From Escherichia phage RB43: 64,000 nucleotides of DNA. Below, piece by piece: positions 1-64,000 of this stretch (positions are counted from its first letter, which is position 1; every line of letters begins with the position of its first letter). Under the pieces are notes generated by a model. That model was not told where the DNA came from. It was given only the letters and a program-made list of their open reading frames with translations, and made no database searches. The DNA lies in the sequence record NC_007023.1. One strand, 5' to 3'. The translations under genes were made by a program, and so were the position numbers.

Positions 1-594
1 TTCAGTAAAATTATGGGGGCGTTAAGCCCTCGCCTTGTTACTTCCCTGTTTGGTGATAGCGTTTACGGACAACTGTTGACAGAATTCCGTGATAAAATGA
101 TGTACAATATGGGGTTGAGTATCGTCGGTGTTCAGTTGCCCGGTAAAACACTGGGATATGAATATGTTTATAACGGCGGTGTACCCCAGATCCGATTTAC
201 CCGACCGGAGAATGGAGAGCTATCTCTTACATTCCGTGTTGATTCAGAAGCACGTAACCTGAAAGTGTTTAACGAATGGATATCCGCTATTCGTGATGAC
301 ATTACAGGGCAGTTTGCTTTCATTGATGAAGTATCCAGCGCGATCCAGGTTAACTTACATAACCGTGATGGTGTTCCGCATAGCACATACATATTCCAGA
401 AGTGTTTACCTGTTAAGGTCAGCAGCCCTGAATTAAGCTATGAAACAAACAACGAAATCTGGACATTTACGGTTGACTTCGCATATAAAACTGCGTGGAT
501 CGTAGAAGCAGACAAAGAAGGTTGGGACGGATTCAAACAATCAATGATTGAAGGTGCAGCGGTTGCCCTTCGTGGTGTGGTATCAGGACAATAA
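1..594 (+). CDS. late structural protein, probably 5'-truncated at window edge (baseplate/tail-tube-associated; gp54/gp48-like is a guess)
   Basis: Frame open from nt 1; no RBS before ATG at 13; same strand and directly upstream of baseplate hub genes; hairpin terminator ~596-616. Confidence 0.35.
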   Translation, partial: FSKIMGALSPRLVTSLFGDSVYGQLLTEFRDKMMYNMGLSIVGVQLPGKTLGYEYVYNGGVPQIRFTRPENGELSLTFRVDSEARNLKVFNEWISAIRDDITGQFAFIDEVSSAIQVNLHNRDGVPHSTYIFQKCLPVKVSSPELSYETNNEIWTFTVDFAYKTAWIVEADKEGWDGFKQSMIEGAAVALRGVVSGQ

Positions 595-621
595 GGGGCG
601 TAAGCCCCTTTTGAGGTTAAT

Positions 622-1365
622 ATGATTGATGTAATTCGCGTCAAACTCCCTTGTGGGGTAAAACGTTTTCCGATGTTCACTGTACGCGATCAGTTGAGTT
701 TCTTGCTCACCAGCGCGGATATGGAAGGGAAAACATTAACAGAACAGCAGCAGATCCTTGATGAAATTTTAGATATTCTTTATCCGGGTTATTCAAAAAC
801 CGAACAGGAAAATATATTCACTAAGGTTTATTGTGTATCGTTTGGTAAGAACGTCATTAAGATCCGAATCAAAAACAAAGACAGTTACGCAGAAACATTC
901 ATGCAGGTCAAAGACTATGAATTGCAGAATGAATATGCTCTTGATGATTCTCTGACCCTGGGGTTCCGGTTCCCAAAACACAGAAAGAGCAGTGAAGAAT
1001 TGTTCCTTGAATGTATCCAGTATGTCAAGCAAAATGATACCCGTTATGAATGGGAATCACTCGACGAAGACACGAAGAATGCTATACTTGATTTGGTATC
1101 TATCACCGATATGGAAAACATTGTGAAGATGTTACGTAAATCCTGTCATGTTGTCGTTCGCGACCTTGAATTCAGTGATTTGCTTACCCTTTACAAGATC
1201 CTGTTTAACAAATCAGAATTGAATGAGTTCTTCAAGACAAACTATTTGTTAAATAAGAATGAAGTACATATTGAACCTATCATGAATGCAAGCCCGATGG
1301 AACGGTCAATTTACGTTGCAATACTGGCAGAAGATTTAAAACAGAGACAAAATACAAATGCGTAA
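622..1365 (+). CDS. 51: baseplate hub assembly protein, gp51-like (by size and synteny)
   Basis: 247 aa vs ~249 aa in T4; order 51-26-25 on one strand as I recall for T4; RBS GAGG before ATG. Confidence 0.45.
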   Translation: MIDVIRVKLPCGVKRFPMFTVRDQLSFLLTSADMEGKTLTEQQQILDEILDILYPGYSKTEQENIFTKVYCVSFGKNVIKIRIKNKDSYAETFMQVKDYELQNEYALDDSLTLGFRFPKHRKSSEELFLECIQYVKQNDTRYEWESLDEDTKNAILDLVSITDMENIVKMLRKSCHVVVRDLEFSDLLTLYKILFNKSELNEFFKTNYLLNKNEVHIEPIMNASPMERSIYVAILAEDLKQRQNTNA

Positions 1366-1915
1366 ACATACTCCAAAGCATATCCAAAAATATAATGTGA
1401 CTTATCGCCCGTTGACTATTGGTGATGTGAATGACACGGATAACTTCATTTTAGAAGGGAAGGTGTTTAAGCATCAACGCGATTATGTGTATCTTATGGC
1501 CTTGTTTGATTCAATCAATAAAGATACTGTCGACCTACAAATCAAGTGTCCTGATTGCGGTGAACTGATTAAGTTCACGTTAAACCGTCATCATATCATG
1601 ATTGACGAGTTCGAAGAAAAACTCTTCGGTAATGAAATTAAAATTGCGGTCAGCCCGTATGTTACCGGAAAAGAAGAATTACCGGATCTGATTAAGTTTG
1701 TTGTCATCGACGGCGAACAAATCTTATGGGAAGACTGCAAAGAGTCAGAAAAGGAAGCGGTGTTAGATAGCATCGACTATCCGGTCTTTAAATCGATAAA
1801 TACCGCGCTGGAATCCCCAGCAATGGTCGCAAACATTCCGGTCGGGTGTTCGTGTGGCTATAAACACATAGTCTCTCTGCGTGGCTTAGAGGCGTTTTTA
1901 AAGGTGGTTGGATAA
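1358..1915 (+). CDS. 26: baseplate hub subunit, gp26-like (by size and synteny); Cys-rich (CPDCG...GCSCG)
   Basis: 185 aa; overlaps upstream gene by 8 nt; sits directly before gp25. Confidence 0.45.
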   Translation: MRKHTPKHIQKYNVTYRPLTIGDVNDTDNFILEGKVFKHQRDYVYLMALFDSINKDTVDLQIKCPDCGELIKFTLNRHHIMIDEFEEKLFGNEIKIAVSPYVTGKEELPDLIKFVVIDGEQILWEDCKESEKEAVLDSIDYPVFKSINTALESPAMVANIPVGCSCGYKHIVSLRGLEAFLKVVG

Positions 1916-2308
1916 ATGGCTGTTAACCTTCGCTTACTATACAGCGATATCGATCCGAACCTTACGAAAGATTGGAATAAAGATGTTGCCGCCTCGAAAG
2001 GGGCGGCAGCAGTAAAGAACAGTCTGATCGGTATCGTTACTACCCAGAAAGGCACACGTCCTTTCGATAGCAATTTTGGATGTGAGATCGGGGAACAGAT
2101 ATTCGAAAACATGAACCCGCTAACAGCGGAATCAGTACGAACTTCGATTACCTCCGCAATACGAACCTACGAACCCCGCGTTTATAACCTTAATGTTGAA
2201 GTGATCCCGCAGTATGACGAAAACGCGATTACTGTTACGATTTACTACAGCATCATTGATGAACCGGAAGAAGTAGAAAAAATCAAACTCCAGCTTTCAT
2301 CCTCATAA
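1916..2308 (+). CDS. 25: baseplate wedge subunit gp25 (lysozyme-fold)
   Basis: 130 aa; LYSDIDPNLTKDWNKDV...GTRPFDSNFGCEIGEQIFENMNPLTAESV...IKLQLSSS matches the T4 gp25 sequence as I recall it. Confidence 0.85.
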   Translation: MAVNLRLLYSDIDPNLTKDWNKDVAASKGAAAVKNSLIGIVTTQKGTRPFDSNFGCEIGEQIFENMNPLTAESVRTSITSAIRTYEPRVYNLNVEVIPQYDENAITVTIYYSIIDEPEEVEKIKLQLSSS

Positions 2309-2310
2309 CA

Positions 2311-2337
2311 AAAAGCCCCTTTCGGGGCTTTTCTTAT
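2311..2337. terminator. bidirectional rho-independent terminator between convergent gp25 and early block
   Basis: aaaaagccccTTTCggggcttttc hairpin with flanking A/T runs. Confidence 0.6.
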
Positions 2338-2831
2338 TCCATCACGATCCAGCCCATTAGCTGTTGATATCGCAATTCGAACGGGGTGATGAAAGAGCGG
2401 TTATTGATAACCTTCGTCCCGTTGTAGGACTTAATCACTTCCTCACCACGAAGCACATATTCGTATACTTCGTCCATAGTGTCGTAACGCACTTCTTCGA
2501 CTTCGAAGCAGAAGTTGGAATACTCAATCATCCCAATCTTGTTCGCGTAACGGCGTTCGATACAACCCTGTTTTTCAACCAGAGTGATCGCAGTATCAAT
2601 GAACTGCGCAAGTGCTTGCATGAAATTACCACATTCGACTTCACGCCCCCCGCTTGAGATAGCCAGATAAACGCGGCTCAATCCATCATTGCCGATGTAA
2701 CCGATGCAATCACCACCAATGTTAACAGACCACACTTTGCCAATCGGCCCCATACCCATTCTGTTTTCACTGCGAGAAACACCTTTCAGTAACAGTGCCA
2801 TGATGCCGCCGCGAACGTAATTCATTTTCAT
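2334..2831 (-). CDS. hypothetical protein (165 aa)
   Basis: ORF with RBS; first gene of leftward block. Confidence 0.5.
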   Translation of the reverse strand: MKMNYVRGGIMALLLKGVSRSENRMGMGPIGKVWSVNIGGDCIGYIGNDGLSRVYLAISSGGREVECGNFMQALAQFIDTAITLVEKQGCIERRYANKIGMIEYSNFCFEVEEVRYDTMDEVYEYVLRGEEVIKSYNGTKVINNRSFITPFELRYQQLMGWIVME

Positions 2832-2841
2832 GATAAGCCCC

Positions 2842-3072
2842 TTATTTTTTCAGGTTGATTAACCAAGACGGTTGGGTTTCTAAACTAACCTCTTTCCAAG
2901 CATATGCAACACTATAACCGGAATACGTCTGACATACAACAGCATTTTCATTTAAATATTTCACTTTGTGATCTGCCTCTTGTTCATTCAGGGCAGCACA
3001 TACGATATTCTTTTCATACACTCCGCCGTTTGGCTGGATAATTGTTTCTTCAATCAGATAAACGCTGTTCAT
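2842..3072 (-). CDS. hypothetical protein (76 aa)
   Basis: ORF; overlapping stop/start (ATGA) with upstream gene. Confidence 0.45.
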   Translation of the reverse strand: MNSVYLIEETIIQPNGGVYEKNIVCAALNEQEADHKVKYLNENAVVCQTYSGYSVAYAWKEVSLETQPSWLINLKK

Positions 3073-3281
3073 GCTAATTCCTTCTCGATTGCTTCGATGA
3101 TGTGGAGAACATAACCATTCAATCTTTCGGCTTGTTCAGCGGCTTCGATCATACCGTAACGAGGAACTTCTAAAACGTCGAAACCTTCGATCGGGTTGCT
3201 TTCGATATCAACGATGATATAGCTTTCACCGATCACAGCACCTTTTCTCCAGTCTTTTACGAATTTCATTTTAGCGTTCAT
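3069..3281 (-). CDS. hypothetical protein (70 aa)
   Basis: ORF immediately downstream of promoter-hairpin element A. Confidence 0.45.
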   Translation of the reverse strand: MNAKMKFVKDWRKGAVIGESYIIVDIESNPIEGFDVLEVPRYGMIEAAEQAERLNGYVLHIIEAIEKELA

Positions 3282-3284
3282 TTT

Positions 3285-3360
3285 CTCGTTCCTTTTGTCT
3301 GTTCCGTTTCAACACCCCTAATATACAAAAACCCCTCGCGATATGCAAGGGGGTTTTCGA
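3285..3360 (-). promoter_or_regulatory. PeSL-like element A: sigma70-type early promoter (TTGCAT-17-TATATT) with GC hairpin in spacer
   Basis: minus-strand -35 at 3343-3348, -10 at 3320-3325; hairpin CCCCT...AGGGG; member of 6-copy repeat family. Confidence 0.55.
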
Positions 3361-4004
3361 TTAATTAAACTTATTGTACAGCATGAAGTTTACACCGATT
3401 GAACTTAGGGAGGTACAAGCTCGTTCCAGGTCGTCCGCTTCAATTTCGATAACGAATTTCGTTCGTATTAAAGCTGGCGCGACTTCTTCGACAGAAGGTG
3501 TAGTGACTTCTACGACAGGTTTATATACGTTCTTATCATGATCAGGAACATCATCGAGATACTTCAACATTTGATTGATGTATCGTTTATCTGAGTATAC
3601 AAACCGCTTCGCATTCGTCAGAAGAGAACGCATTTTAGAGCGGGTTGTAACTTTTGTACTTTCTTTGTATCCGCTACTTTCGGTGTTAAGAAAGTTTGGA
3701 TTGCTATCCAGCATAATGATAGACGCTAGATTGTTTTTGTGGAAGTATCCCACGAGTTCATTACGAGACTGAGAGAAACAAGCACATAAGCCTCTTCACC
3801 TACCAGATACATTTGTATATGTACTGGCGCTGTAAACATTTTGTTTATGATTTTATGGAATCGAGTGTTTTCCGATAAACTGCGTTGTCTTGTATAACTT
3901 TTGAAAATGTTATCTTTGACAATGGTCGCCATCGTTTCGATGTGGTTTAGCGATTTCCCAAGTAACGGGTTCAGAAAAACTTCTTTTTTCGGTACATAAG
4001 CCAT
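3361..4004 (-). CDS. hypothetical protein, apparently split by a frameshift (ORFs 3361-3753 and 3726-4004 overlap near an A5 run)
   Basis: Two overlapping same-strand ORFs, both frames open across the junction ~3740-3800. Confidence 0.3.
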
Positions 4005-4020
4005 ATTTCAAATTCTCTTT

Positions 4021-4311
4021 TTAGTGCATGAAAGATTTAACGTACTTCAATATTTCTTCACGACATGTGTCAACGCTTGTGTTTTCGGCAATCATAGCAT
4101 GACAAAGTATCTCACCGTCAAGCCAAAACGTCAGCATGTATTGAATATCACGACCTTCTGTTGCTTCCTGATGATACTTGATTTTCGCGAAAGCAGTTTC
4201 GATACTTTCGGTTACTGTCAACATTTCGGAATCACCATCTACAGCAGCCATTTCCCCAGCTTCTTCGCTGAATTCGCTTTCCAGTTCTTCCCAGTATACT
4301 ATCGTTATCAT
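4021..4311 (-). CDS. hypothetical acidic protein (96 aa)
   Basis: minus ORF preferred over mirror plus ORF 4024-4314 (Phe/Cys-rich, atypical). Confidence 0.4.
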   Translation of the reverse strand: MITIVYWEELESEFSEEAGEMAAVDGDSEMLTVTESIETAFAKIKYHQEATEGRDIQYMLTFWLDGEILCHAMIAENTSVDTCREEILKYVKSFMH

Positions 4312-4444
4312 TGATTACCCCAAACATACTTTACATTTGCATAAAGGGCATTCAGCCTCTTTGATGCGTAGACGTTTCGTTGTTGTCTTCTTCTCCGTAT
4401 TGTGATCATATACATGAAGACAACGGAAGCAGATCACCCAACGT

Positions 4445-4912
4445 TTATCCGTCATAACCGCCACCGCACTTAACCTCACCTTCAATGAACAGTTCGCGGT
4501 TGTCTCTCAAAAGATTGTATTTCTTTTCGAGTTCCGGCCCGAATGCGTCAGCGTCTTCATAATAGCTATAATTATAACAACCGCATTCATCATCCCATTC
4601 AGGTTCATCACCGCGTTCGTTGAAGTGTACGACTTTGAGATCGTCAACTCCAGACTCTTTCATTTTATCCCAGATATACCGGATGTCAACGCTATGGTAA
4701 CTGAATGCTTCAAGGGTGATGTTATCACCATCGATTTGAGGGATACCCCATTTAGGACGTTGGTCATCGGTGATGATATCAAGCAAAGATTCTACGTTTT
4801 CGTGTCCGTAAATCTTCGCGACCTCTTCCTCTTTACCAGGACGAACAAGCCCGATCCCGATAATAAAGCTACTGCTTGAACTGTTACTTACAAAACCAGA
4901 ACGGATCTTCAT
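4445..4912 (-). CDS. hypothetical protein with conserved N-terminal leader MKIRSGFVSNSSSSSF (paralog A)
   Basis: 155 aa; N-terminal 16 aa identical to gene 8362-8844 with synonymous nucleotide differences; acidic W/Y/C-rich C-terminus. Confidence 0.6.
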   Translation of the reverse strand: MKIRSGFVSNSSSSSFIIGIGLVRPGKEEEVAKIYGHENVESLLDIITDDQRPKWGIPQIDGDNITLEAFSYHSVDIRYIWDKMKESGVDDLKVVHFNERGDEPEWDDECGCYNYSYYEDADAFGPELEKKYNLLRDNRELFIEGEVKCGGGYDG

Positions 4913-5100
4913 CGTCTTGCCTCATATTTCGCGTTCTCCGCGATTTTTTCTTGATAGATGTTATATGACATTACCAGAGGCGCAATCGCCACGATAAGCC
5001 CTATAAAGCACACAGAGAACTCACGTTTATTGAAAGCCAGGAACGCAATTGCGCTCCCGACTACAAACACACCTAATGCCAGTAAGAAGAATAGCGTCAT
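4909..5100 (-). CDS. small membrane protein (2 predicted TM helices)
   Basis: 63 aa hydrophobic; ATGA overlap with downstream gene. Confidence 0.5.
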   Translation of the reverse strand: MTLFFLLALGVFVVGSAIAFLAFNKREFSVCFIGLIVAIAPLVMSYNIYQEKIAENAKYEARR

Positions 5101-5714
5101 TTCGGCAACGTGTCCATTTTGCGTGATTTTTCCAACAGGGTGTTGATTACCGTATCCATCGCCTGTTCTGTATCACCATCATGATAGATGATCGCGGTTT
5201 GATGCAAACCTTTCACCAGACGATTAATAATGTACGCCATTTCGGTCGGTAACAGTTTACCCGTTTCGTTGAATTTTTCAAACAGTTTGAACAGTTCTTC
5301 ATTATTCCCTTTCTTACTGAAATTGAAATCGTGCATACCAGACAGAAGACCATCCAGATACAGAACTGTTTTGTTATCAGAGCGGAGGTGTCCACCGATT
5401 TTGTAGTAGTTGCTGAAAACGTATGGCGCTTCACGAACATCATTGATTTCGAAACCAGCATCATCGATATTGCCTACGTGGGAGAAGAAATCCGCATCGT
5501 TATCGAACAGGTTGATCGCGCCTTTCTTGTACGGGAAGCCAGCCAGGTTAATGACTCCCTTTTCATACGCATCATCGTTATCAACGACAACGTATTCAGG
5601 AAGCATAGGGGCATACGGTTTGTTTTTGTCGTGGTTTTCGCGATACGCTAAAGGTTCAGCCAGATAGAGGATATCGCCTTGTTTGACTTCATCCCAAAAG
5701 ATATTACGTGACAT
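5097..5714 (-). CDS. hypothetical protein (~205 aa)
   Basis: Start moved to internal ATG 5712-5714 (RBS GAGGAA) because ORF-track N-terminus overlaps the vWA gene stop. Confidence 0.5.
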   Translation of the reverse strand: MSRNIFWDEVKQGDILYLAEPLAYRENHDKNKPYAPMLPEYVVVDNDDAYEKGVINLAGFPYKKGAINLFDNDADFFSHVGNIDDAGFEINDVREAPYVFSNYYKIGGHLRSDNKTVLYLDGLLSGMHDFNFSKKGNNEELFKLFEKFNETGKLLPTEMAYIINRLVKGLHQTAIIYHDGDTEQAMDTVINTLLEKSRKMDTLPK

Positions 5715-5754
5715 ATTAAATTCCTCAATATGCCCCCTTTCGGGGGCTATTTCA

Positions 5755-7974
5755 TTACAGTTTAACTTCTTTTTCTTCCAGAACGATTTCGCAATCGAAT
5801 GTTGCACCTTCCCAGAATTTATGCGGGATAATGTCAGTCGCTTTAACCGATACTTTGGTTTCTTCAAAATCCAGATCCGCAAACCAGGCGTGGCCTACAA
5901 CGATACCATACATTACACGGCTCAGGCGCTTGTTCAGTGCGCGTACTTCGTTGATGGTTGCCTTTGTTTCTTTATCAAGGTACTCGATTACCTTATCCTT
6001 GTCAAGCGCTGCGAGTTCAGCTTTAACAGAATCGTAAGCCCACAGGATGATCAGGTCGCCGTTGTTCAGTTTCTTCTTACCTTCGGCACGTTTCGCAACG
6101 GTTGCCGCTACAGCAGGAAGGGAGGAAACACCCTTGATTTTCAGATTCAGTTCTTTCGACATATAAACATCAGTCGAATCGGTACTGGTTACTTTCGGGG
6201 AGAATCCATAATCACGAATACCCTGTTCAGATAACCATTCACCAGCGGCTTCACCGTATTTCTGTTTCAGACCTTCGGCATTACGTAAACCGATCGCGTC
6301 GTCACGGAAGAACTTCATCACCTTCTGGCGACCTTTCAGGATTTCCAGACGGATAGAGTCGTTTACATACTCTTTACCGGAGATCCCGCGAGTCATCGCA
6401 CGGTTAACCAGGGGCAGACTGGTAAAGTCAACCAGTACCGACATGCGGTCTTCACCGATTTTTGCCAGCGGCTTGATAGTCAAACCAGAAGCGCGAAGGT
6501 TTTTCAGTGTCGGAATATCAGTTTCCAGCGGCAGAACCTTAACGTTTACGATACCGTCTTTAACGATGGTAAAGTTACGTACCTGCTTAGTTTCGATCTG
6601 TTCAGGCAGTTTCAGTTCTTTCTGTTTGCTTTCTGGGATAGTTACGTAACCCATCAGATCCGTGTTAATGGAAATGTTAGGACGTGAACTGTTACCGACC
6701 AGGTGCTTAACCGATACTTTGGTTGTAGTCTGGGTAAATTTCGGTGTCCAGATTTCATGCGTTACCATTTGCGCCGCAAGTGCTTTGCGTTCTTCCGGTG
6801 TTTTCGCGTTTGCAATCTGTTCAGACAGTTGATCCAGAGTATCATCTTCTTTCTGTACCGTCTGACGGCCTGTGCGGTTGTACGCCCAGTGTTCAGAGGA
6901 CAGGTCGATCACAGTGTCGGTTTCTGCCAGCAGTTCGAGAGCGTCAACCAGAGTGAACGCGTTTTCGTCTGGAACCATGTTGTAATCAACACCATCGAGC
7001 AGACGTTTAGCCGGATCAACTACCGCTTCCGCGATCAGGTCTTTCGCGTTGGAATAGTCCTGTTTGGTAAAGCAGTTATCATACGCCTTAATCAGACGAA
7101 CATCACCCAGCTTTTTCAGCACTTTCCATGCAAGGTCAGGGTTCATTGTGTGTAGCGCATGATACAGCACGACATACAGAACCTGTTCACCTTCCAGAGT
7201 AGCCGGATCGAAACCGTCGATGTCGTTGATTGCGTTATCACCCAGCGCCCAGATGTTTTTGATGTGCTCAGGAACCAGAACAACACCGTTTGCAGCGTTC
7301 AGGACATACACACGCCCTTCGTCCAGGTAGATAGCATGGGTTGCGTCAGCAACTTTAACTTCGACGCGAGCGGAGGTTTGCGCGGTGATGATTTCAGCAA
7401 ATGCTGGCTCGTATGCGTCGAAACCTTCAACGAATTTATGCAATGCGTTGGTTGCTTCTGCCATTTTTTCCAGCAGAGGACGGTTAACATAATAGCCGTA
7501 TTCCAGGAATGCAATGCTGTTAAACGTCAGCGGGAGAACCGCACACGCTTTCAGGATGTCATCGGTACGCCAGCAGTTATCATAACCATCAGTCAGGAAG
7601 ATCAGGCTGTTCAGGTTGCCGTTTTCGGATTGCAGGTCGGTTGCGATTTCAGCAGCCAGATTCAGTGGTTCAACAAAACCAGTACAACCAGTAGGTTTCA
7701 GATAACGGTCGATCGCGGTACAGATATTGGTCAGATCCGATACGTTGCTAACCTTCTCACCACGGAACACAGTACCGTAATCGCCTTTGCTGGAGAAGTA
7801 CAGGATCGAAACGGTGTCATCCTGTTTAACCAGACTCGCCAGGTTTGCTTTCAGGTGCTTACGGATCTTCGGCAGTTCGTTATACATTGAACCGGAAACG
7901 TCGCAAACGAAAACGTGGTTGGTCGGAGTCGGCTTAGATACTGCGTTTTTGAATTCGATATTTGTAATTGACAT
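5755..7974 (-). CDS. von Willebrand factor A (vWA) domain protein, 739 aa
   Basis: N-terminal MIDAS motif VFVCDVSGSM (DxSxS) and downstream IFLTDGYDN; long C-terminal region of unknown function. Confidence 0.8.
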   Translation of the reverse strand: MSITNIEFKNAVSKPTPTNHVFVCDVSGSMYNELPKIRKHLKANLASLVKQDDTVSILYFSSKGDYGTVFRGEKVSNVSDLTNICTAIDRYLKPTGCTGFVEPLNLAAEIATDLQSENGNLNSLIFLTDGYDNCWRTDDILKACAVLPLTFNSIAFLEYGYYVNRPLLEKMAEATNALHKFVEGFDAYEPAFAEIITAQTSARVEVKVADATHAIYLDEGRVYVLNAANGVVLVPEHIKNIWALGDNAINDIDGFDPATLEGEQVLYVVLYHALHTMNPDLAWKVLKKLGDVRLIKAYDNCFTKQDYSNAKDLIAEAVVDPAKRLLDGVDYNMVPDENAFTLVDALELLAETDTVIDLSSEHWAYNRTGRQTVQKEDDTLDQLSEQIANAKTPEERKALAAQMVTHEIWTPKFTQTTTKVSVKHLVGNSSRPNISINTDLMGYVTIPESKQKELKLPEQIETKQVRNFTIVKDGIVNVKVLPLETDIPTLKNLRASGLTIKPLAKIGEDRMSVLVDFTSLPLVNRAMTRGISGKEYVNDSIRLEILKGRQKVMKFFRDDAIGLRNAEGLKQKYGEAAGEWLSEQGIRDYGFSPKVTSTDSTDVYMSKELNLKIKGVSSLPAVAATVAKRAEGKKKLNNGDLIILWAYDSVKAELAALDKDKVIEYLDKETKATINEVRALNKRLSRVMYGIVVGHAWFADLDFEETKVSVKATDIIPHKFWEGATFDCEIVLEEKEVKL

Positions 7975-7984
7975 TTAGTTTTTC

Positions 7985-8221
7985 TCAGTATTTGGATTTG
8001 GTTGTTTTGTGTACATTTAAAATGCTTTGGATTTTTTCGGAAATCGTTTGCTGGTCTGGTTCACATCCCAACTTACCGCCAATCGCCTTGTAAAAATCTT
8101 CAACAGAGCTTACGTTGAAATCCGGCATATGGAAACCTAACGAGTACATATGCGGATTGTGGAATTCGTAAACATCCACATTGTATTCGTTAAGATCGAA
8201 ACGTTCAAGATATTTCTTCAA
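7985..8221 (-). CDS. hypothetical protein (78 aa)
   Basis: ORF in operon context. Confidence 0.45.
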   Translation of the reverse strand: MKKYLERFDLNEYNVDVYEFHNPHMYSLGFHMPDFNVSSVEDFYKAIGGKLGCEPDQQTISEKIQSILNVHKTTKSKY

Positions 8222-8361
8222 AGAAAATAAATCGAACGGTAATGGGAGGTGCTGTTCAATCGTTACAGGTTCCCCCAGCTTGTGCGCTTTCAGGGGTTGC
8301 CCCTTTCGCGTATGTCAGTTCTGTTTTCATCAGTGGTGACTCTTTTGATGTATATTCAAGG

Positions 8362-8844
8362 TTACGGAAAGATGTTTCCATGTTCCAGTTGGGTTCCAAT
8401 CGGGCCGCACTCGTCAGAGTACGTAAACTCGTAGATAAACACGCCGTTTTGATTCCCGTACTTCGTGTTGTATTCTTCATACAGCCACATCTTGATCAGA
8501 GCGTCTTTCTCTTCGGTTTCTAAATCGTACCAATCCCGACCATCATATGCAAGCGCAATTTGCGGATTTGAACGATAACGGGTTTCGGCGCTGTCTTCGG
8601 TTTCCCAATCATAACGCTTATCATCATAATACGATTCAAAGCTATTACCCATGTGACCGCCTAAGTCACGGTGAACGTGTTGAACAACTTCTTCGGATGT
8701 CAGCGGAGGATTATAATAACCGCAATTGGGAGAACAATCACCCATCATTTCGCGAAGGTTGTCGATATCAATCGGATCTTTCGGGAACCGGACGATAAAA
8801 CTACTTGATGAACTATTGCTCACAAAACCAGAACGAATTTTCAT
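8362..8844 (-). CDS. hypothetical protein with conserved N-terminal leader MKIRSGFVSNSSSSSF (paralog B)
   Basis: 160 aa; shares 16-aa N-terminus with 4445-4912. Confidence 0.6.
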   Translation of the reverse strand: MKIRSGFVSNSSSSSFIVRFPKDPIDIDNLREMMGDCSPNCGYYNPPLTSEEVVQHVHRDLGGHMGNSFESYYDDKRYDWETEDSAETRYRSNPQIALAYDGRDWYDLETEEKDALIKMWLYEEYNTKYGNQNGVFIYEFTYSDECGPIGTQLEHGNIFP

Positions 8845-9086
8845 TTTAACGCCTCGAATTTGATTTCTTTCAGTGATTGTGTGTGATTATAACAAACCAC
8901 TCCGCGATGTGTTTTCTTTCCGGTAAATCCGTCGAATATGGTGACATAATAATGATAGCAACAATCATCAAGAGGATTGTTTCTGATATAGTCTAACACA
9001 ACGTCCAACGATACGGTAGAGCATACGCAATCAGATTCATTGTCACGACCATCATAGAAATCTTTTTCAATACTATAAATTTTCAC
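8841..9086 (-). CDS. hypothetical Cys-rich protein (81 aa, GTG start)
   Basis: ORF; ATGA-type overlap with downstream gene. Confidence 0.4.
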   Translation of the reverse strand: MKIYSIEKDFYDGRDNESDCVCSTVSLDVVLDYIRNNPLDDCCYHYYVTIFDGFTGKKTHRGVVCYNHTQSLKEIKFEALK

Positions 9087-9352
9087 GATACTTGCCTCAT
9101 GTTAGACATAATTTCTTCAAAAGTCACGGGGAATTCTTTGGGTTCGCAATCGTCATCCCATTCTTCTCGATATCCGTTAATTTTGCTAACCGCGATCATC
9201 TTATCGTTTTTCCCATACAGTCACTTCAATACGATCACCAAGATAGGGAAAGCTGGGGTGCTTGTTGATTACATCAACACACGTTTGAAGAGATTCAGAT
9301 ACTTGAATTACTTCACCAAAATCATAATCGCCGTGACGCGACAGAACATAAA

Positions 9353-9544
9353 TCATAAAACCCTCGCCCACCAAATAATGTCAGTAATTACGTCATAGAT
9401 CATGAGAGGGAACACTGTAAGAGCAATACACAAAATAAACACAGTTGCCCACAACCCCAAAACTTTACGACCCGATAAAACACATCCAATAACAGCAATC
9501 ATTCCTACTACTGCAATGATCAACATAATGATAGATGCAACCAT
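9353..9544 (-). CDS. small membrane protein (63 aa)
   Basis: two hydrophobic helices. Confidence 0.45.
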   Translation of the reverse strand: MVASIIMLIIAVVGMIAVIGCVLSGRKVLGLWATVFILCIALTVFPLMIYDVITDIIWWARVL

Positions 9545-9585
9545 AATAAAACCCTCACGAAAAGCCCCTTTCGGGGCTTGATTAA

Positions 9586-9873
9586 TCAGTGTCCGAAGAT
9601 GTGTTTAACAGACTCAGCGAAAGCGTAAAACACCGGATTGTTTTCTTTTAGCATCGCTTCTGATTTCAGAAGATACTCGCTTTTGAACTTAGCACCGAAC
9701 AGGCAGTAAGAAAACGATTTGTCCCAGTAAAAGCAGTTGTAACCACCATCAACAAATCTCACTTCAACCAACAGATAACCCACATCTTCCGGTTTGGTAT
9801 TCGAATAATCTTTCAGAAGATTCGCGCTTACTACTTCGTATGCTTTGCCAGCAACCAAATCGTTATAAGTCAT
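9586..9873 (-). CDS. hypothetical protein (95 aa)
   Basis: ORF preceded by terminator hairpin 9554-9578. Confidence 0.5.
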   Translation of the reverse strand: MTYNDLVAGKAYEVVSANLLKDYSNTKPEDVGYLLVEVRFVDGGYNCFYWDKSFSYCLFGAKFKSEYLLKSEAMLKENNPVFYAFAESVKHIFGH

Positions 9874-9887
9874 GATGTGGTTCCTTT

Positions 9888-10358
9888 TCAGTTTCGTTTC
9901 GATAAAGTTAAGGTATCACTGTTCTTACGAAGATGCAAACACTTTTTTGAAGAATTTGTTTCCGGTCTTTCTTTGTATGGGCGCATGGTCAACCGCTTAC
10001 CGTCCAATACTGTTGGTTTTCCATCCAGTTCAATCAGGATAAAGTTGCCTTTGCGATACTTCAACACGCCCTGGCTTGCCGACCATTCATCGTTATCCCA
10101 GTGGTTGTAATGCCATTCAACAACGGTATCGATTGGTATTTCTGGTTGATTTCTCATATTTGCTTTCCTTCGTTCTGATGCTTCTTTCAATTGTCGTATT
10201 TGTGGTATCAACTGTTGTGGTGGAACAGTATCTTCCCGTTTCAATGCCTTTCGAACTTGATCAACAAACCATTCGTATTTCGGACGGCGGTTAAGTTCTT
10301 CCCTTAGTCGGGCATTCTCTTGTTCGGCAATGCTTGCGCGTTTTCTGTAATCGGTCAT
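9888..10358 (-). CDS. hypothetical protein (156 aa), translationally coupled to methyltransferase
   Basis: 4-nt overlap with dcm-like gene. Confidence 0.45.
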   Translation of the reverse strand: MTDYRKRASIAEQENARLREELNRRPKYEWFVDQVRKALKREDTVPPQQLIPQIRQLKEASERRKANMRNQPEIPIDTVVEWHYNHWDNDEWSASQGVLKYRKGNFILIELDGKPTVLDGKRLTMRPYKERPETNSSKKCLHLRKNSDTLTLSKRN

Positions 10359-11263
10359 AGAACTTTCCTTATCTGTTTGGCTATTGCCTCGATAACTGGC
10401 ACGGAAACGGAGTTACCCGCTTGCTTGTATGCTTGTTTTTTACTCGATGGAATAATAAACGAATCTGGGAAGCCCTGCAAGCGAAAACATTCACGCGGGG
10501 TTAATCGTCGTGGGTTCTTCCCATCCTGTAACACCAGACACTGAACGCCGTCCTTGTAGTATTGCGCTGTGATGGTTCCTGTGTGCGTAGAATCGGCTGT
10601 GACGGCCTGATAACCAAACCCCTTACCGTTTGCCTTATTTCGTTCCTTACGCTCTCTAAAGCCTTTCCACGCGTTATCTGATAGGGTGTACGAATCATCA
10701 ACATCTTCGAGGATATCACCTACGCGCGTAGGGGTGCGCGGGGGAACCGGAAACGAAAAGAATACATCATCCAGGAAGCAGACAATAAACACACGTTCAC
10801 GTCGCTGGGGTAATCCGAAATCTTTCGTATTCAGTCGTTGATAGAATACGTTGTATCCTTCGGCCTCCAGAAGCCCGTAAATCGTTTTAAACGTCTTTCC
10901 CTTGTCATGGGTTAGCAATTCAGGCACATTCTCAAAGAACAGCACACGGGGCTTTTTAGCGCGTATAATGCGGAGGATTTCAAAGAACACCGTACCGCGA
11001 ACATCATCGAAGCCCAGTTTTAATCCGGCTTTACTGAATGCCTGACACGGGAACCCAGCCAACAGGATATCGTGATCAGGTACTTTGTTTTCATCAATGG
11101 CGAACAAGTCACCTTCGAGATTATCACCGCCCCAGTTAGCGGCGTATGTTTGCTGTGCGAATTTGTCGATCTCAGCAGTAAGCACACATTCAACACCGTC
11201 AAATGCGCGATCAAAGCCCATACGAACGCCACCAACGCCAGCGCATAAATCAATCAGTTTCAT
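10355..11263 (-). CDS. DNA (cytosine-5)-methyltransferase, Dcm-like
   Basis: C5-MTase motifs: LCAGVGG (I), GFPCQAFS (IV), ENV (VI), QRRERVFIV (VIII), QGFPDSF. Confidence 0.9.
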   Translation of the reverse strand: MKLIDLCAGVGGVRMGFDRAFDGVECVLTAEIDKFAQQTYAANWGGDNLEGDLFAIDENKVPDHDILLAGFPCQAFSKAGLKLGFDDVRGTVFFEILRIIRAKKPRVLFFENVPELLTHDKGKTFKTIYGLLEAEGYNVFYQRLNTKDFGLPQRRERVFIVCFLDDVFFSFPVPPRTPTRVGDILEDVDDSYTLSDNAWKGFRERKERNKANGKGFGYQAVTADSTHTGTITAQYYKDGVQCLVLQDGKNPRRLTPRECFRLQGFPDSFIIPSSKKQAYKQAGNSVSVPVIEAIAKQIRKVL

Positions 11264-11290
11264 AAATATACCTAAAAAGAGGGTAATAAC

Positions 11291-11992
11291 ATGCTAATAT
11301 CAGCAAGCAGTGTAGACGAATTGAACAGCAAGGTCAACGAAATGCTGTCACAAGGGATGTACTTATGGGGAAGCCCGTTCGTTGTCCCATCCGATTATCT
11401 GAACCAAACACGATTCTTTCAACAGGTTTCAAACGTAAATCCTTCGAGCGGCGGAACCGATGGAAAGAGTGCGTATCAACTATGGGTTGAACAACCAGGC
11501 AATGAAGGGAAAACACTAGATGATTTCTTTGATTCCATTGCAGGGGTTCGCAAAAAATCAGAGGTGTTCTGGACGGGGCTTAGTCTGGTGATCCCAGAGG
11601 ATACGCCGACCAACTTCATCAACCTGATTAAAGGGACCATTCCGACTACCGGAACATTAGAACCGTTCTTCAAAATTACAGACAATAAGTTACACCCGTT
11701 TAACGAAAACTCAACATTAACGTTTAAGCTGAACCTGAAAGGTACTTTCACAGGGGCAACAACCGCACAGCGTAGCGTTACACTTGATTTTGTCGGTACA
11801 CAGGGCAACACCCTCACTCTGAACCGCAGCCAATCGGTAACTACTAGCACCCTTTCTTTCGTCACGTTCTTTAGTGTCGATAAAAACGGAAATATGGTTA
11901 CTAATGGTACTGCATTCAACATTTTCGCAAACGGTAGCCCGTTTACTGTATCCGAAGTTCTTTTAGTCGCCGAACAGCGTACTACTCAATAA
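11291..11992 (+). CDS. putative virion/tail-fiber-like protein (Thr/Asn-rich, GKSAYQLW motif), opposite strand to surrounding early genes
   Basis: 233 aa; GGTDGKSAYQLWVEQ resembles fibre-protein motif; RBS AGAGGG; near-consensus late promoter upstream; bidirectional terminator downstream. Confidence 0.5.
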   Translation: MLISASSVDELNSKVNEMLSQGMYLWGSPFVVPSDYLNQTRFFQQVSNVNPSSGGTDGKSAYQLWVEQPGNEGKTLDDFFDSIAGVRKKSEVFWTGLSLVIPEDTPTNFINLIKGTIPTTGTLEPFFKITDNKLHPFNENSTLTFKLNLKGTFTGATTAQRSVTLDFVGTQGNTLTLNRSQSVTTSTLSFVTFFSVDKNGNMVTNGTAFNIFANGSPFTVSEVLLVAEQRTTQ

Positions 11993-11993
11993 C

Positions 11994-12019
11994 AAAAAAG
12001 CCCCGAAAGGGGCTTTTCT
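11994..12019. terminator. bidirectional rho-independent terminator
   Basis: aaaaagccccGAAAggggcttttc. Confidence 0.6.
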
Positions 12020-12253
12020 TTATGCTTCAAAATCAATTTCGTCGATCTTGTAAGACTCTTCATCGATATCAGCCCACAGAGTGACTTTAACCGTTTTACG
12101 GTCTTCGTACATGTCACGACCATCATAGCCGCCCGTGTACTCGCTGTGCGTCTGTTCATCCACTTCTAAACGCAGACTATCGCGCATGATTGGACAACAG
12201 CCTGTCCAGCGTAACAGAATCTGGGTGCTGTTCTGTGCCACCAACTCGAACAT
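12020..12253 (-). CDS. hypothetical protein (77 aa)
   Basis: ORF. Confidence 0.4.
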   Translation of the reverse strand: MFELVAQNSTQILLRWTGCCPIMRDSLRLEVDEQTHSEYTGGYDGRDMYEDRKTVKVTLWADIDEESYKIDEIDFEA

Positions 12254-12280
12254 CTTTCAGGTGTAAAATAATATCGCTCA

Positions 12281-12559
12281 TTAGTAGAACTTTCCATATG
12301 TGTTGAAATTGATACTTTCGTGGTTACGTTCATTGATCGTGATTTCATAATCGTAATCTTCATTAGTAACCGCGCGGTCGTGTTTGATAACGTTCACGTC
12401 ATAAACGCGGGATAACGCATGATACAAAGAATCACGGATCTTTTCAGCAATCTTCGCGGGTTCGCTATACATATTGAGCATATCAGCAACAATACCTTCT
12501 ACTCGCTGAATATCTCGCTGTTCGATGTATCCTACGTACAGGCTTACGTCTTTAATCAT
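12281..12559 (-). CDS. hypothetical protein (92 aa)
   Basis: ORF coupled to upstream nucleotidyltransferase. Confidence 0.45.
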   Translation of the reverse strand: MIKDVSLYVGYIEQRDIQRVEGIVADMLNMYSEPAKIAEKIRDSLYHALSRVYDVNVIKHDRAVTNEDYDYEITINERNHESINFNTYGKFY

Positions 12560-13554
12560 TTGTAATACCCCAGAACATGATCTTTGTATACCTGTTCGAT
12601 AAAGTCATTCCAGAATTCCCGATCGACTTCTTTCGGATAGGTAGAGATTGCAGCAAGGCGTTCAACTTCGCCCATCACTTCCTCCAGTTTTTCCTGTACT
12701 TCGGCAAACGGGACATTACCAGCTTTAACCGATTTCAACAGGTCACTCTCAGGAAGAGGGTACACGATATCGCCGTGTTTGTAAATCTGTACTAACTGCA
12801 TACCACCGCGCAATGCGTGACTTAATGCTTTCCAATCGATCCCGTTGTTGGCTTCTGCTTGTCGTGCGCGTTCGCCATATTCATCCCAGAGCTTGTACAC
12901 GGATTTCTTCATTTCCGCTACGGTGATCGTGAACTGGAATTTACGACCCAATACTTCATAGAAATTCTGCATACCGCCTTTTTCGCTATAATGCAAAATA
13001 GAACGACAGAATTCATTGGTCGGTAGTTGGTCTTTGATGTCGCCAACTTTGATGTTTTCTATTGCATCACCCAGATTGGAAGGCATACGCACAACGCGAG
13101 TATTTGGGGTGTCTTGTAACACGTCATACACTTCACGCAGTGCAGCCAGGCGAGAACCTTTCACACCATATTTCGCGGCTTGCTTACGGACATAACCGAA
13201 CAGGCCAGTTAACTCCGTAGTGTAGAAACGCCAACGGTTAGCGCGGATATACTGCCAGATTTCAGAGTTAGCGATCAGCTTGCTATCATCAGCATGAAGC
13301 ATATCGAGCGCTACGGTATCACCATCACACGCAAGGCTGATGAACTTAGGCAGACTATACAACTGACGGTCTACGTCATCAACGGTGTTTTTAGAGTTCT
13401 TATCGCCCGTGCTCGTGTCGATAGTCTTCGGGGCTTTACCTAGCAAGATATCGCGTGGATGCGGGAGGAAGATCCCTTTATAATCTTTGTCGCTTGTCGG
13501 GGTGTTCAGCCCGTACAGGTGAGAACCGAACACAGTTTCCATTACAATTTTCAC
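12556..13554 (-). CDS. Pol-beta superfamily nucleotidyltransferase (function unknown)
   Basis: 332 aa; N-terminal VFGSHLYGLNTPTSDKDYKGIF (hG[GS]...DxD) plus later VALDM acidic residue. Confidence 0.6.
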   Translation of the reverse strand: MKIVMETVFGSHLYGLNTPTSDKDYKGIFLPHPRDILLGKAPKTIDTSTGDKNSKNTVDDVDRQLYSLPKFISLACDGDTVALDMLHADDSKLIANSEIWQYIRANRWRFYTTELTGLFGYVRKQAAKYGVKGSRLAALREVYDVLQDTPNTRVVRMPSNLGDAIENIKVGDIKDQLPTNEFCRSILHYSEKGGMQNFYEVLGRKFQFTITVAEMKKSVYKLWDEYGERARQAEANNGIDWKALSHALRGGMQLVQIYKHGDIVYPLPESDLLKSVKAGNVPFAEVQEKLEEVMGEVERLAAISTYPKEVDREFWNDFIEQVYKDHVLGYYK

Positions 13555-13943
13555 AATTCAACTCCCAGAGTTTTTGCAATTTCTTTCAATTGGTCAGTTG
13601 TGATATCAGGAACAGTCACACCGTAACTATGTCCAAACACGTATTTGATCTTAGCGGATAATTCCTCGCGATACAACTTTTCTTTGTACGCCTCTTCGCT
13701 GCGATAAACCTTAATACCGTTCCAATCGTTAGAACTTCCGGTTTTGCGGTCCAGCTTTTCGACGCAATATGATTTAAGATCTGTTTCTGTAGGGTTAGGC
13801 GATGCGTACAGATACTGACGCGCAACCTTATGAACATACAGAATACGCGGTTTTACACGGCAACGGTTATCATATCCACGTTCACCAGGATCATATAAGG
13901 TATCGCCTACTTTAACATCTGTTAAACTCATTTCATTTTCCAA
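13551..13943 (-). CDS. hypothetical protein (130 aa)
   Basis: ORF; 4-nt overlap with NTase start. Confidence 0.5.
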   Translation of the reverse strand: MENEMSLTDVKVGDTLYDPGERGYDNRCRVKPRILYVHKVARQYLYASPNPTETDLKSYCVEKLDRKTGSSNDWNGIKVYRSEEAYKEKLYREELSAKIKYVFGHSYGVTVPDITTDQLKEIAKTLGVEL

Positions 13944-14179
13944 CGTTTTGTTTTATCACAATAGAATACTGGCAATTTGGACAGGACAGGAGTCACCACA
14001 TCTTCACCAGTTTTCGTGTTATGCGTCATTTCGATTGTCAGCGAACGACCAGGCACGGGTTTCACAATATCCAGTTCCATGATCTCCCGATTACCTTTTG
14101 TGTTGATTTCTGCAACATAGTAATCGTTCCCGTTGATGTTAACAACATCACCCATAATTACGCTTCTGCTGTGTTTCAT
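13928..14179 (-). CDS. hypothetical protein (83 aa)
   Basis: ORF. Confidence 0.45.
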   Translation of the reverse strand: MKHSRSVIMGDVVNINGNDYYVAEINTKGNREIMELDIVKPVPGRSLTIEMTHNTKTGEDVVTPVLSKLPVFYCDKTKRWKMK

Positions 14180-14565
14180 TTGTTAATAAACCTTAACGTA
14201 ACGTGCAGGGATTCTAACACTCGTGCGTCAGTACCGTCAATAATCATCATTCCGATAAATTCTTTAGAGCTAACGGAATACATGCGACATAACAGGGAAC
14301 CATCTTTCGCGATATATTCAACGATATACTCACGGCGTGATGATTTGAACGAATCACCGACCATGACCGGACGTTCGACATTCTGGCGTTTTTTGGCTGT
14401 ATAACACAACTCGTTTTCGCCGTTTGGTGCGCAATCTTTACTTCCGATCGACATATCCGTTACAGTAACAGAATTCACAGAACCGCCGATCAGTAAGCTG
14501 GGTTCGCCAGCACCTACTTTCATGATTAGTGTCGAACGGTTTGCAACGGTTTCAGTCACAAACAC
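14176..14565 (-). CDS. hypothetical protein (129 aa, GTG start; possible upstream extension)
   Basis: ORF; 32-aa upstream ORF in another frame suggests possible frameshift. Confidence 0.4.
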   Translation of the reverse strand: MFVTETVANRSTLIMKVGAGEPSLLIGGSVNSVTVTDMSIGSKDCAPNGENELCYTAKKRQNVERPVMVGDSFKSSRREYIVEYIAKDGSLLCRMYSVSSKEFIGMMIIDGTDARVLESLHVTLRFINK

Positions 14566-14716
14566 GTAGCACTGTGGATTCGTTTTCTTTGGCGATTGAC
14601 TGCAAAATGAATTTGGTCTTCTCAGGCGTTCTCGAATGTCCGATTTAAAACACGATCACCGATCGTCAATGTTGTGGTTGAATCGACATCTTCGGTAGTA
14701 CGAATAATTGCTGTTT

Positions 14717-14986
14717 TCATGATAATTTCCTCTCAAATTCTTCATCAGATTTCCAGTACACGTTAAAGTTACGGCAATCGTGATCAGAAGTCAACGTATA
14801 TTTTTCATTTGTTTTTTCATCGGTGATAACCATCGTTTCATTCTCGATCGAGTCAACACCGTACACAAACACTTTGTCACCGCGTTTATTCAGGAACGCA
14901 TCACCTGTTTCAATCAACTGCCAGCAACTAACTGGCAACCCGCCCGAACAGATCGGACGGTTTACTAAACAGTAAGGATGTTTCAT
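14717..14986 (-). CDS. hypothetical protein (89 aa)
   Basis: ORF. Confidence 0.45.
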   Translation of the reverse strand: MKHPYCLVNRPICSGGLPVSCWQLIETGDAFLNKRGDKVFVYGVDSIENETMVITDEKTNEKYTLTSDHDCRNFNVYWKSDEEFERKLS

Positions 14987-15171
14987 TAATCAGCAAGCCT
15001 TATATTGTTCGGATCGGGAACGAAAGTATCCTTTTGAGTAACCATAAACACCAGGAAAGTAGCGATTTCAGGATCATCAATCACGTTGAATTTACGCTTA
15101 CCTTTCCAACGCACAGCGAGTTTGCCATTGTCCAGTTTCTTGATTGCTGCGACTTCTGATTTCGTAGTCAT
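14986..15171 (-). CDS. small hypothetical protein (61 aa)
   Basis: Start at ATG 15169-15171 after RBS AGGAGA; ORF-track N-terminal extension would read through the promoter element. Confidence 0.4.
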   Translation of the reverse strand: MTTKSEVAAIKKLDNGKLAVRWKGKRKFNVIDDPEIATFLVFMVTQKDTFVPDPNNIRLAD

Positions 15172-15240
15172 GATTATCTCCTTTCGTTTCAGTACCCCTA
15201 ATATAACAAAAGCCCTACACGAATGCAAGGGCTTTTTCAA
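15172..15240 (-). promoter_or_regulatory. PeSL-like element B (TTGCAT-17-TATATT with hairpin AGCCCT...AGGGCT)
   Basis: -35 at 15223-15228, -10 at 15200-15205 (minus strand). Confidence 0.55.
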
Positions 15241-15333
15241 CTTATCGACAGAAAGGACAACTAAAAGAGTCGCCGCTTCCACCATGTTTACGACACGCCG
15301 ATTTCTCGATCGGTGTCATTGTTAAAATTTTCA

Positions 15334-16392
15334 TTAGATACCTGTAAATGCTACGACAATCTGATAGTGGTCATCGAAGAATTCCCCTTGTCGTTGTACG
15401 ACCTCATGTAAGGGCATCCAGAACGCGTCTAACGCATCGTCAGAACCGCCCATAATACGTGGTAAACTTCCATCATTGTTAGGTTCTAACTTGATGTATT
15501 GCGCCACAGTCGGTTTTGAGAAGTGTACAGAACGCTTCGGATGATCGAACAGCATCGAATTGCGGATTGAACCACGAATAACCTTTTCAGGAACCTTGAT
15601 CCGAACCTCTTCGAGCAGTTCGCGGATCGCACAATCCAGGAACGTTTCATTTGCGTTTTTGTGTCCACCTGGCAGGGCTAGTGCGCCTTTTCCTGGTGCA
15701 AACTTACGACGAATTACCAGCAGGTGATTGTTGCACACAACCACGTTATCACCCGTGCAGCAGTTTAGCGCTTCTGGGTATGGGTAATTTTTGAATTTCT
15801 CCAATTCACTTTCCCATTTTTCGAATTCGTAGTACAGTCGCCAAAATGTATCCGTCATCATCCATGAATTGATATAACTCACAGTAGACGGAGGAACATA
15901 ACGAGATAGTTTCTTGTCCCATCCATTCTTATGCAAAAAGGATGGTTGGTCGTAAATCGGTCGCAGATAAATCTTCCCATCAACCTTAACCGGATCTACC
16001 GGAACATGAGTCCATCCAAACGCTTTCAGCCAGTATGAATCAGCATCTTTTTCGTAACCATAGATCGCGATGTTATCGCCTTTGGTTTCGTTGATTGCTG
16101 TACGAACAGAAGTTTTCCATTTTTCTTCGTTGTAAAGATAATCAGGAATATGAGCAAACTTAACACGACAAACATCTTCGTATTTGTATTCAGTCATCAG
16201 CCACGAAAAGATCATTCTTTCGCGTTCGTTCGCGGTCAGAGGATTTAAAACGTTGGGGTATGCGTAGGCAGAACCCAGGAGGATGTAAACGGTCTCCGAC
16301 TCTTCCAGTGCTTTACGCACCATCGCCGCATGACCATTATGGAAAGGTTGGAATCTGCCAATCACGACAGCTTTATCAAATTTGTGTTTCAT
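15334..16392 (-). CDS. bifunctional nicotinamide-mononucleotide adenylyltransferase / Nudix hydrolase (NadM/NatV-like)
   Basis: GRFQPFHNGH (HxGH nucleotidyltransferase motif) plus Nudix box GGHKNANETFLDCAIRELLEEV; start likely ATG 16390-16392 with GGAG RBS. Confidence 0.85.
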   Translation of the reverse strand: MKHKFDKAVVIGRFQPFHNGHAAMVRKALEESETVYILLGSAYAYPNVLNPLTANERERMIFSWLMTEYKYEDVCRVKFAHIPDYLYNEEKWKTSVRTAINETKGDNIAIYGYEKDADSYWLKAFGWTHVPVDPVKVDGKIYLRPIYDQPSFLHKNGWDKKLSRYVPPSTVSYINSWMMTDTFWRLYYEFEKWESELEKFKNYPYPEALNCCTGDNVVVCNNHLLVIRRKFAPGKGALALPGGHKNANETFLDCAIRELLEEVRIKVPEKVIRGSIRNSMLFDHPKRSVHFSKPTVAQYIKLEPNNDGSLPRIMGGSDDALDAFWMPLHEVVQRQGEFFDDHYQIVVAFTGI

Positions 16393-16417
16393 AACGTGCT
16401 CCACGTTTAAAGGGTAA

Positions 16418-16515
16418 TCATAAAACAGACGCAATAATCAATACACCAAGCAAACCGCCAATAAAGCCGAAGAATGACGAAATGAAGATAGACAATATAA
16501 TCTGTTTTATGTTCA
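16418..16515 (-). CDS. possible 32-aa hydrophobic peptide
   Basis: Short ORF MNIKQIILSIFISSFFGFIGGLLGVLIIASVL with weak RBS. Confidence 0.25.
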
Positions 16516-16588
16516 TTGTAGTATTCTCGTTTTAAGAGTCAAGCCCCCAGAACGGGGGCTTTAAAATCTTATTTACGAGAATCGAAAA

Positions 16589-17494
16589 TCACTTTGCCAG
16601 CGTAATCAGAACCCATGACAGTTTGAGGTACACCACCTTGTAGCGGGTAGAGTAGTTCATCTGTACATCCAGTTCTTTCCAGCGGATCATTTCTGGTGTA
16701 ATGGTGCGCTGCAACACGGCGTTCGCTTCTGCTTCTTTACGGGCCGCATACAGTTTAGCATCAGCATCACGTTCGTTTGCGAGTGCTTCATTTTCACGCG
16801 CCTGACGATTTGCTTCTGCCTGTTTTACCTGTTGTTGAGAAGTTTGCTCAACCTTCGCCAGTTCAGCACGAGCGGCGTTAACCTGTTCTTCACGGATCTT
16901 CGTGTTAGTTACCTGTTCCATGATAACATCTGGCAGGGTAATATCCTGCAAGAATACCTGTTTCACGGTGTAACCATACGGTCGCGCATACTCTTCAACT
17001 TCCTGCTGAATCGCAGTTTGCAACTGGTTCTGGATCTTTGCGTCGAACAGATCCTGTGCTTTCGGAACTGATTTACCGAATTCGCGAACAGTGGACAGCA
17101 ATTTTTCGGTTACGTATTTATCCAGAGCTTGTTCCTGGTCGCCAGCGTTGATACGGTTAATCGGTGCTTTGTTACCGTCGAATTGCAACATCACGGTCAT
17201 GTCAACAGTCGATTTAAATTTATCCTGGGACGGAACCTGCAACTTGTCGAATTTCTTCGCGATATCTTTCGTACTGAAAGTATCGAAGTCAGCCAGTGGG
17301 TTTACGATATGGAAACCAGGCATGACAGGTTTCGGAGAAACTTTACCCATAAAGGTCTGGGTTTTGACCGTACCGTCCTGTACGATGGTAAAGGAGTTCG
17401 GAACCAGCCACAGTGCAGCAACTACGCCCAGAGCGATCAGAGTGGTTTTCTTCGGGTTGTCACGGATAGTATTAATATTCATAGTATGTCTCAT
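16589..17494 (-). CDS. SPFH/band-7 (prohibitin/HflK/C-like) membrane protein
   Basis: N-terminal TM helix, SPFH-like core, C-terminal Ala/Gln/Glu-rich coiled coil. Confidence 0.65.
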   Translation of the reverse strand: MRHTMNINTIRDNPKKTTLIALGVVAALWLVPNSFTIVQDGTVKTQTFMGKVSPKPVMPGFHIVNPLADFDTFSTKDIAKKFDKLQVPSQDKFKSTVDMTVMLQFDGNKAPINRINAGDQEQALDKYVTEKLLSTVREFGKSVPKAQDLFDAKIQNQLQTAIQQEVEEYARPYGYTVKQVFLQDITLPDVIMEQVTNTKIREEQVNAARAELAKVEQTSQQQVKQAEANRQARENEALANERDADAKLYAARKEAEANAVLQRTITPEMIRWKELDVQMNYSTRYKVVYLKLSWVLITLAK

Positions 17495-17562
17495 TTGATT
17501 AAAGTTTATGTTTCAATTCGATAGTTATTCTATCATCACCATTTCGCTTGTCAAATACTTTT

Positions 17563-17947
17563 TTAAGAAAGTTTTGTCAGCTTGTAAATCGTTTGATAGC
17601 ACAAGCCTTTGATCTCGTCCAGTATGTTCTTCAATGAACTGTCTACTGATTCGTAGATATCGTTGGCTTCGGTGGCTATTTTACGGAGATACGCTACCGT
17701 GTCAAGCACATTTTCAACTTTTAATACGGGGTTTATAACGTCCTGTAATGCCTATATGGATTTCGGTGAATTTGTCTACCAAATCCTGCATATCTTCGTA
17801 AAAACCCTCGTATGCCTTATGTTGCGAATATGACCCCGTCATAAAATGTGCGCTGTGCATATACGTAACAGACATCAGGCATGTGCCAATAAAGGCATCT
17901 ATTTTACTTGTATTATCGCGCTCGACGATTTCGTTAAACGTTTGCAT
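17563..17947 (-). CDS. hypothetical protein with apparent frameshift near 17750 (weak ferritin-like 4-helix guess)
   Basis: ORF 17714-17947 continues in another frame as ALQDVINPVLKVENVLDTVAYLRKIATEANDIYESVDSSLKNILDEIKGLCYQTIYKLTKLS. Confidence 0.3.
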
Positions 17948-17957
17948 CTTTCATCCC

Positions 17958-18242
17958 TTATGAACGGTGAATAGAAGCAAATTCAGTTGCTACCCTAAGC
18001 CCTAAGCGTTTGCATTCAGGTTCAGATTTACACTGCTTCTGCTGCCATTTTCGTTCCATGTAATTATAGAATAGTTCACTGGTATTTACGCTGGGAGGGA
18101 TGGTGTCTAGATACACCTGTAGCGCTGCATTGATGTAATAGTCGAACTCTTTTGCGACCACAGAACGGTCGTCTGCTTGCGATGCTGGAGACAAAATTAA
18201 CAAACCAAACATCAGCGCTTTTGATATGCGTTTAATGTTCAT
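17958..18242 (-). CDS. small secreted protein (signal peptide ...ASQA|DD)
   Basis: 94 aa; N-terminal hydrophobic signal sequence. Confidence 0.5.
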   Translation of the reverse strand: MNIKRISKALMFGLLILSPASQADDRSVVAKEFDYYINAALQVYLDTIPPSVNTSELFYNYMERKWQQKQCKSEPECKRLGLRVATEFASIHRS

Positions 18243-18347
18243 AGCAATTCTCTAAGTGCTTACGGATCAACAATAGACCCGTTCCTGTATATATTTATAG
18301 CAAAAAAGGGGCTAAAAGCCCCTTATGTTAAATTAATCTAAAAATAC

Positions 18348-18741
18348 TTATGTTATATCGTACCAGCATAAACCACGTTCATAAGCACGGATCTTATTGG
18401 CATTGTGAATGTTTTCATCCCATCCAATCACACCCGCTTTCATGCGTTTCAGTTCCTGGCGCATTTTAACGCGTACTTTTGAATCAATCTTTTTCTTTGC
18501 GATCGAAAGCATCGCGGGAGATATCACCATGCGCCTTGTTGCCGTCACGATTCAAATTGTTATCGAACCGGATATATGCGCAACCTGATTTATGTTTCCA
18601 GTTGGTTGTGTACCAACGAAGACCATCAGGATCGCGCCCGTGTTGTGCATAATACTCAGAATATGCCTTTGTCTCTTCGATCTGTTCCAGAGAAGAAAGG
18701 TCACGGATAGGAACATATTTGTTACGGTAAGTACGGCTCAT
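18348..18741 (-). CDS. hypothetical protein, apparently split by frameshift in an A-run (~18488-18500)
   Basis: ORFs 18484-18741 and 18348-18548 overlap at AAAGAAAAAGA homopolymer. Confidence 0.4.
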
Positions 18742-18771
18742 AGATATCTCCTTTTGTTTTCTAATTGCAGA

Positions 18772-19353
18772 TTAGCAATCTACGCCAACTTTATCAAGCA
18801 CTTTTTCATGATAATGTTTCCGGCATAACGAAACATATTTGTCTTCGGCTCCGATTTCGACTTGCTCCCCTTCGGTTACGAAGTTGCCTTGTGCGTCGAT
18901 ACGCGCGACCGTGGTTGCTTTGCGCCCACAGTGACACATTCCCCGTAGTTCTCGGATCTCGTCAGCCCATGCGAGCAACCAGTAAGAACCCTCGAACAGA
19001 TTCAACTGAAAGTCGGTACGCAGCCCGTAACACATTACAGGAATTTCGAGTTCATCAACAACGCGACACAGATCGAAAACGTTTTTCTTCGAAAGGAACT
19101 GTGCTTCGTCAACAAAAATACAGGAAATATTATTCCGGCGTTGAATGTCCCAGAACAGATCCATGCTGGGTGAAATCAGTTCACATGATGCGCTTAACCC
19201 TACGCGAGAAGACACCGTATGTGAACGAGTATCAAGCATAGGCTTGTAAATCACTACGTTCATACCACGTTCTTTGTAGTTGTATGCGTCGGTCAGCAGT
19301 CGTGCGCTTTTACCAGCATTCATTGATGCGTAATGATAATACAGTTTAGCCAT
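18772..19353 (-). CDS. tk: thymidine kinase
   Basis: P-loop MNAGKS, FVDEAQF, C-terminal Zn motif CHCGRKA...C. Confidence 0.9.
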   Translation of the reverse strand: MAKLYYHYASMNAGKSARLLTDAYNYKERGMNVVIYKPMLDTRSHTVSSRVGLSASCELISPSMDLFWDIQRRNNISCIFVDEAQFLSKKNVFDLCRVVDELEIPVMCYGLRTDFQLNLFEGSYWLLAWADEIRELRGMCHCGRKATTVARIDAQGNFVTEGEQVEIGAEDKYVSLCRKHYHEKVLDKVGVDC

Positions 19354-19529
19354 TTGCAGCGTCCTTGATCTCTTTCTTCACGAACAGAATGATATCTTCG
19401 ATTTTGTTTTCGATGTAGCACATGTTTGACATTACGCGCTTCTGTATCATCATCGGTCGCGTAGTCCATGTATAATTCACCCAGTTCTTTCAGTTTGTGC
19501 GTCAACAGCTTTTCTTCTTGCGGTCTCAT
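19320..19529 (-). CDS. hypothetical protein (69 aa)
   Basis: ORF. Confidence 0.35.
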   Translation of the reverse strand: MRPQEEKLLTHKLKELGELYMDYATDDDTEARNVKHVLHRKQNRRYHSVREERDQGRCKWLNCIIITHQ

Positions 19530-19711
19530 TCGCGAGATTCCCTTCTTTCATCGTCGATTAGCTGGTCGATGAAATCAACGATGTCATCAAACCAATCTAC
19601 GGCTTCTTGAGCAGAAACCGAACCTTTCCCACTACCACTCATAAAGCGTTCGCGAGCGTCAGCAAACTTTTCGAGTTTTGAATACAGCTTTTCTTTATGT
19701 TCCTGGATCAT
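19526..19711 (-). CDS. hypothetical acidic protein (61 aa)
   Basis: ORF; ATGA coupling. Confidence 0.4.
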   Translation of the reverse strand: MIQEHKEKLYSKLEKFADARERFMSGSGKGSVSAQEAVDWFDDIVDFIDQLIDDERRESRE

Positions 19712-20200
19712 GATAAATCTACCGTTTTCATGTTAACGTAGGGATCGAAATGTACCACGATGATTGGATAGTCGCCAGTGGCCTTATCAATGATGTCATA
19801 GATGCGCATCCAATCGCCCCCAGCAAGCCCCGCACCAATAAGAGGGGTAACGATAGGCAATTGAACAGGACACGCCTTAGCGCGTTCTACAGCAGATTTG
19901 AAGCATGATTCAATCGCATCATAATCGACTTGTGGGCCTTCACCCCAAAATTTGTATTGGGTGTACGCGTTAAACAGAAGTTTGTTTCCGTCCTGATAAA
20001 CGGAGTTACGCCCCAACTTAGATTGATTGCCCTTCATCGTCATTGCGTCTTCTTTAAACGCACCAGGGATCTTTTTCTTCACTTCTTTGGCGATACCCGC
20101 GCCCATGTTACCAGAAACCAGTTACCACCCCATGAATTAGGTGTACATCGCGATTAAGGAACAGTTCAACCGCGTTACCTTTGATTTCTTTAATGATCAT
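19708..20200 (-). CDS. macro-domain (ADP-ribose-binding/processing) protein, apparent frameshift near 20107-20120
   Basis: Upstream frame MIIKEIKGNAVELFLNRDVHLIHGV... joins MGAGIAKEV..., reconstructing an HGxN(C)xxxMGAGIA macro-like N-terminus. Confidence 0.45.
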
Positions 20201-20292
20201 TGTTTATTACCCATTCGATAGCCGATCCCAATAACCAGCCCCATTATAATCACAACAGTGATCAGTATTGCAAATTGCATACCTATGCTCAT
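20197..20292 (-). CDS. possible 31-aa membrane peptide
   Basis: MSIGMQFAILITVVIIMGLVIGIGYRMGNKQ; ATGA overlaps on both sides. Confidence 0.25.
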   Translation of the reverse strand: MSIGMQFAILITVVIIMGLVIGIGYRMGNKQ

Positions 20293-20435
20293 TTGAATTG
20301 ATCATCCCATATTTGCCACGCTTCCAGTTCATCATTGTATTCAGGTAATGAACGTTCGCCAGGCTTCATTAAACAGTACCATATGATAATTGCAACAGCA
20401 ATAACCATTCCATAGAAAATAATTAGTCCTATCAT
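20289..20435 (-). CDS. possible 48-aa membrane peptide
   Basis: MIGLIIFYGMVIAVAIIIWYCLMKPGERSLPEYNDELEAWQIWDDQFK; ATGA coupling. Confidence 0.3.
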   Translation of the reverse strand: MIGLIIFYGMVIAVAIIIWYCLMKPGERSLPEYNDELEAWQIWDDQFK

Positions 20436-20758
20436 CAATATAATCCTATTCCGGCGTTGTACTCGTCAACCAAGTAGGTACGCAACTTTTCACAACGTTC
20501 CTTATTTGGTGCGCTAGTACATAGTTTCATCATCGGTTCAGACTGCAAAAACTCACGCTGTTTAGCCAGCTTTTGACGCTTAACCAGGTGCGCGTTTTCT
20601 TCGCCCCACACATAAGCAGCGTCCAGTTGTTCCGCGATCACCTGATAACATACAGCAGTATCTTTAATGTCGCGATGGTCGCAGAGTTCAGAAAGACGGT
20701 TGTCGTCTGCATACGCGAAACCAGAAACCAGAGTCAATAAAAGCGCAAGTTTTTTCAT
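20435..20758 (-). CDS. small secreted protein (signal peptide ...GFAYA|DD)
   Basis: 107 aa; N-terminal signal sequence. Confidence 0.5.
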   Translation of the reverse strand: MKKLALLLTLVSGFAYADDNRLSELCDHRDIKDTAVCYQVIAEQLDAAYVWGEENAHLVKRQKLAKQREFLQSEPMMKLCTSAPNKERCEKLRTYLVDEYNAGIGLY

Positions 20759-20759
20759 G

Positions 20760-21425
20760 TTAACCTCGATATGTCACGTCTTCGATAGGGTTATAGTAAT
20801 GATTCTTGCAAATATACGCAAGTGTTTTTCGTAGGCTTGCGCTGGCAAACAGAGGATCGCGGTTGTACGTCATAGAACGATAGGTGTGTACTTCCCAGAC
20901 TTCCCGATCAGTATCATACACGAAGCAATAGCTTTCATATTCAGACAGCATATGATCCATGATGTCGAAATACAGTTGTTTGTTTTCGTTCATCTTAACA
21001 AACGGCTTGATCAACTTGATTGCTTCATAAACCTGGTCAAGATTGCTATGGTCTTCATTCATCGCAACACGAATAACTGATTGATTCGTGTCTGGATTAT
21101 ATGTGTTGGTTGCAACACCAAGTTCATAAAAGAAGTTAGCAGCATCGCGATATGTTTCACCACCAGTGCGGGGAGAATTCAGGTAATACTCAATACGTTT
21201 TTCTACAGAGGAACTCCGCATAATGACGGCCTTTATGTCATCAATTCGTTCCTGCAAGTCAATACGCTTTTTGTTTAGTTCCGTAGCACGTTTTTGGAGT
21301 GGTTCAAGCTGGGTTCTTACTTCGTCAAACTCACTTGTAATGGCTGTCAACTGCTTTTCTAAGGTTTGGCTCAACATAGAAGTTGCGTTTTCGTTTACCT
21401 TATTCATAGCTTCTGCGTATGTCAT
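20760..21425 (-). CDS. hypothetical protein (221 aa; N-terminal coiled coil)
   Basis: ORF. Confidence 0.5.
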   Translation of the reverse strand: MTYAEAMNKVNENATSMLSQTLEKQLTAITSEFDEVRTQLEPLQKRATELNKKRIDLQERIDDIKAVIMRSSSVEKRIEYYLNSPRTGGETYRDAANFFYELGVATNTYNPDTNQSVIRVAMNEDHSNLDQVYEAIKLIKPFVKMNENKQLYFDIMDHMLSEYESYCFVYDTDREVWEVHTYRSMTYNRDPLFASASLRKTLAYICKNHYYNPIEDVTYRG

Positions 21426-21427
21426 GA

Positions 21428-21829
21428 TTATTCCCCTAATACATATTCAAAACGATGTTCCAGCGCATCATTAACGCTTTCGTAAACTCCCCCAATACGT
21501 GTAGCCTTACGAATGCCGGACTTGACAATATTCATGATCTCGACGTTACTACCCCAAACATTCAGGTTGAAATACAATTCGCAATCGATCGGATGGTCGT
21601 TTGTGTCGTAATACATGTCACAACCTTCGCAAACAAACAGTGTACGCTTTTCGTCGCCATACTGGAAGTGAATGTTAAACGCAGACATACTATCTTTATC
21701 AACAGTAATGTCAATGATGCGAACCTTTGGGTTGCTTTTCAGTTCGGTAAGAACACTTTGGATAACATGCAGAGTGTTCAGCTTGACAATCCCTACTCTG
21801 CCTACAATGACTCGATGTGATGTACTCAT
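21428..21829 (-). CDS. hypothetical protein (133 aa)
   Basis: ORF downstream of promoter element F. Confidence 0.5.
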   Translation of the reverse strand: MSTSHRVIVGRVGIVKLNTLHVIQSVLTELKSNPKVRIIDITVDKDSMSAFNIHFQYGDEKRTLFVCEGCDMYYDTNDHPIDCELYFNLNVWGSNVEIMNIVKSGIRKATRIGGVYESVNDALEHRFEYVLGE

Positions 21830-21896
21830 AATTTAATCCTCAATGGTTGATGCACACATAATAAAAAAGCCCCTGCAAAAATGCAAGGGCTTTTGA
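21830..21896 (-). promoter_or_regulatory. PeSL-like element F (TTGCAT-17-TATTAT with hairpin GCCCCTGCA...TGCAAGGGC)
   Basis: -35 at 21881-21886, -10 at 21858-21863 (minus strand). Confidence 0.5.
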
Positions 21897-22532
21897 TCAA
21901 ATAATTTGCTTTTCTTCTAACAGTTTCGCGGTATGGTTAACCATGCGAGCATATTCACGGGCTTCTTTCTTTCCATACTTAAAGCCAGCGTTATAACTCG
22001 CGAGCGCCTTTTTCAAGTCGCCTTTGTGGTAATCAAGCCAGTATTCCAGTTCATGAATAGCGTACTTAGAACCGCCCCGAAGGGTTTCAAGCGTTTTGAT
22101 TACTACGCGTTTGGAATATGATTTATCCATCCGTGCTAAAGCACTATTTGCGGTTACTTGCCAGCACCCGTAAGCGTGATGACCTTTCTTACCCTTTCCG
22201 GTGTTCTCACATGCGCGAGACTCGATCCAGGCAATAGCCGCTAAATGATATCCCAAACGTTTCGATTGTTCCGTTTCAACAGGTTTTGCAGTTTTGAGAT
22301 CATACTCGTTTCCGATCCTGAAAGCATACTCCAAAACCTTTTTCTGCTTTGGTGTAATTTCGTCCAGTTCCTTCACATATGATGGTGCTTTCTTGATCAC
22401 TGTTGCTTGTTGAAGCGGTAATGTTGACTGATAAGCCGGAAGTTTTTCGATGAATTCCCCAAGCGGATCTGTCTTTGCGTGACCAGAAAAAGAGCATAAG
22501 AAAATGCTGGTCGCTAAAATAATTTTCTTCAT
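21897..22532 (-). CDS. periplasmic lytic transglycosylase-like protein (SLT-type)
   Basis: Signal peptide; SLT-like AIAWIESRA...AYGCWQV...SYNAG. Confidence 0.6.
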   Translation of the reverse strand: MKKIILATSIFLCSFSGHAKTDPLGEFIEKLPAYQSTLPLQQATVIKKAPSYVKELDEITPKQKKVLEYAFRIGNEYDLKTAKPVETEQSKRLGYHLAAIAWIESRACENTGKGKKGHHAYGCWQVTANSALARMDKSYSKRVVIKTLETLRGGSKYAIHELEYWLDYHKGDLKKALASYNAGFKYGKKEAREYARMVNHTAKLLEEKQII

Positions 22533-22584
22533 TGATTAATACCTTTTGTAACAAGAGAGGGCAATGATACCCTCGCCTTATTAT

Positions 22585-23145
22585 TTATGCAAGTACAATC
22601 TTGCATTCCACCAGTTGATTTTGAATGAATTCAGCAACGTTATAGTTCATAATAGAACGGTTTGCATCATACAAAGCAACCAGGTCTTCAAAAGAAACCT
22701 GAACCACTTTTTCGAAGTGTGTACCCCAGTTAGTAGCAAGGATCTCTTTGTTGTCAAATCCACAGTCAGGACTGAATATGGCACGATATTTGTAACCAGA
22801 ATAATCCCGAAGACGGTTAACATTATGCGCGTTGCTGGTAATCAAAAACTGACCATGTTTAGTTTGAACAACGAAGAAATAACCAAAGAGTTCCTCACTA
22901 CCAAACATATTTTCGAACTTATTGATTTTGTCTTCTTTATCAACACGGGTTTCGATCATCTTCCAGACCTGTTCATATTCAGGCCAATCGTGTTCAACAA
23001 CAACCGCTTTCAGTGGTTCCTTTCCGCGTTTAACGCGAGATTTTTCTAATTTGCGCAACAGCGCACGAAGTTTCAGTTGATCATCATAATCCATATGATC
23101 CGTATCTGAAAGTTTGATTACAGCATAACGATTTTCACGATTCAT
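22585..23145 (-). CDS. hypothetical protein (186 aa)
   Basis: ORF. Confidence 0.5.
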   Translation of the reverse strand: MNRENRYAVIKLSDTDHMDYDDQLKLRALLRKLEKSRVKRGKEPLKAVVVEHDWPEYEQVWKMIETRVDKEDKINKFENMFGSEELFGYFFVVQTKHGQFLITSNAHNVNRLRDYSGYKYRAIFSPDCGFDNKEILATNWGTHFEKVVQVSFEDLVALYDANRSIMNYNVAEFIQNQLVECKIVLA

Positions 23146-23318
23146 TTCACAATCACCTTATTAGAACAAACCGGACAAGTGATCACGCGGTAGGTGTCTC
23201 GACCACCAGTGTAATCGGTATGAACTTCTTCACGCACATCAGATGCGACGTAAGACAAACGAGATTCACATTTGCGGCAAGTAACCTCTTTTGGCTTCAT
23301 TTCAATGACTTGTACCAT
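23142..23318 (-). CDS. small zinc-ribbon protein (58 aa; CxxC...CxxC)
   Basis: MVQVIEMKPKEVTCRKCES...ITCPVCSNKV; below ORF-track size cut-off. Confidence 0.4.
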   Translation of the reverse strand: MVQVIEMKPKEVTCRKCESRLSYVASDVREEVHTDYTGGRDTYRVITCPVCSNKVIVK

Positions 23319-23325
23319 AATAACC

Positions 23326-23523
23326 TCAGTTCAATTTTAATTTAACTTCACTACCGCATTTCGGGCAGGTAATGAACTTTATCACTTTGTAGTCAGCAGC
23401 ACGATAGAAACCATTGTAGATAGGTTTCGTCCTGCCTTGAATGTCTTCAAGTTCGTATTCTAACCCACTTTTGCAGGATTCGCAAACAGTAATTAGCTTT
23501 GGTGATACAATAACGTTAATCAT
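23326..23523 (-). CDS. small zinc-ribbon protein (65 aa), paralog of 23142-23318
   Basis: MINVIVSPKLITVCESCKS...ITCPKCGSEV; start at ATG 23521-23523. Confidence 0.45.
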   Translation of the reverse strand: MINVIVSPKLITVCESCKSGLEYELEDIQGRTKPIYNGFYRAADYKVIKFITCPKCGSEVKLKLN

Positions 23524-23560
23524 ATATTCCTCACGAAAAAAGGGGCCGAAGCCCCCTTTG

Positions 23561-24910
23561 TTAAAAGTTATCTTCGACGAATGCAGCGAGTCGCCCACGA
23601 TATACGGTATCCAGGATCACATGACTTGAATGACCGTACTCTTTAAGTTTTTCAACCGCATACACAAAACCGTTGTTTACGGCAGTGTTGCGCGGGTTGT
23701 CAATCTGTTTAATGTTCCCGCATAGTATCAGAAGTGTGTTCTCACCGCAACGGGAAATGATGGATTTAATTTCGTGATTGCTCAAGTTTTGACATTCATC
23801 AACAATCAGAACGGAACCTTTACCCGGATCAGGATGCCCGATTGAGCGCCCACGGAAGTAATACAGGCTGGGGAACTGTACAACGCCTTTCTCTAACAGC
23901 CCTTCGACGTACTTATCAACTTCCGGTTGATCTTTAAACAGAATGTTCAGGCTTGTAATACATGGTTCAATAGACGGTCGTAATTTTTCTCCCAGTGTAC
24001 CAGGTAAGAACCCGATTTCGCCCGACAGTGGGCTATCCGATTTTACATACATCACATTAGCAAAATGACCAGCATTTACCAGGTGCATAGCACCAGCAAC
24101 CGCCAGCATTGTTTTACCGGAACCAGCCGCGCCCATAATGGTCACTGCATCAATGTTTTTATCCAGAATGGAATCAACGAAAGACGCTTGCAACGCATCG
24201 CGAGGTTGAATTGTTTTCATCAGCTTGCGTTTCATCAGGTGTTCGTGTTTCAACGGCAACACTTCAAGCTGAAACTCTCCAGCATCCACCACACGCCCGA
24301 CAACCTCACCATAGGACAGGATGTATTGGTTAGGGTAGAAATCTACCTTGTAGTCGGCAAACGACGCATAGCTAATCAACGCAATATCGCCATTGTACCC
24401 AACAACATCAACGATGTTCCAGAAGTCGGTCAGTTCAATATAACCGGAATACAGAACATCACTATCTTTCAGTGTGTCATCGCCCGTGTACTGTTCAACA
24501 GGACAACCCTTAGACATTGCGATCAACAACATATTGATATCGCGGGTTACTAAGGTCGCTTTCTCCTGCAAACAGGTAGCGATAATGCGAGCATCTTGCT
24601 TATCAAGCGGGAACTCTTCACCACCGACATAATCGACGATACGCAGAGTAACGCTATCGGGTAAAGCTGGGTTTGTTTGGCCCAACGAAACCCCAGTTTG
24701 GGTAATTGCTTCATACTTCTGTCCCAGGACAATTTTAGACAGAAGTCGGATCACTAAACGTGCTTCGCGGGAAGTGTGTTCCTTTGATTTCAGGTGATCC
24801 AGTTCTTCCATTGTTGCAGCGGTAATGATGATCTCAGTACCAGGGGCAACATAAGAATAGATTGAATATGGGTTCGAGATTAAAACGTTGGTATCTAGAA
24901 CATATTTCAT
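23561..24910 (-). CDS. phoH: PhoH-family ATPase with N-terminal PIN domain (YlaK/PhoH2-like)
   Basis: PIN-like MKYVLDTNVLISNP; Walker A GAAGSGKT; Walker B LIVDECQNL. Confidence 0.85.
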   Translation of the reverse strand: MKYVLDTNVLISNPYSIYSYVAPGTEIIITAATMEELDHLKSKEHTSREARLVIRLLSKIVLGQKYEAITQTGVSLGQTNPALPDSVTLRIVDYVGGEEFPLDKQDARIIATCLQEKATLVTRDINMLLIAMSKGCPVEQYTGDDTLKDSDVLYSGYIELTDFWNIVDVVGYNGDIALISYASFADYKVDFYPNQYILSYGEVVGRVVDAGEFQLEVLPLKHEHLMKRKLMKTIQPRDALQASFVDSILDKNIDAVTIMGAAGSGKTMLAVAGAMHLVNAGHFANVMYVKSDSPLSGEIGFLPGTLGEKLRPSIEPCITSLNILFKDQPEVDKYVEGLLEKGVVQFPSLYYFRGRSIGHPDPGKGSVLIVDECQNLSNHEIKSIISRCGENTLLILCGNIKQIDNPRNTAVNNGFVYAVEKLKEYGHSSHVILDTVYRGRLAAFVEDNF

Positions 24911-25029
24911 AGAAGTTTTCCTGTTAATTGCGAGGTACGCGGATTCGCACCCCGCGTACTGCAATTACATACCCAAACGGATAATGTGAATGTATGGGAA
25001 AGGATGCAGGTTACTATTTCTCATGCAGA

Positions 25030-25422
25030 TCATGAGTGTTTGAACCAGTTCCCAACGGTCATCAAATTTTGTATTACATTCATCAAAATCAGATTGATCG
25101 CCTGATGCTTGATACTTCTACCACGAAAGATTGTGGTTAAATCCTGTCTAGCAGACAGCAGCATCAGATTTTCACAGTCGGCTTCATATCGTTGGGCTTC
25201 ACCTACTGCAAGTTGCTTTGTCGGGGCAACATAGATGTTCAGTGTACCTTTCGACTGTCTGATAATTTCAAACGCCGCTTTCGTTTTACCAGATCGACGG
25301 CCCATATCAAGCGCCGTTTCAAACGCCGCAACGCCCGTTGTATCTGCTTGTCCTTCCATTACGCGCATCAGGTGCATATTGCGCGATTGCTTAACAGCAT
25401 CAACGTAAAATTTTGAAAACAT
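25030..25422 (-). CDS. hypothetical protein (130 aa)
   Basis: ORF; GRRSGKT is only Walker-A-like, not canonical. Confidence 0.4.
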   Translation of the reverse strand: MFSKFYVDAVKQSRNMHLMRVMEGQADTTGVAAFETALDMGRRSGKTKAAFEIIRQSKGTLNIYVAPTKQLAVGEAQRYEADCENLMLLSARQDLTTIFRGRSIKHQAINLILMNVIQNLMTVGNWFKHS

Positions 25423-25431
25423 GGTGAGTCC

Positions 25432-25827
25432 TTATGCAAGTTCAATATGCGGTGCGTCGATGAATTTTGTTTCGATCGGAAGATTAGGATCATTCTTCCA
25501 GTTGATACCGAAACGCAGTTTCACACCGAGTTCATCACCAGCTTTTTTCATTGCATTCAGAACAGGCAACCACACTTTCGGGTTTTTCTGCCAACCTTCC
25601 GGCAGTTTGCTAGGATACAGATCCACAGCATCGCCTGTAATGTGTTTTGAATTCATGGTTTGTGACGCGCCAGTGCGAACGTATTCGCGTTGCTGTTCGA
25701 CGGTACGCAATCCTTCACGTACACCGAAATCTTCTGGGGATAGCTCCAGAGCGCGTTGTACAACCTTAACCAGTTCAGGTTTAACACCTTTCAGGTTATT
25801 GATACTTTTTTTGGCTAATTTAAACAT
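25432..25827 (-). CDS. peptidase M15 family peptidoglycan hydrolase (L-Ala-D-Glu / D-Ala-D-Ala peptidase); endolysin candidate
   Basis: 131 aa; Zn-ligand pattern SKHITGDAVDL and DAPHIEL. Confidence 0.7.
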   Translation of the reverse strand: MFKLAKKSINNLKGVKPELVKVVQRALELSPEDFGVREGLRTVEQQREYVRTGASQTMNSKHITGDAVDLYPSKLPEGWQKNPKVWLPVLNAMKKAGDELGVKLRFGINWKNDPNLPIETKFIDAPHIELA

Positions 25828-25893
25828 ACATACCTCTTTATGAAAATACCCTATGGGTTACACAGGGTATTTACGGTTTAAGAGGCGCAACGA

Positions 25894-26316
25894 TTACATG
25901 TCGTACAGAGCATCTTCCGCACGACGAACGATCCATTCACGGTGCATTTTACGGCTAGTCTCTCTCAGTTCGGGAGGGAGTTGGTCGTTGTTGATTTGGT
26001 CAACATATTCCTGTGCATCTTTTTTACTCAGGAAAAGTGCGTGGAAGTTATAATTATTGCGCCCTATTACATTGTGGTCCATTAAAGACATATGTTGACG
26101 ACCTTCCCAATCATCATAAACGGTGATCGCGTCAACGAACAACCCTATACTCAAGTGCTGGAAAGGTAATCCAGTGATAATTTTTTTGGGACCCATTTCA
26201 GCTTTAACACCATTGATGCTAAAAACTTCATACAGGATAGCGCCAGGTTTGATGTCTTTAAGTTGAGCACGTTTTTCAAAAGCATTCATAATATATTCCT
26301 CACAATTAGTTTTCAT
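25894..26316 (-). CDS. hypothetical protein (140 aa)
   Basis: ORF. Confidence 0.5.
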   Translation of the reverse strand: MKTNCEEYIMNAFEKRAQLKDIKPGAILYEVFSINGVKAEMGPKKIITGLPFQHLSIGLFVDAITVYDDWEGRQHMSLMDHNVIGRNNYNFHALFLSKKDAQEYVDQINNDQLPPELRETSRKMHREWIVRRAEDALYDM

Positions 26317-26344
26317 ATACAGATTATCATAATCTGTTTTGGTG

Positions 26345-26665
26345 TCAACAAGGTTTATCGTTTTTTGATGGAAAAGTTAACTGGAACAGGCGATCATGTA
26401 GTGCGTCGATGCGTTCACATGCCTGTTTCAGTATGACTTTATCACCCGCGCTTGTTGTCTCAATGCAGCCTAATTCGTCTGCGTCGATCGCTATAACGTC
26501 ATCCATCAGGGAAGCAAAAACGTTAGCGTCAGGGTGTGTCAGTTCCTGTATCTCCGCTTGCATCCCGTCATGTTGGGATAACAGTTCAATGATATCTCTT
26601 TGCAGATCTCCCTGGTACGGGAAGCCTGTTTGAAGATGGTTAATGATTCTCTCTGCTTTGGTCAT
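26345..26665 (-). CDS. hypothetical acidic protein (106 aa)
   Basis: ORF; terminator hairpin 26676-26698 upstream. Confidence 0.5.
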   Translation of the reverse strand: MTKAERIINHLQTGFPYQGDLQRDIIELLSQHDGMQAEIQELTHPDANVFASLMDDVIAIDADELGCIETTSAGDKVILKQACERIDALHDRLFQLTFPSKNDKPC

Positions 26666-26702
26666 ATTTCACCTACAAAAAAGCCCCTTTCGGGGCTGGG
26701 AA

Positions 26703-26966
26703 TTAAAGGTCTTTACACTGACAAACACCGTATTTGCTGAAAGGCTTTTCACCGCTCAGGTAAGACCAGAAGTCGCAAGCCTGTTCAGCGGTTTCGAAGA
26801 TTGCAGCATCATAGAAGCCGTGTTCTTCGTTACCTTGTTCATTGAGGAACACAGGAAGCCAGCTTTGAGGTTTGTAGCAGTCAGTAACAACTACCCAACC
26901 TTCTTTCGCTTTCATCGCTTCTTTGTTCGCTTCAACCATTTCCAGCATTTCGTTCAGTAAGTTCAT
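26703..26966 (-). CDS. hypothetical protein (87 aa)
   Basis: ORF. Confidence 0.45.
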   Translation of the reverse strand: MNLLNEMLEMVEANKEAMKAKEGWVVVTDCYKPQSWLPVFLNEQGNEEHGFYDAAIFETAEQACDFWSYLSGEKPFSKYGVCQCKDL

Positions 26967-27040
26967 TTTTAATCCCCTTTGTTAATCCGTTTCGTTGTCT
27001 ACGAGAGAGATATTATCACAACGGGGATCTATGTCAACAC

Positions 27041-27310
27041 CTATTCGAAACGAATCGTGCTATTTTTGAAAAATAATCCAGAGCATACCGCACCAGCGAT
27101 CGGCTTACCGTTTACACCTGTTGCGGTGAATCCGGTTGCGTATGTATCCTTTTCAGAACAGGAAAACCAGCTATATCCTGTGAACTGAATATTCGAATAC
27201 CCTTGCGCTTCCAGGATACGTTGTGCTTCTCGTTCATCGGTACAGCCTGATTGCAATAAAACGAGAACCACAACCAGTAATACACATCCAATAACTTTAA
27301 ACATAATCAC
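27041..27310 (-). CDS. putative lipoprotein (signal peptide with ...LLQSGC lipobox-like site)
   Basis: 89 aa; hydrophobic N-terminus ending at Cys. Confidence 0.45.
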   Translation of the reverse strand: MIMFKVIGCVLLVVVLVLLQSGCTDEREAQRILEAQGYSNIQFTGYSWFSCSEKDTYATGFTATGVNGKPIAGAVCSGLFFKNSTIRFE

Positions 27311-27753
27311 ACTCTTTTTAAGTTGGTTTTACTTGCTTGAACCCAGCTAACACCTAACGGACCACCACGGAAACCGCTGATAGCACCGAGACATACAGTT
27401 GTATGGCTAAACGTGTTAGGTAAATCGACCTGGTTATCGGGAGAGATACCCAAATCGTGTACGCTTACATCAGTTGCATACAGATAACCACCAGACACAT
27501 ACAGGGAATTGATTGAACCGTAAGCATCGTTAGGCCATTTAAAACGGTATTTGTCGCCCCATAGTTCAACTTCATACACCTGATATTCATCGAACAGAGG
27601 ATCATTACCCTTTGTTGCTGTATAAAGAGCACTACGCCATTCATACAACTTTGCTTCAATGTCACTGACATTGATTTCTTTGCCAGCGCTTAAATCATCA
27701 AGCACCTGTTCAAGTTTGCGGATTGCCCCGCTTAATTCATGAGAAAGATTCAT
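27307..27753 (-). CDS. hypothetical protein (~148 aa)
   Basis: ORF; start probably internal Met (MNLSHE). Confidence 0.45.
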   Translation of the reverse strand: MNLSHELSGAIRKLEQVLDDLSAGKEINVSDIEAKLYEWRSALYTATKGNDPLFDEYQVYEVELWGDKYRFKWPNDAYGSINSLYVSGGYLYATDVSVHDLGISPDNQVDLPNTFSHTTVCLGAISGFRGGPLGVSWVQASKTNLKRV

Positions 27754-28109
27754 ACAATACCCTCTTCTTCTAGCACTTCCCAAATAAGTTTATCCATGTG
27801 CATTAGGTTCCACATAACAGAGTCATACGAACCCAGTGAGCGGGAGTAAATTACACCCCAGGAACGATACGCTTTTTGAAACTCTTCCGCGCTGTTTGTA
27901 TCGCACGGCATATCATCACCAGAAGCGATCAGAAGTTTCAGAACCATCAGACTATTGAGCAGTTTTGAACTTGCGTCCTGTTCTCTCAGTTTAGACCAAT
28001 ATCTTTCGATAATCGCTTTTGCTTTCGGTTCAGTAATACGTCCGTTGTTACAACGTTCACGATACGCATACATCAGTTCATCGAGTATTTCGGTCATAAC
28101 ACACCCCAT
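27750..28109 (-). CDS. hypothetical protein (119 aa)
   Basis: ORF. Confidence 0.45.
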   Translation of the reverse strand: MGCVMTEILDELMYAYRERCNNGRITEPKAKAIIERYWSKLREQDASSKLLNSLMVLKLLIASGDDMPCDTNSAEEFQKAYRSWGVIYSRSLGSYDSVMWNLMHMDKLIWEVLEEEGIV

Positions 28110-28432
28110 TTACTTTTGATTCTGCTGCATTCTTCCTCACACTCTTTTTCCGCAAGGATTTTGCGAACAACAGTATTTCTGATTTTCCAGAGATAATCAA
28201 TCATCTGCATATCTTCGGGAGTGTGATAACCTTTCATATCACATTCAAATACGATAGCATCGCGTTCTGACATTGCCATTATCGCGGTAGCAGAACAAAT
28301 GGTCATCCCACTATATTTTTCAATCAACGATTCCAGTGTACGCTTTTCTGCCGGAAGGTCAATAGTTATCGGAACAGGACGGATTCTTGTAGTTGAATCG
28401 TCAAAGGATTGATAAATCATATCATCCACCAT
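28094..28432 (-). CDS. hypothetical protein (112 aa)
   Basis: ORF. Confidence 0.45.
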   Translation of the reverse strand: MVDDMIYQSFDDSTTRIRPVPITIDLPAEKRTLESLIEKYSGMTICSATAIMAMSERDAIVFECDMKGYHTPEDMQMIDYLWKIRNTVVRKILAEKECEEECSRIKSKWGVL

Positions 28433-28715
28433 ATTTGAGAGTATTCATATAACCGATGATGTATTCAACAACAGCATCGCGTTCTTCTTCACATTCATAT
28501 CCACCCCACGTTACCGACTGATTATGTGCTAAATGAAACGTAATCGCAGGTTTCCATGTTTTGTTAATACAAGGAATTTTAGCGTCGGTCTGAATCCATA
28601 AAACGTGCTCTACGTTAACAGGATAGTTAACACATTCCACCTCTGCGTTACTATTGTATACAAAATGGTCTGCGTATAAACGTTTATACGATTTAATTTC
28701 TGACACAATAATCAT
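28422..28715 (-). CDS. hypothetical protein (97 aa)
   Basis: ORF; ATGA overlap with upstream gene's reconstructed stop. Confidence 0.45.
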   Translation of the reverse strand: MIIVSEIKSYKRLYADHFVYNSNAEVECVNYPVNVEHVLWIQTDAKIPCINKTWKPAITFHLAHNQSVTWGGYECEEERDAVVEYIIGYMNTLKYGG

Positions 28716-29870
28716 TTTAACTCCACTGCATAAACATCGGTTTCAGGGGCTTTGTGTACGCGCATATCTTTACCACATACCGCATAAGCCGGACAGTTGC
28801 GACAACCGTTATGATCCGTGTTGCCTGTCAGTTCTTTACGGAACTGTTTTGTTCGCGGGTGTTCCCAGATATCTTTGATAAAAATCATCTGCTTCCAGAA
28901 CGTTCAAACCTTCGCCCCAGCCACCTTCAACCCAACGTTCGGTAAACGAGCAAGGGAAGAATTCGCCTTTTTCGTTGATGTAAGAGCTAAACATCGTCGC
29001 TTCGCAATCTTCCGCATACTGCTTGTATTGTTCGAAGTTCGGGTGTCCCTCCATCGCTTCAACGAAAGCGGGTGCTGAACAACTATCGAATCCAAATCCT
29101 ACACCAGAATCGAGGCAATATTCAACAAGTTTTTTGTATTGTTCGCGGGTGACGGTATCCCAGTTCTTACCGCGTCCCTTTTGTTTCAGACCCAGGAACA
29201 CGATCGCATTGACTTGTTTCAGGCGTGGATCGTTACGCACGGCATCAACAACGGTAAACGCATCATCATAGGTCTTTGAGCTAACCATGAAATGTAGGTT
29301 GATTTGCTGTTGTCCTGCTTCTGCCAGGTTCGCTACGGAATCGAAAGCAACATCGAAGCCAGCATGTTTATACACCGATACCGCAACAGCCCCAGCAACC
29401 GCCGCTAAACGCGCTGCAACGTCTTTTGATACATCAGCAATGGTAAGGTTCGGCACAATGCCTTTAGAACGCGCATAGGCCATCATATCAAACATATCAG
29501 GGTTTGTTTGTCCCTGTGCATCAGCACCGAGTGCGCATTGGGTTAACCAGGGCATTTTATCAATGATGGATTTGAAAGAAGCGAGATCCATATTGTAGCC
29601 GTTCGGGTTATTGGACTTGTAACAGAACCCACACAGCTTACCAGCAGGACCGTTGCATTTGGTAGTGACCTCAATATCGAGAATCTCAGGGAATGGGGCA
29701 TAAGTCGGATCGTTGTCAAAGGTTGTACCCCAACGAGCAAACTGACCAGTTTTAACGTTGAAATCGTAATTGTACCATTTGGATCTAGCGTGGCGCATAT
29801 CTCCAGCCTGGTAGATAAACAACGTAGGCGCTTTCATAACAGTATGTGCATTATTCATAATATTTCTCAA
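28712..29870 (-). CDS. putative Fe-S / radical-SAM-like enzyme (non-canonical CX7CX2C), apparent frameshift at A5 run ~28885-28895
   Basis: TTKCNGPAGKLCGFCY cluster; C-terminal continuation in another frame adds CRNCPAYAVCGKD Cys motif. Confidence 0.35.
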
Positions 29871-30055
29871 AATTGAATGTGTGAACGGAATACAGCACGA
29901 GCGGTTACTTCATTATCAAACGGCATTGAAGTACCGGATTTTTCGTTTTCCACGTTAACGCGCCAGAAAGAAGAAATGTCGTTACCTTCAACATACTGAA
30001 ACAGCGTTACAGTTTTGTTTGGTAATTCGCGTTTGTCGATTTCATACTTTTTCAT
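29867..30055 (-). CDS. hypothetical protein (~62 aa)
   Basis: Start moved to internal Met to avoid overlap with upstream gene. Confidence 0.4.
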   Translation of the reverse strand: MKKYEIDKRELPNKTVTLFQYVEGNDISSFWRVNVENEKSGTSMPFDNEVTARAVFRSHIQF

Positions 30056-30314
30056 TTTTGCCACCAAAGCGGGATTGACGTTCTGCCATGAGTTCACGGC
30101 GATAATGTTTAACGTAAACCCCGTTGAGTTTACGCAGTTGTCCGAATACTTTGTTAAACAGGGCTTTCTTCGCCTTGTATTCGTCGGTCATGCGGATAGA
30201 CTCGATGGTCATCCCCATTTCATTTTTCGGATATGCTCTAAGTTCACTTCCTATATCAGAGCACCAGGATTCAAGATAGTCACGCTGGGTTTTGTATTGT
30301 TCAAACGTTAACAT
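30042..30314 (-). CDS. hypothetical protein (90 aa)
   Basis: ORF. Confidence 0.45.
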   Translation of the reverse strand: MLTFEQYKTQRDYLESWCSDIGSELRAYPKNEMGMTIESIRMTDEYKAKKALFNKVFGQLRKLNGVYVKHYRRELMAERQSRFGGKNEKV

Positions 30315-30369
30315 AGTTCACCTCTCCGTTTCTGTATGGGTGTAAGATAACATCATCAAACACCCAGCG

Positions 30370-30549
30370 CAAGCATTATTTGTTGTATTCAAGGAAGAAT
30401 TTAATTGCTTCTTCCGGTGTCATATCATCGGAGAACAAACCAAAGAAAGTACGATGATGATCATTATAGGAAATGTTCAGAGGTTGCAATAAATCCCGAA
30501 CCTGTTCAGCCCATTGGCGATATTTTTTACTAAATGGTTGATTTCTCAT
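30370..30549 (-). CDS. hypothetical protein (59 aa)
   Basis: MRNQPFSKKYRQWAEQVRDLL...; ATGA overlap with upstream gene. Confidence 0.3.
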
Positions 30550-30746
30550 TCTTCCTCTCCTTCCTGTGCGAAGTATTCACACACCGCATCTTCGGGGGTA
30601 CAACCATCAGAGTAAAGGGCATACATGAAATCTTCATCATATGCAGAACTACCCAGCATGTTTTCAACAGAGCGTTTCCATTTGTTGTAATTCTTTTCGC
30701 CCTGGGTTACTTCGTTTTCTGCTTTACACATTTCATACATGTTCAT
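30546..30746 (-). CDS. hypothetical acidic protein (66 aa)
   Basis: ORF. Confidence 0.4.
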   Translation of the reverse strand: MNMYEMCKAENEVTQGEKNYNKWKRSVENMLGSSAYDEDFMYALYSDGCTPEDAVCEYFAQEGEEE

Positions 30747-30892
30747 AAAAATCTCCCAAAATCTTTTGCTACATCTTTCGGATCGGCTTCCAGTTCGTAC
30801 AGTTCACGGGCTAAGGAACTGGGTTTTATATCACGCCCTAAATGGGTGCTAACGTTACGTAACCACTGAATATAGGGATCGAACTTGCTCAT
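30743..30892 (-). CDS. possible 49-aa protein
   Basis: MSKFDPYIQWLRNVSTHLGRDIKPSS...; ATGA couplings. Confidence 0.25.
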   Translation of the reverse strand: MSKFDPYIQWLRNVSTHLGRDIKPSSLARELYELEADPKDVAKDFGRFL

Positions 30893-31050
30893 AACACCAC
30901 CGCATTACCAGACTTTATTGAACGCTCCAGGGATTCAGCAGTGACAGTAAATTCAGGGAACCACACACCGAGATTACTTGACCACCACCAGACATTACCA
31001 CCATCAGTTTTAAATTCAAGATTCAGGTAGTTACTGAAAATGCGTTTCAT
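30889..31050 (-). CDS. hypothetical Trp-rich small protein (~53 aa)
   Basis: Start at ATG 31048-31050 with RBS AAGGGG. Confidence 0.35.
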   Translation of the reverse strand: MKRIFSNYLNLEFKTDGGNVWWWSSNLGVWFPEFTVTAESLERSIKSGNAVVL

Positions 31051-31060
31051 ATTATTCCCC

Positions 31061-31339
31061 TTATGCCATTTTCTTAGCGAGTTTCCAGGCGGCTTTGAAC
31101 GCCGGAACATCGTCAATTTCAATCCAGAAACCAGAACCGAAACCATCATTGTAGCAAGGGCAACCGTCGCAGTAGTTTTCCCAGGTCATCACTTCGCCAC
31201 CAACAGAAGCACCAGTTTCCATCGCACGTAACGCATCTTCAACTTTTTCCAGTTTTTCCGCGTTGTCGTCATAAATGATGAAGTACCATTTGCCGTTGTA
31301 TTCGTTACCCAGTTTGATTGCTTCGCGAACAAGTTTCAT
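31061..31339 (-). CDS. hypothetical protein (~92 aa; CDGCPC motif)
   Basis: Start at MKLVREA just downstream of element C; ORF-track N-terminus is translation of the promoter element. Confidence 0.5.
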   Translation of the reverse strand: MKLVREAIKLGNEYNGKWYFIIYDDNAEKLEKVEDALRAMETGASVGGEVMTWENYCDGCPCYNDGFGSGFWIEIDDVPAFKAAWKLAKKMA

Positions 31340-31412
31340 GATGATTTCCTTTTGTCTGTTTCGTTTCGATGTGTGTAATATAACAAAACCCCTCACCATA
31401 GGCAAGGGGTTT
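31340..31412 (-). promoter_or_regulatory. PeSL-like element C (TTGCCT-17-TATATT with hairpin ACCCCT...AGGGGT)
   Basis: -35 at 31400-31405, -10 at 31377-31382 (minus strand). Confidence 0.55.
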
Positions 31413-31430
31413 CTTTAACAAAAAGTGCTA

Positions 31431-32033
31431 TTACCATCCGTTAGGGTTGCGGAAATGTGTCTGCCAGTAACGCAGTTGTTCGCGGCTCATTTGCTGGGTG
31501 TCAATTACCATGCTATGAATCATTTCTAACATAACACGGGTTTGTGCGACATCCTCCAGGCTCGCTATACGCTGTTTTAAGGCTTCGTTCTCTTTCTCCA
31601 ACTCAACCATACGGTCGTATGCTTTGATGCGCTCCAGTGGCATATCAGGGCGCTCTTTGAGGACACGGGCGCGGGACACTTCACATTCATGATTCGCTTT
31701 CCAGTGTTCAGCCTCTTTGACGGCTTTTTGTTCGTTATGACGTGACATAGAAAGGTCACTAACCAGATCCATAACAGTTTGCGGATCTACGGTTTCAAGG
31801 TAATTCCCCAGATCCGTTTCCCATCCTTTAACCTGTGTCGGACTATCACCATAAGGAACTACATACTGAAATACACGTTTATATTCTTTCCCACTGAATC
31901 CGTAATCTTGATTACCGCGAATAGAACCATTATCAGCAGCAGTCCATTTAGAACCCATCATGTAAGAGACTTTACGCGCCGCCTCAGCAATAGCGCCAAT
32001 TTTCGTATCTTCTAATTTCATTTCATATCCCAT
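31431..32033 (-). CDS. hypothetical protein (200 aa; C-terminal coiled coil)
   Basis: ORF. Confidence 0.5.
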   Translation of the reverse strand: MGYEMKLEDTKIGAIAEAARKVSYMMGSKWTAADNGSIRGNQDYGFSGKEYKRVFQYVVPYGDSPTQVKGWETDLGNYLETVDPQTVMDLVSDLSMSRHNEQKAVKEAEHWKANHECEVSRARVLKERPDMPLERIKAYDRMVELEKENEALKQRIASLEDVAQTRVMLEMIHSMVIDTQQMSREQLRYWQTHFRNPNGW

Positions 32034-32422
32034 AATTCATATTGTGCGCGAAGGATAGCGTACAGGCTACCTATGTGGATCGTGTCTACCGGACACTGGA
32101 ACATATCACTACGCATCATGTTAAACTCAATATCGTTCTGTTCAACGAAGTTGCCGATCATTGATGTCCAGCCCATCACCAGGTTATAGCCGTCCTCCGA
32201 TAACCCGTAAGCCAGCTTAACCATGATACAGCGTTTATCAGCCAGTTCTACGCGCATATGGGTACTGCTATGCGTGACCTTGCTGGGGAATCTGCGGAAC
32301 ATCTTGGTAAGGAGTTTAGCCGTTTCAATATTGAACGCCAGTTCTTGATCCTTACTAACCTGATTATCATGACGACGATCCAGGTATTTTTTCATCTTAG
32401 GGTTAGTGTTCACATGTTGCAT
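32018..32422 (-). CDS. hypothetical protein (134 aa)
   Basis: ORF. Confidence 0.45.
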   Translation of the reverse strand: MQHVNTNPKMKKYLDRRHDNQVSKDQELAFNIETAKLLTKMFRRFPSKVTHSSTHMRVELADKRCIMVKLAYGLSEDGYNLVMGWTSMIGNFVEQNDIEFNMMRSDMFQCPVDTIHIGSLYAILRAQYELWDMK

Positions 32423-32622
32423 AATGTATCCTTAAAACGTTCTTTTCCAGTGCCATTGCATGAACTGCATTTTGGCGATCCGTGGTTATCATACCGACCC
32501 GAACCGTTACATGCAAGACATTTCCGTAATTTCCAACCATACACGAACCGCATATAGTAATCGGTTCGTGCGGCTTTGCGTTCGTGGAAGTTCATACTTT
32601 GCTGTAAACCTGAACCAACCAC
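32410..32622 (-). CDS. small Cys-rich protein with two DnaJ-type CxxCxGxG zinc-finger repeats
   Basis: CLACNGSG ... CSSCNGTG. Confidence 0.45.
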   Translation of the reverse strand: MVGSGLQQSMNFHERKAARTDYYMRFVYGWKLRKCLACNGSGRYDNHGSPKCSSCNGTGKERFKDTLCNM

Positions 32623-32795
32623 ATTTCGATGTTCGGCGCGTAAGTAACGTTTACCATCGGCATAGTGCGGTATTTGTAAGCGGCTTTGTATGCTTCCAGT
32701 TCGGTCGCAACACAGAAAGAGAAACCGTTGTCATAACGTTCTGCGTTAGCAACTTCACAACCAACAACAGCAGCAATGTTTTTGTTCATGTTCAT
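32592..32795 (-). CDS. hypothetical protein (67 aa)
   Basis: Start at MNMNKN downstream of element D. Confidence 0.4.
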   Translation of the reverse strand: MNMNKNIAAVVGCEVANAERYDNGFSFCVATELEAYKAAYKYRTMPMVNVTYAPNIEMWLVQVYSKV

Positions 32796-32870
32796 GATGA
32801 TTTTCCTTTCTCTGTTTCGTTTCGATGTGTGTAATATAACAAAGACCCTGCACGGATGCAAGGGCTTTAA
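32796..32870 (-). promoter_or_regulatory. PeSL-like element D (TTGCAT-17-TATATT with hairpin)
   Basis: -35 at 32856-32861, -10 at 32833-32838 (minus strand). Confidence 0.55.
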
Positions 32871-32875
32871 TGAAA

Positions 32876-33172
32876 TTATTTCGATTCTTTTGGCAATTGT
32901 TCGATAATCGATTGAGTTTGTTTAAGTTCTTCACTCAAATTATTTCGATATGTAGCAAGTTCGCGGATTCTCGCGTTCGCATATGTGATGACCCTTTCCT
33001 CAGTCACCGCATAATGATAACCACCATTAGAAGTAAGTTCCAAACGGTAATTATCCCCCGTTAGGTACTTTGATATGCTGGTACTGTAAAAATACCTTTA
33101 CTGCTTCCAGAAGATTATAGTCTTCTTTACCGATAATAAACTGGTTCGGTTCCATTTCTTCAATATCAGGAT
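32876..33172 (-). CDS. hypothetical protein, apparent frameshift at C5/G5 run (~33051-33055)
   Basis: 41-aa ORF MNPDIEEM...VPNGG continues in another frame as DNYRLELTSNGGYHYAVTEERVITYANARIRELATYRNNLSEELKQTQSIIEQLPKESK. Confidence 0.3.
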
Positions 33173-33709
33173 TCATTTTGTAGCCTTATACATTTCAATT
33201 ACGCGTTTCATGTGCTCTTGTGATTGAGGCACACCAGCGAAGTTCAGTTTAATAAAGAATTCAAGACGATCTTTTTTATTGCATTCATCCAGCCCCAGGG
33301 CAGGTAATGACAGGTTTTCAAAGGCGCGTTGTTCGTGTCGCTGCATATCGTCCCAGAACAGACGGGAACCATCCGGCATAGGAATCCCTATCTCACCTTC
33401 ATAAACCTTGATGATCGTCGTCAATCGTTGTTTGCCGTCGATTACTTCGACCCAGTGAGATTCGTTAAACTCGCTATCAACAGCGATCGCGATAATACCG
33501 CAAGGGAACCCAGTGATCAAAGTTGTCAAGAATTCATCTTGTTCTTTCTGCGTCCACACATAAGGGCGCTGATAGGATGGATTCAGATCCAGATCCTTAT
33601 TTTTCCACCAGTGAATATAACTTCCAACAATGATCGCATGTTCACGGCTTCTGAAAGTTATCTGTTCGCGAATCCGGTTTCTTGCCGGAATATCATCTTT
33701 ATTAGACAT
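33173..33709 (-). CDS. DUF262 / ParB-like nuclease-fold domain protein
   Basis: 178 aa; YQRPYVW and IDGKQRLTT motifs typical of DUF262 (GmrSD N-terminal domain family). Confidence 0.6.
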   Translation of the reverse strand: MSNKDDIPARNRIREQITFRSREHAIIVGSYIHWWKNKDLDLNPSYQRPYVWTQKEQDEFLTTLITGFPCGIIAIAVDSEFNESHWVEVIDGKQRLTTIIKVYEGEIGIPMPDGSRLFWDDMQRHEQRAFENLSLPALGLDECNKKDRLEFFIKLNFAGVPQSQEHMKRVIEMYKATK

Positions 33710-34040
33710 GTTTGACTACCCACATCAATAAACCAGCATTGATAATAGCAAAAGTAGTACAAATCGCAGCATAAACACGCGCATTATGAACGTAGGTTTT
33801 CAGTTCTGCGATCTCTTGATCCTTTTCACTTTCGAACTCTTCACGGGTTCCGTAGTAACCAGGATCAGCAGGAGTAGCAACGCGCACAGCATCTTTTTCG
33901 AATAATGTCGATTTACCATGATCAGGCCCAACAACACCCAAAATGTCACCACGGTCGGTGTTAACGATTCCGTGTGTTCCGGCTTTGGCAAATTTACAAT
34001 CTTTGATTGTGACTACACGATCGCCAGCTTTGTAATTCAT
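33702..34040 (-). CDS. hypothetical protein with C-terminal TM anchor (112 aa)
   Basis: ORF; terminator hairpin 34047-34068 upstream. Confidence 0.5.
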   Translation of the reverse strand: MNYKAGDRVVTIKDCKFAKAGTHGIVNTDRGDILGVVGPDHGKSTLFEKDAVRVATPADPGYYGTREEFESEKDQEIAELKTYVHNARVYAAICTTFAIINAGLLMWVVKHV

Positions 34041-34067
34041 AATATATCCTCAAAGGGGCCGAAGCCC

Positions 34068-34325
34068 CTATTTCGCTTTCTGTTGGAGGTACTCTAACAG
34101 TTTACCTTCTTCCTGCAAAGCAGAAACTTTATTCAGCTTTGCAATGTTCTGGAAATCAGATTGATCGGAATACTCCCAAACACCATCATCAGCAATAATT
34201 GCACCTGCTGATTCTCCGGTATGTGGATTGCGAGTCAATGCCAGCCCCAGGGGATGCAGGATCTCTTTATTGATTTTCCAGAGCAACCCCATTTCAGACA
34301 GAGTATTGAAATCGACGGTTTTCAT
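34068..34325 (-). CDS. hypothetical protein (85 aa)
   Basis: ORF. Confidence 0.45.
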   Translation of the reverse strand: MKTVDFNTLSEMGLLWKINKEILHPLGLALTRNPHTGESAGAIIADDGVWEYSDQSDFQNIAKLNKVSALQEEGKLLEYLQQKAK

Positions 34326-34708
34326 TTTGCAATAATGCCGAAAGCAAGCAAACCACCGCGATGATCGTTATCCGCACTCTCCTGGAAGAAAAAGTATTCA
34401 TCACCGGAAATACTGGTAACACGAACACCTTCTTTCAGATACGGTAACAGATACAGAGGGATCAGCATGATTTCTAAATCATCGCTCCATTTACGGAACC
34501 CCAGATTTTTCATTTCTTCCATCGTCAGGTCATTAGGATCGACGGGTTCAAAATCAGGTGATGCCTGGAGTCGTCCAGGAAGTGAACGTATATGGTTGAG
34601 AGCAAATTCTTCTCCCCATGACTGATACGCGATAGGTTCAGCGGCACGGGTTGCAGTAGCCAACAGAATCATTTGGCAGATTTGGAAAGTCGTTGCTTTT
34701 GTTTTCAT
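34322..34708 (-). CDS. hypothetical protein (128 aa; possible signal peptide)
   Basis: ORF. Confidence 0.45.
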   Translation of the reverse strand: MKTKATTFQICQMILLATATRAAEPIAYQSWGEEFALNHIRSLPGRLQASPDFEPVDPNDLTMEEMKNLGFRKWSDDLEIMLIPLYLLPYLKEGVRVTSISGDEYFFFQESADNDHRGGLLAFGIIAK

Positions 34709-35118
34709 GATGTATATCCCACAAGTTTAGTAAGGAGGTGTCCCATAGTCTTACGCGCATGATCGCGGATTTCGCTATAAGGAACATATTTGAAACCGTC
34801 CATTTCTGTAATGGTTCGACCGTTCTTCACGAACGTTGACGCACAGAAACATTTATCGGCTTCGGGGTAATTATCGCCTTTGTAGATGAACAATGCAAGT
34901 TTTTTCTTACTTGTATAATCCAAAACACCCAGGCTGATCAGTTGGTCAGGACGCACTTCGAAACCAGTTTCTTCGAAGCATTCGCGAATAGCAGCATCAT
35001 ATGGGCTTTCACCCTTTTCTACATGCCCCTTTGGAATATCCCAGTGGGGCGTTTCGGTAGCGTGACCCATTAGAATACTGCCGTTATTCAGAAAGAGAAT
35101 ACCAGCAGATAATTCCAT
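34705..35118 (-). CDS. Nudix hydrolase (MutT/NudE-like)
   Basis: Nudix box GHVEKGESPYDAAIRECFEETGFEV; position comparable to T4 nudE region as I recall it. Confidence 0.85.
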   Translation of the reverse strand: MELSAGILFLNNGSILMGHATETPHWDIPKGHVEKGESPYDAAIRECFEETGFEVRPDQLISLGVLDYTSKKKLALFIYKGDNYPEADKCFCASTFVKNGRTITEMDGFKYVPYSEIRDHARKTMGHLLTKLVGYTS

Positions 35119-35354
35119 TATGCGTTTCCTGAACTAAATTTCTCGTCGTATGCGGAAAGCGCATTATCTGCACGTTTTTTCGCTTCTGTATGTCCACGGC
35201 TATCATTGATACCGCGACGATACATTTCGATCCAGAAAGAACGTCGAGTATCTTCGTTCATTTCGGTCAGTTTAATATCGCGAAATACGTTTTGTTCTTT
35301 GATCAGTCGTGCCAGTTCAGCATCTTGTTCAGTTCTTGATAGTACAGTGTTCAT
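35118..35354 (-). CDS. hypothetical protein (78 aa)
   Basis: ORF. Confidence 0.45.
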   Translation of the reverse strand: MNTVLSRTEQDAELARLIKEQNVFRDIKLTEMNEDTRRSFWIEMYRRGINDSRGHTEAKKRADNALSAYDEKFSSGNA

Positions 35355-35375
35355 AGTTCACCTATTTCTTTCAGT

Positions 35376-35603
35376 TCAGTTTTCAGTTTTTCGAGGAGTG
35401 GATTGGTATTGGATTTGTGAATCACTCAACCGCGCATAGAACAGAGTACGGGTTTCGTTGATTTCAGACAATACCTCTTGATCGAGTTTTTCGATACCCG
35501 CACCGAATGCCATTTGAAACAGAGTTTCAGCAGTTTGCGCGAATCCGTGTTGAAACATTCGATCGAATTTTGGTTCGTATTGTATTAAACGGACACTAGC
35601 CAT
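35376..35603 (-). CDS. hypothetical protein (~75 aa)
   Basis: Start moved to internal Met (MASVRL) to limit overlap. Confidence 0.35.
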   Translation of the reverse strand: MASVRLIQYEPKFDRMFQHGFAQTAETLFQMAFGAGIEKLDQEVLSEINETRTLFYARLSDSQIQYQSTPRKTEN

Positions 35604-35889
35604 AATATTCTTCGTAATCCTCACAATCTGGGAGGTATGTTTCGCAGAACATACAGAGTGTGAAAAATGCGGTTTGGCGAATGCCTGGGTTATCCGGTAG
35701 ATACATCCAGAATGTGTTTGCAAACACAATGAACGTTTTCAGATTTTCAACGGTTACTTCGCTGATACCATCATAACCAGATTGCGCGATCGCTCGCTCC
35801 AGAGGAACAGGATATTGCTGGCAGTAGTCAGCGTAATGTTCACTCGTTACAAGGTCATTAGCGACCTTCACTAAATTGGTGATTTTCAT
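35596..35889 (-). CDS. hypothetical protein (97 aa)
   Basis: ORF. Confidence 0.45.
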   Translation of the reverse strand: MKITNLVKVANDLVTSEHYADYCQQYPVPLERAIAQSGYDGISEVTVENLKTFIVFANTFWMYLPDNPGIRQTAFFTLCMFCETYLPDCEDYEEYYG

Positions 35890-36152
35890 TCAATATACCC
35901 CCAGCGAATCATAATATTATTGTCATCGGCAGGACCGTATACCGAAGGGTACGGATAAACTTCTGCTTTATAAAGATACACGATAGAATGCTTACGCATT
36001 TCATTGATAATATCGCTAAACGTACCTACTGATGTTTTTAGAGGCAGTGCCATTGGATTATCGCTGGTTTCTACTGTTGCTATCGGTCCATCAACCAGGA
36101 TAACACGAACTATCGTATGTTCGGTCAAATAAGCATATATTTTGTTTTTCAT
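35886..36152 (-). CDS. hypothetical protein (88 aa)
   Basis: ORF. Confidence 0.45.
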   Translation of the reverse strand: MKNKIYAYLTEHTIVRVILVDGPIATVETSDNPMALPLKTSVGTFSDIINEMRKHSIVYLYKAEVYPYPSVYGPADDNNIMIRWGYIE

Positions 36153-36469
36153 GCTTTTACGTATTCCACTTTAACAGGTTTTGCGACAAGGCGGTCTTTG
36201 GTGTAACCTTGCCCGTTACAGATATCACACACGTACTTGATATCTTCCATTTGGTCAACCCATCCAGAATCAGGCAAGCCAGAAGGATATGTGTTAACAC
36301 GGCGCACAACATATCCCTTACTTTCGCATTTCGGGCATTTGTGGGGATATTTTGATTTCAGTTCATTGGAGATCTGACGCAGCGTTTTCTCACCGCCGAG
36401 AACGGCGCACATGTGTTCGAGATCTGGAATTCTTAAATCAGCAGCCGTAACCAGGTTGAACTTTGACAT
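36149..36469 (-). CDS. zinc-ribbon protein (~106 aa; CPKCES...CDICNGQG)
   Basis: Start at MSKFN (ATG 36467-36469); ORF-track N-terminus is out-of-frame read of upstream small gene. Confidence 0.45.
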   Translation of the reverse strand: MSKFNLVTAADLRIPDLEHMCAVLGGEKTLRQISNELKSKYPHKCPKCESKGYVVRRVNTYPSGLPDSGWVDQMEDIKYVCDICNGQGYTKDRLVAKPVKVEYVKA

Positions 36470-36479
36470 AATATATTTC

Positions 36480-36620
36480 TCACTTAAAGAATTTTTTGAT
36501 GAAAGATAGGAACAAGCCACCACCGAACATGATCCAGTAACCAGCACCATCGCCATGAAACAAGACATAGACGGCAACACCGTAACAAAATAGTTCTGCA
36601 ATGTTCAGTAAGTTTCTCAT
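36480..36620 (-). CDS. small membrane peptide (46 aa)
   Basis: MRNLLNIAELFCYGVAVYVLFHGDGAGYWIMFGGGLFLSFIKKFFK preceded by strong RBS AGGAGG. Confidence 0.4.
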   Translation of the reverse strand: MRNLLNIAELFCYGVAVYVLFHGDGAGYWIMFGGGLFLSFIKKFFK

Positions 36621-36709
36621 ACCTTCCTCCTTTGTCTACACCAGGTATTTTACCAGAATATAGACCATAGTCAACAACAAAGTTTTATCAACAATACGAT
36701 CGCCTGTCA

Positions 36710-36850
36710 TTAGTAGTCTCCCATAGGTTGAGAAGATGCGACACTCAGAACTTTGAAAGTGCATTTGTTCCACTCACAATAAGTTTTTGCACAGTGAACG
36801 CTACCTTTCATAACAAACCCATTTGAGAAAATAAGCCAGTACAGTTTCAT
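36710..36850 (-). CDS. small Cys-rich protein (~46 aa)
   Basis: Start at MKLYWLIF downstream of element E. Confidence 0.35.
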   Translation of the reverse strand: MKLYWLIFSNGFVMKGSVHCAKTYCEWNKCTFKVLSVASSQPMGDY

Positions 36851-36915
36851 GATTGTCTCCTTTGTTTCAACACCCCCAATATAGCAAAAGCCCCTGCACG
36901 AATGCAAGGGCTTTT
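36851..36915 (-). promoter_or_regulatory. PeSL-like element E (TTGCAT-18-TATATT with hairpin GCCCCTGCA...TGCAAGGGC)
   Basis: -35 at 36902-36907, -10 at 36878-36883 (minus strand). Confidence 0.55.
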
Positions 36916-36916
36916 T

Positions 36917-37453
36917 TCAAATACTTTTCAACATGCGTAGTTGAGGTGGACAATCTGGGGAAGCAATCAGGCGATCCAAGCGCGACATAACGCGACGGTA
37001 GCCGTCATACTCGAACTTGATTTTAGGCGGTACATAGTTAACGTTGATTGCGTTTCTCGCGTTAATGTTCGCCTCATACTCAGGGATCACGGTGCGCAAG
37101 CGTAACGCAATCACTGGCTTTTCTTCTTCGAACAATTGGACAGTACAAACACAGGCAAACACTTTACCGTTAACGCGACGGTATGCGATAAGCTCCCGTG
37201 CTCCACCACCTTTAGTTTGTACTGCGTGATACAGAACGTTACACGAATAATGTTTTGCAAGGCTATGCAAAATGTCACGGTACAACTCAAAATCTTTTTT
37301 GATTGATGCAGAGCGATCGATAAAACGGTCTGCAATATGATCTCGCGTTGCCGATACCTTGACGGTATAGAAATCGCCCAACACCATATTAAACAAGTCG
37401 TTTACTTCTTTGCGTACATCGTTGATACGTGACATTAATCGTGTTCTGTTCAT
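36917..37453 (-). CDS. hypothetical protein (178 aa)
   Basis: ORF. Confidence 0.5.
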   Translation of the reverse strand: MNRTRLMSRINDVRKEVNDLFNMVLGDFYTVKVSATRDHIADRFIDRSASIKKDFELYRDILHSLAKHYSCNVLYHAVQTKGGGARELIAYRRVNGKVFACVCTVQLFEEEKPVIALRLRTVIPEYEANINARNAINVNYVPPKIKFEYDGYRRVMSRLDRLIASPDCPPQLRMLKSI

Positions 37454-37456
37454 AAA

Positions 37457-38080
37457 TCACCCATTATGTTTAAAGTATTCGATCTGACGCAGACGTTTTT
37501 CTGCTGCATCTTTCGAATCATATTCACCAAGTTCTTTCGTGCGGTCCTGATTGAGTATAACCCATTTATCGCCGCGCTGTTCGATGTGCTCCGTGATATC
37601 TTCAACAGTCTTATCGAGATCCAACGATTCAGCATCTTCCTCGATAATAGTCAAATCAACAGGCAGTGTCAACAGCCTTTTCACTCCGCTGATATCTTCT
37701 ATGCGGGAATCATACGCAAGCGTAACATGCGGTTTGTAATCGTCGAAATCATACGTTGCTCCGGCATCCATCGCATCTTTGAAACGGCTATGCAGATAAT
37801 CAGACTCCAGAACACCAACGATTGTATTACCATATTTCGTGTCCCACTTTTCGACATCAACCAAACGGGCAGGTTCAGAGATACCGGACGCAGGGAACAA
37901 ATCAACCGTTTTGCGGCTATACACAATCGTTGTATGCAGTTTTGCAGCAGAAACAGGATTCTCTACACCCAGAAGTTTTTGCACCTGTGCAAGCGCTTCA
38001 CAGGAAGCCTGATCGAACTTCGCACACATATACACACCTGGATCTTTCACAGGTTTTGCAACTTCAAGAAAACTTTTCAT
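37457..38080 (-). CDS. 2H phosphoesterase-family protein; positional counterpart of T4 gene 57B (Acb1-like anti-CBASS phosphodiesterase candidate)
   Basis: Two H-x-T motifs (HTTIVYS, HVTLAY); lies directly downstream of gp57A-gp1-gp3 as 57B does in T4 (from memory). Confidence 0.55.
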   Translation of the reverse strand: MKSFLEVAKPVKDPGVYMCAKFDQASCEALAQVQKLLGVENPVSAAKLHTTIVYSRKTVDLFPASGISEPARLVDVEKWDTKYGNTIVGVLESDYLHSRFKDAMDAGATYDFDDYKPHVTLAYDSRIEDISGVKRLLTLPVDLTIIEEDAESLDLDKTVEDITEHIEQRGDKWVILNQDRTKELGEYDSKDAAEKRLRQIEYFKHNG

Positions 38081-38089
38081 GTGTACTCC

Positions 38090-38117
38090 AAATAAAAAAG
38101 GGGCTTTCGCCCCTGAT
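38090..38117. terminator. rho-independent terminator hairpin
   Basis: aaaaaaggggctTTCGcccctgat. Confidence 0.5.
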
Positions 38118-38138
38118 GGTTAAACGCCTAAGCGTTAA

Positions 38139-38420
38139 TTATGCCTTTGAGCGGTCGATCGCTTCGTCGTCTGCTTTCGCTTCATCAGCTTCTGGAAGCA
38201 GTGCTTTGATAGCACCGATCAGAGCATCAGCGGATACGCCCTGGGAACCGTCGATTTCCAACAGTTGACAAATCTGGCCTACCAGTTGGCGATGATTGGT
38301 CAGCTCTTGTTCTTTACCCTGAATGATTTCATTCAGATCGAAAACACGCGCTTTCAGGATCAGTACATCGTTTTGCAGTTGCTGGGTTTGATTTTGGGTT
38401 TGTTCAGTCATTTTATACAC
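38139..38420 (-). CDS. 57A: tail fibre assembly chaperone gp57A-like
   Basis: 93 aa coiled-coil acidic protein directly downstream of gene 1 as in T4. Confidence 0.5.
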   Translation of the reverse strand: MYKMTEQTQNQTQQLQNDVLILKARVFDLNEIIQGKEQELTNHRQLVGQICQLLEIDGSQGVSADALIGAIKALLPEADEAKADDEAIDRSKA

Positions 38421-38422
38421 TC

Positions 38423-39085
38423 TTAAAAGTTAATTACACTAAGCACGTTAGCTTTCAATTCACTAAGCGTACCATTATTTAGGATGATAATATCAGTTGG
38501 TTGAGGGTTCAAACCTTTCTCAGTTGAATGGCTGTCATCCTCTCCGGTTTTCTCGTTCGATGAATACGAACTTAGGCCCCGAACTTGCTCAGGTATTTTA
38601 TATTCATGTTTTTGTCGAACATCCGTAATGATAAAGTTATCTTTATCGGAACGCAACATTTTCTTCAATACAATATCGACCCATACAATATCGTTATGAT
38701 TACACACGATATCAGTACCGAAAACCTGCATCAGTCGGCGTATTGTCCAGGGCTGTGTATTGGTTCTACAGATTTCATATACTGCTGTATCAACAGCACC
38801 AAGCCAATAGCCCCGCTTCTCTAACCGCTTAACCCCGAAGTCGAAGACTTTTAGTGCATCTTCGTTAGACATCAACAGGGGCGCTTCTCGATCGCCTGTA
38901 TAGAATGGGTTGGTTTTAGTCAGTTCACGCAAGTAACGGTTTCCCGATTCCTTCATCCCGTCCGACAGAATACTTTTGATCTCGTCAGCGAGCGCGAACG
39001 CTTCGACGTTTTGATAGTCATCTAAAACGAACTGGGTAGCGGTGTCTTTACCCGTTCGTTTTTTACCACAAATGCAATAAATCAT
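38423..39085 (-). CDS. 1: deoxynucleoside monophosphate kinase (gp1)
   Basis: P-loop CICGKKRTGKDT; size and synteny with gp3. Confidence 0.85.
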   Translation of the reverse strand: MIYCICGKKRTGKDTATQFVLDDYQNVEAFALADEIKSILSDGMKESGNRYLRELTKTNPFYTGDREAPLLMSNEDALKVFDFGVKRLEKRGYWLGAVDTAVYEICRTNTQPWTIRRLMQVFGTDIVCNHNDIVWVDIVLKKMLRSDKDNFIITDVRQKHEYKIPEQVRGLSSYSSNEKTGEDDSHSTEKGLNPQPTDIIILNNGTLSELKANVLSVINF

Positions 39086-39087
39086 TG

Positions 39088-39621
39088 TTATTTTTTCCGT
39101 GGAGTCGGCACGATTACCTTTCCGTCAATTTCAATCTCCATATATGCGAAGTTGAACATAGCCATACAGGAAACGGCTTCATCCGAATCATTAGTGTACA
39201 TAAGCTCAAGCTCTCCCAGGTTGGAGGGCCAAGCACCATAAAAGCGAAATGTCGCCACAGTTTTTGATTGCGAGTTATCCAGGATATGCAAAGCCATTGC
39301 CTGTTGTGATTCACTCCATCGAATAGATTCGAAGGTGTTAAAATCGACGGTTCCAAGCATCCATAGGTAAACACCAAGATAGGATCGCAATTCTTCATCA
39401 ACAGCAAACCGAATAGTTAACGGATCGAACTCCATTGCTGAACCAGGGATCTTACTACGGATCATTGGGTTCAAGGGTGCATCCGTAATCGGTATTTTGA
39501 TAGATGGTAGTGTAACACCCTGAACCTGTAGTTTCAACCCTTTCATGTAATCATTATCAGGAATGTCTAAAAGAAAGTTGGTTGGTGAAATTTGGTTCAG
39601 GATCATAGCAGTTGTATTCAT
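39088..39621 (-). CDS. 3: tail completion and sheath stabiliser protein gp3
   Basis: 177 aa (T4 ~176); exact late promoter TATAAATA upstream; synteny 3-1-57A. Confidence 0.7.
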   Translation of the reverse strand: MNTTAMILNQISPTNFLLDIPDNDYMKGLKLQVQGVTLPSIKIPITDAPLNPMIRSKIPGSAMEFDPLTIRFAVDEELRSYLGVYLWMLGTVDFNTFESIRWSESQQAMALHILDNSQSKTVATFRFYGAWPSNLGELELMYTNDSDEAVSCMAMFNFAYMEIEIDGKVIVPTPRKK

Positions 39622-39643
39622 AACATGATCTCCGTTTATAGAT

Positions 39644-39651
39644 ATTTATAA
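39644..39651 (-). promoter_or_regulatory. T4-type late promoter (TATAAATA) for gp3
   Basis: Exact TATAAATA on minus strand ~25 nt upstream of gp3 ATG. Confidence 0.55.
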
Positions 39652-39660
39652 CCAAGACCG

Positions 39661-39830
39661 TGAGCGAAGCGAACACACGAACGAAGTGAGTGTTTGGTAA
39701 CTCAACTACAGAACTACATAATTATATTTTAATATTTTATATATAGAGAAAAATGTAGTTTTTGGTATACTTTTTGTACAGATGTTAACTATCCGTCTTC
39801 GCTTCGCTTGACGGAACTCGCTTCGCTCGT
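39661..39830. repeat. long inverted repeat (GAGCGAAGCGA / TCGCTTCGCTC arms) enclosing an AT-rich core with internal palindromes
   Basis: gagcgaagcgaac at 39662-39674 pairs with cgcttcgctc copies at ~39798-39828; core holds ctacat/atgtag repeats. Confidence 0.5.
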
Positions 39831-39903
39831 AACCTTGAAAAAGTTATTGATCAATTCAATAAATAGGTATATCATACCCATACTTTCAAAAGAGATTGAA
39901 AAC

Positions 39904-40512
39904 ATGAAATCATTCAAAGAACTTATTTCTGAATCTGTTCAGAACAAAAAATTTGCAAAGACAGTTGATCTGGTTGACCGTGGTAATGCTTCAAAAGGTC
40001 AGATCGGTTTCTTACACTTCGCACATGGTGCTGACTACGATGTGTATGCTCCTGATTCTCACGATCTGGCTTACTTCGGTAAAGGCGTTGTTCGTTTGAA
40101 AGGTAAAACCACTGGCAAAACTCAGGCTGCTTATGTTGACTGGGCGAAAGGCACGGTTTCATTCTACAGCGGTGATCCTGCTGATGACCTGAAATTTGAC
40201 AAGCCAGCAAAATTCAAAGGTGCTTCCCTGTACAAAGAAGCGGAAGAGAACATTGATCTGTATAACCAGTTAGCGGAAGATTTCGAAATCGATCTTCCTC
40301 TGGATGAAGCGCTGGTGAAAGGCGGGATCTATAAACTGCCGAGTAACGATATGCACTTGCTGTATACCGGACGCACCAAAACCAAACCAACTGGGGAATA
40401 TGCGGTATTCACTGTTGTTGATGCTTCTGGTAAACCTCGTCTGGTATCCGGCGCACGATTCACCCAGGAATACAAAGGCGACGTAGTAGCCAAACTGGAA
40501 AAAGTCAAATAA
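39904..40512 (+). CDS. hypothetical Lys-rich protein (~202 aa) inserted between gp3 and gp2
   Basis: Start at MKSFKEL (ATG 39904) with near-consensus late promoter AATAAATAGG upstream; strong terminator downstream. Confidence 0.55.
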   Translation: MKSFKELISESVQNKKFAKTVDLVDRGNASKGQIGFLHFAHGADYDVYAPDSHDLAYFGKGVVRLKGKTTGKTQAAYVDWAKGTVSFYSGDPADDLKFDKPAKFKGASLYKEAEENIDLYNQLAEDFEIDLPLDEALVKGGIYKLPSNDMHLLYTGRTKTKPTGEYAVFTVVDASGKPRLVSGARFTQEYKGDVVAKLEKVK

Positions 40513-40513
40513 A

Positions 40514-40548
40514 AATAAAGCCCCTTCCTTTCGGTTGGGGCTTTTTGT
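40514..40548 (+). terminator. rho-independent terminator
   Basis: aaagccccttcctttcggttggggctttttgtt. Confidence 0.6.
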
Positions 40549-41402
40549 TAATATCTGTTCCAGACTTTTTTTGCCGAGAACGGTTTTCCTTTCGACACAA
40601 ACGCCTGTGTAGGCAACCAGACAGCTTTAGCCCAATCTTTCGGGGCTATTTCTGCAAGTGGTGAACGCAAATGGGCTGGTAGGTAGACTTTGATCATTTG
40701 ATCAGCCCCGCGCATTCCTTTTACGTTGTTCCAGTTGATTTTCAATCTGGTTTTGTTTGAAAGGCGATCCGTAGATCCGTAACCGCGTTTCAAGAGTTCT
40801 TCTAAGAATTCCTGTCGTGCTTTCGGTGGCGCATAGTGCAAGTTCAATCCATATAGAACCACGTTACCCGCTTTAGAACGTCCTGAACCCAGGAAGATGA
40901 TTAGCGGGAACCGATCCCAGTACGGTAGGGTGTCTTTATACTTCGCGTCATACACGAACGTATACAGGCGACCTGTTGCTGGTTTCGCTACCCTGTGCGT
41001 CTTGATACTGGTTTTGATGAAGTCACCAAACCATTCAGTCGATTCTTTCTGACGTTTCGCAGCGGGAACACCAACTGTAATTTTCCTTAAACTGTTTCGG
41101 AAATCGTTGATGATGTCAACCGTATGTTTTTTGCGATAGTCGTTACGTTTTCGTCGGGCTTCGGTTTCTGCCGTGCGTCGTGCGATTTCGTCATCAATTT
41201 GCTGTTTGTAACGGTGCATCGACTTCGTGAACGTCGCATATGCAATTCCGTTATCGTCTGCGAATTTTTTGGCTGTCATGCCTTTTAATTTTGCGCGTCG
41301 GAATTTAATACCAATCTCAACCCATTCCCCCAGCTTTCGCTTCGGTGGCGGTTTTGGCTTATCTTCTTCTGCGATGATCTCGAATTCAAATATAAAGCTC
41401 AT
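40548..41402 (-). CDS. 2: DNA end protector protein gp2
   Basis: 284 aa (T4 ~274); basic; synteny 3/2/4/53. Confidence 0.7.
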   Translation of the reverse strand: MSFIFEFEIIAEEDKPKPPPKRKLGEWVEIGIKFRRAKLKGMTAKKFADDNGIAYATFTKSMHRYKQQIDDEIARRTAETEARRKRNDYRKKHTVDIINDFRNSLRKITVGVPAAKRQKESTEWFGDFIKTSIKTHRVAKPATGRLYTFVYDAKYKDTLPYWDRFPLIIFLGSGRSKAGNVVLYGLNLHYAPPKARQEFLEELLKRGYGSTDRLSNKTRLKINWNNVKGMRGADQMIKVYLPAHLRSPLAEIAPKDWAKAVWLPTQAFVSKGKPFSAKKVWNRY

Positions 41403-41423
41403 AATTCCCTCCGTTTAGGGTAT

Positions 41424-41891
41424 TTATTGCCCTTTCCATCCGAACACACGTTTTAACGTATCTTCTGTGATGATTTTAAATTCCCAGCCCTTTTGCTTCG
41501 CTGCTGTGTTCGCTGCTTTCCATTTGTCAATGTTCACTGCATAAGTATACAGGGCATCGACAAATTTCTTTTTGTTGTGAACATTATTGTTCGCTGGTTT
41601 AGGCGGGGGCAATGTTTCTTTCATTGGCTTGACTTCCCATAGGTAAGTAACGCCATTATCCATTTCAACATAAAAATCCATGAAGTAACGCCGTCTTTTA
41701 CCGTCTGCGTTGCTGAAATATGGGATCACTACCTCTTCACTGTTCCAGCGTTTTACATGCGGGTTTCTATCAAGCCAGTTCATGATGTATTTTTCCCAGC
41801 TTGAACGATACGTTATCTTTCGCGGATCGCCTTTATATTTTGATATGTTCTGGGGCATAAAAGACCCCTTGTACGTCTGTCTTCCAGCCAT
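41424..41891 (-). CDS. 4: head completion protein gp4
   Basis: 155 aa (T4 ~150); divergent from gp53. Confidence 0.65.
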   Translation of the reverse strand: MAGRQTYKGSFMPQNISKYKGDPRKITYRSSWEKYIMNWLDRNPHVKRWNSEEVVIPYFSNADGKRRRYFMDFYVEMDNGVTYLWEVKPMKETLPPPKPANNNVHNKKKFVDALYTYAVNIDKWKAANTAAKQKGWEFKIITEDTLKRVFGWKGQ

Positions 41892-41935
41892 TATAGATCC
41901 TAAATATAGTAAACATTAGATAGGGGAAATTACAA

Positions 41936-42490
41936 ATGTTATTTTCGTTCTTTCCACCAGTTGATTACAACGGTACACCAACTACTGATATCTTTCGTGA
42001 TTATCGTTTTTACTTTAATCGTGTGATCAGGAATTATAAGCCGCGTACATATCAACTGACAGGTTCATTAAGACCTGAACAATTAGCTGAAACGCTATAC
42101 GGAAACCAACAATATTATTGGGTTATCCTGATGCTCAATGACAACTATGACCCGTTTTATGGTTGGATCACAGATCAGGAAACAGCTTATCAATGCGCTG
42201 TTCAACGTTATTCAAAAGTAGGTGGTGAGCAGGTTCTTTATCACATGGATGGGAAAAACAACCGATATTACAATCTGGTTGAAGATCCTAACAACCCTGG
42301 TCATTGGTATGACAAAGGTGATAAAGACATGCGTTATTTGCAGTATCAGGGAACATTAGTCCCTATTGATATTTATGAAGACGCAGTGTTGAAAAATGAA
42401 TCAATGCGAACCATTAAGATTATTAACCCTTCGGATATTCAATCGTTTGTAAGCGATTATATCAAGGAAATGGAAAAGGCAAACACATGA
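41936..42490 (+). CDS. 53: baseplate wedge subunit gp53
   Basis: 184 aa; directly precedes and overlaps gp5. Confidence 0.65.
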   Translation: MLFSFFPPVDYNGTPTTDIFRDYRFYFNRVIRNYKPRTYQLTGSLRPEQLAETLYGNQQYYWVILMLNDNYDPFYGWITDQETAYQCAVQRYSKVGGEQVLYHMDGKNNRYYNLVEDPNNPGHWYDKGDKDMRYLQYQGTLVPIDIYEDAVLKNESMRTIKIINPSDIQSFVSDYIKEMEKANT

Positions 42491-44256
42491 AATACGGTGG
42501 AAACCCATATTCCCCTTTCTTCGAAGGGGTGGTCGAAAATGTCGATGATCCTCGTTATCTGGGGCGCGTACAAGTTCGTGTGTTCGGTGAACATCCGGCA
42601 CAGAAACAAAAATCTGAAACTATCGGTATTCCGGTAGAAGAATTGCCGTGGATGATCCCTATCCAGGACATCACAAGCGCTGCTGTATCGGGTGTGGGTT
42701 TCTCTCCTACTGGTATCGTAAGGGGTAGCTTCGTTGTAGGTTACTGGCGTGATAAATGGCATCAGGACGGGGTTATATTAGGAACCTATGCAGGACAGTA
42801 CACAGAAAAGCCGGATACGCAGAAAGGCTTCTGTGACCCTCTGGGTGAATATCCACGTTATGTGGGTAACGATGTCAACGTTCTGGCTCGTGGTGGTTTA
42901 GACGGTAAAACATCGTCAAGTGTTGTTATCCGTGATGCAAACAGCACACTCGCTGTTAATCCAGACGATAGGCCGTTAGATGAAATTCCAGAAGATAACC
43001 GACCGGATACTGGGGGCTTTACAATTGAAAAAATGATCCGTGGTGATGAAGGTATTCGATTGACATGGTATTATGATGTCAAAGGGTATACCATCGGGAT
43101 TGGACACTTTTTCTTAACCGCTCCACAAGGTACAGATCCAGCAGTTGTTAACGCAGCGTTATCTAAACAAATTGGTAGAACTGTTACGGGTGTTCCTGGA
43201 TCAATCACAGCAGAAGAAGCGGGTGTTTTATTCCAGCAAGATTTGGCTAAAGTTCGTAACGATATTCAGAATAACAGCAAAGTTCGTGAAGTTTATGTTG
43301 GGTTAAATCGCCCACGTCAAATGGCGATCGAAAACATGTGCTTCCAGATGGGTGTTGGTGGTGTCGCCAAATTTACGAATGCTCTTGCAGCAATGAAAGC
43401 ACAGGATTGGAAGACAGCCTATAATGAGTTGCGAAATTCAACATGGGCTAATCAAACTCCTGGGCGTTCTTCGCGCGTATCTAAAATCGTGTTGACAGGA
43501 AACCTTGAATCATATGGTGTTATGGTTCCAGATCCAGAAGGACGCAGTTTAAGTGCTGCTTTTTCTGGTGTTGTTTTGCAAACTGATTCAAACCCAGAAG
43601 ATCCGTTTGTTCCTGGCGATACTCGCGTAATGTTCGAAGAACCGAAATCATCGTATAACGCATCATATCCATATAACATGGTATTTGAATCACGTTCAGG
43701 GCATATTCAGGAATTCGATGATACACCAGGTTATGAACGATATAACCGAGTACACCCAGCAGGAACATATGAAGAAATTCGACCTGATGGAACCCGCGTT
43801 GTTAAAATAGTTGGTGATGATTATCTTATTGTTCAACAGGGCAGAAAGGTAAACATCAAAGGCAATTTACAAGTGGTAATTGAAGGTGACGCGTTCATTT
43901 ACAATATGGGTAACGTTCAACAGACTGTTGACGGAAACGTGACTGAGTTTGTACGCGGAAATGTTAACCAGACTGTCGAAGGTGAATACGTTGGACGCAT
44001 TAAGGGCAACGCTGAATTGACTGTTGAAAAAGATGCTACCGTAAACGTTGACCAGAATTTAATGGCTAACGTTAAACAAAACGCAACTGTTCACGTCACA
44101 GAGGATGCACTTGTTACCGCGAAAAACGCAATGATGGATATTGAGCAAGATTTCGATCTTAACGCAGAAAATATCACAATGGTTGCGCGAACAAATACAT
44201 TCATCGATTCCGGTTCTCTGACTAAGATAACTGGTGGAACGGTTCAGGTGGGTTAA
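42487..44256 (+). CDS. 5: baseplate hub subunit and tail lysozyme gp5 (cell-puncturing device)
   Basis: 589 aa; T4-lysozyme-like core YDVKGYTIGIGHF; C-terminal beta-helix VxGxxxxx repeats. Confidence 0.9.
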   Translation: MKYGGNPYSPFFEGVVENVDDPRYLGRVQVRVFGEHPAQKQKSETIGIPVEELPWMIPIQDITSAAVSGVGFSPTGIVRGSFVVGYWRDKWHQDGVILGTYAGQYTEKPDTQKGFCDPLGEYPRYVGNDVNVLARGGLDGKTSSSVVIRDANSTLAVNPDDRPLDEIPEDNRPDTGGFTIEKMIRGDEGIRLTWYYDVKGYTIGIGHFFLTAPQGTDPAVVNAALSKQIGRTVTGVPGSITAEEAGVLFQQDLAKVRNDIQNNSKVREVYVGLNRPRQMAIENMCFQMGVGGVAKFTNALAAMKAQDWKTAYNELRNSTWANQTPGRSSRVSKIVLTGNLESYGVMVPDPEGRSLSAAFSGVVLQTDSNPEDPFVPGDTRVMFEEPKSSYNASYPYNMVFESRSGHIQEFDDTPGYERYNRVHPAGTYEEIRPDGTRVVKIVGDDYLIVQQGRKVNIKGNLQVVIEGDAFIYNMGNVQQTVDGNVTEFVRGNVNQTVEGEYVGRIKGNAELTVEKDATVNVDQNLMANVKQNATVHVTEDALVTAKNAMMDIEQDFDLNAENITMVARTNTFIDSGSLTKITGGTVQVG

Positions 44257-44258
44257 TC

Positions 44259-46331
44259 ATGATCATGGATTATGAATCAATAATTGATGGTATTATGCAA
44301 GATTTTCAGCATCCGTGTGATGCTGAAATACCTGCTGGATCGTACAGGCGTATTATCTGGCAGGGACACACAGAAGATTACCCCGCTGTTGGGGTAGAAT
44401 GGGATACAGAAATCATTCCGATCGGGACGCATCTTTACACGCAATCCCCGTTTGGACAGAAAAGCGATCCGCTTCCGGTTGTCAACTCCCCAGGTACAGA
44501 TCCGGGTACTGGGGAAGCAACAGGGATTCTCGTTGCTAAAATTGGTTATTATTTCGCTACTCAACAAGAAATTGATGACTATATCACCTCTATCGGGGCT
44601 ACTAAGCTCGCAGGTAATGATTGGTATGGTGCGGATCTGACAAAAGCGAACCTGTTCAAAAACCCAGGCGAACTTGCAATGTACAAGGTCGAGAACTCAG
44701 GCGGTTATCTACTGACTTCTGGCCCACAATGCGATCAGCGTATCAGACAGGCGTATAATAGCGACACAGGCGCGTTTACAAGCGTTGATTACTATTGGAA
44801 TGGTAATCGTATTGCCTACATGAAACATGACGACACAGGGGCGCACAATTGCAAATACGTGGGTATGGTGGTTAACACCAACGCAGACACAAGCATTCCC
44901 CCTGTACCTCCGGCTATGCCGTCAATTTACGGGGCATTGCCTAGCGAAATTTCAATGATGCGCTCCGGTTTGGGTTGTCTTCCTGCAACGGTAGGTTTTG
45001 CGTACACGAATATCAGTGATGCAATGCTATCCGCATGGAACGAAACGCGCAAGTCGTTTAAGCTCGTGTTTGATATGCTTACGGGTATCACTAAAACGGG
45101 TTCCGGTGGTATCTCCACGATGTACGATGGTTTGTCTATCGCAATGGAGGAAATCACAGCGGGTGCTCTTGCGTTGTCACAGCAAGCATGGCAAGCCGCA
45201 ATTAAGGTGTTCAAAGATATTATGTCTTCTGCGTTAAACATCGTAGGTGGTGCGTGGAACATGATAATGAGTTTTTTACCAACTGTTACGATTCTGGGTG
45301 TTTCAATAAACATCTATGATCTGATTTTCGGTGATAACTCAGTGCAGACACTGAAAGATTCATTCCAGGCGATCATTGATGCTGGTACAGAAACCTATGA
45401 GAACGTCATAAACGCAATATACAGCGCTATAGGCAGTGCATACAATTATACCGTTGAATATGTCAAGGCTGGCGCTCGCGACCTCGTGGATGCTTGCAGT
45501 ACGCTTTTTGACTGGTGTATTACCATGTTTCAAAATGGTTGTGTTGCTCTGGTGGATCTGTATGGGCGAATAATGCAAATCTGGGCTATGCCTCCAACGG
45601 TTCCAAACCCTTTATGGGCTGCTGTTCTGGCTATCCGTAACATTATGATGCAGATCAAGCCGCTTGATGTGATCCTGGGTGGAAACTTCCCTGGGTTTAC
45701 GGCAATGGATTTGTACCAAATGGCACAGGAGAAGGTGAAAGAGTTTATCGATCAGTCGTATGCGCAAATACGCGTGTATTATGAACAGGTGAAGGATCTG
45801 ACTAGCACGTTGACTACACAGACACAAGAAAGGGATGCGATTAAACGCAAGTTCGATCAATACCTTAACTGGATGTGGGGCGCTGTTACAGATGCTGCTA
45901 CCGCTGCATATCAGGCTGCATTAGATGCTGCAAACGAGGCAATCGAGCAAACCAAAGCGCTTATCGCTGGCGTTAAAGCACAGATAGCCGCTCTACAGGA
46001 CGCGATGAAAGATACGTACAGCCTTGCGATGGAAGAACTTAAAAAACTTCCTTTGATGCAGCAGATTAATGAATTCTTAGGCTTCTGTGGGATTGCTTTT
46101 GATGATCTGCTGAAAACCTATGATAACGCGGTTACTGGGGCGAAATCATTATATAAAAACTTTGTTGACAGTTCCCGATCGTTTAAGGATACATGCAAAG
46201 TCATATATAACCAGATATGCACACTTGCTCTAAGTAAGGTGACTCAATACGTGAATAAACTGTTGTCTTTAATCGGACTCGCGATCACTTTTGCGTCAAT
46301 TAATATCTGCGTCCCTATGATTCAACTATAA
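44259..46331 (+). CDS. large hypothetical protein (690 aa) between gp5 and gp6; hydrophobic helices and coiled coil
   Basis: Starts 3 nt after gp5 stop; beta-rich N-terminus, central and C-terminal hydrophobic helices; occupies the slot I recall holding T4 5.1-5.4. Confidence 0.7.
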   Translation: MIMDYESIIDGIMQDFQHPCDAEIPAGSYRRIIWQGHTEDYPAVGVEWDTEIIPIGTHLYTQSPFGQKSDPLPVVNSPGTDPGTGEATGILVAKIGYYFATQQEIDDYITSIGATKLAGNDWYGADLTKANLFKNPGELAMYKVENSGGYLLTSGPQCDQRIRQAYNSDTGAFTSVDYYWNGNRIAYMKHDDTGAHNCKYVGMVVNTNADTSIPPVPPAMPSIYGALPSEISMMRSGLGCLPATVGFAYTNISDAMLSAWNETRKSFKLVFDMLTGITKTGSGGISTMYDGLSIAMEEITAGALALSQQAWQAAIKVFKDIMSSALNIVGGAWNMIMSFLPTVTILGVSINIYDLIFGDNSVQTLKDSFQAIIDAGTETYENVINAIYSAIGSAYNYTVEYVKAGARDLVDACSTLFDWCITMFQNGCVALVDLYGRIMQIWAMPPTVPNPLWAAVLAIRNIMMQIKPLDVILGGNFPGFTAMDLYQMAQEKVKEFIDQSYAQIRVYYEQVKDLTSTLTTQTQERDAIKRKFDQYLNWMWGAVTDAATAAYQAALDAANEAIEQTKALIAGVKAQIAALQDAMKDTYSLAMEELKKLPLMQQINEFLGFCGIAFDDLLKTYDNAVTGAKSLYKNFVDSSRSFKDTCKVIYNQICTLALSKVTQYVNKLLSLIGLAITFASINICVPMIQL

Positions 46332-46333
46332 AT
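46326..46333 (+). promoter_or_regulatory. T4-type late promoter (TATAAATA) for gp6
   Basis: Exact TATAAATA followed by RBS AAGAGGGG and ATG 46355. Confidence 0.6.
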
Positions 46334-46354
46334 ACCCGATAAAGAGGGGTAATA

Positions 46355-48269
46355 ATGGCTACCGTAAAGAAACAAATTAATCAGATCCCCGATATTTTTG
46401 TCGGGGCTACTTTTGATGAAATCAAATCGGAGTTTGATTAACTGGCTCCGAGGTCAGGACGAATTCAAAGATTATGATTTCTCTGGCTCGCGTATGAACG
46501 TGCTTGTTGACCTGCTGTCTTACGCGACATTGTATATTCAACAGATGGGTAACAGTGCTCTATTCGAATCATTTATTCGAACTGCGGCGCTTCGTAGTTC
46601 TGTTGTGCAACATGCTCAGGATTTTGGTTATATGCCGGATTCCCGTACTGCTGCAAACACTTCGATTCTGATTACAGCAAATAACCCACTGAACCCAACT
46701 TCAATTCGTATTCCTCGTGGTACGAAATTCATTGGTACAGTAAAAGATACGAACAGCTTCCCGTTTGTTGTGTCTGATGACGTTGTAATCGTTCGTGATA
46801 AAGATAACAACTATGTGTCGATGCTGAATATCGTACAGGGGCGTTTGGTTCGTACCGAAGTAATCTATGATGGTTCTACTATCCTGATCCGAGATCCGAA
46901 CATTGACCGTAGTCAGGTTCGAGTGACGATCAACGGCGCACAGTGGGACGATTGGACAAACGAAAGTATCGTTAACGCAACGGGCGCAAGTACCGTTTTC
47001 TATATGCGTGAAACGGTAGACGGACATACAGAGGTTTATTTCGGTGAAGGTGAGACAAGTCAACAGGTCGCGGGTGGTGCTCTTACCGCTGACTATATCG
47101 GGGGCTTGAAACCTGCAAACGGTTCTGTCGTTGTTATTGAATACATTTCAACCAACGGCGAAGAAGCAAACGGTGCTGAAAACTTTGTTTACGTGGATAC
47201 GTTGACAAACATCAGCATTACAAGTATTGTTGAGAACCCGACCAACTCTGCTGATTATGTCGGTGCTGATGGTGGTGGTGAACCGGAAGACATTGAACGA
47301 ATTCGAGAATTAGCCCCGATCATGCGTGAAACGCAGCGTCGTTGTGTTACTGCATCGGATTACGAATCATTCCTGTCGCATCGTTTCGGCTCTGTGATTC
47401 AGGCGGTTCAGTGCTTTACCGATAGTGAAAAACCTGGATATGCGTTCATCGCGGTTAAACCGAAATCAGGGTTGCGCCTAACCTCAGTACAGAAAGAGGA
47501 TATGCAAAACTATCTGGCTAAGTATAACCTTGCGACAATTACGCCGTCGATTCTCGACCCTAACTATCTGTATATCGTACAAAGCATTAAAGTCACGTAT
47601 GATATCAGTAAGTTAATCGAGTCAGAAGAATGGCTACGTGGTCAGGTTATCAATGAAATTGACAAGTATTACACTGATAACGTTGAAATTTTCAACAGAT
47701 CATTCAGTAAATCGAAGATGTTGACTTATGTCGATAACGCTGATGTGTCAATCATTGGTTCCTCTGCGACGATTAGCCTGTTGCGTGAACTGGATAACTA
47801 TTACAGTGCGCCGATGTCTGGTATTCACTTCTTAAACCAGGTTGCGTCAAGATCTGTTATTTCTAACGGGTTCAAATATACCAACGCAGATGATGATTCA
47901 TATGATGTGCGCTATGCGTCAACTGATATGGATACATCGACCGGACGTGCTAAGATTGTAATTGGCCCGTTTAAAGATGGTGATATTGCGATAACTCCGT
48001 ATGCTGGTAACGATTTTGATAAATACCCAGGGGTGACAGACAGAACGAAATACTATGAGGTTGGCTATATCGAACATTATAGCGATTTCATCAGCTTCGA
48101 TCTGGGTGTGCTTAACGTCCCAGCAGAACGCTTTAGCGCTGCATATATCGAACTGACTGCAAAACCATTGGAAGAAACCATTTTTACTCGTGATGGTTCT
48201 CTGATTGTATTTGAAAATGACCTTCGTCCTCAGTATACCACGCTGACGATGAATCCAATCAGTCAATAA
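46355..48269 (+). CDS. 6: baseplate wedge subunit gp6 (one-base frameshift near 46430)
   Basis: N-terminus ...IPDIFVGATFDEIKS in one frame, continues ...LINWLRGQDEFKDYDFSGSR... in next; matches recalled T4 gp6; C-terminus FTRDGSLIVFENDLRPQY. Confidence 0.85.
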
Positions 48270-48277
48270 TTTTAACC

Positions 48278-48302
48278 CCTGTCTTATGGCAGGGGTTTTT
48301 TG
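48278..48302 (+). terminator. rho-independent terminator after gp6
   Basis: cccctgtcttatggcaggggttttttg. Confidence 0.55.
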
Positions 48303-48347
48303 TTTGCTAAATATGGGATATAAGTAACGCAAATTTGGAGAAACATA

Positions 48348-51300
48348 ATGATTAAAGCGCCATCAATTACCAGTTTGCGCGTTGATAAACTGGCTGCTAA
48401 CTTCGTTTATTTGAAGTGGGATAGCGTCGGCATGGATTTTTACTATGTCGTAGAAATGGCTGAAACTCGCGGCGCGGGTGGTGCAGTGATTCCAGATGCG
48501 GATTTAACATGGTTTCAGTTAGGCTATGCTTATGCGAACGAATGGTTCTCTACTGCTGTGCAGCCTAATAGCTTCTATAAATTCCGTATTAAGGTTACGC
48601 ATCAGGGCTTTGAACCGTCTGATTGGGTTTACAGTGATGAACTCTGGACATTCACTCTCAACGCCTACGCATATTCAACCATGCGAGAATTTACACCGAG
48701 TGACGCATTTATAAACGAAAAATTCGCTAAAAACAATCAGAACTATGTGAACTTTAACAATGATGTGATCATGGCAGCGCTGATGAAAGAAGACTTTGTT
48801 TTCTCTCCGCTGTATACGGACGTATCCCAGATCAGTGATAAAATTCTTACTCAGGAAAACTATCACGAGATACAGGATCATATTGAACACGTTTGTAATG
48901 ACATTAACAGAACGTTTCTGGTTGCGTCAAATGGTTTGTTATACCTGTTCGAACGTTTTCAGAACATGGCTAAGGTATCCAATGACAAGGGCCAAACATG
49001 GCATTACTACAAAGCGTTTAACGACCGCGTAGGAAACCCTGTAGCGCGTTCTATCGCGTACCAAAGCACAAACACAACTTACGTATTGGGTTACGATCGT
49101 ATCTTCTACGGGCGCACCTCAACGGATATTCGCTGGTCTGCTGACGATGTGCGATTCTCTGCTGACGATATCACCTTTACAAAACTGGGGAACCAGACAG
49201 GGTTAGATTTTGATGTTGACTCATACAATACCTTTGCAAAACTTCCTGGTGATGTATCGAAATATGCAGAAGCAATGGCATGTTCCGACGATTGGCTTTA
49301 TGTTGCAGCGAAAAACATAGTTCGTCGTATTGCTCTGAAACAAACACCGATCGACACCGATCCGAGTTCTCCAACTTTTGGGGAAAAGATTTTCGACGAA
49401 ACAAGCTATACCATTGTTCCAGGCAATGATAAAATTGTTGTTAAGAAAATGGATGTGATGGACAGCAAACTTTACGTGCTCGTTACAGGCGAAGTTAAAG
49501 TTGCTCTGCAAGATCCAACAAAACCGGAAAACGTAGTTCCTTCTGTTGATTCTGGTGTGTATCAGTGGCAAGAAGACACTAAAACCTTTGTGCGCCTGTA
49601 TGGGAACACTGAGGAAGAACGTTTCTTCATTGAACATGAATACACCAATATGTCAACAAACGGAAAAGAAATTTATATTTCTGTTGCCAACTACAAATAC
49701 CCAGGAACTTTGCCAGATCCTGAACTGCTGATAACTAATCCTGAATTGGTTGCTGCTGTTAAGTATGATTTGCGTCCTGGCTATACTGCTAGTCTGTCTA
49801 TCAACTTTGCTACTATTCGAGCAAATATTGATGATCCGACCGTGTGGAAATTCGGCGCACAGGAATACTACAACGAGGCAAATTATAGCTGGTTCTTCCG
49901 TGATTCTGTTCGTACATGGATCACGAATGATAACCGTCCGTTGGTTGTGTATCCGAAAATTGTATATGAAATGGTAACTGATACCGCTGGACCTTCTTCT
50001 ACGTTGCGCGTCAACAAAGAGGTGTGGGATCGTGGACATGTTACAATTTACATTAACAACATTAAATTTACCGGATTTACCAAATACACTAACGGTGTGT
50101 TGTTGTATAAAAGTTCTGGTGAAATTATCGGGTTCTTTGAACTGAGTTACCGCGCTCGTGATAGCCTTACGATTTTCTGGAAACCAGATAACACATTACT
50201 GATTGCGGATCTTATTCAGCAGGAAAGGGAACAACCTTATGTACCGGATTTGTCGCCCGGTTTGATTGATCCTGATTTAAGCCATATGATTACTCGCTTT
50301 GCACCACAAAGCTATCTGGATCAGGAATATTTCGAGAAGTTTGGTGAATATTATTTGCAGTTCGTTTCGTTGGGTGAAAACACCTACTATAACAAATTGC
50401 TGAACCTTATCAGGAACAAATATCCACGCGAGAAGAACTGTGTTGAATATTTGTGGTCGGAAGTAAACCGACGCAATATCTATCTGGATAAAACGAAGCG
50501 TGATCAAGTTGTGCGATTCTTTGAATCCCGTGCGAGTGATTTTTACTCCACGAAAGGTATCGAGGCAAGTTATAAATTCCTGTTCAAACTGCTGTACAAC
50601 GAAGACGTATCCGTAGAAATCGAGAGTTCAAACACTCTGGAATATGATATACTGGTTTCTTCGACTAACATCAGTCAGGACATTGTAGGGCGCACGATTT
50701 ATACACCAACAGCAAGAGCAAACGTGACATATATCGAACGTGATTATGAAGACGGGCAATTGCGATGGTCTATGACTCTGCATAACGTGATCGGTAACTT
50801 CCTTGAAGGACAGGTTGTTAAGTCAGAAAAGACTAATTTCACGGGTAGTATTCTGCGTGGTGTTCGTGGTAAGCAAATGGCGAACAACTCGATCGACTAT
50901 TTCAACCGTGGGCGTTCATACTACGTGATGAAAATCCGTTCAAACCTTCCGGCTTCTCGTTATAAAGATGACGTGTTGCGGTTTGTGCATCCGGTAGGTT
51001 TTGGCTTTATCGGGATCACTATGCTGACGGTGTTCATTAACTCCGGTTTGTCGATGACCCATAGTGAAACAATCATTGATATCCTCCGAAACTATCGCTT
51101 TGATAGCGGATATCCTAAGTATTGGCCCGATCGTGTTGCACGTCTTGACGGTAACGGAAACCAGACATTTGACCTTGTAACAGGTGAAGCATTATATGAA
51201 CCACACCCTAAAGCGGGGCAACCGTTCGATGTTCCACCACAATATGACATTGATGAACAACCGTTAAACGGTGTTTTGCCGTCTGCGCGTCGATTCGATC

Positions 51301-51431
51301 AAAGTCCTCTGTTCGATAGTTCAGCGGTTAAATACTCTCAGTTCCGTAACTTAGTGGAAAAACGATTGAAAGACGATGCGGGTAATCCTCGTGATCCGAA
51401 TCCACCGACTCAGAGAAAGGTAGGAAAATAA
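48348..51431 (+). CDS. 7: baseplate wedge initiator gp7
   Basis: 1027 aa; segments SNDKGQTW, ANTTYVLGYD, DVRWSADDVRFS match recalled T4 gp7. Confidence 0.9.
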   Translation: MIKAPSITSLRVDKLAANFVYLKWDSVGMDFYYVVEMAETRGAGGAVIPDADLTWFQLGYAYANEWFSTAVQPNSFYKFRIKVTHQGFEPSDWVYSDELWTFTLNAYAYSTMREFTPSDAFINEKFAKNNQNYVNFNNDVIMAALMKEDFVFSPLYTDVSQISDKILTQENYHEIQDHIEHVCNDINRTFLVASNGLLYLFERFQNMAKVSNDKGQTWHYYKAFNDRVGNPVARSIAYQSTNTTYVLGYDRIFYGRTSTDIRWSADDVRFSADDITFTKLGNQTGLDFDVDSYNTFAKLPGDVSKYAEAMACSDDWLYVAAKNIVRRIALKQTPIDTDPSSPTFGEKIFDETSYTIVPGNDKIVVKKMDVMDSKLYVLVTGEVKVALQDPTKPENVVPSVDSGVYQWQEDTKTFVRLYGNTEEERFFIEHEYTNMSTNGKEIYISVANYKYPGTLPDPELLITNPELVAAVKYDLRPGYTASLSINFATIRANIDDPTVWKFGAQEYYNEANYSWFFRDSVRTWITNDNRPLVVYPKIVYEMVTDTAGPSSTLRVNKEVWDRGHVTIYINNIKFTGFTKYTNGVLLYKSSGEIIGFFELSYRARDSLTIFWKPDNTLLIADLIQQEREQPYVPDLSPGLIDPDLSHMITRFAPQSYLDQEYFEKFGEYYLQFVSLGENTYYNKLLNLIRNKYPREKNCVEYLWSEVNRRNIYLDKTKRDQVVRFFESRASDFYSTKGIEASYKFLFKLLYNEDVSVEIESSNTLEYDILVSSTNISQDIVGRTIYTPTARANVTYIERDYEDGQLRWSMTLHNVIGNFLEGQVVKSEKTNFTGSILRGVRGKQMANNSIDYFNRGRSYYVMKIRSNLPASRYKDDVLRFVHPVGFGFIGITMLTVFINSGLSMTHSETIIDILRNYRFDSGYPKYWPDRVARLDGNGNQTFDLVTGEALYEPHPKAGQPFDVPPQYDIDEQPLNGVLPSARRFDQSPLFDSSAVKYSQFRNLVEKRLKDDAGNPRDPNPPTQRKVGK

Positions 51432-52423
51432 TGGCTCAACAAAACATCTACCGTGCGGTAGTAACAGGAAAATTCCGCACGGAAAACATGATGAACTTTC
51501 GTGATATGATCGGGGATGACCCCGATCACAACTCGATTTATATGTCAATCGGGAGAACTGAACAATGGGCTGATAACGAATCAGATCCTGAATTCGCTCC
51601 CCCGTATCCAAACGATGATACAGATGGTATTGTTGATATGTGGACGCATATGATCGGGGCGACAAAAGTTCCTGGCGAAATGATTGATGCAATCGTTCCG
51701 CGTAAAGATTGGGGCGATACTCGCTATCCAAACCCTAAAATATTCTATGTGAATGATATCGTGGTTGTCAACTCCGCACCTTACAACCGTACTGACTACG
51801 GGAAAGGATGGATGATTTACCGCGTTGTAGACGTTCCTGATATTGGTTCTTGTTCTATTTCCAGTATCACAGGTAAAGTCGAATGTGTGCGCATTGGTGG
51901 TATCTGGACACCGACCCATGAATCTGTTGAACCTCCACGCGGAGAAGCAAACGGAATTGATATGGGCGACGGGTACAAGTGGGAATATCTTTATACGATC
52001 CCGCCTGATGTCGTTATCAACCGATGCACAAACGAACATATCGTTGTTCCGTTCCCTGATGAACTGGAAGAAGATCCGGTACGCTGGGGTTATGACAACG
52101 TGATCAAATGGTATCCAGATATGTATGATCTGGTGTTCCGTATGAAAGTTCATTCAATGCGATTCCGTGCGTATATGGATTCTCTATTTTTCCCGCAAGC
52201 CTCGCTACCTGGCAACCGTGGATTCCGTCAAATCAGCGTGATTGTTAACCCGCTGTTGAAAAAGGCGCAACCAACAGACCCAGAAGTGAAAGCAACCGGA
52301 CAATTCTATACAAAGGATCAATTCGAACTGGATTCTGGACAGATGATCTATATGGAAAACAGACAACCGATTATTCGATCCCCAGATCAGACCGAAGAAG
52401 TCAGTATTATTTTCGAATTCTAA
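51431..52423 (+). CDS. 8: baseplate wedge subunit gp8
   Basis: 330 aa (T4 334); synteny. Confidence 0.8.
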   Translation: MAQQNIYRAVVTGKFRTENMMNFRDMIGDDPDHNSIYMSIGRTEQWADNESDPEFAPPYPNDDTDGIVDMWTHMIGATKVPGEMIDAIVPRKDWGDTRYPNPKIFYVNDIVVVNSAPYNRTDYGKGWMIYRVVDVPDIGSCSISSITGKVECVRIGGIWTPTHESVEPPRGEANGIDMGDGYKWEYLYTIPPDVVINRCTNEHIVVPFPDELEEDPVRWGYDNVIKWYPDMYDLVFRMKVHSMRFRAYMDSLFFPQASLPGNRGFRQISVIVNPLLKKAQPTDPEVKATGQFYTKDQFELDSGQMIYMENRQPIIRSPDQTEEVSIIFEF

Positions 52424-52433
52424 GGAAACCATA

Positions 52434-53297
52434 ATGGCATATCAAACAGGTAAAAAATTAATTGACGTGGGGCAGATCGGCAACCCGTCAACTGGTGACC
52501 CGCTGTATGACGGCGGTGTTAAACTTAACGAAATCATCACCAACGTGTATAATGCGTTCGGTGATGTGCGTTTGCTGACTGCAAATGATGGTGTTGGTAC
52601 AATGCTGCTTCATGCAACTGGATATTTCCAGAAGTTGCCAAGAACGTATTATTCAGCAAACCCGATCGAACTGGGTTCATTGCATGATATGGATACAGCA
52701 ACAGGGCCAATTACGGTTGTTCTTCCGTCTGGTAAGGCTGGCGAAGGGTGCTATTTCATAAATAGTAACGGTAGTATTTCTGTTGATCGTCCTGTTGTAT
52801 TTCGTCCTCAAGTAGGCGATAACATCAAAGGGGTTAAGGATCAGCTTTATATCACTTCTCCTTACACCCAGATTAAATTATGGTGTGTGAAGAAAGAAGG
52901 TTCAGTAACCACATGGGATTATTCAGTCGAATCTATGTTCGGCTCTAAAACAATGCCCGTGGATACTACCAAACTAATTTTGAAAGCATCACCGACCGCA
53001 ATTCCTTTATTCGGTTACAGTGAATTCAGCGGGGCTAAGTTGCTAGTATATGCTGAAAATATGACAGGTACAGTCAACAAAATGGCTGAACTTCTCCTGT
53101 CTGTGGATCGTATCGCAAGGGGCGTATATTCTACGGAATATGCTGTACTGAAAAATAGCGATGATGACATGTATTCACTTACTTTCACTGTCGGTGCTGG
53201 TGACATTGTATATGCAAACGTCCAATCGGTACTCGAAGATCGAATTAAGTTCTCGATTAAAGCGGTTGACACCATTAAATCAGGGATCGCAGCATGA
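52434..53297 (+). CDS. 9: baseplate wedge / long tail fibre connector gp9
   Basis: 287 aa (T4 288); synteny. Confidence 0.8.
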   Translation: MAYQTGKKLIDVGQIGNPSTGDPLYDGGVKLNEIITNVYNAFGDVRLLTANDGVGTMLLHATGYFQKLPRTYYSANPIELGSLHDMDTATGPITVVLPSGKAGEGCYFINSNGSISVDRPVVFRPQVGDNIKGVKDQLYITSPYTQIKLWCVKKEGSVTTWDYSVESMFGSKTMPVDTTKLILKASPTAIPLFGYSEFSGAKLLVYAENMTGTVNKMAELLLSVDRIARGVYSTEYAVLKNSDDDMYSLTFTVGAGDIVYANVQSVLEDRIKFSIKAVDTIKSGIAA

Positions 53298-55111
53298 AAC
53301 AAGAAATTATTATTGGTAACGTGGTTGATGATGGCGCTGGCGATTACTTACGCCGTGGTGGTCAGAAAACAAACGCGAACTTTACCGAACTATACGAAAA
53401 GCTGGGTGATGGGGAGATCCCACACCCAGCGGGTGCATGGAAAACACATTCAGCACCGACTCTGAACCCGATTTTCGGTGATTCATGGGCGCTGAATACC
53501 AGCAACAACCGTATTACTGTAAACCTCCCTAAAGGCGGCGTAGGCGATTATAACAAGGTTATTCGTCTGCGTGACGTATGGAGTAAATGGGCTGTAAACA
53601 ACGTCCGTATTGTTCCTGCAACTGGTGATACCATCAAAGGATCACCAACTTACAAAGAACTGTACAAAGATTTCATGGATGTTGAGTTAGTTTATTGTGC
53701 GCCTGGTCGTTGGGAATATGTCGAAAACAAACAGGTTGACAAAATCACAACTTCCGATCTGGCTACTGTAGCAAAAGAAACATATATTGCTACACAAGGA
53801 CAGACAGATTTCCCGAATGTGTTTGGCCCTGGTAACTCGTACAACGTCCGTGCTCTGGAAGTTTACTATCGTGGTAACTTGCTGTACATCGACGACAAAA
53901 ACGGATTTGTTGAAGCAAACAGCGATTATGGTTCACCTGGTACAAACCCTGGAGAATTGATTGACCTTGATGGTACTAACATACGCCTTAAACGTCCGTG
54001 TAACGCTGGAGACACGCTTCAATTCGTAACCTATATGGATGGTATAGCGACATGGCGATCGACGTATGAGGCGCATACTATGCGCGTATACAACACGGGT
54101 GATACTGAACTGGTAAGCGTACCTGGTGAAATCTGGGTTGGCAACCTTGCAACCAAAAAAGAATTTACCACTGCTGAATTCGGGATCAGTTCTCGTGTAT
54201 TGATTAATCCGAACTCTTTCGAACTGCTGTTGAACGGTCGCCAACTTGTTAAAGCAGGTGACGCGGATCTTCCTACATTCGTGTGTGAAGGGGCAGAAGG
54301 TTATGATGAAGATAGCTGTTTAGCTAACTCCGGTGCGTGGGTTCCTTCTGGACAGGACTACAGTTTGATCTTTGTTGATTCCATTGTAACAGGTATCAAA
54401 TTCAGTCAACCTCTTGAAAGTCGCGATGTTGTTACGATCCGTTGGTTCAATAACGATATCGGAACTGTAATGGAATGGGAAGGTGTTGGCGGTATTAAAG
54501 AGCATACCGATAAAATCTATCTGAACAACGAAGAAGAGTTAACCCTAGTTGGACGGATTGAATATACCGACTATAACAACCCGTCGCAGAAAACGATGCG
54601 TAAAATTACGGAACCTTTCAGCGGTCGATTGCTGGATCTGCAAGCGTTTTTTGATGTGATTCATCCGATCGGGACGATCTACGAAAACGCGCATAACGAC
54701 GCAAACCCAGGCGAATACATGGGCTTCGGTATCTGGAAACGGTACGCAGAAGGTCAATTTATCGCTGGTTGGACAACTGATGCAGCAGATAGCGATTTTG
54801 GTTTAAACAACAACGATTTGGATGGTTCTGGACAGCCTACACACACAGCAGGTGGTTCTGGTGGTGAACGTGGTTATGAAATTCATCCGATCAACGTTCC
54901 ACAAATTGAATCAACCGATAAAGTTCTGATTAAGGACGACAACGGGATCATTATCATTGGTGGCTGTCAGGTTGACCCAGATGCAACAGGGCCAGGATAC
55001 ACTAAATACCGTGAGGATGTATTGAAAGTAAATCAGGGTAACACTACCCCAGATAAACTTAAAACGCTCCCTCCGTATATTACTGCACATCGCTGGATAA
55101 GGGTAGCATAA
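53294..55111 (+). CDS. 10: baseplate wedge subunit and tail pin gp10
   Basis: 605 aa (T4 602); synteny. Confidence 0.8.
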   Translation: MKQEIIIGNVVDDGAGDYLRRGGQKTNANFTELYEKLGDGEIPHPAGAWKTHSAPTLNPIFGDSWALNTSNNRITVNLPKGGVGDYNKVIRLRDVWSKWAVNNVRIVPATGDTIKGSPTYKELYKDFMDVELVYCAPGRWEYVENKQVDKITTSDLATVAKETYIATQGQTDFPNVFGPGNSYNVRALEVYYRGNLLYIDDKNGFVEANSDYGSPGTNPGELIDLDGTNIRLKRPCNAGDTLQFVTYMDGIATWRSTYEAHTMRVYNTGDTELVSVPGEIWVGNLATKKEFTTAEFGISSRVLINPNSFELLLNGRQLVKAGDADLPTFVCEGAEGYDEDSCLANSGAWVPSGQDYSLIFVDSIVTGIKFSQPLESRDVVTIRWFNNDIGTVMEWEGVGGIKEHTDKIYLNNEEELTLVGRIEYTDYNNPSQKTMRKITEPFSGRLLDLQAFFDVIHPIGTIYENAHNDANPGEYMGFGIWKRYAEGQFIAGWTTDAADSDFGLNNNDLDGSGQPTHTAGGSGGERGYEIHPINVPQIESTDKVLIKDDNGIIIIGGCQVDPDATGPGYTKYREDVLKVNQGNTTPDKLKTLPPYITAHRWIRVA

Positions 55112-55773
55112 TGACACAATTTATTTCAAAGACAAGGGAGGGGGCGAAAGTCCCTTCCCGTGAAGCAGACTTTTTGCAATATGAAATGGGTACTAAAGAC
55201 CCTCTTATCGGTGGTAAACGTACTATCGGTGGTGCAAACGTCGATCAGCTTCGTAAAGGGGTAGATTATCCCAACGTGCAATCAGCAATCGATGACCTGT
55301 ATACTCTGTCTCAACAGATCCCGATCAACGGGGTTATCATGATGACAGAAGACAGTCCTCCGACCGCTGTTCAGCAGGTAGAGACTATAACTTTTGATGG
55401 TACTGTACAAAACACAGATCCAGACCAGACAAAAGCAACAATTCATGTTTATGGATTCCCGTTCGTGTTCGATAACACAACGAACGCATCAACCGTATGC
55501 GAAACAGTCTACAACAAGTTTACTGAATTTGTCAATGACGAAAAATATTTCGATCTGGTAACTCGCAAGGGCTTGAACGGTGAAATTCTGGAAGTTCGGT
55601 TTATTGATTGTGTTCCGCATCCGGTAACAAATACTACTGAAAACGGAATATCTATGGTAGGAACAATCGATGTACAGGCACGATCTGGTTACGGTACGTG
55701 GTCGAAACTGGGTGAGGTGGATCTTGCTGTAACTCCGGCAGTTCCAATTTTCTACTTTAAACGTATTGCGTAA
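55111..55773 (+). CDS. 11: baseplate wedge subunit and tail pin gp11
   Basis: 220 aa (T4 219); synteny. Confidence 0.8.
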   Translation: MTQFISKTREGAKVPSREADFLQYEMGTKDPLIGGKRTIGGANVDQLRKGVDYPNVQSAIDDLYTLSQQIPINGVIMMTEDSPPTAVQQVETITFDGTVQNTDPDQTKATIHVYGFPFVFDNTTNASTVCETVYNKFTEFVNDEKYFDLVTRKGLNGEILEVRFIDCVPHPVTNTTENGISMVGTIDVQARSGYGTWSKLGEVDLAVTPAVPIFYFKRIA

Positions 55774-55782
55774 GGATAACCA

Positions 55783-57174
55783 ATGAGTAACAACACAATT
55801 AACCACGTAAGCGATGCGTCCGTTTACGTGACTTTTGATCCGGCAGGTACGCAATGGCCCTCGACTTTCGTCAACGTACAGCAAGCATTAGCCTCTATAG
55901 GCCCGTGGGCGCGTACTGATGTTGGTTTGCCTAACGCGGCTCCTGGTATGCGTGGTATTGCTGCTATTGCTACCGAGGCGATGATTGACGCAGGGACAGA
56001 CAACGAAACGATCGTTACTCCTGCATTGCTGGCATATCGTTTACAAAATCCTCATGCGTCACAAACCGTTTGGGGATATACCAAATACGCAACTGATGCG
56101 GAAGCGGTTGATGTCGCAAACGATCTGGTTTCATTAACTCCGCGTTCGATCAATGTGGTTTTCAATACCAGACACGCATCAGAAACCGTGTGGGGTTCTT
56201 CTAAACTGTCAACGACAGCACAGGCAACAGCGGGTACTGATGATACAACCTCAATGACACCATTGAAGGTAAAACAAGCAATCTCTGCTCTGGTTCCGGT
56301 ACAATCCAACGCAACAGAAAGCGCGTTCGGTTTGGTTCAGTTGGCTACGGTTTCAGAAGTCCGCGCGGGTACTATTCGCGACGGTTTCGCAATTTCACCG
56401 TATACGTTTATTCGTCTGAATGCAACAGAAAGCGATCTGGGTATTGTTCGCCTAGCAAGTCAGGCAGAAGTAAACGCAGGAACTGATGATACCAAAGCCG
56501 TTACCCCGTTAAAACTGGCTAACCTTAAAGGCTCCGGTGGTTCTTTCGGTTTGGTTAAATTATCAACAGAAGTAAACGCAGGGCTGGCTAACACTGCTCT
56601 TTCTGCGGGTGCTAACGTAGTACCGAGCAACCGTGACAGCGCTATCACTGGTGGTGCATTGTATCAGGGTTCAGTTGCTGCTGCTAATAAATACCAGACA
56701 CATAGCGATATCGAAGCATCGTTACCGATTGGCTGTATGATGATGGCTGCATTTAACTCCGATTACGGAAACCTGTGTATTGCCAACGGTCGCGGGATGT
56801 ATACATACGAATACCCTGAACTGTTTGCACTTATAGGTTATACGTATGGCGGTAGTGGTAACATTTTCAACCTTCCCGATATGCGAGGCGTGGTTGCTCG
56901 TGGATTTGATGCGGGACGTGGTTTAGACCCAGGTCGCGGTTTTGGTACATACCAGCATCACGAAGTACAGTCACATGAACACCCTCTGCAAATGATCTAT
57001 CAGTCTGGTGGTAACTTACCATCATGGCAGTGTGTTTATGAACTGCGTACTGCGGAGAAAAACGACCAGCAATTATACTGGCCTGATCCTTCACTCAGTA
57101 AAGCAATGGCTGTTGGCGGCAACGAAACGCGAATGAAGAACCTTGCGATCAACTATGTAATTCGAGTACGATAA
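55783..57174 (+). CDS. 12: short tail fibre gp12
   Basis: 463 aa; repetitive fibre region; His-rich C-terminal receptor-binding region. Confidence 0.8.
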   Translation: MSNNTINHVSDASVYVTFDPAGTQWPSTFVNVQQALASIGPWARTDVGLPNAAPGMRGIAAIATEAMIDAGTDNETIVTPALLAYRLQNPHASQTVWGYTKYATDAEAVDVANDLVSLTPRSINVVFNTRHASETVWGSSKLSTTAQATAGTDDTTSMTPLKVKQAISALVPVQSNATESAFGLVQLATVSEVRAGTIRDGFAISPYTFIRLNATESDLGIVRLASQAEVNAGTDDTKAVTPLKLANLKGSGGSFGLVKLSTEVNAGLANTALSAGANVVPSNRDSAITGGALYQGSVAAANKYQTHSDIEASLPIGCMMMAAFNSDYGNLCIANGRGMYTYEYPELFALIGYTYGGSGNIFNLPDMRGVVARGFDAGRGLDPGRGFGTYQHHEVQSHEHPLQMIYQSGGNLPSWQCVYELRTAEKNDQQLYWPDPSLSKAMAVGGNETRMKNLAINYVIRVR

Positions 57175-57186
57175 AGGGGTTAATCC

Positions 57187-59475
57187 ATGATTTCAAAACT
57201 TAACCCGTTACCAAAGATCCCGTTTGTTGATGGTGTCCCTTCGGACACCACACAAACCCCGATCAACTGGATAATTAACGGCGAAACTCTCGATGGTGCT
57301 AAAACCAAAGTCACTAACGAGGGTTCTTTAAACAGGTGCGGTGTTCTGGTACAAAAGAACGCGGTGCAATTAGAAACCAACACCATTACACAGACTGCAA
57401 AAATCAACGAAGTTATCGATCAGGTTAACCTCATTAGTGAAAACCTCGCGGCTATTTCTGATGAAAGCGTGATTGACAAACTGGATCAGGTTGTTGCTGA
57501 TGTAGAAGTGTTGAAAGTTGATATGACTGCGGTTCAAGGTTCTACTGCAAGCAATACCCTGAAAATCCAGGATCTCGATAAAGAGATCGGGACGTGGGAC
57601 GCTTCAACAGATCCTAAACACCGTACCATTCGAAAAGATATTATTTTCCTGAAAGGGGAAATGGGTGCGTACCCTGGGTTTAACGAAAACGGCGACGTAG
57701 ATCCGACATCAACGGGTTCCGGCATGAAATACAAAATCATGACGAACGCGCAAGCGATTTCGATTCATGAAGGACGTATTACGCGCCTTGAAGATGATTG
57801 GGCTAACTCAGACGTAGGTCATTTAACTGATGAAGTAACCGATCTGCGTAACGAAATGGGGCCAAAACATTTAGCGACATTTGAATCTGTATATGTTCGC
57901 CTGAACACTATCGGTACTGAGATCACTGGTATCAATTCCGAACTAACCAGCATCAACCAATATATCGGTCGTACTGGCACGGGTGGAACTGGTAGTATTT
58001 CTGCGCGTATGACTACGGCAGAATCGAATATCGCAACCCTGCAAACGCAGATGAATGATTCTGCTACTGGTGTATTACCTCGCGTAATTTCTTTGGAAAA
58101 TGCTGTCGGTAACTCTCAGATCCCTGGTAGTATTCGTTACGACATCAGCGCAATCAAACGTGACATCGGTGATATCAACATGATCGTCGGTGAATCAAGC
58201 GATGATGGTCTTCGTGGGGAAATGGCTCAGGTTATGACCGATATCGGTACTGATTCACAGCCTACGAGCATCAAAGGCCGTTTGCTGAACGTTGAGAACA
58301 CCCAACGTGACGATCATCAGAAACTGATTGACGTTGAATCTGTTGTTGGTAATACTTCAAGTGGACTCGTTGCGGCTAATATCGCGATGGGTAAAGCTGT
58401 TTACGGTGATGCAACGAGTTCTGATCCATTCCTGAAAGACGGTATTCAGAAAACAGCGCGTGACAGTAAAGCGGCTATCGGTGTAAACACAACCGGATCT
58501 GAAACAGGGATCTATAAACTGATTTCGGATTTGACTGCTCGTGTTGCTGCACTTGAAAGCGGTACTGGTGGCGAACTTGAACAACGTGTTTCTGATTTGG
58601 AAACCAATAAAGCATCGCATCAGGACGTTGCAAACGCATTGGTTCCGTATATTACCGAAGCGGAAGCAGATGTTAAGTACGAACCGAAGAAAATTCCGTT
58701 ATCGTTTACGCAAAACCTTGTTGGGCGTGGCGATTATATCGAAGGTGATGACATTTCTTTCATGGTTACGGTAACAGGTGGTAAACTGCCTTATGTCTAC
58801 CAGTGGAAGAAAGGAACCGCTGATGTAGGTACTAACGCATCGAGCATTCTGATCCAAAGCATTACCTCTGCCGACGCTGGCGTGTATAAAGTTGTTGTTA
58901 CCGATGCAGACAACACCGTAATTACTTCTGACGAAGTGACGGTTGCTGTTTATCCGGTTCCTCAGTTTGATACTAACCTGGCTGACAAATCGGTGGTTGA
59001 CGGTGATCCTCTGACTCTGGAAGTTGTATACAGCGGTGGTAAACCTCCGTACACTTACGAATGGTTCAAAGATAACTCTGTTATCTCTGGGGAAACATCA
59101 GCAACATTTACCAAATCTGCTGTTACAAGCGCTGATGCTGGTGAATACTATGTTTCTGTAACTGACGCAATGAACAACCAAAACGATTCAGTGAAAGCAA
59201 CCGTGACTGTAACACCTCGTCCGGCTCTTGCATTCACTACGGATCTGAGTGCTACTAAATCATACAGCACAGGTGCTAACATGGATCTTGCTGTTGTCGT
59301 GACTGGTGGTAAAACACCATATACGTATAAATGGTTTAAAGACACTGCGGAAATTTCCGGTCAGACAGGTGCAAGCCTTACCACTGTAGCAGAAGATGGG
59401 GTGTATAAAGTCGAAGTGACGGATGCACTAACGACTAAAATCACATCAACTGAATGCACGGTAACTGTGGCATAA
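57187..59475 (+). CDS. wac: fibritin (wac) with C-terminal tandem Ig-like domains
   Basis: N-terminus LNPLPKIPFVDGVPSD...INWIINGETLDGA matches recalled T4 fibritin; C-terminal ~90-aa repeats (GGKLPYVYQWKKG, PYTYEWFKD, PYTYKWFKD). Confidence 0.8.
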   Translation: MISKLNPLPKIPFVDGVPSDTTQTPINWIINGETLDGAKTKVTNEGSLNRCGVLVQKNAVQLETNTITQTAKINEVIDQVNLISENLAAISDESVIDKLDQVVADVEVLKVDMTAVQGSTASNTLKIQDLDKEIGTWDASTDPKHRTIRKDIIFLKGEMGAYPGFNENGDVDPTSTGSGMKYKIMTNAQAISIHEGRITRLEDDWANSDVGHLTDEVTDLRNEMGPKHLATFESVYVRLNTIGTEITGINSELTSINQYIGRTGTGGTGSISARMTTAESNIATLQTQMNDSATGVLPRVISLENAVGNSQIPGSIRYDISAIKRDIGDINMIVGESSDDGLRGEMAQVMTDIGTDSQPTSIKGRLLNVENTQRDDHQKLIDVESVVGNTSSGLVAANIAMGKAVYGDATSSDPFLKDGIQKTARDSKAAIGVNTTGSETGIYKLISDLTARVAALESGTGGELEQRVSDLETNKASHQDVANALVPYITEAEADVKYEPKKIPLSFTQNLVGRGDYIEGDDISFMVTVTGGKLPYVYQWKKGTADVGTNASSILIQSITSADAGVYKVVVTDADNTVITSDEVTVAVYPVPQFDTNLADKSVVDGDPLTLEVVYSGGKPPYTYEWFKDNSVISGETSATFTKSAVTSADAGEYYVSVTDAMNNQNDSVKATVTVTPRPALAFTTDLSATKSYSTGANMDLAVVVTGGKTPYTYKWFKDTAEISGQTGASLTTVAEDGVYKVEVTDALTTKITSTECTVTVA

Positions 59476-59476
59476 T

Positions 59477-59502
59477 TTAACAAGGGGCGCAAGCCCCTTT
59501 TG
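59477..59502 (+). terminator. rho-independent terminator after wac
   Basis: aaggggcgcaagccccttttg. Confidence 0.55.
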
Positions 59503-59510
59503 AGGATCAT

Positions 59511-60434
59511 ATGATTACGAACAATCCTGAACAATTGAAGGATGAAATTCTTCGTCGTCTGGGCGCACCAATCATCAAAATCGAAATCACACAAGACCAG
59601 ATTTACGATTGCATTCAACGCGCACTGGATCTGTATGCGGAATATCACTACAACGGAACAAACAAAAGTTACATTATCCTTACGTTAGGCGAAGACAACC
59701 CGCGAAACGTATTTGATTTGAGTAAAGAACATATTTTCGCGGTTACAAAAGTATTGCGTACAAATATCGGTTCATTGGTTTCTATGGACGGTACAGCGGT
59801 TTATCCGTGGTTTACTGATTTCCTGATGGGGCTTACTGGTGGTTCTCTGGGCGGTCGCTGTGCATCAAGCGTGTACGGTATGAATGCATATGGCGCGGAT
59901 CTGGGGTATTTTACACAGATGATGTCATATCAACGTTCAATGCAAGAGTTGCTGGCTCCATTACCTGATTACTGGTACAACGATGACACTGGTCAGTTTT
60001 GTGTATGGGGTAAAGTCAACAACGGTGATATTATTGTCATTGAAGTGATGGTAAGATCCTTTGTCGATGTTCCTAGTGCCGTAGGAAGCGTTGCAGGATA
60101 CGCTACAGCGGGTTCTAACGCAGTAGAAGACCAATCCATAGCCGACATCTACGATAACCCGTATAACGCGGTTGTGGGCGGTGTACGAGCGGGACAGGGT
60201 ACAACTGTTACTGGTGGAACCTCTGCATATAACAACCGTTGGGTAAAAGACTACTCAACCGCGCTGGTAAAAGAAATCAACGGGCAAATTCTGGCTAAGT
60301 TTCAGGGTATGCAATTGCCTGGTGGTGTTGCTCCAGATGGAACACGACTGATTCAGGAAGCGGAAACCAAATTACAAGGATTGCGCGACGAACTGATTTC
60401 TATGTCTGACGCAGTTCCTATTATTATGGTGTAG
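59511..60434 (+). CDS. 13: neck protein gp13
   Basis: 307 aa (T4 309); synteny. Confidence 0.8.
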   Translation: MITNNPEQLKDEILRRLGAPIIKIEITQDQIYDCIQRALDLYAEYHYNGTNKSYIILTLGEDNPRNVFDLSKEHIFAVTKVLRTNIGSLVSMDGTAVYPWFTDFLMGLTGGSLGGRCASSVYGMNAYGADLGYFTQMMSYQRSMQELLAPLPDYWYNDDTGQFCVWGKVNNGDIIVIEVMVRSFVDVPSAVGSVAGYATAGSNAVEDQSIADIYDNPYNAVVGGVRAGQGTTVTGGTSAYNNRWVKDYSTALVKEINGQILAKFQGMQLPGGVAPDGTRLIQEAETKLQGLRDELISMSDAVPIIMV

Positions 60435-60442
60435 GGGGAATA

Positions 60443-61189
60443 ATGCAAAACTGGGATGAAAGTTTATTCGCTCAGTTGTCAACGGGGGAGGGAGTCGATC
60501 GCAACTTAAAGGATCAAGTCACTAACCCGTATGTAAACTGGTACAAATATAACCCAACACAACAGCTACATGATTCACTTACAGCAGAATCAATCCAGAT
60601 GAAATCACCTGATATGTATTATGTCAGACGTGAATTTGTGAATATAGATAAAATTCTGGGTGAAGACCGAGAGTCTAAATTCACGAAATCGTGGAAGATC
60701 GCTGCATATATTGAATCATATGCTAACTATGAAGGACAGCGGGACTTCTTTAGCAAATTCGGGTTGAGTTCTAACGACGAAATGACGCTGGTACTAAATC
60801 CGCGTTTATTTGCACATCAAACTGATGGTGGTATTCCGGTGCTGGGGGATTTGGTTTATTTCCCAATGGATAACAGCTTGTTTGAAATTACATGGGTGGA
60901 AGCAGATCCGTTCTATCAGTTCGGTGATCGTCCTCAACGTAAAATCAACCTGGCTAAATTCATCTACACGGGCGAAGAATTGGCTCCTGAATTGCAGCGA
61001 AACGAAGGAATCCATATCGAACCTGATGCAGAACTGGATCTTGAACCTATTCGAAATCTTGACGGGCTGGCAGATATTAACATTGAACAGTACGAAGAAG
61101 ACAAAGAATTTGAAAGAGAAGGTGACGAGTTTATCGAATCTTTTGATGTTGTCAACGGTCGCGGTTCTCCGTTTGCTACACTGCCCTAA
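60443..61189 (+). CDS. 14: neck protein gp14
   Basis: 248 aa (T4 256); synteny. Confidence 0.8.
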   Translation: MQNWDESLFAQLSTGEGVDRNLKDQVTNPYVNWYKYNPTQQLHDSLTAESIQMKSPDMYYVRREFVNIDKILGEDRESKFTKSWKIAAYIESYANYEGQRDFFSKFGLSSNDEMTLVLNPRLFAHQTDGGIPVLGDLVYFPMDNSLFEITWVEADPFYQFGDRPQRKINLAKFIYTGEELAPELQRNEGIHIEPDAELDLEPIRNLDGLADINIEQYEEDKEFEREGDEFIESFDVVNGRGSPFATLP

Positions 61190-61261
61190 ATACAAATAGG
61201 GGAAACCCTATATATGTTGGGGTGTATGGTGAAAACCTGCACCCGATTCAAAGAGGATCTT

Positions 61262-61876
61262 ATGATATACACAAAACTTAAAGAATGGTTGCCTCATGAT
61301 CTATACGTTGAGTATGTTGATATCATAACGGCTTCACCAAAAACAGAATACACAGAAAAACATCATATATTACCACGATCGCTATTTCCTGAATTTGAAA
61401 ACGACCCAGACAACTTAGTAGAACTTGATGTGATGAAGCATTTGATGGCTCATAGGACATTAGCAAAAACCAATGACCATAAAATGATTCTCGCGTTTTT
61501 CATGATGTTCACCTACGAACATAAACGTTATTCTACATTGTCAGAACAGGAACAACAATTTATTCTTGAAGAAAAGACAAAAGCCCGTGAAGCAATGCGT
61601 GTTGTTAAAAAAGAACAGATGAAAGGTAAATATGATGGTGAAAACAACCCATTTTACGGAAAACGACATACTGATGAATTTAAGAAAATGATGGGTTCTG
61701 TGCATAAAGGTAAGAAGTTATCACCAGAACATTTAGCAAATCTCGTTGCCGCACACAAAGGCAAAAAACGAGAAAAAGTAAAATGCCCCCATTGTGGGAT
61801 AATGTGCGCCGCTAATACAGCAAAGCGCTGGCACTTCGATAACTGTAAGTCTGGACTTGTCCAGCAGGGGGATTAG
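61262..61876 (+). CDS. free-standing HNH homing endonuclease with C-terminal NUMOD-like repeats, inserted between gp14 and gp15
   Basis: HNH core TEKHHILPRSLFPEF...DNLVELDVMKHLMAH; repeated NPFYGKRHTDEFKKMMGSVHKGKKLSPEHLANL; Zn CPHCG...C. Confidence 0.8.
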   Translation: MIYTKLKEWLPHDLYVEYVDIITASPKTEYTEKHHILPRSLFPEFENDPDNLVELDVMKHLMAHRTLAKTNDHKMILAFFMMFTYEHKRYSTLSEQEQQFILEEKTKAREAMRVVKKEQMKGKYDGENNPFYGKRHTDEFKKMMGSVHKGKKLSPEHLANLVAAHKGKKREKVKCPHCGIMCAANTAKRWHFDNCKSGLVQQGD

Positions 61877-61927
61877 AAAATTTTCGGATATTGGTATAAT
61901 AGTTCGCTGCGTAACTATATCGTTCTT

Positions 61928-62703
61928 ATGGGACAATTGTTTAACCATGTTCAAGTTAAACGAGTGCGTGGCGAACAAGAAAAATTCATTAAGGTTCCGA
62001 TTACCTATGCTTCAAAAGAGAAGTTTCTCGCTTCCATGAACAAACTCAACTACACGTTGAGTCAGGAAAACGTAGCGAAAACGGAAACCATTTTACCGCG
62101 AATGAATCTATCACTGGTGGACCTGCAATATAACGCAATTCGTAAAACCAGTATCGCGGTTAACCAGAAAATGTCGCAGTTACAAGCACCGCGTAAAACG
62201 ATCACACAGTTTAACCCTGTGCCATATCGTCTAATCTTTGAACTGGGTGTGTACACTCGTTACGAAGACGATATGTTTCAGATCGCAGAACAGATTTTGC
62301 CTTATTTTCAACCGCATTTCAACTGCAAGATTACCGAACTGCATAAGAACGAAATCAAAGTTGACCGAGACATCAAAATTAGTCTCCAATCGGTTGCACC
62401 AGATACAACGTTTGAAGGTGATGTTACCCAGCGCCGACACGTTGAATGGTCTTTCATGTTTGAATTACAGGGTTATCTGTACCCGCCTGTGACTGATGTC
62501 AAAGGTGAAATCAGAACAGTATACACGGATTTCTTTGCAAATATGAACCCACTGGACAAGGATAACTTTGAATCAGTGGACAGTCAAGCAGATCCGGTTG
62601 ATTTACCGCTTCAAGATTATACAGGCGAAGAATACATTCAGACTTATTCGCGCAACACGCCGATCCCGTCTGGTGATGAACCTCCGAAGCCGAGGGGAAC
62701 ATA

Positions 62704-62704
<1 letters not shown>
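61928..62704 (+). CDS. 15: tail sheath stabiliser and completion protein gp15
   Basis: ETILPRMNLSLVDLQYNA...YTRYEDDMFQIAEQILPYFQPHFN matches recalled T4 gp15. Confidence 0.9.

Positions 62705-64000
<1,296 letters not shown>

Follow-up and report, generated by a model that had tools for sequence, protein, structure and literature searches.

Which nucleotidyltransferase is encoded at this locus of Escherichia phage RB43, and on what might the enzyme act during infection? Within the window (the whole analyzed stretch of record NC_007023.1, 64,000 nt), the first-pass annotation had described a 332-aa protein at 12556-13554 as a Pol-beta-type nucleotidyltransferase (NTase) of unknown specificity. 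This protein gives a 100% match to the deposited "NrdC.11 [Escherichia phage RB43]". The gene nrdC.11 is among the few conserved genes of T4-like phages without an assigned function.

The nrdC.11 gene, its orthologues and its neighborhood

Analysis of the sequence confirmed that the 332-codon open reading frame (ORF) is a real gene; it lies on the minus strand and has a coupled GTG start codon, so the ORF proposed initially is upheld. The features of the locus are:

13551..13943, minus strand: gene of 130 aa with a Phage_ProQ_C_like domain (PF24203, E=2e-17), translationally coupled, upstream of nrdC.11
13552..13566, minus strand: translation start of nrdC.11, with a GGGAG Shine-Dalgarno sequence (13566-13562), a 7-nt spacer and GTG (13554-13552), read from the sequence
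12556..13554, including the stop codon at 12556-12558, minus strand: nrdC.11 orthologue encoding a 332-aa NTase of the RlaP family (PF10127), from the ORF list, Pfam and PHROG
12281..12559, minus strand: gene of 92 aa (PHROG 13206), ATGA-coupled, downstream of nrdC.11
11996..12017, no strand assigned: bidirectional terminator-like hairpin AAAAGCCCC-GAAA-GGGGCTTTT, from the terminator scan

As read directly from the sequence, the GTG codon overlaps the TGA of the upstream gene (13553-13551) as GTGA, while the TGA stop codon of nrdC.11 shares an ATGA with the ATG of the downstream gene (12559-12556). An older RB43 deposit (AAX78653) gives a 328-aa product starting from an ATG at 13542-13540. The GTG start is favored over this ATG, because the pairwise alignment with T4 NrdC.11 begins at residue 1 (MKIVM versus MKTVV).

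Judging from sequence comparisons, the RB43 gene is an orthologue of T4 nrdC.11 and encodes a long-form RlaP (PF10127) NTase of the Pol-beta type. The two proteins share 51% identity over their full length (336 aa aligned), and T4 NrdC.11 (NP_049709, "nucleotidyltransferase") has the same domain order and all of the invariant residues. PHROG 388 matches residues 1-331 of the RB43 protein (E=4e-120). The score against the Pfam RlaP model is above the gathering cutoff (48.7 bits versus 23, E=1e-12) yet modest in size, and the match falls into two stretches, the best of which covers residues 2-132. A precomputed PF10127 domain is present in 120 of 120 homologues among the matches listed. The name RlaP reportedly comes from Burroughs & Aravind 2016.

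Homologues of nrdC.11 are widespread: tblastn detected them in 1669 phage records, and a HMMER search of the whole library yielded 3983 cluster representatives at E<=1e-3 (883 at E<=1e-30), nearly all of them full length. Already in 2006, the gene was described as conserved in six of six T4-like genomes, under the label of a COG3541 NTase (PMC1524935). The RB43 gene has been annotated since that year and adds nothing new to the catalogue; the RlaP family likewise already has a name and a proposed role, and its activity has been demonstrated since late 2025.

In both T4 and RB43, nrdC.11 lies downstream of tk.4-tk-rI-rI.-1 in a minus-strand block with the same gene order. The immediate flanks differ. 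In T4 these are a mobD homing endonuclease gene and nrdC.10, whereas RB43 lacks nrdC.10, carries nrdC elsewhere in the genome and has the coupled ProQ_C-like gene upstream of nrdC.11. ProQ is an RNA chaperone. The ProQ_C-like gene occurs only in 161 Pseudotevenvirus-type records, and adjoins the NTase gene where this was checked. It was considered as a conserved partner of nrdC.11 and rejected, as the nrdC-tk region of T4 contains no homologue of it. None of the small ORFs flanking nrdC.11 in RB43 has a T4 homologue in the nrdC-tk, cd-denA or gene 24-uvsW segments, and the ProQ_C-like neighbor is therefore regarded as lineage-specific.

The hairpin at 11996..12017 ends the minus-strand gene chain that includes nrdC.11, and a terminator is annotated at the matching place in phage Margaery. 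The wider surroundings of nrdC.11 consist of small phage ORFs, the ProQ_C-like gene and NadM/Nudix genes. A promoter scan was uninformative (13 promoter-like sites versus 9.3 expected); its one notable site (16542-16515) precedes the NadM gene.

Active site and domain architecture

The protein can be divided into three regions, to which the following features were assigned (all on the minus strand):

13270..13554: N-terminal Pol-beta NTase core, residues ~1-95 (conservation, hhalign and the AF2 model)
13522-13527: G10-S11
13483-13491: D22-K23-D24
13369-13377: D60-V-D62
13303-13305: D84
12922..13269: clade-specific middle region, residues ~96-211 (AF2 secondary structure and hhalign)
residues 98-147: helices of the middle region with invariant Y121, Q125, K128-Y129-G130, G133 and R135
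12934-13101: five-strand beta subdomain, residues 152-207 (AF2)
12559..12921: C-terminal helical domain, residues 212-332, with invariant Y226-G227-x-R229, D240-W-K242, H246, R249, P266 and K277-x-G279 (K242...R249 at 12808-12831)

Conservation was assessed in an alignment of 150 sequences, comprising the RB43 protein, its T4 counterpart and 148 representatives with 36-50% identity. The Pol-beta signature recognized at first pass (GS, DxD and a third acidic residue) proved to be 95-100% conserved: G10 is retained in 150 of 150 sequences, S11 in 148, D22 and D24 in 149 each, D60 in 145, D62 in 143 (the remaining seven have E) and D84 in 145. The DKD of the active-site strand, which had been called unusual, is ordinary, since its middle position varies freely among the 150 sequences (T 43, K 22, L 17, I 14, V 12, R 11). 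Loss of the catalytic triad on careful alignment had been named as a possible objection to the assignment; G10-S11, D22/D24 and D62 are all retained.

Alignment with short canonical RlaPs by hhalign covers RB43 residues 2-89 (probability 92%) and pairs GS with GSRAWG and SDxD with SDYD; D62 falls opposite the Asp of "DlnGWD" and D84 opposite the Glu of "EWL.SP", an RlaP motif. In the AF2 model, D22/D24 begin strand 23-30 and D60/D62 begin strand 61-67. As third metal ligand, D62 is more plausible than D84: in this model D62 lies on the strand neighboring that of the DxD motif, whereas D84 is placed in a helix. Given this position and its alignment to the "EWL.SP" glutamate, D84 was set aside as the third catalytic carboxylate. 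With its catalytic set intact, RB43 NrdC.11 is probably an active enzyme.

The middle region is kept across the clade except for a variable loop (~153-167 in the 150-sequence alignment). Between the collinear hhalign blocks, RB43 residues 90-222 (~133 residues) face about 29 residues of the short RlaPs. In the AF2 model (pLDDT 86.6), the NTase core is accompanied by a helical C-domain, and the last helix (312-331) is long. The C-domain aligns with that of short RlaPs as a weak hhalign block (E=0.09). The crystal structure of PfRlaP shows an NTase domain and a C-terminal helical domain whose terminal helix is packed back on the NTase domain (PMC12776372).

Fold searches in BFVD returned exclusively other phage or viral "nucleotidyltransferase" models. 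Among solved structures, HalB (PDB 9dbh), 3c18, kanamycin nucleotidyltransferase (KNTase) and HEPN domains are distant matches; the first three share 9-13% identity with RB43 NrdC.11 and give no sequence-profile match, and the HEPN-fold similarity is limited to the C-terminal bundle of the RB43 protein itself. HalB and KNTase also use other acceptors (a Tyr-primed dA chain and an aminoglycoside hydroxyl, respectively) and have different partner genes. Searches of PDB sequences, in a set without the PfRlaP coordinates, gave nothing significant with either single-protein phmmer or a 53-homologue profile; the top match, ribosomal protein S6 (E=0.6), was dismissed as chance. NCBIfam and PADLOC gave no match at all (PADLOC at E<=1), and Pfam nothing besides RlaP at E<=1.

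Of the initial description, the Pol-beta fold stands. Profile searches gave no match to the CD-NTase, SMODS, MNT or KNTase families, which it had named for comparison, and the resemblance to KNTase is distant and at the level of the fold.

RNA-repair genes in RB43 and around relatives

Activity is known for two RlaPs, those of Pseudomonas fluorescens and P. aeruginosa (PfRlaP and PaRlaP), which belong to cluster 1a of the sequence similarity network and are the only ones with biochemical and structural data. According to a 2025 preprint, they append 1-2 NMPs to RNA 3′-OH ends and then stop; Mn2+ is preferred, and neither DNA nor E. coli proteins are labelled (PMC12776372). Many cellular RNAs are extended with little NTP specificity in vitro, but a mimic of cleaved tRNA is the preferred substrate, in which the 3′ end at the nick is favored over the acceptor end (PMC12776372). 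The 3′-OH product suits ligases that use a 5′-phosphate, e.g. Rnl1 and Rnl2 (PMC12776372). In the same network, T4 NrdC.11 belongs to cluster 5, and it is described without an assigned function (PMC12776372).

The Pseudomonas RlaPs and RB43 NrdC.11 have in common the Pfam family, the GS and DxD motifs, the third Asp and the acidic residue of "EWL.SP", and both the Pseudomonas enzymes and the long-form clade are associated with RNA repair genes. However, their C-domains are only weakly alignable, and the RB43 protein is ~65 residues longer, with the extra region including the five-strand beta subdomain. As ~100 residues of NrdC.11 are clade-specific, its substrate or product could differ from those of the Pseudomonas enzymes. 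The genetic settings also differ: in Pseudomonas the gene is flanked by rtcB and rtcA, while RB43 encodes 5′-phosphate ligases far from nrdC.11.

Genome-wide searches of RB43 were performed on a genome rebuilt from HE981739 pieces. RB43 encodes RnlA (E=6e-96), PseT/Pnkp (E=3e-54) and RnlB (E=7e-75), and has a single tRNA gene. There is no operon link, since rnlA-pseT lies ~30 kb and rnlB ~70 kb from nrdC.11. HMMs built from bacterial neighbors detected no short RlaP, RtcB or Hen1 in the RB43 genome.

Bacterial long forms are 28-50% identical to the RB43 protein over the full length and share its invariant residues and length class. In contrast to RB43, which has no short RlaP, these chromosomal genes are operon-linked to repair enzymes and often accompanied by a short RlaP. 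Full-length NrdC.11 relatives were examined at 80 loci in bacteria or archaea; 15-19 of these loci contain RtcB, Pnkp/Hen1 or T4-type RnlA plus PseT within 6 kb. The long-form genes of loci L041, L045, L023 and L057 lie in Pnkp/Hen1, RtcB or RnlA-PseT cassettes, with the order Hen1-Pnkp-NrdC11-RlaP in L041 and NrdC11-RnlA-PseT in L057. In phage phiN3, the homologue is located between two RNA ligases, and a survey of jumbo phages found that the distribution of RlaP mirrors that of RNA ligases (PMC7824862).

A short canonical RlaP gene immediately follows the long form in 25 of the 80 loci. Because many bacterial long forms are paired in this way, the two forms may do different jobs rather than being redundant. 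We found no description of tandem long-short RlaPs in the accessible literature.

Proposed function and alternatives

Orthology, family, an intact active site, the partner genes in RB43 and the repair neighborhoods of relatives are established in this analysis. We infer that the phage long form shares the activity of the Pseudomonas short form and has a repair role in vivo. In the reading we prefer, with a probability of roughly 60%, NrdC.11 would put back nucleotides missing from host tRNA that a nuclease has damaged, ahead of ligation. During infection, host tRNA would be cleaved by an anticodon nuclease of the host or by another ribotoxin, which may also remove a nucleotide at the cut end. 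Phage Pnkp (PseT) would then convert the 2′,3′-cyclic phosphate and 5′-OH into a 3′-OH and a 5′-phosphate. Using D22, D24 and D62 with a divalent metal, NrdC.11 would append 1-2 NMPs, untemplated, to the 3′-OH of the 5′ tRNA fragment, and RnlA or RnlB would seal the break, returning a fraction of the repaired tRNAs to full length. T4 tolerates deletion of its nrdC.11-mobD.3 block in laboratory hosts (PMC9825161), which fits an accessory role and gives no positive phenotype.

A bolder version of this proposal concerns the RloC-type "smart" anticodon nucleases. These excise the wobble nucleotide, so that repair by Pnkp and Rnl1 gives a dead tRNA. NrdC.11 might be the missing phage answer to such nucleases, its ~100-residue insert positioning the nicked anticodon loop for re-addition, and the bacterial long form might be an obligate pair with the short RlaP; we consider this combination speculative and rather doubtful.

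The enzyme might instead tail RNA 3′ ends outside break repair, by mending or altering tRNA 3′-CCA, or by adding 1-2-nt tags to host or phage RNAs that alter their stability or charging. The generic 3′-OH extension and low NTP specificity of RlaPs in vitro (PMC12776372) would suit such a role, as would the distance of RB43 nrdC.11 from the ligase and kinase genes, the coupled upstream neighbor with its ProQ C-terminal-like domain, and the Pseudoalteromonas phage J2-1 homologue, which directly follows a gene for a tRNA nucleotidyltransferase (CCA-adding enzyme). Bacterial relatives, however, are found beside Pnkp/Hen1, RtcB or RnlA-PseT and not beside RNA decay or CCA machinery, and the Pseudomonas RlaPs favor the nick over the acceptor end (PMC12776372); we regard tailing as improbable. 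CCA-adding enzymes, poly(A) polymerases and terminal uridylyl transferases resemble RlaP in template-independent addition to an RNA 3′-OH by a Pol-beta fold, but RlaP, unlike class II CCA-adding and poly(A) enzymes, halts after 1-2 additions (PMC12776372). An assignment of the RB43 protein to the CCA-adding class, which would have spoken against the first-pass annotation, was not found: there is no Pfam match to PolyA_pol (PF01743) or PAP, Foldseek probabilities for PAP/TUTase structures are at most about 0.13, and neck, body and tail domains are absent.

Action on a protein (AMPylation of a host factor) or on a metabolite or antibiotic-like compound, in the manner of KNTase/ANT, LinB, MNT or DrrA, is very unlikely. 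The structural matches on which this reading would draw are low-Z and fold-level (9-13% identity), without a Pfam sequence-profile match to any of these families; the RlaPs assayed labelled RNA, and not E. coli proteins or DNA (PMC12776372); and the gene neighbors of clade members are RNA-repair enzymes. Neither a sequence-profile match nor a close two-domain structural match to KNTase/ANT was found. MNT proteins are ~100-140-aa single-domain NTases accompanied by a separate HEPN gene, whereas the RB43 protein has 332 aa in three regions, no PF01909 match and no adjoining HEPN gene.

A signalling or counter-signalling oligonucleotide synthase, either CD-NTase-like or HalB-like (in the latter case possibly supplying an oligo-dA decoy to hold a Hailong-type channel shut), is hardly credible: HalB shares 13% identity in a match limited to the generic NTase half, neither a match to a HalB model nor a two-gene operon with a HalA membrane partner was found, Pfam and PADLOC (E<=1) gave no SMODS/CD-NTase hit, CD-NTases are absent among the best 50-60 structural matches listed, and no HalA-like or CBASS-type effector is encoded nearby.

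RNA repair was discovered in T4, and since the description of RloC it has been asked whether phages can overcome anticodon nucleases that excise a nucleotide. The existence of tandem long and short RlaPs matters for any extrapolation from the Pseudomonas short form to the phage enzyme. If NrdC.11 does restore the excised nucleotide, the arms race of nuclease, repair, excision and re-addition would be complete.

Identity and genetic setting of nrdC.11

Positions 11000-16500 of the window match phage RB43 (Pseudotevenvirus RB43) at 99.9% identity, and the first-pass annotation was right to place nrdC.11 among early-type genes. The features distinguished in and around this region are as follows.

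10355-11263 (-), gene for a Dcm-type C-5 cytosine DNA methyltransferase (PF00145, E=6e-94), unusual among T4-like phages
11291-11992 (+), 233-aa ORF with an Sf6-type tail-needle-knob domain (PF16532, E=9e-35)
11996-12017, strong bidirectional hairpin terminator
12556-13554 (-), nrdC.11, 332 codons
13551-13943 (-), 130-aa gene with a Phage_ProQ_C_like domain (PF24203, E=2e-17)
15334-16434 (-), gene for a bifunctional NadM-type NMN adenylyltransferase and Nudix protein (ADP-ribose pyrophosphatase)
16542-16515, promoter-like site preceding the NadM/Nudix gene
19735-20109 (-), tk.4 homologue encoding a Macro domain (A1pp)

The start of nrdC.11 differs between two RB43 deposits, being GTG at 13554 (332 aa) in one and an internal ATG at 13542 (328 aa) in the other. 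The longer entry is a “protein of unknown function” in NCBI and a “Nucleotidyltransferase” in UniRef, and the shorter one is named “NrdC.11 [Escherichia phage RB43]”. We favour the GTG, since the alignment with T4 NrdC.11 (51% identity across the full length of the two proteins) begins at residue 1, a Shine-Dalgarno sequence, GGGAG, lies seven bases 5′ of this codon, and the GTG shares bases with the TGA that closes the upstream gene (GTGA). The TGA of nrdC.11 in turn overlaps the start codon (ATG) of the gene that follows; thus, with overlaps at both ends, nrdC.11 belongs to a series of translationally coupled genes on the minus strand, which ends at the hairpin terminator. The tail-needle-knob ORF stands alone among the minus-strand early-type genes and ends at the same terminator; a podovirus needle-tip domain is unexpected both at this location and in a T4-like myovirus.

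The gene coupled to nrdC.11 via GTGA, which encodes the ProQ_C-like protein, is limited to 161 phage records of the Pseudotevenvirus type and, in the records checked, adjoins the nucleotidyltransferase gene; the searched segments of T4 contained no homologue. Its product may be an RNA-binding accessory protein. The NadM/Nudix gene, probably serving NAD+ salvage, is located 1.8 kb upstream of nrdC.11 in the same strand block, and in Vibrio phage phi-Grn1 about 5 kb separate a NadM gene from the NrdC.11 homologue. Just upstream of RB43 nrdC.11, homologues of tk.4, tk, rI and rI.-1 follow the T4 order, whereas nrdC itself, unlike in T4, has moved elsewhere.

A 2006 comparison of T4-like genomes that included RB43 found nrdC.11 kept in all six and assigned it to the COG3541 nucleotidyltransferases (PMC1524935). 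The gene is present in 1669 phage records (tblastn), and an exhaustive HMMER search at E≤1e-3 returned 3983 cluster representatives, almost all of them 300-350 aa long and matching end to end.

Family assignment, conserved residues and predicted structure

The protein matches PF10127, RlaP (“RNA repair pathway DNA polymerase beta family”; 48.7 bits, cutoff 23), and, end to end, PHROG 388 “nucleotidyltransferase” (E=4e-120). Nothing else was significant in Pfam, where SMODS, NTP_transf_2 and PolyA_pol gave no match, and NCBIfam and PADLOC searches returned none. Its identity and family membership are secure. The CD-NTase and MNT leads of the first-pass annotation lack support, and the protein does not fall among CCA-adding enzymes.

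The Pol-beta fold and signature recognized earlier are present (G10-S11, D22-K23-D24, then D60, D62 and D84). An alignment of the RB43 protein, T4 NrdC.11 and 148 representatives at 36-50% identity showed 95-100% conservation of G10, S11, Y14, G15, S21, D22, D24, P31, N56, D60, D62, G78 and D84, so the catalytic triad is retained. Further conserved residues occur in the middle (W100, Y121, Q125, K128-Y129-G130, G133, R135) and C-terminal parts (Y226-G227-x-R229, D240-W-K242, H246, R249, P266, K277-x-G279). The central DxD residue varies freely (T, K, L, I, V or R), and therefore the DKD, previously considered unusual, is no peculiarity. RB43 NrdC.11 is probably an active enzyme.

An AlphaFold2 model built from 83 homologues (mean pLDDT 86.6) comprises three regions. 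In the predicted nucleotidyltransferase core (strands 2-9, 23-30, 44-48 and 61-67), G10-S11 forms the turn after the first strand, D22/D24 start the second and D60/D62 the fourth. A helical stretch with a five-strand beta subdomain (152-207) follows, and then an all-helical C-terminal domain (212-331).

Two collinear blocks emerged when the profile was compared with that of short canonical RlaPs from bacterial loci. The first (residues 2-89, 92% probability) pairs GS with GSRAWG, SDxD with SDYD, D62 with the Asp of “DlnGWD” and D84 with the Glu of “EWL.SP”. The second is weak (residues 223-327 versus 145-243, E=0.09) and places K242xxxH246xxR249 opposite KxYxYALR. Residues 90-222 face only about 29 short-form residues, which makes the NrdC.11 clade a long form, carrying about 100 residues as a net insert.

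12922-13269 (-), codons for residues about 96-211, the clade region containing the net insert and the predicted beta subdomain

Within this region Y121, Q125, K128-Y129-G130 and R135 are invariant, and no solved structure matches the region significantly.

RNA-repair genes near NrdC.11 homologues

RB43 encodes repair enzymes of the T4 type, RnlA (E=6e-96), PseT/Pnkp (3e-54) and RnlB (7e-75), as detected by tblastn, at least 30 kb from nrdC.11. It has a single tRNA gene, which implies dependence on host tRNAs. Two of these loci were placed in HE981739 coordinates:

45186-47846, rnlA and pseT in one cluster, with two small ORFs between them
49774-49850, the tRNA-Met (CAT) gene, 2 kb beyond this cluster

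In distant phages the genes next to the homologue concern RNA ends: Sinorhizobium phage phiN3 has it between two RNA ligase genes and beside a phosphohydrolase gene, and Pseudoalteromonas phage J2-1 has it immediately after a gene for a tRNA nucleotidyltransferase.

Among prokaryotes, scanned at one genome per species, 118 loci encode full-length relatives sharing 28-50% identity. Neighbouring ORFs of 80 retained loci were clustered, HMMs were built from the clusters and representatives were confirmed with Pfam. The neighbours include RtcB (9 loci), Pnkp (8), Hen1 (7), HD phosphohydrolase (6), T4-type PseT (5) and RnlA (2). An RNA ligase or end-healing enzyme is encoded within 6 kb in 15 to 19 of the 80 loci, far above chance, since a genome carries about one copy of each at most. 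Typical examples are Hen1-Pnkp-NrdC11-RlaP (L041, L045), RtcB...NrdC11-RlaP-Hen1...Pnkp (L023) and NrdC11-RnlA-PseT (L057). At L045 a tk.4-like ORF (7813-8277) follows the cassette, a hint that some RNA-repair cassettes include Macro domains.

Directly 3′ of the long form, 25 of the 80 loci carry a canonical short-form RlaP (PF10127, 218 bits), in many cases with stop/start overlap (L023, L034-L038, L040, L041, L043, L045, L050-L052, L055, L058, L069, L072, L073, L076-L079, L081, L082, L089); at L041 the long form (6001-6996) is followed by the short one (6993-7799). These pairs frequently lie inside Pnkp/Hen1 or RtcB cassettes and hint at a division of labour. The 2025 RlaP preprint (PMC12776372) does not mention the pairing; the 2016 family-naming paper was outside this comparison. 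HMMs from the bacterial neighbours detected no second (short) RlaP, RtcB or Hen1 in the RB43 genome.

A possible role in tRNA repair

Two Pseudomonas RlaPs characterized in the December 2025 preprint label RNA, but not DNA or protein, adding one or two NMPs to a 3′-OH with little NTP specificity (dATP is accepted) and a preference for Mn2+. They preferentially extend a cleaved-tRNA mimic at the nick-side 3′ end and partly restore aminoacylation of a tRNA lacking one anticodon-loop nucleotide. The authors proposed RlaP as the antidote to the “smart” ribotoxins, RloC among them, that cut and then excise a nucleotide; T4 NrdC.11 falls into a cluster of its own kind in their analysis (cluster 5), separate from these enzymes, and they describe the protein as “of unknown function” (PMC12776372). 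According to a survey of jumbo phages, RlaP distribution mirrors that of RNA ligases (PMC7824862). The first-pass description of unknown specificity is not supported; nrdC.11 is a real, already annotated gene, and its family has a name and an activity that was demonstrated recently.

On homology and gene context, we assign a probability of about 0.6 to a repair pathway in which Pnkp would heal the ends of a cut tRNA, NrdC.11 would put back one or two nucleotides at the 3′-OH of the 5′ fragment, and Rnl1 or Rnl2 would seal the break. Such chemistry would suit 5′-phosphate ligases; the RlaP authors saw no obvious fit to RtcB (PMC12776372). Caution is advised by the large insert and poorly alignable C-terminal domain of the phage form, by the absence of an operon link to repair genes in RB43 and by the division of labour at which the bacterial pairs hint. 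The T4 gene block with nrdC.11 is dispensable under laboratory conditions (PMC9825161), which counts against over-confidence.

RNA tailing in a non-repair role would share the 3′-end addition, while the ligase and end-healing neighbours of bacterial relatives point to repair; we consider it unlikely. Nucleotidylylation of a protein or small molecule, a reaction within reach of the fold, is quite improbable beside relatives that label RNA and not protein. A signalling or HalB-like oligonucleotide synthase shares the Pol-beta motif, gains nothing from the SMODS search and is the least credible reading.

The interest that remains lies only in a possible action of the phage enzyme against anticodon nucleases that excise a nucleotide, and in the bacterial pairing of long and short RlaPs.

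What the first reader, a model, noticed from the sequence alone, without database searches (positions are those of the whole stretch)
16589..17494. SPFH/band-7 membrane scaffold protein in a phage early region
HflK/C-like SPFH proteins regulate membrane proteases such as FtsH. A phage copy could modulate host membrane-protein quality control or lysis timing.
Basis: partly seen in the sequence, partly recalled or inferred. Interest (0 to 1): 0.4.

Follow-up and report, generated by a model that had tools for sequence, protein, structure and literature searches.

The report
Phage RB43 SPFH (band 7) membrane protein
This is a real membrane-scaffold (SPFH/band 7) gene of the T4-like phage RB43; the domain was already published in 2006, the gene is widely shared with T5-like phages, its function is still unknown, and nothing links it specifically to the protease FtsH or to lysis timing.

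Summary
The ORF at 16589..17494 (minus strand, 301 aa) is real and encodes an SPFH/band 7 protein (Pfam E=2.5e-15). An AlphaFold model gives full-length Foldseek matches to every solved SPFH cage subunit. The window is phage RB43 and the gene is RB43ORF139c, listed as "SPFH domain/Band 7 family" by Nolan et al. in 2006, so the domain call is not new.

Refinements:
- The likely start is 17482.
- A 1-nt homopolymer difference near 16637, probably a sequencing error, replaces the conserved C-terminal motif. The intact gene would end at 16569.
- The gene has its own conserved sigma-70-type promoter and a strong hairpin after the stop codon.
- It is a single-gene cassette under strong purifying selection (dN/dS 0.02-0.12). 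It occurs in 741 of 50,697 phage records, including T5 (T5.080).
- Its closest cellular relatives are stand-alone chromosomal genes of Morganella/Providencia and other gammaproteobacteria, without NfeD partners.
- Charge bias, and lipoprotein-signal variants in distant relatives, suggest the SPFH body faces the periplasm.

It is not specifically HflK/C-like, and its position next to rI is not conserved. A role in FtsH control or lysis timing remains untested. Verdict: an ordinary, already annotated gene of unknown function.

The parts
16589..17494 (-). ORF as it reads in the window (301 aa); the last ~17 residues are out of frame relative to all homologs
16569..17482 (-). Probable true gene (RB43ORF139c; 304 aa in RB43-GVA). 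It needs one extra base near 16637 and starts at the second ATG, as annotated in RB43-GVA, RB16, Olmo and GuL6
16636..16640 (.). Homopolymer-length difference (TT in the window, TTT in RB43-GVA) that frameshifts the conserved C-terminal motif; probably a sequencing error in the window's record
   Evidence: 15 single-base indels against 1 substitution in 10 kb, nearly all in homopolymers
17390..17440 (-). N-terminal hydrophobic segment (residues ~15-31, LIALGVVAALWLVPNSF) preceded by R/KK: predicted signal anchor, N-terminus in the cytoplasm
16835..17359 (-). SPFH/band 7 domain (Pfam PF01145 match)
16643..16930 (-). Two long helices (residues 185-260 and 263-280) equivalent to the CC1/CC2 wall of SPFH cages
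   Evidence: architecture as described in PMC12624060
16569..16636 (-). Conserved C-terminal motif (GGVPQTVMGSDYAGKVIFDSRK), present in the DNA but out of frame in the window; modelled at low confidence as two short strands
17527..17554 (-). Sigma-70-type promoter TTGACA-16 nt-TAGAAT with TG extension and an upstream A-run, between rI.-1 and the SPFH gene; identical in RB16, Olmo and the L007 phage contig
16541..16561 (-). GC-rich hairpin (AGCCCCCG...UGGGGGCU) just after the true stop codon: terminator-like or transcript-stabilising. The T-run is weak, so the terminator scan did not call it
   Evidence: -25.2 kcal/mol for the 56-nt stretch, z = -5.8

Best explanation
The gene is RB43ORF139c, the RB43 copy of a conserved stand-alone SPFH (band 7) protein. 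The family is shared by many virulent phages of gammaproteobacteria and by some gammaproteobacterial chromosomes.

Most likely mechanism: host RNA polymerase transcribes the gene from its own sigma-70-type promoter soon after infection. The N-terminal signal anchor inserts into the inner membrane with the N-terminus inside. The SPFH1/2, CC1, CC2 and C-terminal body lies on the periplasmic face. There the protein self-assembles, like other SPFH proteins, into a homo-oligomeric dome that fences off a patch of inner membrane together with one or more host or phage membrane proteins. The client is unknown.

Shown here: the ORF, the domain, the fold and domain order, the membrane helix, the promoter match and its conservation, purifying selection, distribution, and the lack of a partner gene.

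Inferred: expression timing, orientation, oligomerisation, and any client.
For: - Domain and fold: Pfam Band_7 E=2.5e-15. The AF2 model has the order TM, alpha/beta, long helix, helix, strands. Full-length Foldseek hits to all solved SPFH cage subunits match the TM-SPFH1-SPFH2-CC1-CC2-CT architecture described in PMC12624060.
- Identity: the window is 99.8% identical to RB43. P0001 is named RB43ORF139c, and Nolan et al. 2006 list it as SPFH/Band 7.
- Expression: TTGACA-16-TAGAAT promoter (11/12 matches plus TG) directly upstream, identical in three relatives. The T5 ortholog T5.080 lies downstream of the annotated promoter P16-17 in the tRNA region.
- Orientation: 3 K/R before the TM helix against 1 after it. 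Across 262 family members, 187 have more K/R on the N-side and 36 on the C-side. Twelve distant members replace the anchor with a lipobox signal placed right before the first SPFH strand, which implies export. The top structural matches (erlin, HflC, prohibitin) are also N-terminal-TM, non-cytosolic SPFH proteins.
- Functional constraint: dN/dS is 0.025 (RB43 vs RB16), 0.018 (T5 vs VEc33) and 0.05 (RB43 vs T5). There are 55 invariant columns among 31 homologs, and a C-terminal motif conserved down to the bacterial relatives.
- Stand-alone cassette: the neighbours differ between Pseudotevenvirus, 44RR2.8t, PX29 and T5-likes. No NfeD or second SPFH gene lies next to it in phages or bacteria.
Against: - No experiment exists for any member. 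Literature searches found only domain-level mentions, and a 2026 paper says the reason such a gene occurs in a phage is unclear.
- The orientation rests on the positive-inside rule and on distant lipobox variants, not on a dedicated predictor or on data. The best sequence match in the PDB, QmcA, is (from my own knowledge) cytoplasm-facing.
- Oligomerisation is by analogy only; the monomer model cannot show it, and the C-terminal strands have pLDDT below 50.
- Promoter-like hexamers are no more frequent in this region than in shuffled sequence (10 found against 9.4 expected), so the promoter call depends on its quality, position and conservation.
- In the window as given, the conserved C-terminus is frameshifted. 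If that is real, this isolate's copy may be defective.
Confidence: 0.75

Rival explanations
1. HflK/C mimic: the phage cage encloses or competes for host FtsH in the periplasm-facing membrane. This would change the turnover of membrane proteins, such as phage holin/antiholin or host quality-control substrates, and thereby lysis timing or host takeover.
For: Same predicted N-in/C-out orientation as HflK/C. HflC and HflK chains from FtsH-HflKC structures are among the full-length structural matches. Two of the N-terminal-TM SPFH cages, HflKC and prohibitin, partner AAA proteases (established knowledge; PMC12048511 abstract). In Pseudotevenvirus the gene lies two genes downstream of rI.
Against: No HflK/HflC NCBIfam match. 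The profile E-value to HflC is only 4e-3 and HflK is not hit, while QmcA and prohibitins score better. It is a single gene, not a K/C pair. The rI adjacency is lost in 44RR2.8t and in T5-likes. The bacterial relatives sit in unrelated neighbourhoods, not near ftsH or hflX.
Confidence: 0.12
2. Superinfection exclusion or envelope protection: an early periplasm-facing membrane scaffold that blocks DNA entry or envelope damage by secondary phages, comparable in role to T4 Imm/Sp.
For: Early-type promoter and envelope location. It is an accessory single-gene cassette exchanged between unrelated virulent phage lineages at about 77-79% identity, a pattern typical of competition genes (inference).
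Against: No similarity to any known exclusion protein. No PADLOC match. Chromosomal relatives in non-prophage housekeeping contexts point to a general membrane function rather than a phage-specific one.
Confidence: 0.1
3. Cytoplasm-facing, QmcA/stomatin-like orientation: the body sits inside the cell and organises the cytoplasmic face of the membrane.
For: QmcA is the best sequence match in the PDB (3.5e-6 and 7.8e-7), and the alignment includes the N-terminal helix.
Against: Basic residues lie before, not after, the hydrophobic segment in RB43 and in 187 of 262 relatives. Lipobox-bearing relatives imply export. There is no NfeD partner like QmcA's YbbJ.
Confidence: 0.12
4. Lipoprotein, as named by PHROG and many RefSeq records.
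For: phrog_200 carries the name 'lipoprotein'. Some distant members do have a lipobox.
Against: The RB43 protein has no cysteine at all. Most close homologs also lack a lipobox.
Confidence: 0.02
5. The frameshift is real and this RB43 stock carries a C-terminally altered, possibly defective, allele.
For: The window sequence as given reads through a different 17-residue tail. P0001 shows the same reading in the public RB43 record.
Against: Against RB43-GVA the window has 15 single-base homopolymer indels and only 1 substitution in 10 kb. Several of them break other conserved ORFs, including rI.-1, a hypothetical gene and NadM/NUDIX. That is the signature of base-calling errors, not of evolution.
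Confidence: 0.1

Closest known systems
RB43ORF139c and its orthologs (RB16p130 'putative SPFH domain-containing protein/band 7 family protein', 44RRORF098c, Aeh1ORF064c, T5.080)
   Same: It is the same gene, or a direct ortholog at 57-100% identity: about 300 aa, one N-terminal TM helix, a Band_7 domain and the conserved C-terminal motif.
   Different: Nothing is different. These records give only a domain name or 'lipoprotein', and none has a tested function.
E. coli HflK/HflC (FtsH-modulating SPFH cage)
   Same: SPFH fold with the TM-SPFH-CC-CT order and a full-length structural alignment. Same predicted N-in/periplasmic orientation.
   Different: About 18% identity. No HflK/HflC family-model match. 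A single gene instead of a heteromeric K/C pair. Not linked to hflX or ftsH. FtsH binding is untested.
E. coli QmcA (SPFH-NfeD complex QmcA-YbbJ, PDB 8z5g)
   Same: Best sequence-level match among solved structures (E 3.5e-6 and 7.8e-7), of similar length and with an N-terminal helix.
   Different: No NfeD partner gene. The charge distribution around the TM helix is opposite, which suggests the opposite orientation (QmcA's orientation is from my own knowledge).
Eukaryotic erlin1/2 and prohibitin1/2 cages
   Same: Top structural matches. N-terminal TM helix followed by SPFH1/2, CC1, CC2 and CT, assembled on the non-cytosolic side of the membrane.
   Different: 15-19% identity. They are hetero-oligomers of two paralogs, organellar, and there is no evolutionary proximity beyond the superfamily.
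Stand-alone chromosomal SPFH genes of Morganella/Providencia and of Methylococcaceae/Methylophagaceae
   Same: Nearest cellular relatives, at 52-56% and 33-43% identity over the full length. They have the same N-terminal anchor, the 'NSYT.V' entry motif and the C-terminal 'G.(V/Y)P.T' motif, and no NfeD partner.
   Different: They are chromosomal, in housekeeping neighbourhoods, and not in prophages. They are also uncharacterised.

Membership tests
SPFH / band 7 superfamily (Pfam PF01145) | Significant match to the Band_7 profile above the gathering score | tested here: met
   57.4 bits against a 23.6-bit cut-off, E=2.5e-15
SPFH / band 7 superfamily (Pfam PF01145) | SPFH alpha/beta fold followed by CC1/CC2 helices and a C-terminal segment, with an N-terminal membrane anchor | tested here: met
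   AF2 model at pLDDT 79.9. Foldseek full-length hits to erlin, HflC/K, PHB, stomatin, QmcA and flotillin, E 1.6e-13 to 2.5e-7. Architecture as defined in PMC12624060
SPFH / band 7 superfamily (Pfam PF01145) | Assembly into a large ring- or dome-shaped oligomer on a membrane | not testable with these tools
   Only monomer prediction was available; needs native PAGE, cryo-EM or multimer modelling
HflK/HflC | Match to the HflK or HflC family models | tested here: not met
   No NCBIfam SPFH-family match at E<=0.01. The profile hits HflC only at E=4e-3 and does not hit HflK
HflK/HflC | Two adjacent paralogous genes forming a hetero-oligomer | tested here: not met
   Single SPFH gene in every phage and bacterial locus examined
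HflK/HflC | Type II topology: N-terminus in the cytoplasm, SPFH body in the periplasm | tested here: inconclusive
   The positive-inside bias and lipobox variants favour it, but there is no experimental or dedicated-predictor result
HflK/HflC | Binds and modulates FtsH | not testable with these tools
   Needs co-purification or substrate-stability assays
QmcA/stomatin-type SPFH-NfeD pairs | Adjacent NfeD-family partner gene | tested here: not met
   The window neighbours are NadM/NUDIX, DUF5856 and antiholin. The only downstream ORF is a 32-aa peptide restricted to Pseudotevenvirus. The bacterial relatives have no NfeD neighbour
Bacterial lipoprotein (PHROG/RefSeq name) | Lipobox with an invariant cysteine after the signal peptide | tested here: not met
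   The RB43 protein has 0 cysteines. A lipobox is seen only in 12 distant relatives
T4-type lysis-inhibition module (rI and partners) | Conserved linkage with rI across phages that have both genes | tested here: not met
   Adjacent to rI.-1/rI only in Pseudotevenvirus. In 44RR2.8t the two are about 3 kb and nine genes apart and in a different order. In T5-likes the gene is among tRNA genes
Known anti-phage defence proteins (PADLOC) | Match to a defence-system protein model | tested here: not met
   No match at E<=0.01

The most novel reading that the evidence does not exclude
The most novel reading not excluded: this is a periplasm-facing, homo-oligomeric SPFH cage that virulent phages of two unrelated lineages (T4-like and T5-like) deploy early in infection. 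It would capture a specific inner-membrane host factor, such as FtsH or another quality-control or defence component. That would make it the first viral SPFH protein with a defined host-takeover or anti-defence role, and T5.080 would be a ready genetic model for it.
Probability: 0.15. Interest if true: 0.6.

Novelty: already known. Interest (0 to 1): 0.22.

Why it matters
As a finding it adds little. The domain has been in the literature since 2006 and in GenBank annotations of close relatives, and no function can be assigned here.

What could matter is the family:
- It is a tightly conserved SPFH protein with no known partner, carried by about 1.5% of sequenced phages (741 of 50,697 records), including the model phage T5.
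- It belongs to an uncharacterised bacterial SPFH branch and probably faces the periplasm.
- SPFH cages are currently being solved structurally, but their clients are mostly unknown. A phage version with a strong fitness signal and easy genetics (T5.080, RB43 ORF139c) could be a tractable route to a client.

A practical point: the widespread 'lipoprotein' label is wrong for this protein, and the public RB43 reading of its C-terminus is probably a sequencing artefact.

Tried and rejected
- NCBIfam and PADLOC scans gave no meaningful match, so no finer family or defence assignment is possible.
- I looked for a co-transferred partner gene. The 32-aa membrane ORF downstream occurs only in Pseudotevenvirus. 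T5-likes, 44RR2.8t and PX29 have unrelated sequences or none there, and the bacterial relatives have no NfeD or second SPFH gene. The operon-partner idea is rejected.
- I tested the link to rI and lysis inhibition by synteny. It is not conserved.
- I tested the 'lipoprotein' label. It is rejected, because the protein has no cysteine.
- Five literature searches (phage SPFH, RB43/Tequintavirus/Pseudotevenvirus, locus tags, anti-defence terms, T5 early genes) found no functional work. The YP_006908 hit was an unrelated accession.
- The listing of cluster members on ten distant representatives returned almost no names, so it could not separate phage from cellular members. The genome-contig scan did that instead.
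- One ORF extraction in the tree script (the Myxococcota locus) picked the wrong frame and was ignored. The NJ tree is rough and has no support values.
- A homo-oligomer or FtsH co-fold could not be attempted, because the structure tool takes single chains only.

Full report
**What is there.** The ORF listing returns an ORF at exactly 16589..17494 on the minus strand, 301 aa. It matches Pfam Band_7 (PF01145) at E=2.5e-15, 57.4 bits against a 23.6-bit cut-off, over residues 46-220. It also matches PHROG phrog_200 at E=2.3e-74. The window is phage RB43: 15000-19000 is 99.8% identical to the two RB43-GVA records, and related Pseudotevenvirus genomes follow at 84-98%.

**It is already known.** The homology search returns the protein as "hypothetical protein RB43ORF139c" (P0001). 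Table 3 of Nolan et al. 2006 (PMC1524935) lists RB43ORF139c, 44RRORF098c and Aeh1ORF064c as "SPFH domain/Band 7 family". The RB16 ortholog is annotated [quoted passage not shown], and the Olmo ortholog "PHB domain-containing protein". No function is given anywhere. Five full-text searches found no experimental work on a phage SPFH protein. A 2026 paper on a phage with such a gene states that the reason for its presence is unclear.

**Corrections to the coordinates.** In 15000-19000 the window differs from re-sequenced RB43-GVA only by six single-base indels. Over 12000-22000 there are 15 such indels and one substitution, nearly all in 2-4-nt homopolymer runs. One of them (TT against TTT near 16637) shifts the frame of the last ~17 residues. 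The window reads ...RYKVVYLKLSWVLITLAK, whereas RB43-GVA, RB16, Olmo, T5 and all other aligned homologs read ...RYKGGVPQTVMGSDYAGKVIFDSRK or close variants. Other indels split rI.-1 and a neighbouring hypothetical gene, both of which are intact in relatives. This is the pattern of base-calling errors, so the real gene most likely runs from 17482 to 16569. The second ATG is the annotated start in relatives and has a GAG element upstream.

**Anatomy.** An AlphaFold2 model of P0003 was built on a 31-sequence alignment and has mean pLDDT 79.9. P0003 is 91% identical and has an intact C-terminus. The model shows a helix at 10-29, a beta-rich alpha/beta domain at 31-182, a 76-residue helix at 185-260, a second helix at 263-280, and two short low-confidence strands at the end. 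Foldseek against the PDB aligns 270-313 of the 304 residues to erlin1/2 (1.6e-13), HflC (4.8e-12), prohibitin (5.7e-12), stomatin (1.9e-11), HflK, QmcA (2.4e-9), flotillin and major vault protein, all at 13-19% identity. This is the TM-SPFH1-SPFH2-CC1-CC2-CT layout described for SPFH cages (PMC12624060). No single subfamily stands out. At sequence level the family profile hits QmcA (7.8e-7), prohibitins (1e-4 to 6e-4) and HflC (4e-3), but not HflK. No NCBIfam or PADLOC model matches.

**Orientation.** The hydrophobic segment (LIALGVVAALWLVPNSF, Kyte-Doolittle mean 1.96) is preceded by R and KK (3 K/R) and followed by 1 K/R within 15 residues. Among 262 family members, 187 have the excess on the N-side and 36 on the C-side, with means of 2.3 and 1.3. 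Twelve distant representatives replace the anchor with a lipoprotein-type signal (for example ...LLGSC...LGAC...LTGC) placed immediately before the first SPFH strand, which implies export of the domain. Both lines of evidence point to an N-in/C-out protein with a periplasmic body, as in HflK/C, erlin and prohibitin. This remains an inference. The RB43 protein has no cysteine, so the common "lipoprotein" label does not apply to it.

**Expression signals.** Between rI.-1 and the gene lies TTGACA-16 nt-TAGAAT, with a TG extension and an upstream A-run (17554..17527). It is one of the two best promoter-like sites in the region, and it is identical in RB16, Olmo and a third Pseudotevenvirus genome. 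Directly after the true stop codon is a GC-rich hairpin; the 56-nt stretch folds at -25.2 kcal/mol with z = -5.8. Overall, promoter-like hits are no more frequent here than in shuffled sequence. The call therefore rests on quality, position and conservation. The surrounding 40 kb is the leftward block of T4-type early, non-essential genes (tk, rI, phoH, e, nudE, gene 1) between two baseplate clusters.

**Distribution and evolution.**
- tblastn finds the protein in 741 of 50,697 phage records. These are Pseudotevenvirus (83-100% identity), several hundred T5-like Demerecviridae (about 79%), Aeromonas T4-likes (57%), and Vibrio and Aeh1-type phages (about 30%).
- T5 itself has it as T5.080, in the early tRNA region downstream of promoter P16-17, and 435 T5-like records carry it at the DNA level.
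- The neighbours differ in every lineage. The only downstream candidate partner, a 32-aa hydrophobic ORF, is confined to Pseudotevenvirus. The gene therefore moves as a single cassette.
- It is under strong purifying selection, with dN/dS of 0.025 (RB43/RB16), 0.018 (T5/VEc33) and 0.05 (RB43/T5).
- An exhaustive profile search finds 86 representative clusters at E<=1e-30 and 350 at E<=1e-10.
- A scan of species-representative genomes finds full-length chromosomal relatives in Morganella and Providencia (52-56%) and in Methylococcaceae, Methylophagaceae and other gammaproteobacteria (33-43%).
- Those relatives sit in ordinary neighbourhoods: amino-acid permease, TetR, alcohol dehydrogenase, the SPFH gene and then an HlyD-type protein in one case, and trpB, trpA, accD, folC, the SPFH gene and then an oxidoreductase in the other. 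Neither has prophage genes or an NfeD gene.
- In a rough NJ tree the phage copies form one clade, sister to the Morganella/Providencia genes, and both lie within the wider bacterial family. The phage gene thus belongs to an uncharacterised, stand-alone bacterial SPFH branch. No relative in E. coli, the host of RB43, was returned by that scan.

"SPFH membrane scaffold in an early region" holds. "HflK/C-like" holds only at superfamily level and perhaps in orientation; the family-specific tests fail (no model match, a single gene). The FtsH idea is neither supported nor excluded. The lysis-timing idea loses its only support, because linkage to rI is not conserved.

**Mechanism I commit to.** The protein is an early-expressed, signal-anchored, periplasm-facing SPFH protein. 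It self-assembles into a dome on the inner membrane and confines an unknown client. My confidence is about 0.75 for that general picture and about 0.12 for FtsH as the client. Superinfection exclusion or envelope protection, and a cytoplasm-facing orientation, each stand at about 0.1.

**Verdict.** This is a correct but already published domain assignment for a gene of unknown function, so novelty and interest are low. The family-level features are modestly useful leads for anyone studying SPFH cages: its breadth across phages, the T5 ortholog, the bacterial relatives, the probable periplasmic orientation and the strong selection.

Noticed in passing
window 12000-22000 (indels at 12189, 12204, 14569, 14644, 15215, 15940, 15973, 16637, 17728, 18516, 19425, 20111-20128): Against re-sequenced RB43-GVA the window has 15 single-base indels and only 1 substitution, nearly all in short homopolymers. 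They split or shift several ORFs that are intact in relatives: rI.-1/DUF5856 becomes 17563-17709 plus 17714-17947; a hypothetical gene becomes 18348-18548 plus 18484-18741; and there is a local frameshift in NadM/NUDIX between 15940 and 15973. They are probably sequencing errors in this record.
   Followed up: partly
window 16418-16516 (-), with promoter-like TTGACT-16-TACAAT at 16542..16515: An unannotated 32-aa, very hydrophobic ORF (MNIKQIILSIFISSFFGFIGGLLGVLIIASVL) lies between the SPFH gene and the NadM/NUDIX gene. It is conserved in RB16 and Olmo (annotated only in Olmo) and is absent next to the SPFH gene in T5-likes, 44RR2.8t and PX29.
   Followed up: partly
window 17958-18242 (-) and 17563-17947 (-): An rI antiholin homolog (Pfam Antiholin, E=6.7e-26) is followed by rI.-1 (DUF5856; PHROG name 'starvation-inducible transcriptional regulator'). 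This pair lies directly upstream of the SPFH gene in Pseudotevenvirus only.
   Followed up: partly
window 15334-16434 (-): A bifunctional NadM-type nucleotidyltransferase plus NUDIX hydrolase (Pfam CTP_transf_like and NUDIX) lies just downstream. It is an NAD-salvage-type auxiliary gene already discussed by Nolan et al. 2006.
   Followed up: no
window 19708-20106 (-): A small macro-domain protein (Pfam Macro E=9e-6, with a weak ThsA_Macro match). In the window its N-terminal region is affected by four indels at 20111-20128; RB43-GVA and GuL6 annotate a longer 489-nt gene here.
   Followed up: no
L007 (NZ_JBHSCL010000010.1, 'Flagellimonas marina', 178,077 bp); P0003, P0026, P0037: Several 174-178-kb records labelled as bacterial contigs or plasmids (Flagellimonas marina, a Klebsiella pneumoniae plasmid, Enterobacter asburiae) carry this gene at 83-91% identity. 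They look like complete Pseudotevenvirus genomes mislabelled as cellular DNA.
   Followed up: partly
phage records MG065692.1 and MG065642.1 ('Campylobacter phage C13/A148'); two 'Listeria' records counted: T5-like SPFH genes at about 79-86% identity occur in records whose host labels (Campylobacter, Listeria) are implausible for T5-like enterobacterial phages. This may be contamination or mislabelling.
   Followed up: no
L068 (phage T5, NC_005859.1 39791-40738): The T5 ortholog T5.080 lies immediately after tRNA-Arg and the stable RNA 'RNAX'. It is next to an annotated major single-strand nick site and a bidirectional terminator, which is convenient for genetic work on the family.
   Followed up: no
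window 6001-8000: GC content rises locally to 0.479 against about 0.43 elsewhere. The rise coincides with a 2.2-kb hypothetical gene in the GuL6 annotation (GuL6_118).
   Followed up: no

Follow-up and report, generated by a model that had tools for sequence, protein, structure and literature searches.

Phage RB43 encodes a PIN-domain PhoH-like ATPase with the domain architecture of PhoH2

The gene RB43ORF157c of Escherichia phage RB43 encodes an N-terminal PIN-type nuclease domain fused to a C-terminal PhoH-type ATPase domain, with the catalytic and ATP-binding residues of both intact. The best-supported explanation is that the product is a phage enzyme of the PhoH2 type, and we consider it probable that it would act by the same molecular mechanism as mycobacterial PhoH2, because every residue class that this mechanism needs is retained together with the same domain order. 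RB43 is a Pseudotevenvirus, a T4-like phage of the Straboviridae, and we analyzed a window of 64,000 nucleotides (64 kb) of its genome record, NC_007023.1, to which all positions below refer.

The PIN-PhoH fusion in RB43 is real but already known, since it was tabulated in 2006 and then discussed in two comparative studies. The RB43 genome paper lists a "PhoH-like protein / PIN domain" for RB43ORF157c (Nolan et al., 2006). A later survey described the fusion of the PIN_4.COG1875 group to PhoH "in bacteria and bacteriophages", which gives rise to the PhoH2 proteins, with 22 members from dsDNA viruses (Matelska 2017), and PIN-PhoH fusions in jumbo phages were discussed thereafter, where their role was called "enigmatic" (Iyer 2021). 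The UniRef name of the RB43 protein is "PIN domain-containing protein", and the GenBank notes of its relatives read "contains PIN domain-like and P-loop NTPase domains" and "NYN ribonuclease and ATPase".

The coding sequence occupies 23561..24910 on the minus strand and specifies 449 amino acids plus the stop codon, as given by the ORF list, the translation, the RB43-GVA annotation (CCL97620.1) and a 100% identical protein (P0001). The earlier note had placed a PIN-domain PhoH-like ATPase at 23561–24910, which is exactly the annotated coding sequence; the strand, which it left unstated, is minus. In the ORF list, the minus-strand frame extends over 23561..24964 when counted from the first TTG, and the ATG of MKYVLDTNVL lies at 24910. 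RB43-GVA annotates the same ATG as the start, under the product label "protein of unknown function". The beginning M-K-Y-V-L-D is common to all phage homologues in the alignment, and a Shine-Dalgarno sequence, AGGAAA (24917..24922, minus strand), lies 7 nt 5′ of the ATG and is identical in Citrobacter phage Maroon. We dropped the longer TTG start (24964) on the grounds of this shared beginning and of the Shine-Dalgarno sequence at the ATG; in addition, the extension would cross a conserved hairpin and run into the preceding gene's stop codon. An antisense ORF at 24065–24553 (162 a.a.) has no PHROG match and was therefore treated as spurious. A 2.5-kb stretch around the gene is essentially identical to RB43, with a 1-bp length difference from two RB43-GVA records. 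Its identity is 97.5% with Buttiauxella phage GuL6, 93% with RB16 and near 80% with many phages of Klebsiella, Enterobacter, Citrobacter and Cronobacter.

The domain matches are far beyond chance. The PIN domain, of the PIN_4 type, spans residues 1–141 (24488..24910, minus strand) and is supported by Pfam, the alignments, a profile alignment to SMG6 and the structural model. Pfam PIN_4 matches residues 3–141 over model positions 1–131 of 132 and scores 57 bits, where the gathering score is 21.9 (E 3.2e-15). It is followed by a linker (approximately residues 145–150, modeled with low confidence) and a small beta-rich middle domain (approximately 157–219), which together occupy 24215..24487 and were delimited from the AlphaFold2 models and the invariant columns. 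This middle domain matched no known fold that could be assigned, and its region contains the invariant residues G156, F163 and W164. The PhoH P-loop ATPase domain comprises residues 233–449 (23564..24214, minus strand), as supported by Pfam PhoH (residues 234–433, 114 bits, E 6.5e-33), by Foldseek and by PDB entry 3b85, which matches with E 5.9e-20 in a single-sequence search and 5.2e-40 with a profile.

Residue conservation was read from alignments of 18 and 72 sequences, comprising phage and gamma-proteobacterial homologues. The PIN acidic residues D6, E36, D106 and D124 are invariant among the 72 homologues. When the family profile was aligned with the human SMG6 PIN domain (2hww), these four residues fell on the DTN, ELD, (N)DD and (T)DD motifs and corresponded to the SMG6 catalytic residues D1251, E1282, D1353 and D1392 (as listed in Matelska 2017). 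In the ATPase domain, the Walker A motif GAAGSGKT (residues 260–267; 24110..24133, minus strand) has invariant A262, G263, G265 and K266 and nearly invariant G260 and T267, and the Walker B acidic pair D371-E372 within LIVDECQN (23795..23800, minus strand) is invariant, as is Q374. Other PhoH motifs are also invariant or nearly so, including Q241, GFLPG (300–304), RGR (353–355), R387, GN..QID (398–404) and R438. Just N-terminal of Walker B, a 6-a.a. insertion (in GHPDPGKG, approximately residues 357–364) occurs in the T4-like phage clade only.

The AlphaFold2 model of the full-length protein (mean pLDDT 85.6) is divided into a five-stranded alpha/beta PIN unit (1–141), the linker, the middle domain and the RecA-like ATPase. 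A separate model of residues 1–232 (pLDDT 87.8) retrieved only PIN-domain structures, namely PINA, MJ and AF PIN proteins, SMG6, VapC, the Rrp44 PIN domain, Nmd4 and HARP/PRORP, so that, as judged from the predicted structure, the N-terminal domain has a PIN fold. The designation as a PIN-domain PhoH-like ATPase is borne out by Pfam PIN_4 and PhoH together with intact Walker A and B motifs. The earlier note had named two findings that would speak against it, the absence of the PIN catalytic residues and an N-terminal domain unrelated to PIN. Its interpretation stands, because both were looked for and the opposite was found: all four acidic residues are present, and the N-terminal model resembles PIN structures exclusively.

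The structural matches also connect the two halves of the protein with eukaryotic nonsense-mediated decay. SMG6, a single-strand RNase, belongs to the same PIN_4.COG1875 group as the PhoH2 PIN domains (Matelska 2017), and the PIN domain of Nmd4 bound to Upf1 (8rd3) was among the structural matches of the N-terminal model. When the ATPase half was searched against the PDB with Foldseek, it matched the PhoH2 domain of Corynebacterium glutamicum (3b85) and domain 1A of the SF1 helicases RecD2, Upf1 and Dna2. The logic of RNA decay by a helicase plus a PIN nuclease is conceptually the same in both systems, whereas the eukaryotic factors are separate polypeptides and Upf1 has two RecA domains against one in PhoH.

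Some of these matches could be read as pointing to a DNA-directed enzyme, which would act on branched or flapped DNA in recombination-dependent replication, or on host DNA, in the manner of the archaeal PIN-ATPase PINA or of FEN-type PIN-like members. Foldseek placed PINA (5f4h, "RuvB-like Holliday junction helicase") among the top matches of both models, and RecD2 and Dna2, which the PhoH domain resembles in their 1A domains, are DNA helicases. However, the PINA matches had low TM-scores of 0.22–0.41 and 11–12% identity in both models, and the PINA-type ATPase and the overall fold of PINA (PIN, ATPase and KH) are not matched by the RB43 protein. The NCBIfam model PRK13764 ("ATPase") touches residues 1–141 only, with E 0.03. 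Moreover, the characterized PIN_4.COG1875 members SMG6, Swt1 and PhoH2 cut RNA (Matelska 2017), and the only PhoH2 proteins studied biochemically act on RNA (PMC7390352). We consider a DNA-directed function decidedly unlikely, and the substrate of a PhoH2-type enzyme in RB43 would be RNA, not DNA.

The relationship to PhoH2 extends over the entire protein. The NCBIfam model NF053827, "RNA 5'-3' helicase PhoH2", aligned with residues 2–447 over model positions 3–421 of 427 (E 2e-27), and the middle region falls inside this end-to-end alignment. With PIN_4 at the N-terminus and PhoH at the C-terminus, the label "YlaK/PhoH2 architecture" given previously is right. The NF053827 score, 96.3 bits, is under the equivalog cutoff of 680, and on its sequence the RB43 protein is classed as a PhoH2 homologue of the same architecture but not as an equivalog of the characterized enzyme. 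The database search returned phage homologues with 46–100% identity, a metagenomic/jumbo-phage group with about 39%, and gamma-proteobacterial "PhoH family" proteins with 33–36%, all with full-length coverage and with both PIN_4 and PhoH present. Substrate specificity is not transferable from the characterized enzymes, because of the score (96 bits versus 680) and the 33–36% identity to the bacterial proteins. A PDB search for a full-length PhoH2 structure found the ATPase domain 3b85 only.

Among known systems, the mycobacterial and actinobacterial PhoH2 proteins (M. tuberculosis Rv1095, M. smegmatis; NF053827) share with the RB43 protein the collinear order of PIN, linker and PhoH, the same catalytic acidic residues and Walker motifs, and the match of the ATPase domain to 3b85. 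The RB43 form differs in coming from a lytic phage, in lacking an upstream phoAT-like gene, in the 6-a.a. insertion before Walker B and in a PIN insert shorter than that of the bacterial forms. The closest cellular homologues are the gamma-proteobacterial PIN-PhoH proteins (Shewanella, Vibrio, Pseudomonas putida and Aeromonadaceae), which align over 100% of the length and, like the RB43 gene, are encoded by stand-alone genes without an antitoxin; they differ in being chromosomal and in carrying a 10–30-a.a. insertion in the PIN domain that is missing from the phage form. The PhoH2 proteins of M. tuberculosis and M. smegmatis have been reported to bind RNA, to unwind it with ATP and to cut it in a sequence-specific way, and their PhoH domains were proposed to form a hexameric ring through which single-stranded RNA is threaded towards a second ring, made of the PIN RNases (PMC7390352). 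By analogy with this biochemistry, we infer coupled RNA helicase/nuclease activity for the RB43 protein.

Under the PhoH2-type reading, the small beta-rich domain of the RB43 protein would connect an N-terminal metal-dependent PIN endoribonuclease with one PhoH ATPase of the RecA-like type. A single RecA-like domain is not sufficient for helicase action. As judged from the homologous mycobacterial PhoH2, the PhoH ATPase domains would most likely assemble into a ring, which would bind single-stranded RNA and use ATP to drive translocation and the unwinding of structured RNA. The ring would then pass the strand to the PIN active sites, which would cut it. During infection, such an enzyme would probably turn over or process RNA of the host, of the phage or of both; turnover or processing of host or phage transcripts is suggested by the position of this predicted stand-alone nuclease-helicase in the T4-like tk-vs-endolysin cluster.

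Such an enzyme might alternatively serve stable RNA, maturing or remodeling rRNA, tRNA or ribosomes in the manner of YbeZ-YbeY or of protein-only RNase P rather than degrading mRNA. In E. coli, the PhoH-like ATPase YbeZ pairs with the RNase YbeY, an rRNA-maturation enzyme that it binds (PMC5101352), and the N-terminal model also resembles the HARP/PRORP PIN-like RNase P enzymes. These matches were weaker than those to SMG6 and VapC, however, and RB43 shows no tie of the gene to translation genes and no tRNA gene in the 64-kb window. A role in stable-RNA processing appears very unlikely to us.

The gene sits in a densely packed minus-strand cluster that runs from the endolysin gene to vs.1, vs and tk. 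The order is endolysin, a 152-a.a. phrog_2586 gene, PIN-PhoH, two tandem Zn-ribbon paralogues (phrog_2834), a 186-a.a. ORF and vs.1, followed further on by vs, tk and rI. Five nucleotides past the stop codon, an intrinsic terminator is found in the sequence (GGGGGC-UUCG-GCCCC followed by U6; 23536..23556, minus strand), which the phages Maroon, Matisse and Phynn retain with an altered loop and stem and which is an annotated terminator in Matisse. RB43 PIN-PhoH stands alone, with its own Shine-Dalgarno sequence, and closes a transcription unit at this conserved terminator.

The 54-nt spacer upstream of the gene contains a 9-bp hairpin, GUACGCGGG-GUGCGAA-UCCGCGUAC (24935..24959, minus strand), identified by RNA folding, with an outer stem reaching out to 24926–24966 and without a U-tract. 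Its folding energy is −25.7 kcal/mol over 86 nt (z −2.5). The hairpin is identical in Citrobacter phage Maroon despite flanks that are about 81% identical, and in Phynn a hairpin of different sequence occupies the same place. Matisse carries an inserted HNH homing endonuclease gene in place of the spacer, between the phrog_2586 gene and PIN-PhoH. The hairpin had no Rfam match, and no Rfam family was found anywhere in 20000–28000. The terminator and the upstream hairpin, together with the pre-Walker B insertion and the missing bacterial PIN insert, are minor phage-specific traits. Sigma-70-like promoter matches were as frequent as expected from shuffled sequence, and the minus strand of 23500–28200 contained no strict T4 late (TATAAATA) or MotA-box motif; since no promoter could be assigned, any timing proposed for the expression of PIN-PhoH is a guess.

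PIN domains are typical toxins (Matelska 2017). The scans with PHROGs and Pfam found neither an antitoxin nor a DNA-binding domain in the upstream 152-a.a. phrog_2586 protein and no antitoxin-like (phoAT- or VapB-like) partner among the RB43 neighbours. No gene accompanies PIN-PhoH in every one of the contexts compared (RaK2, a 349-kb metagenomic contig, Shewanella, P0030, P0033 and Phynn), no RB43 neighbour recurs in the RaK2, 349-kb contig or Shewanella contexts, and the gene of the Shewanella homologue is monocistronic. We rejected a phoAT-phoH2 or VapBC-type toxin-antitoxin module, as a short adjacent antitoxin gene is absent, and the mycobacterial phoAT-phoH2 arrangement is inapplicable to RB43 because there is no antitoxin-like or shared neighbour.

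The toxin-like character of PIN domains belongs to a wider proposal, in which the protein would serve in conflict, as a weapon or shield against RNAs of co-infecting phages, host defence transcripts or RNA components, or as a toxin-like factor for host shut-off. In Synechococcus WH8102, a host PIN-PhoH restrains cyanophage Syn9, and the mutant gives a higher burst (PMC5490813). The jumbo-phage copies adjoin SIR2, NAMPT and Nudix genes, which are tied to NAD metabolism. On the other hand, RB43, whose protein shares 30–39% identity with these copies, has neither a SIR2 gene nor an antitoxin-like neighbour, and the SIR2 linkage may have no functional basis and stem from common descent among related jumbo phages. 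The PADLOC matches cover only a short generic P-loop of about 40 residues (PDC-S53, Nhi and AbiO); no PADLOC model of a known anti-phage defence protein matched over its full length, and this identity was rejected. A conflict role for the RB43 protein is, in our estimation, unlikely.

PhoH matches occur in 1,849 of 50,697 phage records. The long PIN-fused form, taken as a match over at least 80% of the query length, accounts for approximately 313 of these, and the short PhoH-only form makes up the majority (approximately 1,500 of the 1,849). The long form spans Pseudotevenvirus, Slopekvirus, several jumbo phages, and Bacillus and Campylobacter phages. PHROG 2765 (phrog_2765) matches the full-length RB43 protein with E 1.7e-165, and its other phage members have the same architecture, as in Pseudotevenvirus, Slopekvirus KP15/Matisse, the jumbo phages RaK2, E9.1 and pEa_SNUABM_44, Bacillus phage Skywalker and Campylobacter phage CPt10; the annotation of RaK2 ORF506 notes its similarity to RB43ORF157c. 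The PhoH-only family phrog_170, the form of the cyanophage phoH gene, matches residues 227–442 only. Its members share 27–32% identity with the ATPase domain over residues of about 225–445, but lack the PIN domain that the RB43 protein has.

This division into families bears on the name "phosphate starvation-inducible PhoH", which would imply an auxiliary metabolic gene for phosphate starvation. The name occurs in database annotations only, whereas the domain content is that of a nuclease with a helicase-like ATPase, the long PIN-fused form and the short PhoH-only form fall into separate PHROGs, and no phosphate-uptake genes are adjacent to PIN-PhoH in RB43. We disfavour this explanation as hardly credible.

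The position of the gene invites a comparison with the T4 endoribonuclease RegB, whose gene lies directly upstream of vs.1, within the e-tk region. RB43 PIN-PhoH is located four genes upstream of vs.1, separated from it by the two Zn-ribbon ORFs and the 186-a.a. ORF, and the Phynn PIN-PhoH lies two genes upstream of vs.1. Both are thus phage RNase genes, the RB43 one by prediction, in the same vs.1-to-endolysin neighbourhood, whereas the two proteins have no relationship in sequence or fold. RegB is small and ATP-independent, with recognition via ribosomal protein S1, according to a T4 annotation note. RegB was found neither in the 64-kb window of RB43 nor by whole-genome tblastn, in which the best E-value was 1.7. 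It was likewise missing from the syntenic loci of Maroon, Matisse and Phynn, in a search in which the T4 positive control was found, and it is present in 1,138 other phage records. A literature search returned no statement on RegB in RB43. As a speculative extension, to which we give little weight, PIN-PhoH in Pseudotevenvirus and Slopekvirus phages without a T4-type RegB may be a dedicated mRNA-decay engine that would inactivate early or host transcripts, as RegB does in T4, but with ATP-driven unwinding, and the jumbo-phage copies may be part of a SIR2-linked module. The pattern is compatible with a functional substitution, but it counts as a single evolutionary observation, because the phages concerned belong essentially to one lineage.

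PhoH-family genes are among the commonest unexplained phage genes, and the PIN-fused long form offers the clearest mechanistic prediction among them, that of an RNase with ATP-driven RNA unwinding. RB43 is a convenient system for testing phage PhoH function, because it grows on E. coli. If the speculative extension were true, phage "PhoH" genes, which have long lacked an explanation, would encode factors of RNA turnover, an idea open to testing in a tractable E. coli phage.

We examined the genes flanking PIN-PhoH, the PIN-domain PhoH-like ATPase of RB43. The gene adjoining it on the upstream side, the phrog_2586 gene (window 24965-25423, minus strand), carries a frameshift in the window as compared with RB43-GVA, the RB43 annotation used for comparison, with an A4 run in the former versus A5 in the latter at 25089. 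The product is 130 a.a. in the window ORF versus 152 a.a. in the GVA frame, which matches the full phrog_2586 profile (120 bits, versus 93 bits for the window) and is kept in the related phage Phynn. Either the original RB43 record contains a sequencing error at this A run, or the mutation is genuine. The intact protein contains a Walker A-like motif, GRRSGKT, and a Walker B-like motif, LIFDEC, and the frameshift is located exactly at the latter. The protein may represent a mini P-loop NTPase that has so far gone unrecognised.

A strong hairpin (window 24926-24966, minus strand) lies between this gene and the PIN-PhoH Shine-Dalgarno sequence, directly 3' of the phrog_2586 stop codon as read in the GVA frame. 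Its core consists of 9 bp (GUACGCGGG/UCCGCGUAC) closed by the loop GUGCGAA. Conservation of the RB43 hairpin in Citrobacter phage Maroon is 100%, versus ~81% identity in the flanks, and in Phynn a hairpin of another sequence occupies this position. The RB43 hairpin lacks a U-tract, matches no Rfam family, and might function as a site of processing, as a stability element or as a translational operator. In the Slopekvirus Klebsiella phage Matisse, an inserted HNH homing endonuclease gene (11461-11985) separates PIN-PhoH from the phrog_2586 gene, and the adjacency found in RB43 and Maroon is therefore lost.

Directly downstream of the PIN-PhoH terminator, two tandem paralogues on the minus strand (window 23326-23523 and 23142-23318) encode small Zn-ribbon proteins of 65 and 58 a.a. 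(CxxC...CPxC; both phrog_2834). Matisse has a single copy, and Phynn none. Further along is a Vs.1-like protein with an SLT/lysozyme-like domain (window 21897-22532; Matisse 14206-14847), noted in the Matisse record as 'similar to T4 endoribonuclease RegB'. This remark looks like an annotation slip, since tblastn with T4 RegB gave no match in the Matisse vs.1 locus and regB adjoins vs.1 in T4. The RB43 endolysin (window 25432-25827, minus strand) is an L-alanyl-D-glutamate peptidase of the M15 type (phrog_465), rather than a T4 e-type lysozyme, which fits the description of RB43 in a review as having 'no apparent gene e'.

In four jumbo-phage-like loci, RaK2 (977-4434), L010 (1038-5335), L013 (2871-5377) and L014 (2897-5362), a SIR2-domain gene is found on the same strand as PIN-PhoH, 0.3-3 kb upstream of it. 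These SIR2-domain genes share 35-58% identity with one another; a SIR2 homologue is absent from RB43. The ORF directly upstream of PIN-PhoH in RaK2, L013 and L014 encodes a homologous protein of ~100 a.a. that carries conserved cysteines and a hydrophobic helix at its N-terminus. A NudE gene lies in between in RaK2, and a NAMPT gene is also present in L013. The linkage of SIR2 and PIN-PhoH could represent a functional module or merely shared ancestry.

Follow-up and report, generated by a model that had tools for sequence, protein, structure and literature searches.

Phage RB43 uses the M15C peptidase EndoRB43 in place of T4 lysozyme e in a T4-type lysis system, and its gene follows a conserved leader with a predicted occluded ribosome-binding site

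RB43, RB16, and RB49 count among the phages that a review records as having "no apparent gene e," and the lack of e in RB43 has been on record since 2010 at the latest (PMC3014915). This raises the question of which enzyme degrades the cell wall when RB43 lyses its host. One candidate, a gene for a small M15 peptidase, is located in an early block of the genome, and this location therefore raises a second question, namely how premature lysis is avoided. Here, we analyzed a 64,000-nt stretch of RB43 DNA (henceforth, the window), which corresponds to RB43 reference coordinates 64001-128000 as derived from the offsets of TATAAATA boxes relative to published late-promoter coordinates. In megablast searches, the window region had 99.7% DNA identity to RB43-GVA records, placing it in the genus Pseudotevenvirus.

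The candidate gene is a 131-aa ORF on the minus strand (25432-25827) with an ATG start, 5 nt upstream of which lies the ribosome-binding site AAGAGG. Using an exact-sequence lookup, we found that its product is identical to YP_239135.1 / AAX78681.1 (RB43ORF159c), which is named "endolysin [Escherichia phage RB43]," and YP_239135.1 is the accession assigned to EndoRB43 (PMC10487532). The flagged gene is that of EndoRB43, which has already been purified and studied mechanistically in published work, and its identification as an endolysin is therefore known. EndoRB43 is a single-domain zinc L-alanyl-D-glutamate peptidase of MEROPS subfamily M15C and a soluble endolysin. Its original characterization is reportedly that of Mikoulinskaia et al. 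2018, J Gen Virol 99:402, and a further study, judging by its title, concerns the lysis of diverse bacteria by the L,D-peptidases of RB43, RB49, and T5. The earlier note on this DNA had described the product as a 131-aa Zn-peptidase of the M15 family and a candidate endolysin. The first description is borne out by a real ORF, by its matches to PHROG 465 and to solved L-Ala-D-Glu peptidases, and by its identity to YP_239135.1, and the second by its identity to the characterized EndoRB43 and by a genome that has no e-type lysozyme gene. The activity check on purified protein that the note had proposed is answered by the literature, in which NMR with a synthetic muropeptide is reported to have revealed the expected peptidoglycan-bond specificity for exactly this protein (PMC8140593).

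At residues 4-6, the reference RB43 endolysin has LAK and the RB43-GVA isolates have FSQ, while the rest of the protein is identical; the endolysins of relatives also start with MFKF, and the reference RB43 sequence looks like the odd one out. On the opposite (plus) strand, an antisense ORF of 140 aa (25421-25843) fully overlaps the endolysin gene and exceeds its length. Longest-ORF gene calling selects the wrong strand at this locus, and the greedy caller used here lost the endolysin gene, which makes the longer antisense ORF relevant to gene calling.

In homology searches, EndoRB43 matched PHROG 465 "endolysin" (E 3.6e-52), the solved RB49-type peptidases 23RI (E 4.5e-27) and 8Q2G (E 2.7e-26), the T5 endolysin 2MXZ/8P3A (E 9.2e-24), and ChiX of Serratia marcescens (5OPZ; E 2.9e-19), and the orthologue is annotated as "endolysin" in related phages. 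The score against Pfam Peptidase_M15_4 (PF13539) was 19.2 bits and under the curated cutoff of 25, because the model is short (70 positions) and not because of a property of the family. The ORF had no similarity to Pfam Phage_lysozyme or T4 E. The H62-x6-D69 and D124-x2-H127 pattern is present in EndoRB43, with H62, D69, and H127 as the zinc ligands and the catalytic D124 three residues before the last zinc histidine. In an alignment with the T5 enzyme, H62, D69, D124, H127, and W110 correspond to H66, D73, D130, H133, and W114 of EndoT5, residues identified as zinc ligands, as the catalytic aspartate, and as an active-site tryptophan that is strictly conserved (PMC10487532); this solvent-exposed tryptophan is W114, W110, and W109 in the T5, RB43, and RB49 enzymes, respectively (PMC10487532). 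EndoRB43, a basic protein with a pI of 9.5, lacks a signal peptide and any SAR or TM segment (maximum 19-residue Kyte-Doolittle hydropathy, 0.23). Because it has no hydrophobic segment, we consider it to be of the cytoplasmic, holin-dependent type of endolysin.

We surveyed lysis genes at the scale of the whole genome, which was put together from the window and segments of HE981739 (RB43-GVA), using the T4 lysis proteins from NC_000866 as tblastn queries; among muralytic enzymes, the search covered the GH24 fold and any further M15 copy. T4 e had a single match in the RB43 genome, with 43% identity at 43024-43515 of the window and inside the ORF for the baseplate hub/needle protein gp5 (589 aa; 42487-44256, plus strand), which has Gp5_OB, Phage_lysozyme, and Gp5_C domains. 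This GH24 domain is the only domain of the T4-lysozyme type in the genome, and it is virion associated and used at infection and is not the endolysin. No second M15 copy was found in the RB43 genome.

The other components of T4-type lysis are present. A homologue of holin T is encoded outside the window (HE981739 175929-176573) and has 50% identity to T4 T and a score of 188.9 bits against PF11031 (Phage_holin_T). Inside the window, we identified a homologue of the antiholin RI, the lysis-inhibition partner of holin T (17958-18242, minus strand; tblastn against T4 rI, E 1e-8; PF24205, 90.4 bits), with an exact TATAAATA late-promoter box 50 nt upstream of the gene (18292-18299). Genes for PseT.3/PseT.2-type spanins adjoin pseT (HE981739 46316-46642 and 46639-46965); the i-spanin carries an N-terminal TMD, and the o-spanin carries an LVGC lipobox. 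A T4 rIII homologue was not detectable in RB43 by tblastn, and none of the endolysin, Vs.1, T, and RI proteins had an NCBIfam match. The presence of RI indicates that RB43 retains the T4-type lysis-inhibition machinery despite the exchanged endolysin. The statement in the earlier note that no T4 e-type lysozyme is recognizable apart from the gp5 domain is true for the window and extends to the whole genome, and the search of the remaining genome for e and t that it had recommended returned no e and the t homologue. Its remark that there was no obvious holin is correct in that holin T lies outside the window, but it missed RI, a gene for lysis timing that lies inside.

The box upstream of the RI gene is one of only ten exact TATAAATA copies in the genome. 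The rI.-1 homologue (~17575-17947, minus strand) is split in the window by a 1-nt insertion near 17731 relative to HE981739, which shortens the 127-aa product to 77 aa. Either the reference isolate truly carries this frameshift, or the reference genome of 2005 contains a sequencing error.

The earlier note had also pointed to a periplasmic lytic transglycosylase at 21897-22532 as a possible contributor to lysis. The SLT-domain protein is real, with a score of 25.1 bits against Pfam SLT (cutoff, 21.3) and an N-terminal signal-like segment, but it is the orthologue of Vs.1, which T4 also carries, and a role as a substitute in lysis is unlikely. This 211-aa secreted protein (minus strand) has 34% identity to T4 Vs.1 (BLASTP, E 1e-18), T4 Vs.1 gets the same SLT score of 25.1 bits, and the two share the catalytic-type motif AWIES/LWQES. 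T4 relies on gene e for lysis despite having Vs.1 and gp5, and Vs.1 is therefore unlikely to be an alternative endolysin. From sequence comparison, this putative periplasmic transglycosylase appears to be conserved across T4-like phages.

The endolysin gene is located between the tk.4/vs/vs.1 homologues (19708-22532) and nudE (34717-35124), and tk.4-vs-vs.1...nudE is also the neighborhood of T4 e. Given that RB43 has no e and has the T4-type neighborhood and lysis partners, the endolysin gene stands in for T4 lysozyme e as a non-orthologous replacement in an otherwise T4-type lysis system. We are highly confident that the ORF encodes EndoRB43 as the canonical holin-dependent endolysin of RB43. 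It seems very improbable to us that the M15 peptidase serves another purpose, such as virion entry or superinfection/defense, and that lysis depends on Vs.1 or the lysozyme domain of gp5. Such a division of labor could draw on the SLT domain and signal peptide of Vs.1, on the similarity of vs.1 to SLT and the "some role in cell lysis" suggested for it by Nolan et al. 2006 (PMC1524935), and on the bona fide lysozyme domain of gp5, and we found no genetic evidence in the literature (knockout or amber mutant) that RB43 lysis requires ORF159c. Nevertheless, the M15 protein is small and soluble and has no virion-attachment domain, its gene lies in an e-like neighborhood and has its orthologues in the T5 endolysin family, and the purified protein shows the expected specificity for a peptidoglycan bond. 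Moreover, T4 with its own Vs.1 and gp5 still needs e. The lysis role of e is described in PMC3014915.

In lysis by EndoRB43, the enzyme, which has no export signal, would accumulate in the cytoplasm and reach the cell wall only once the inner membrane is opened by holin T, whose timing is set by the RI antiholin. There, it would cut the bond that joins L-alanine to D-glutamate in the peptidoglycan stem peptide, after which the outer membrane would be disrupted by spanins of the PseT.3/PseT.2 type. The order of these events in vivo is presumably that of T4, by analogy. RB43 is a clean example of non-orthologous displacement, in which T, RI, and the spanins were kept and a glycosidase was swapped for a stem-peptide peptidase.

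With regard to timing, of the predicted promoters that read toward the endolysin gene, the nearest is the early promoter Pe:90362, which precedes the g100-like gene one gene upstream (Nolan et al. 2006, PMC1524935). This promoter, listed in the supplement of that study, maps to 26313-26362 of the window (minus strand), with TTGACA at 26349-26344 and TAATCT at 26327-26322, consistent with the earlier assignment of the M15 gene to an early block. No late promoter was predicted at ORF159c in the same study (PMC1524935), and no entry in the Nolan et al. supplements bears the name of ORF158c to ORF160c. We found no exact TATAAATA late-promoter box upstream of the endolysin gene. A simple promoter/terminator scan identified 5 promoter-like sites near the gene versus 5.2 expected and missed the hairpin described below.

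A conserved 66-nt leader (25828-25893, minus strand) separates the g100-like gene from the endolysin gene, and for this leader we predict a fold of -24.5 kcal/mol (z -4.69 versus shuffled sequences). The predicted fold has two parts. In an outer 7-bp stem, an anti-Shine-Dalgarno (anti-SD) strand, GCCUCUU (25886-25880), pairs with the SD strand AAGAGGU (25838-25832). Within it, a 12-bp hairpin with an A-tract, a GC-stem, and a U-tract pairs 25872-25861 with 25855-25844; in the annotation of phage Miller, this inner hairpin is a terminator. A late-promoter-like TAAATA box, CGTAAATA, lies at 25875-25868 and overlaps the 5' arm of the hairpin. This box is correctly placed for a late promoter but non-canonical, and it is not among the late promoters predicted in published work (PMC1524935). 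TAAATA boxes are enriched upstream of genes; within 5-70 nt upstream of RB43 genes, the enrichment of NNTAAATA boxes with any prefix was strong (~40%, as opposed to roughly 5% expected). That zero CGTAAATA boxes were counted upstream of genes is an artifact, as the greedy caller had dropped the endolysin gene.

Across eight Pseudotevenvirus phages, all stem positions of the leader are invariant and, hence, do not provide covariation support. Changes are confined to the loop or, in GuL6 and EC-W2, make the stem stronger or longer. Leader identity is 97.9%, compared with 68% at third codon positions of the endolysin gene and 76-80% in the flanking genes; a neighboring intergenic region is likewise conserved (92%). 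The leader matched no Rfam family. Among the 110 genes with a recognizable SD, the endolysin gene ranked 7th in predicted SD occlusion, with a probability of 0.16 that the SD is unpaired versus a median of 0.52. By a cruder accessibility metric (-14 to +3 in all 270 called ORFs), the endolysin gene ranked 58th of 270; many of the top entries by this metric have no SD and are probably mis-called starts, and the 110 SD-bearing genes are the refined test.

The T4 gene e leader, for which the mechanism is documented (PMC3014915), folds alike, with its ribosome-binding site paired beside a box of the late-promoter type. For an M15 gene in Bragavirus, the AUG is predicted to be buried in a 14-bp hairpin that begins inside a AATAAATA box (z -4.1), and the M15 leader of an RB49-like phage has a weaker version of the fold (z -1.5). 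We also considered that RB43 might have retained the T4 e leader itself. The alignment of the two leaders scored 17 (p 0.063; rank 57 of 994 T4 windows), and we dropped homology and kept the architectural analogy.

From the fold and its conservation, we infer that the leader could restrict expression of the endolysin to late times. In this model, the inner hairpin would halt early transcripts, and the anti-SD clamp would silence those that read through. A late promoter of the TAAATA type inside the hairpin would give rise to a translatable late mRNA, because a T4-style start ~6 nt downstream of CGTAAATA would produce an mRNA that lacks both inhibitory strands. More broadly, we tentatively propose, while leaning slightly against it, that the M15 endolysin genes of e-less T4-like phages (the RB43 group, Bragavirus, and possibly the RB49 group) acquired a late-only translational switch of the T4 e type. 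Such a switch would rely on a helix that masks either the start codon or the ribosome-binding site of early read-through transcripts and on a late-promoter-type TAAATA box within the helix that yields open late mRNAs. It appears to be undescribed for M15 leaders, because the 2010 review of gene e leaders lists these phages only as e-less (PMC3014915).

We see about an even chance that the leader is instead an intrinsic terminator of the upstream early gene followed by a ribosome-binding site, with the anti-SD pairing and the TAAATA box being coincidental and the endolysin being made from read-through or upstream late transcripts. The layout of the inner hairpin is classic for a terminator and is annotated as such in Miller, and the high conservation of the adjoining intergenic region, the lack of covariation, the lack of CGTAAATA among published late promoters, and the p value for similarity to the T4 e leader all fit with this explanation. 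However, coincidence accounts less readily for an outer stem that matches the SD exactly and is invariant although synonymous sites are only 68% identical, for an SD occlusion among the top 7 of 110 genes, and for the enrichment of NNTAAATA boxes upstream of RB43 genes. It also accounts less readily for the independent M15 lineage in Bragavirus, in which a hairpin starting inside AATAAATA hides the start codon, and for T4 e, which follows the same logic. On balance, a plain terminator is at least as likely as the leader switch. If the late-only switch were confirmed, the timing logic that guards against premature lysis would have been maintained or re-invented whichever enzyme is used, and this would be relevant to the engineering of T4-like therapeutic phages.

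Predicted SD occlusion is also among the highest in the genome for the spanin genes (o-spanin, 5th of 110; i-spanin, 12th of 110), which could result from gene overlap or hint at a general translational damping of lysis genes. The start codon of holin T is preceded, at 38 nt, by a GATAAATA box and then a GC-rich hairpin, TCGGGG...CCCCGA (HE981739 ~175,890-175,930). Hairpins also follow several other late-type boxes in RB43, and an arrangement of promoter/terminator or 5'-stem-loop type may therefore recur in this genome.

Three further genes of the region, all on the minus strand, have features of note. Two genes downstream of the endolysin gene, 23561-24964 encodes a fusion of a PIN domain and a PhoH-like ATPase (PF13638, PF02562; PHROG 2765). 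The 89-aa ORF at 27041-27310 (PHROG 902; no Pfam match) has a hydrophobic N-terminus that ends in LLQSGC, resembling a lipoprotein signal. The 344-aa ORF at 28836-29870 has a cysteine motif, CNGPAGKLCGFC, that resembles those of radical-SAM enzymes and no Pfam match at E <= 0.01.

Compared with known systems, the ORF in the window does not differ at the protein level from the published EndoRB43, to which its amino acid sequence is identical. Klebsiella and Cronobacter relatives have 85-87% identity to the RB43 endolysin, and the 131-aa endolysin of Klebsiella phage KP27 is also among the closest known systems. EndoT5 (2MXZ / 8P3A) shares with it the M15C fold family, the zinc ligands, the catalytic Asp, the conserved Trp, and the bond specificity, and T5-like endolysins have about 43-44% identity to it (tblastn). 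EndoT5 is Ca2+ activated via a regulatory loop, whereas EndoRB43 and EndoRB49 are not regulated by calcium (PMC10487532), and the loop between W110 and D124 is shorter in RB43 and different from that in EndoT5. The RB49-type enzymes (8Q2G and 23RI) are only about half identical to EndoRB43 and have a shorter C-terminus, with the zinc His at position 117 instead of 127. ChiX (5OPZ) is a homologous L-Ala-D-Glu zinc endopeptidase from S. marcescens, which we take to be a bacterial enzyme co-opted for chitinase secretion and not a phage lysis protein. T4 e, finally, encodes a GH24 glycosidase that acts on the sugar backbone, whereas the RB43 enzyme is a metallopeptidase that acts on the stem peptide; the folds are unrelated, the two proteins have no detectable sequence similarity, and their leaders are not significantly similar. 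What the two endolysins have in common is their role, their partners (T holin, RI, and spanins), a comparable gene neighborhood, and the architecture of the leader.
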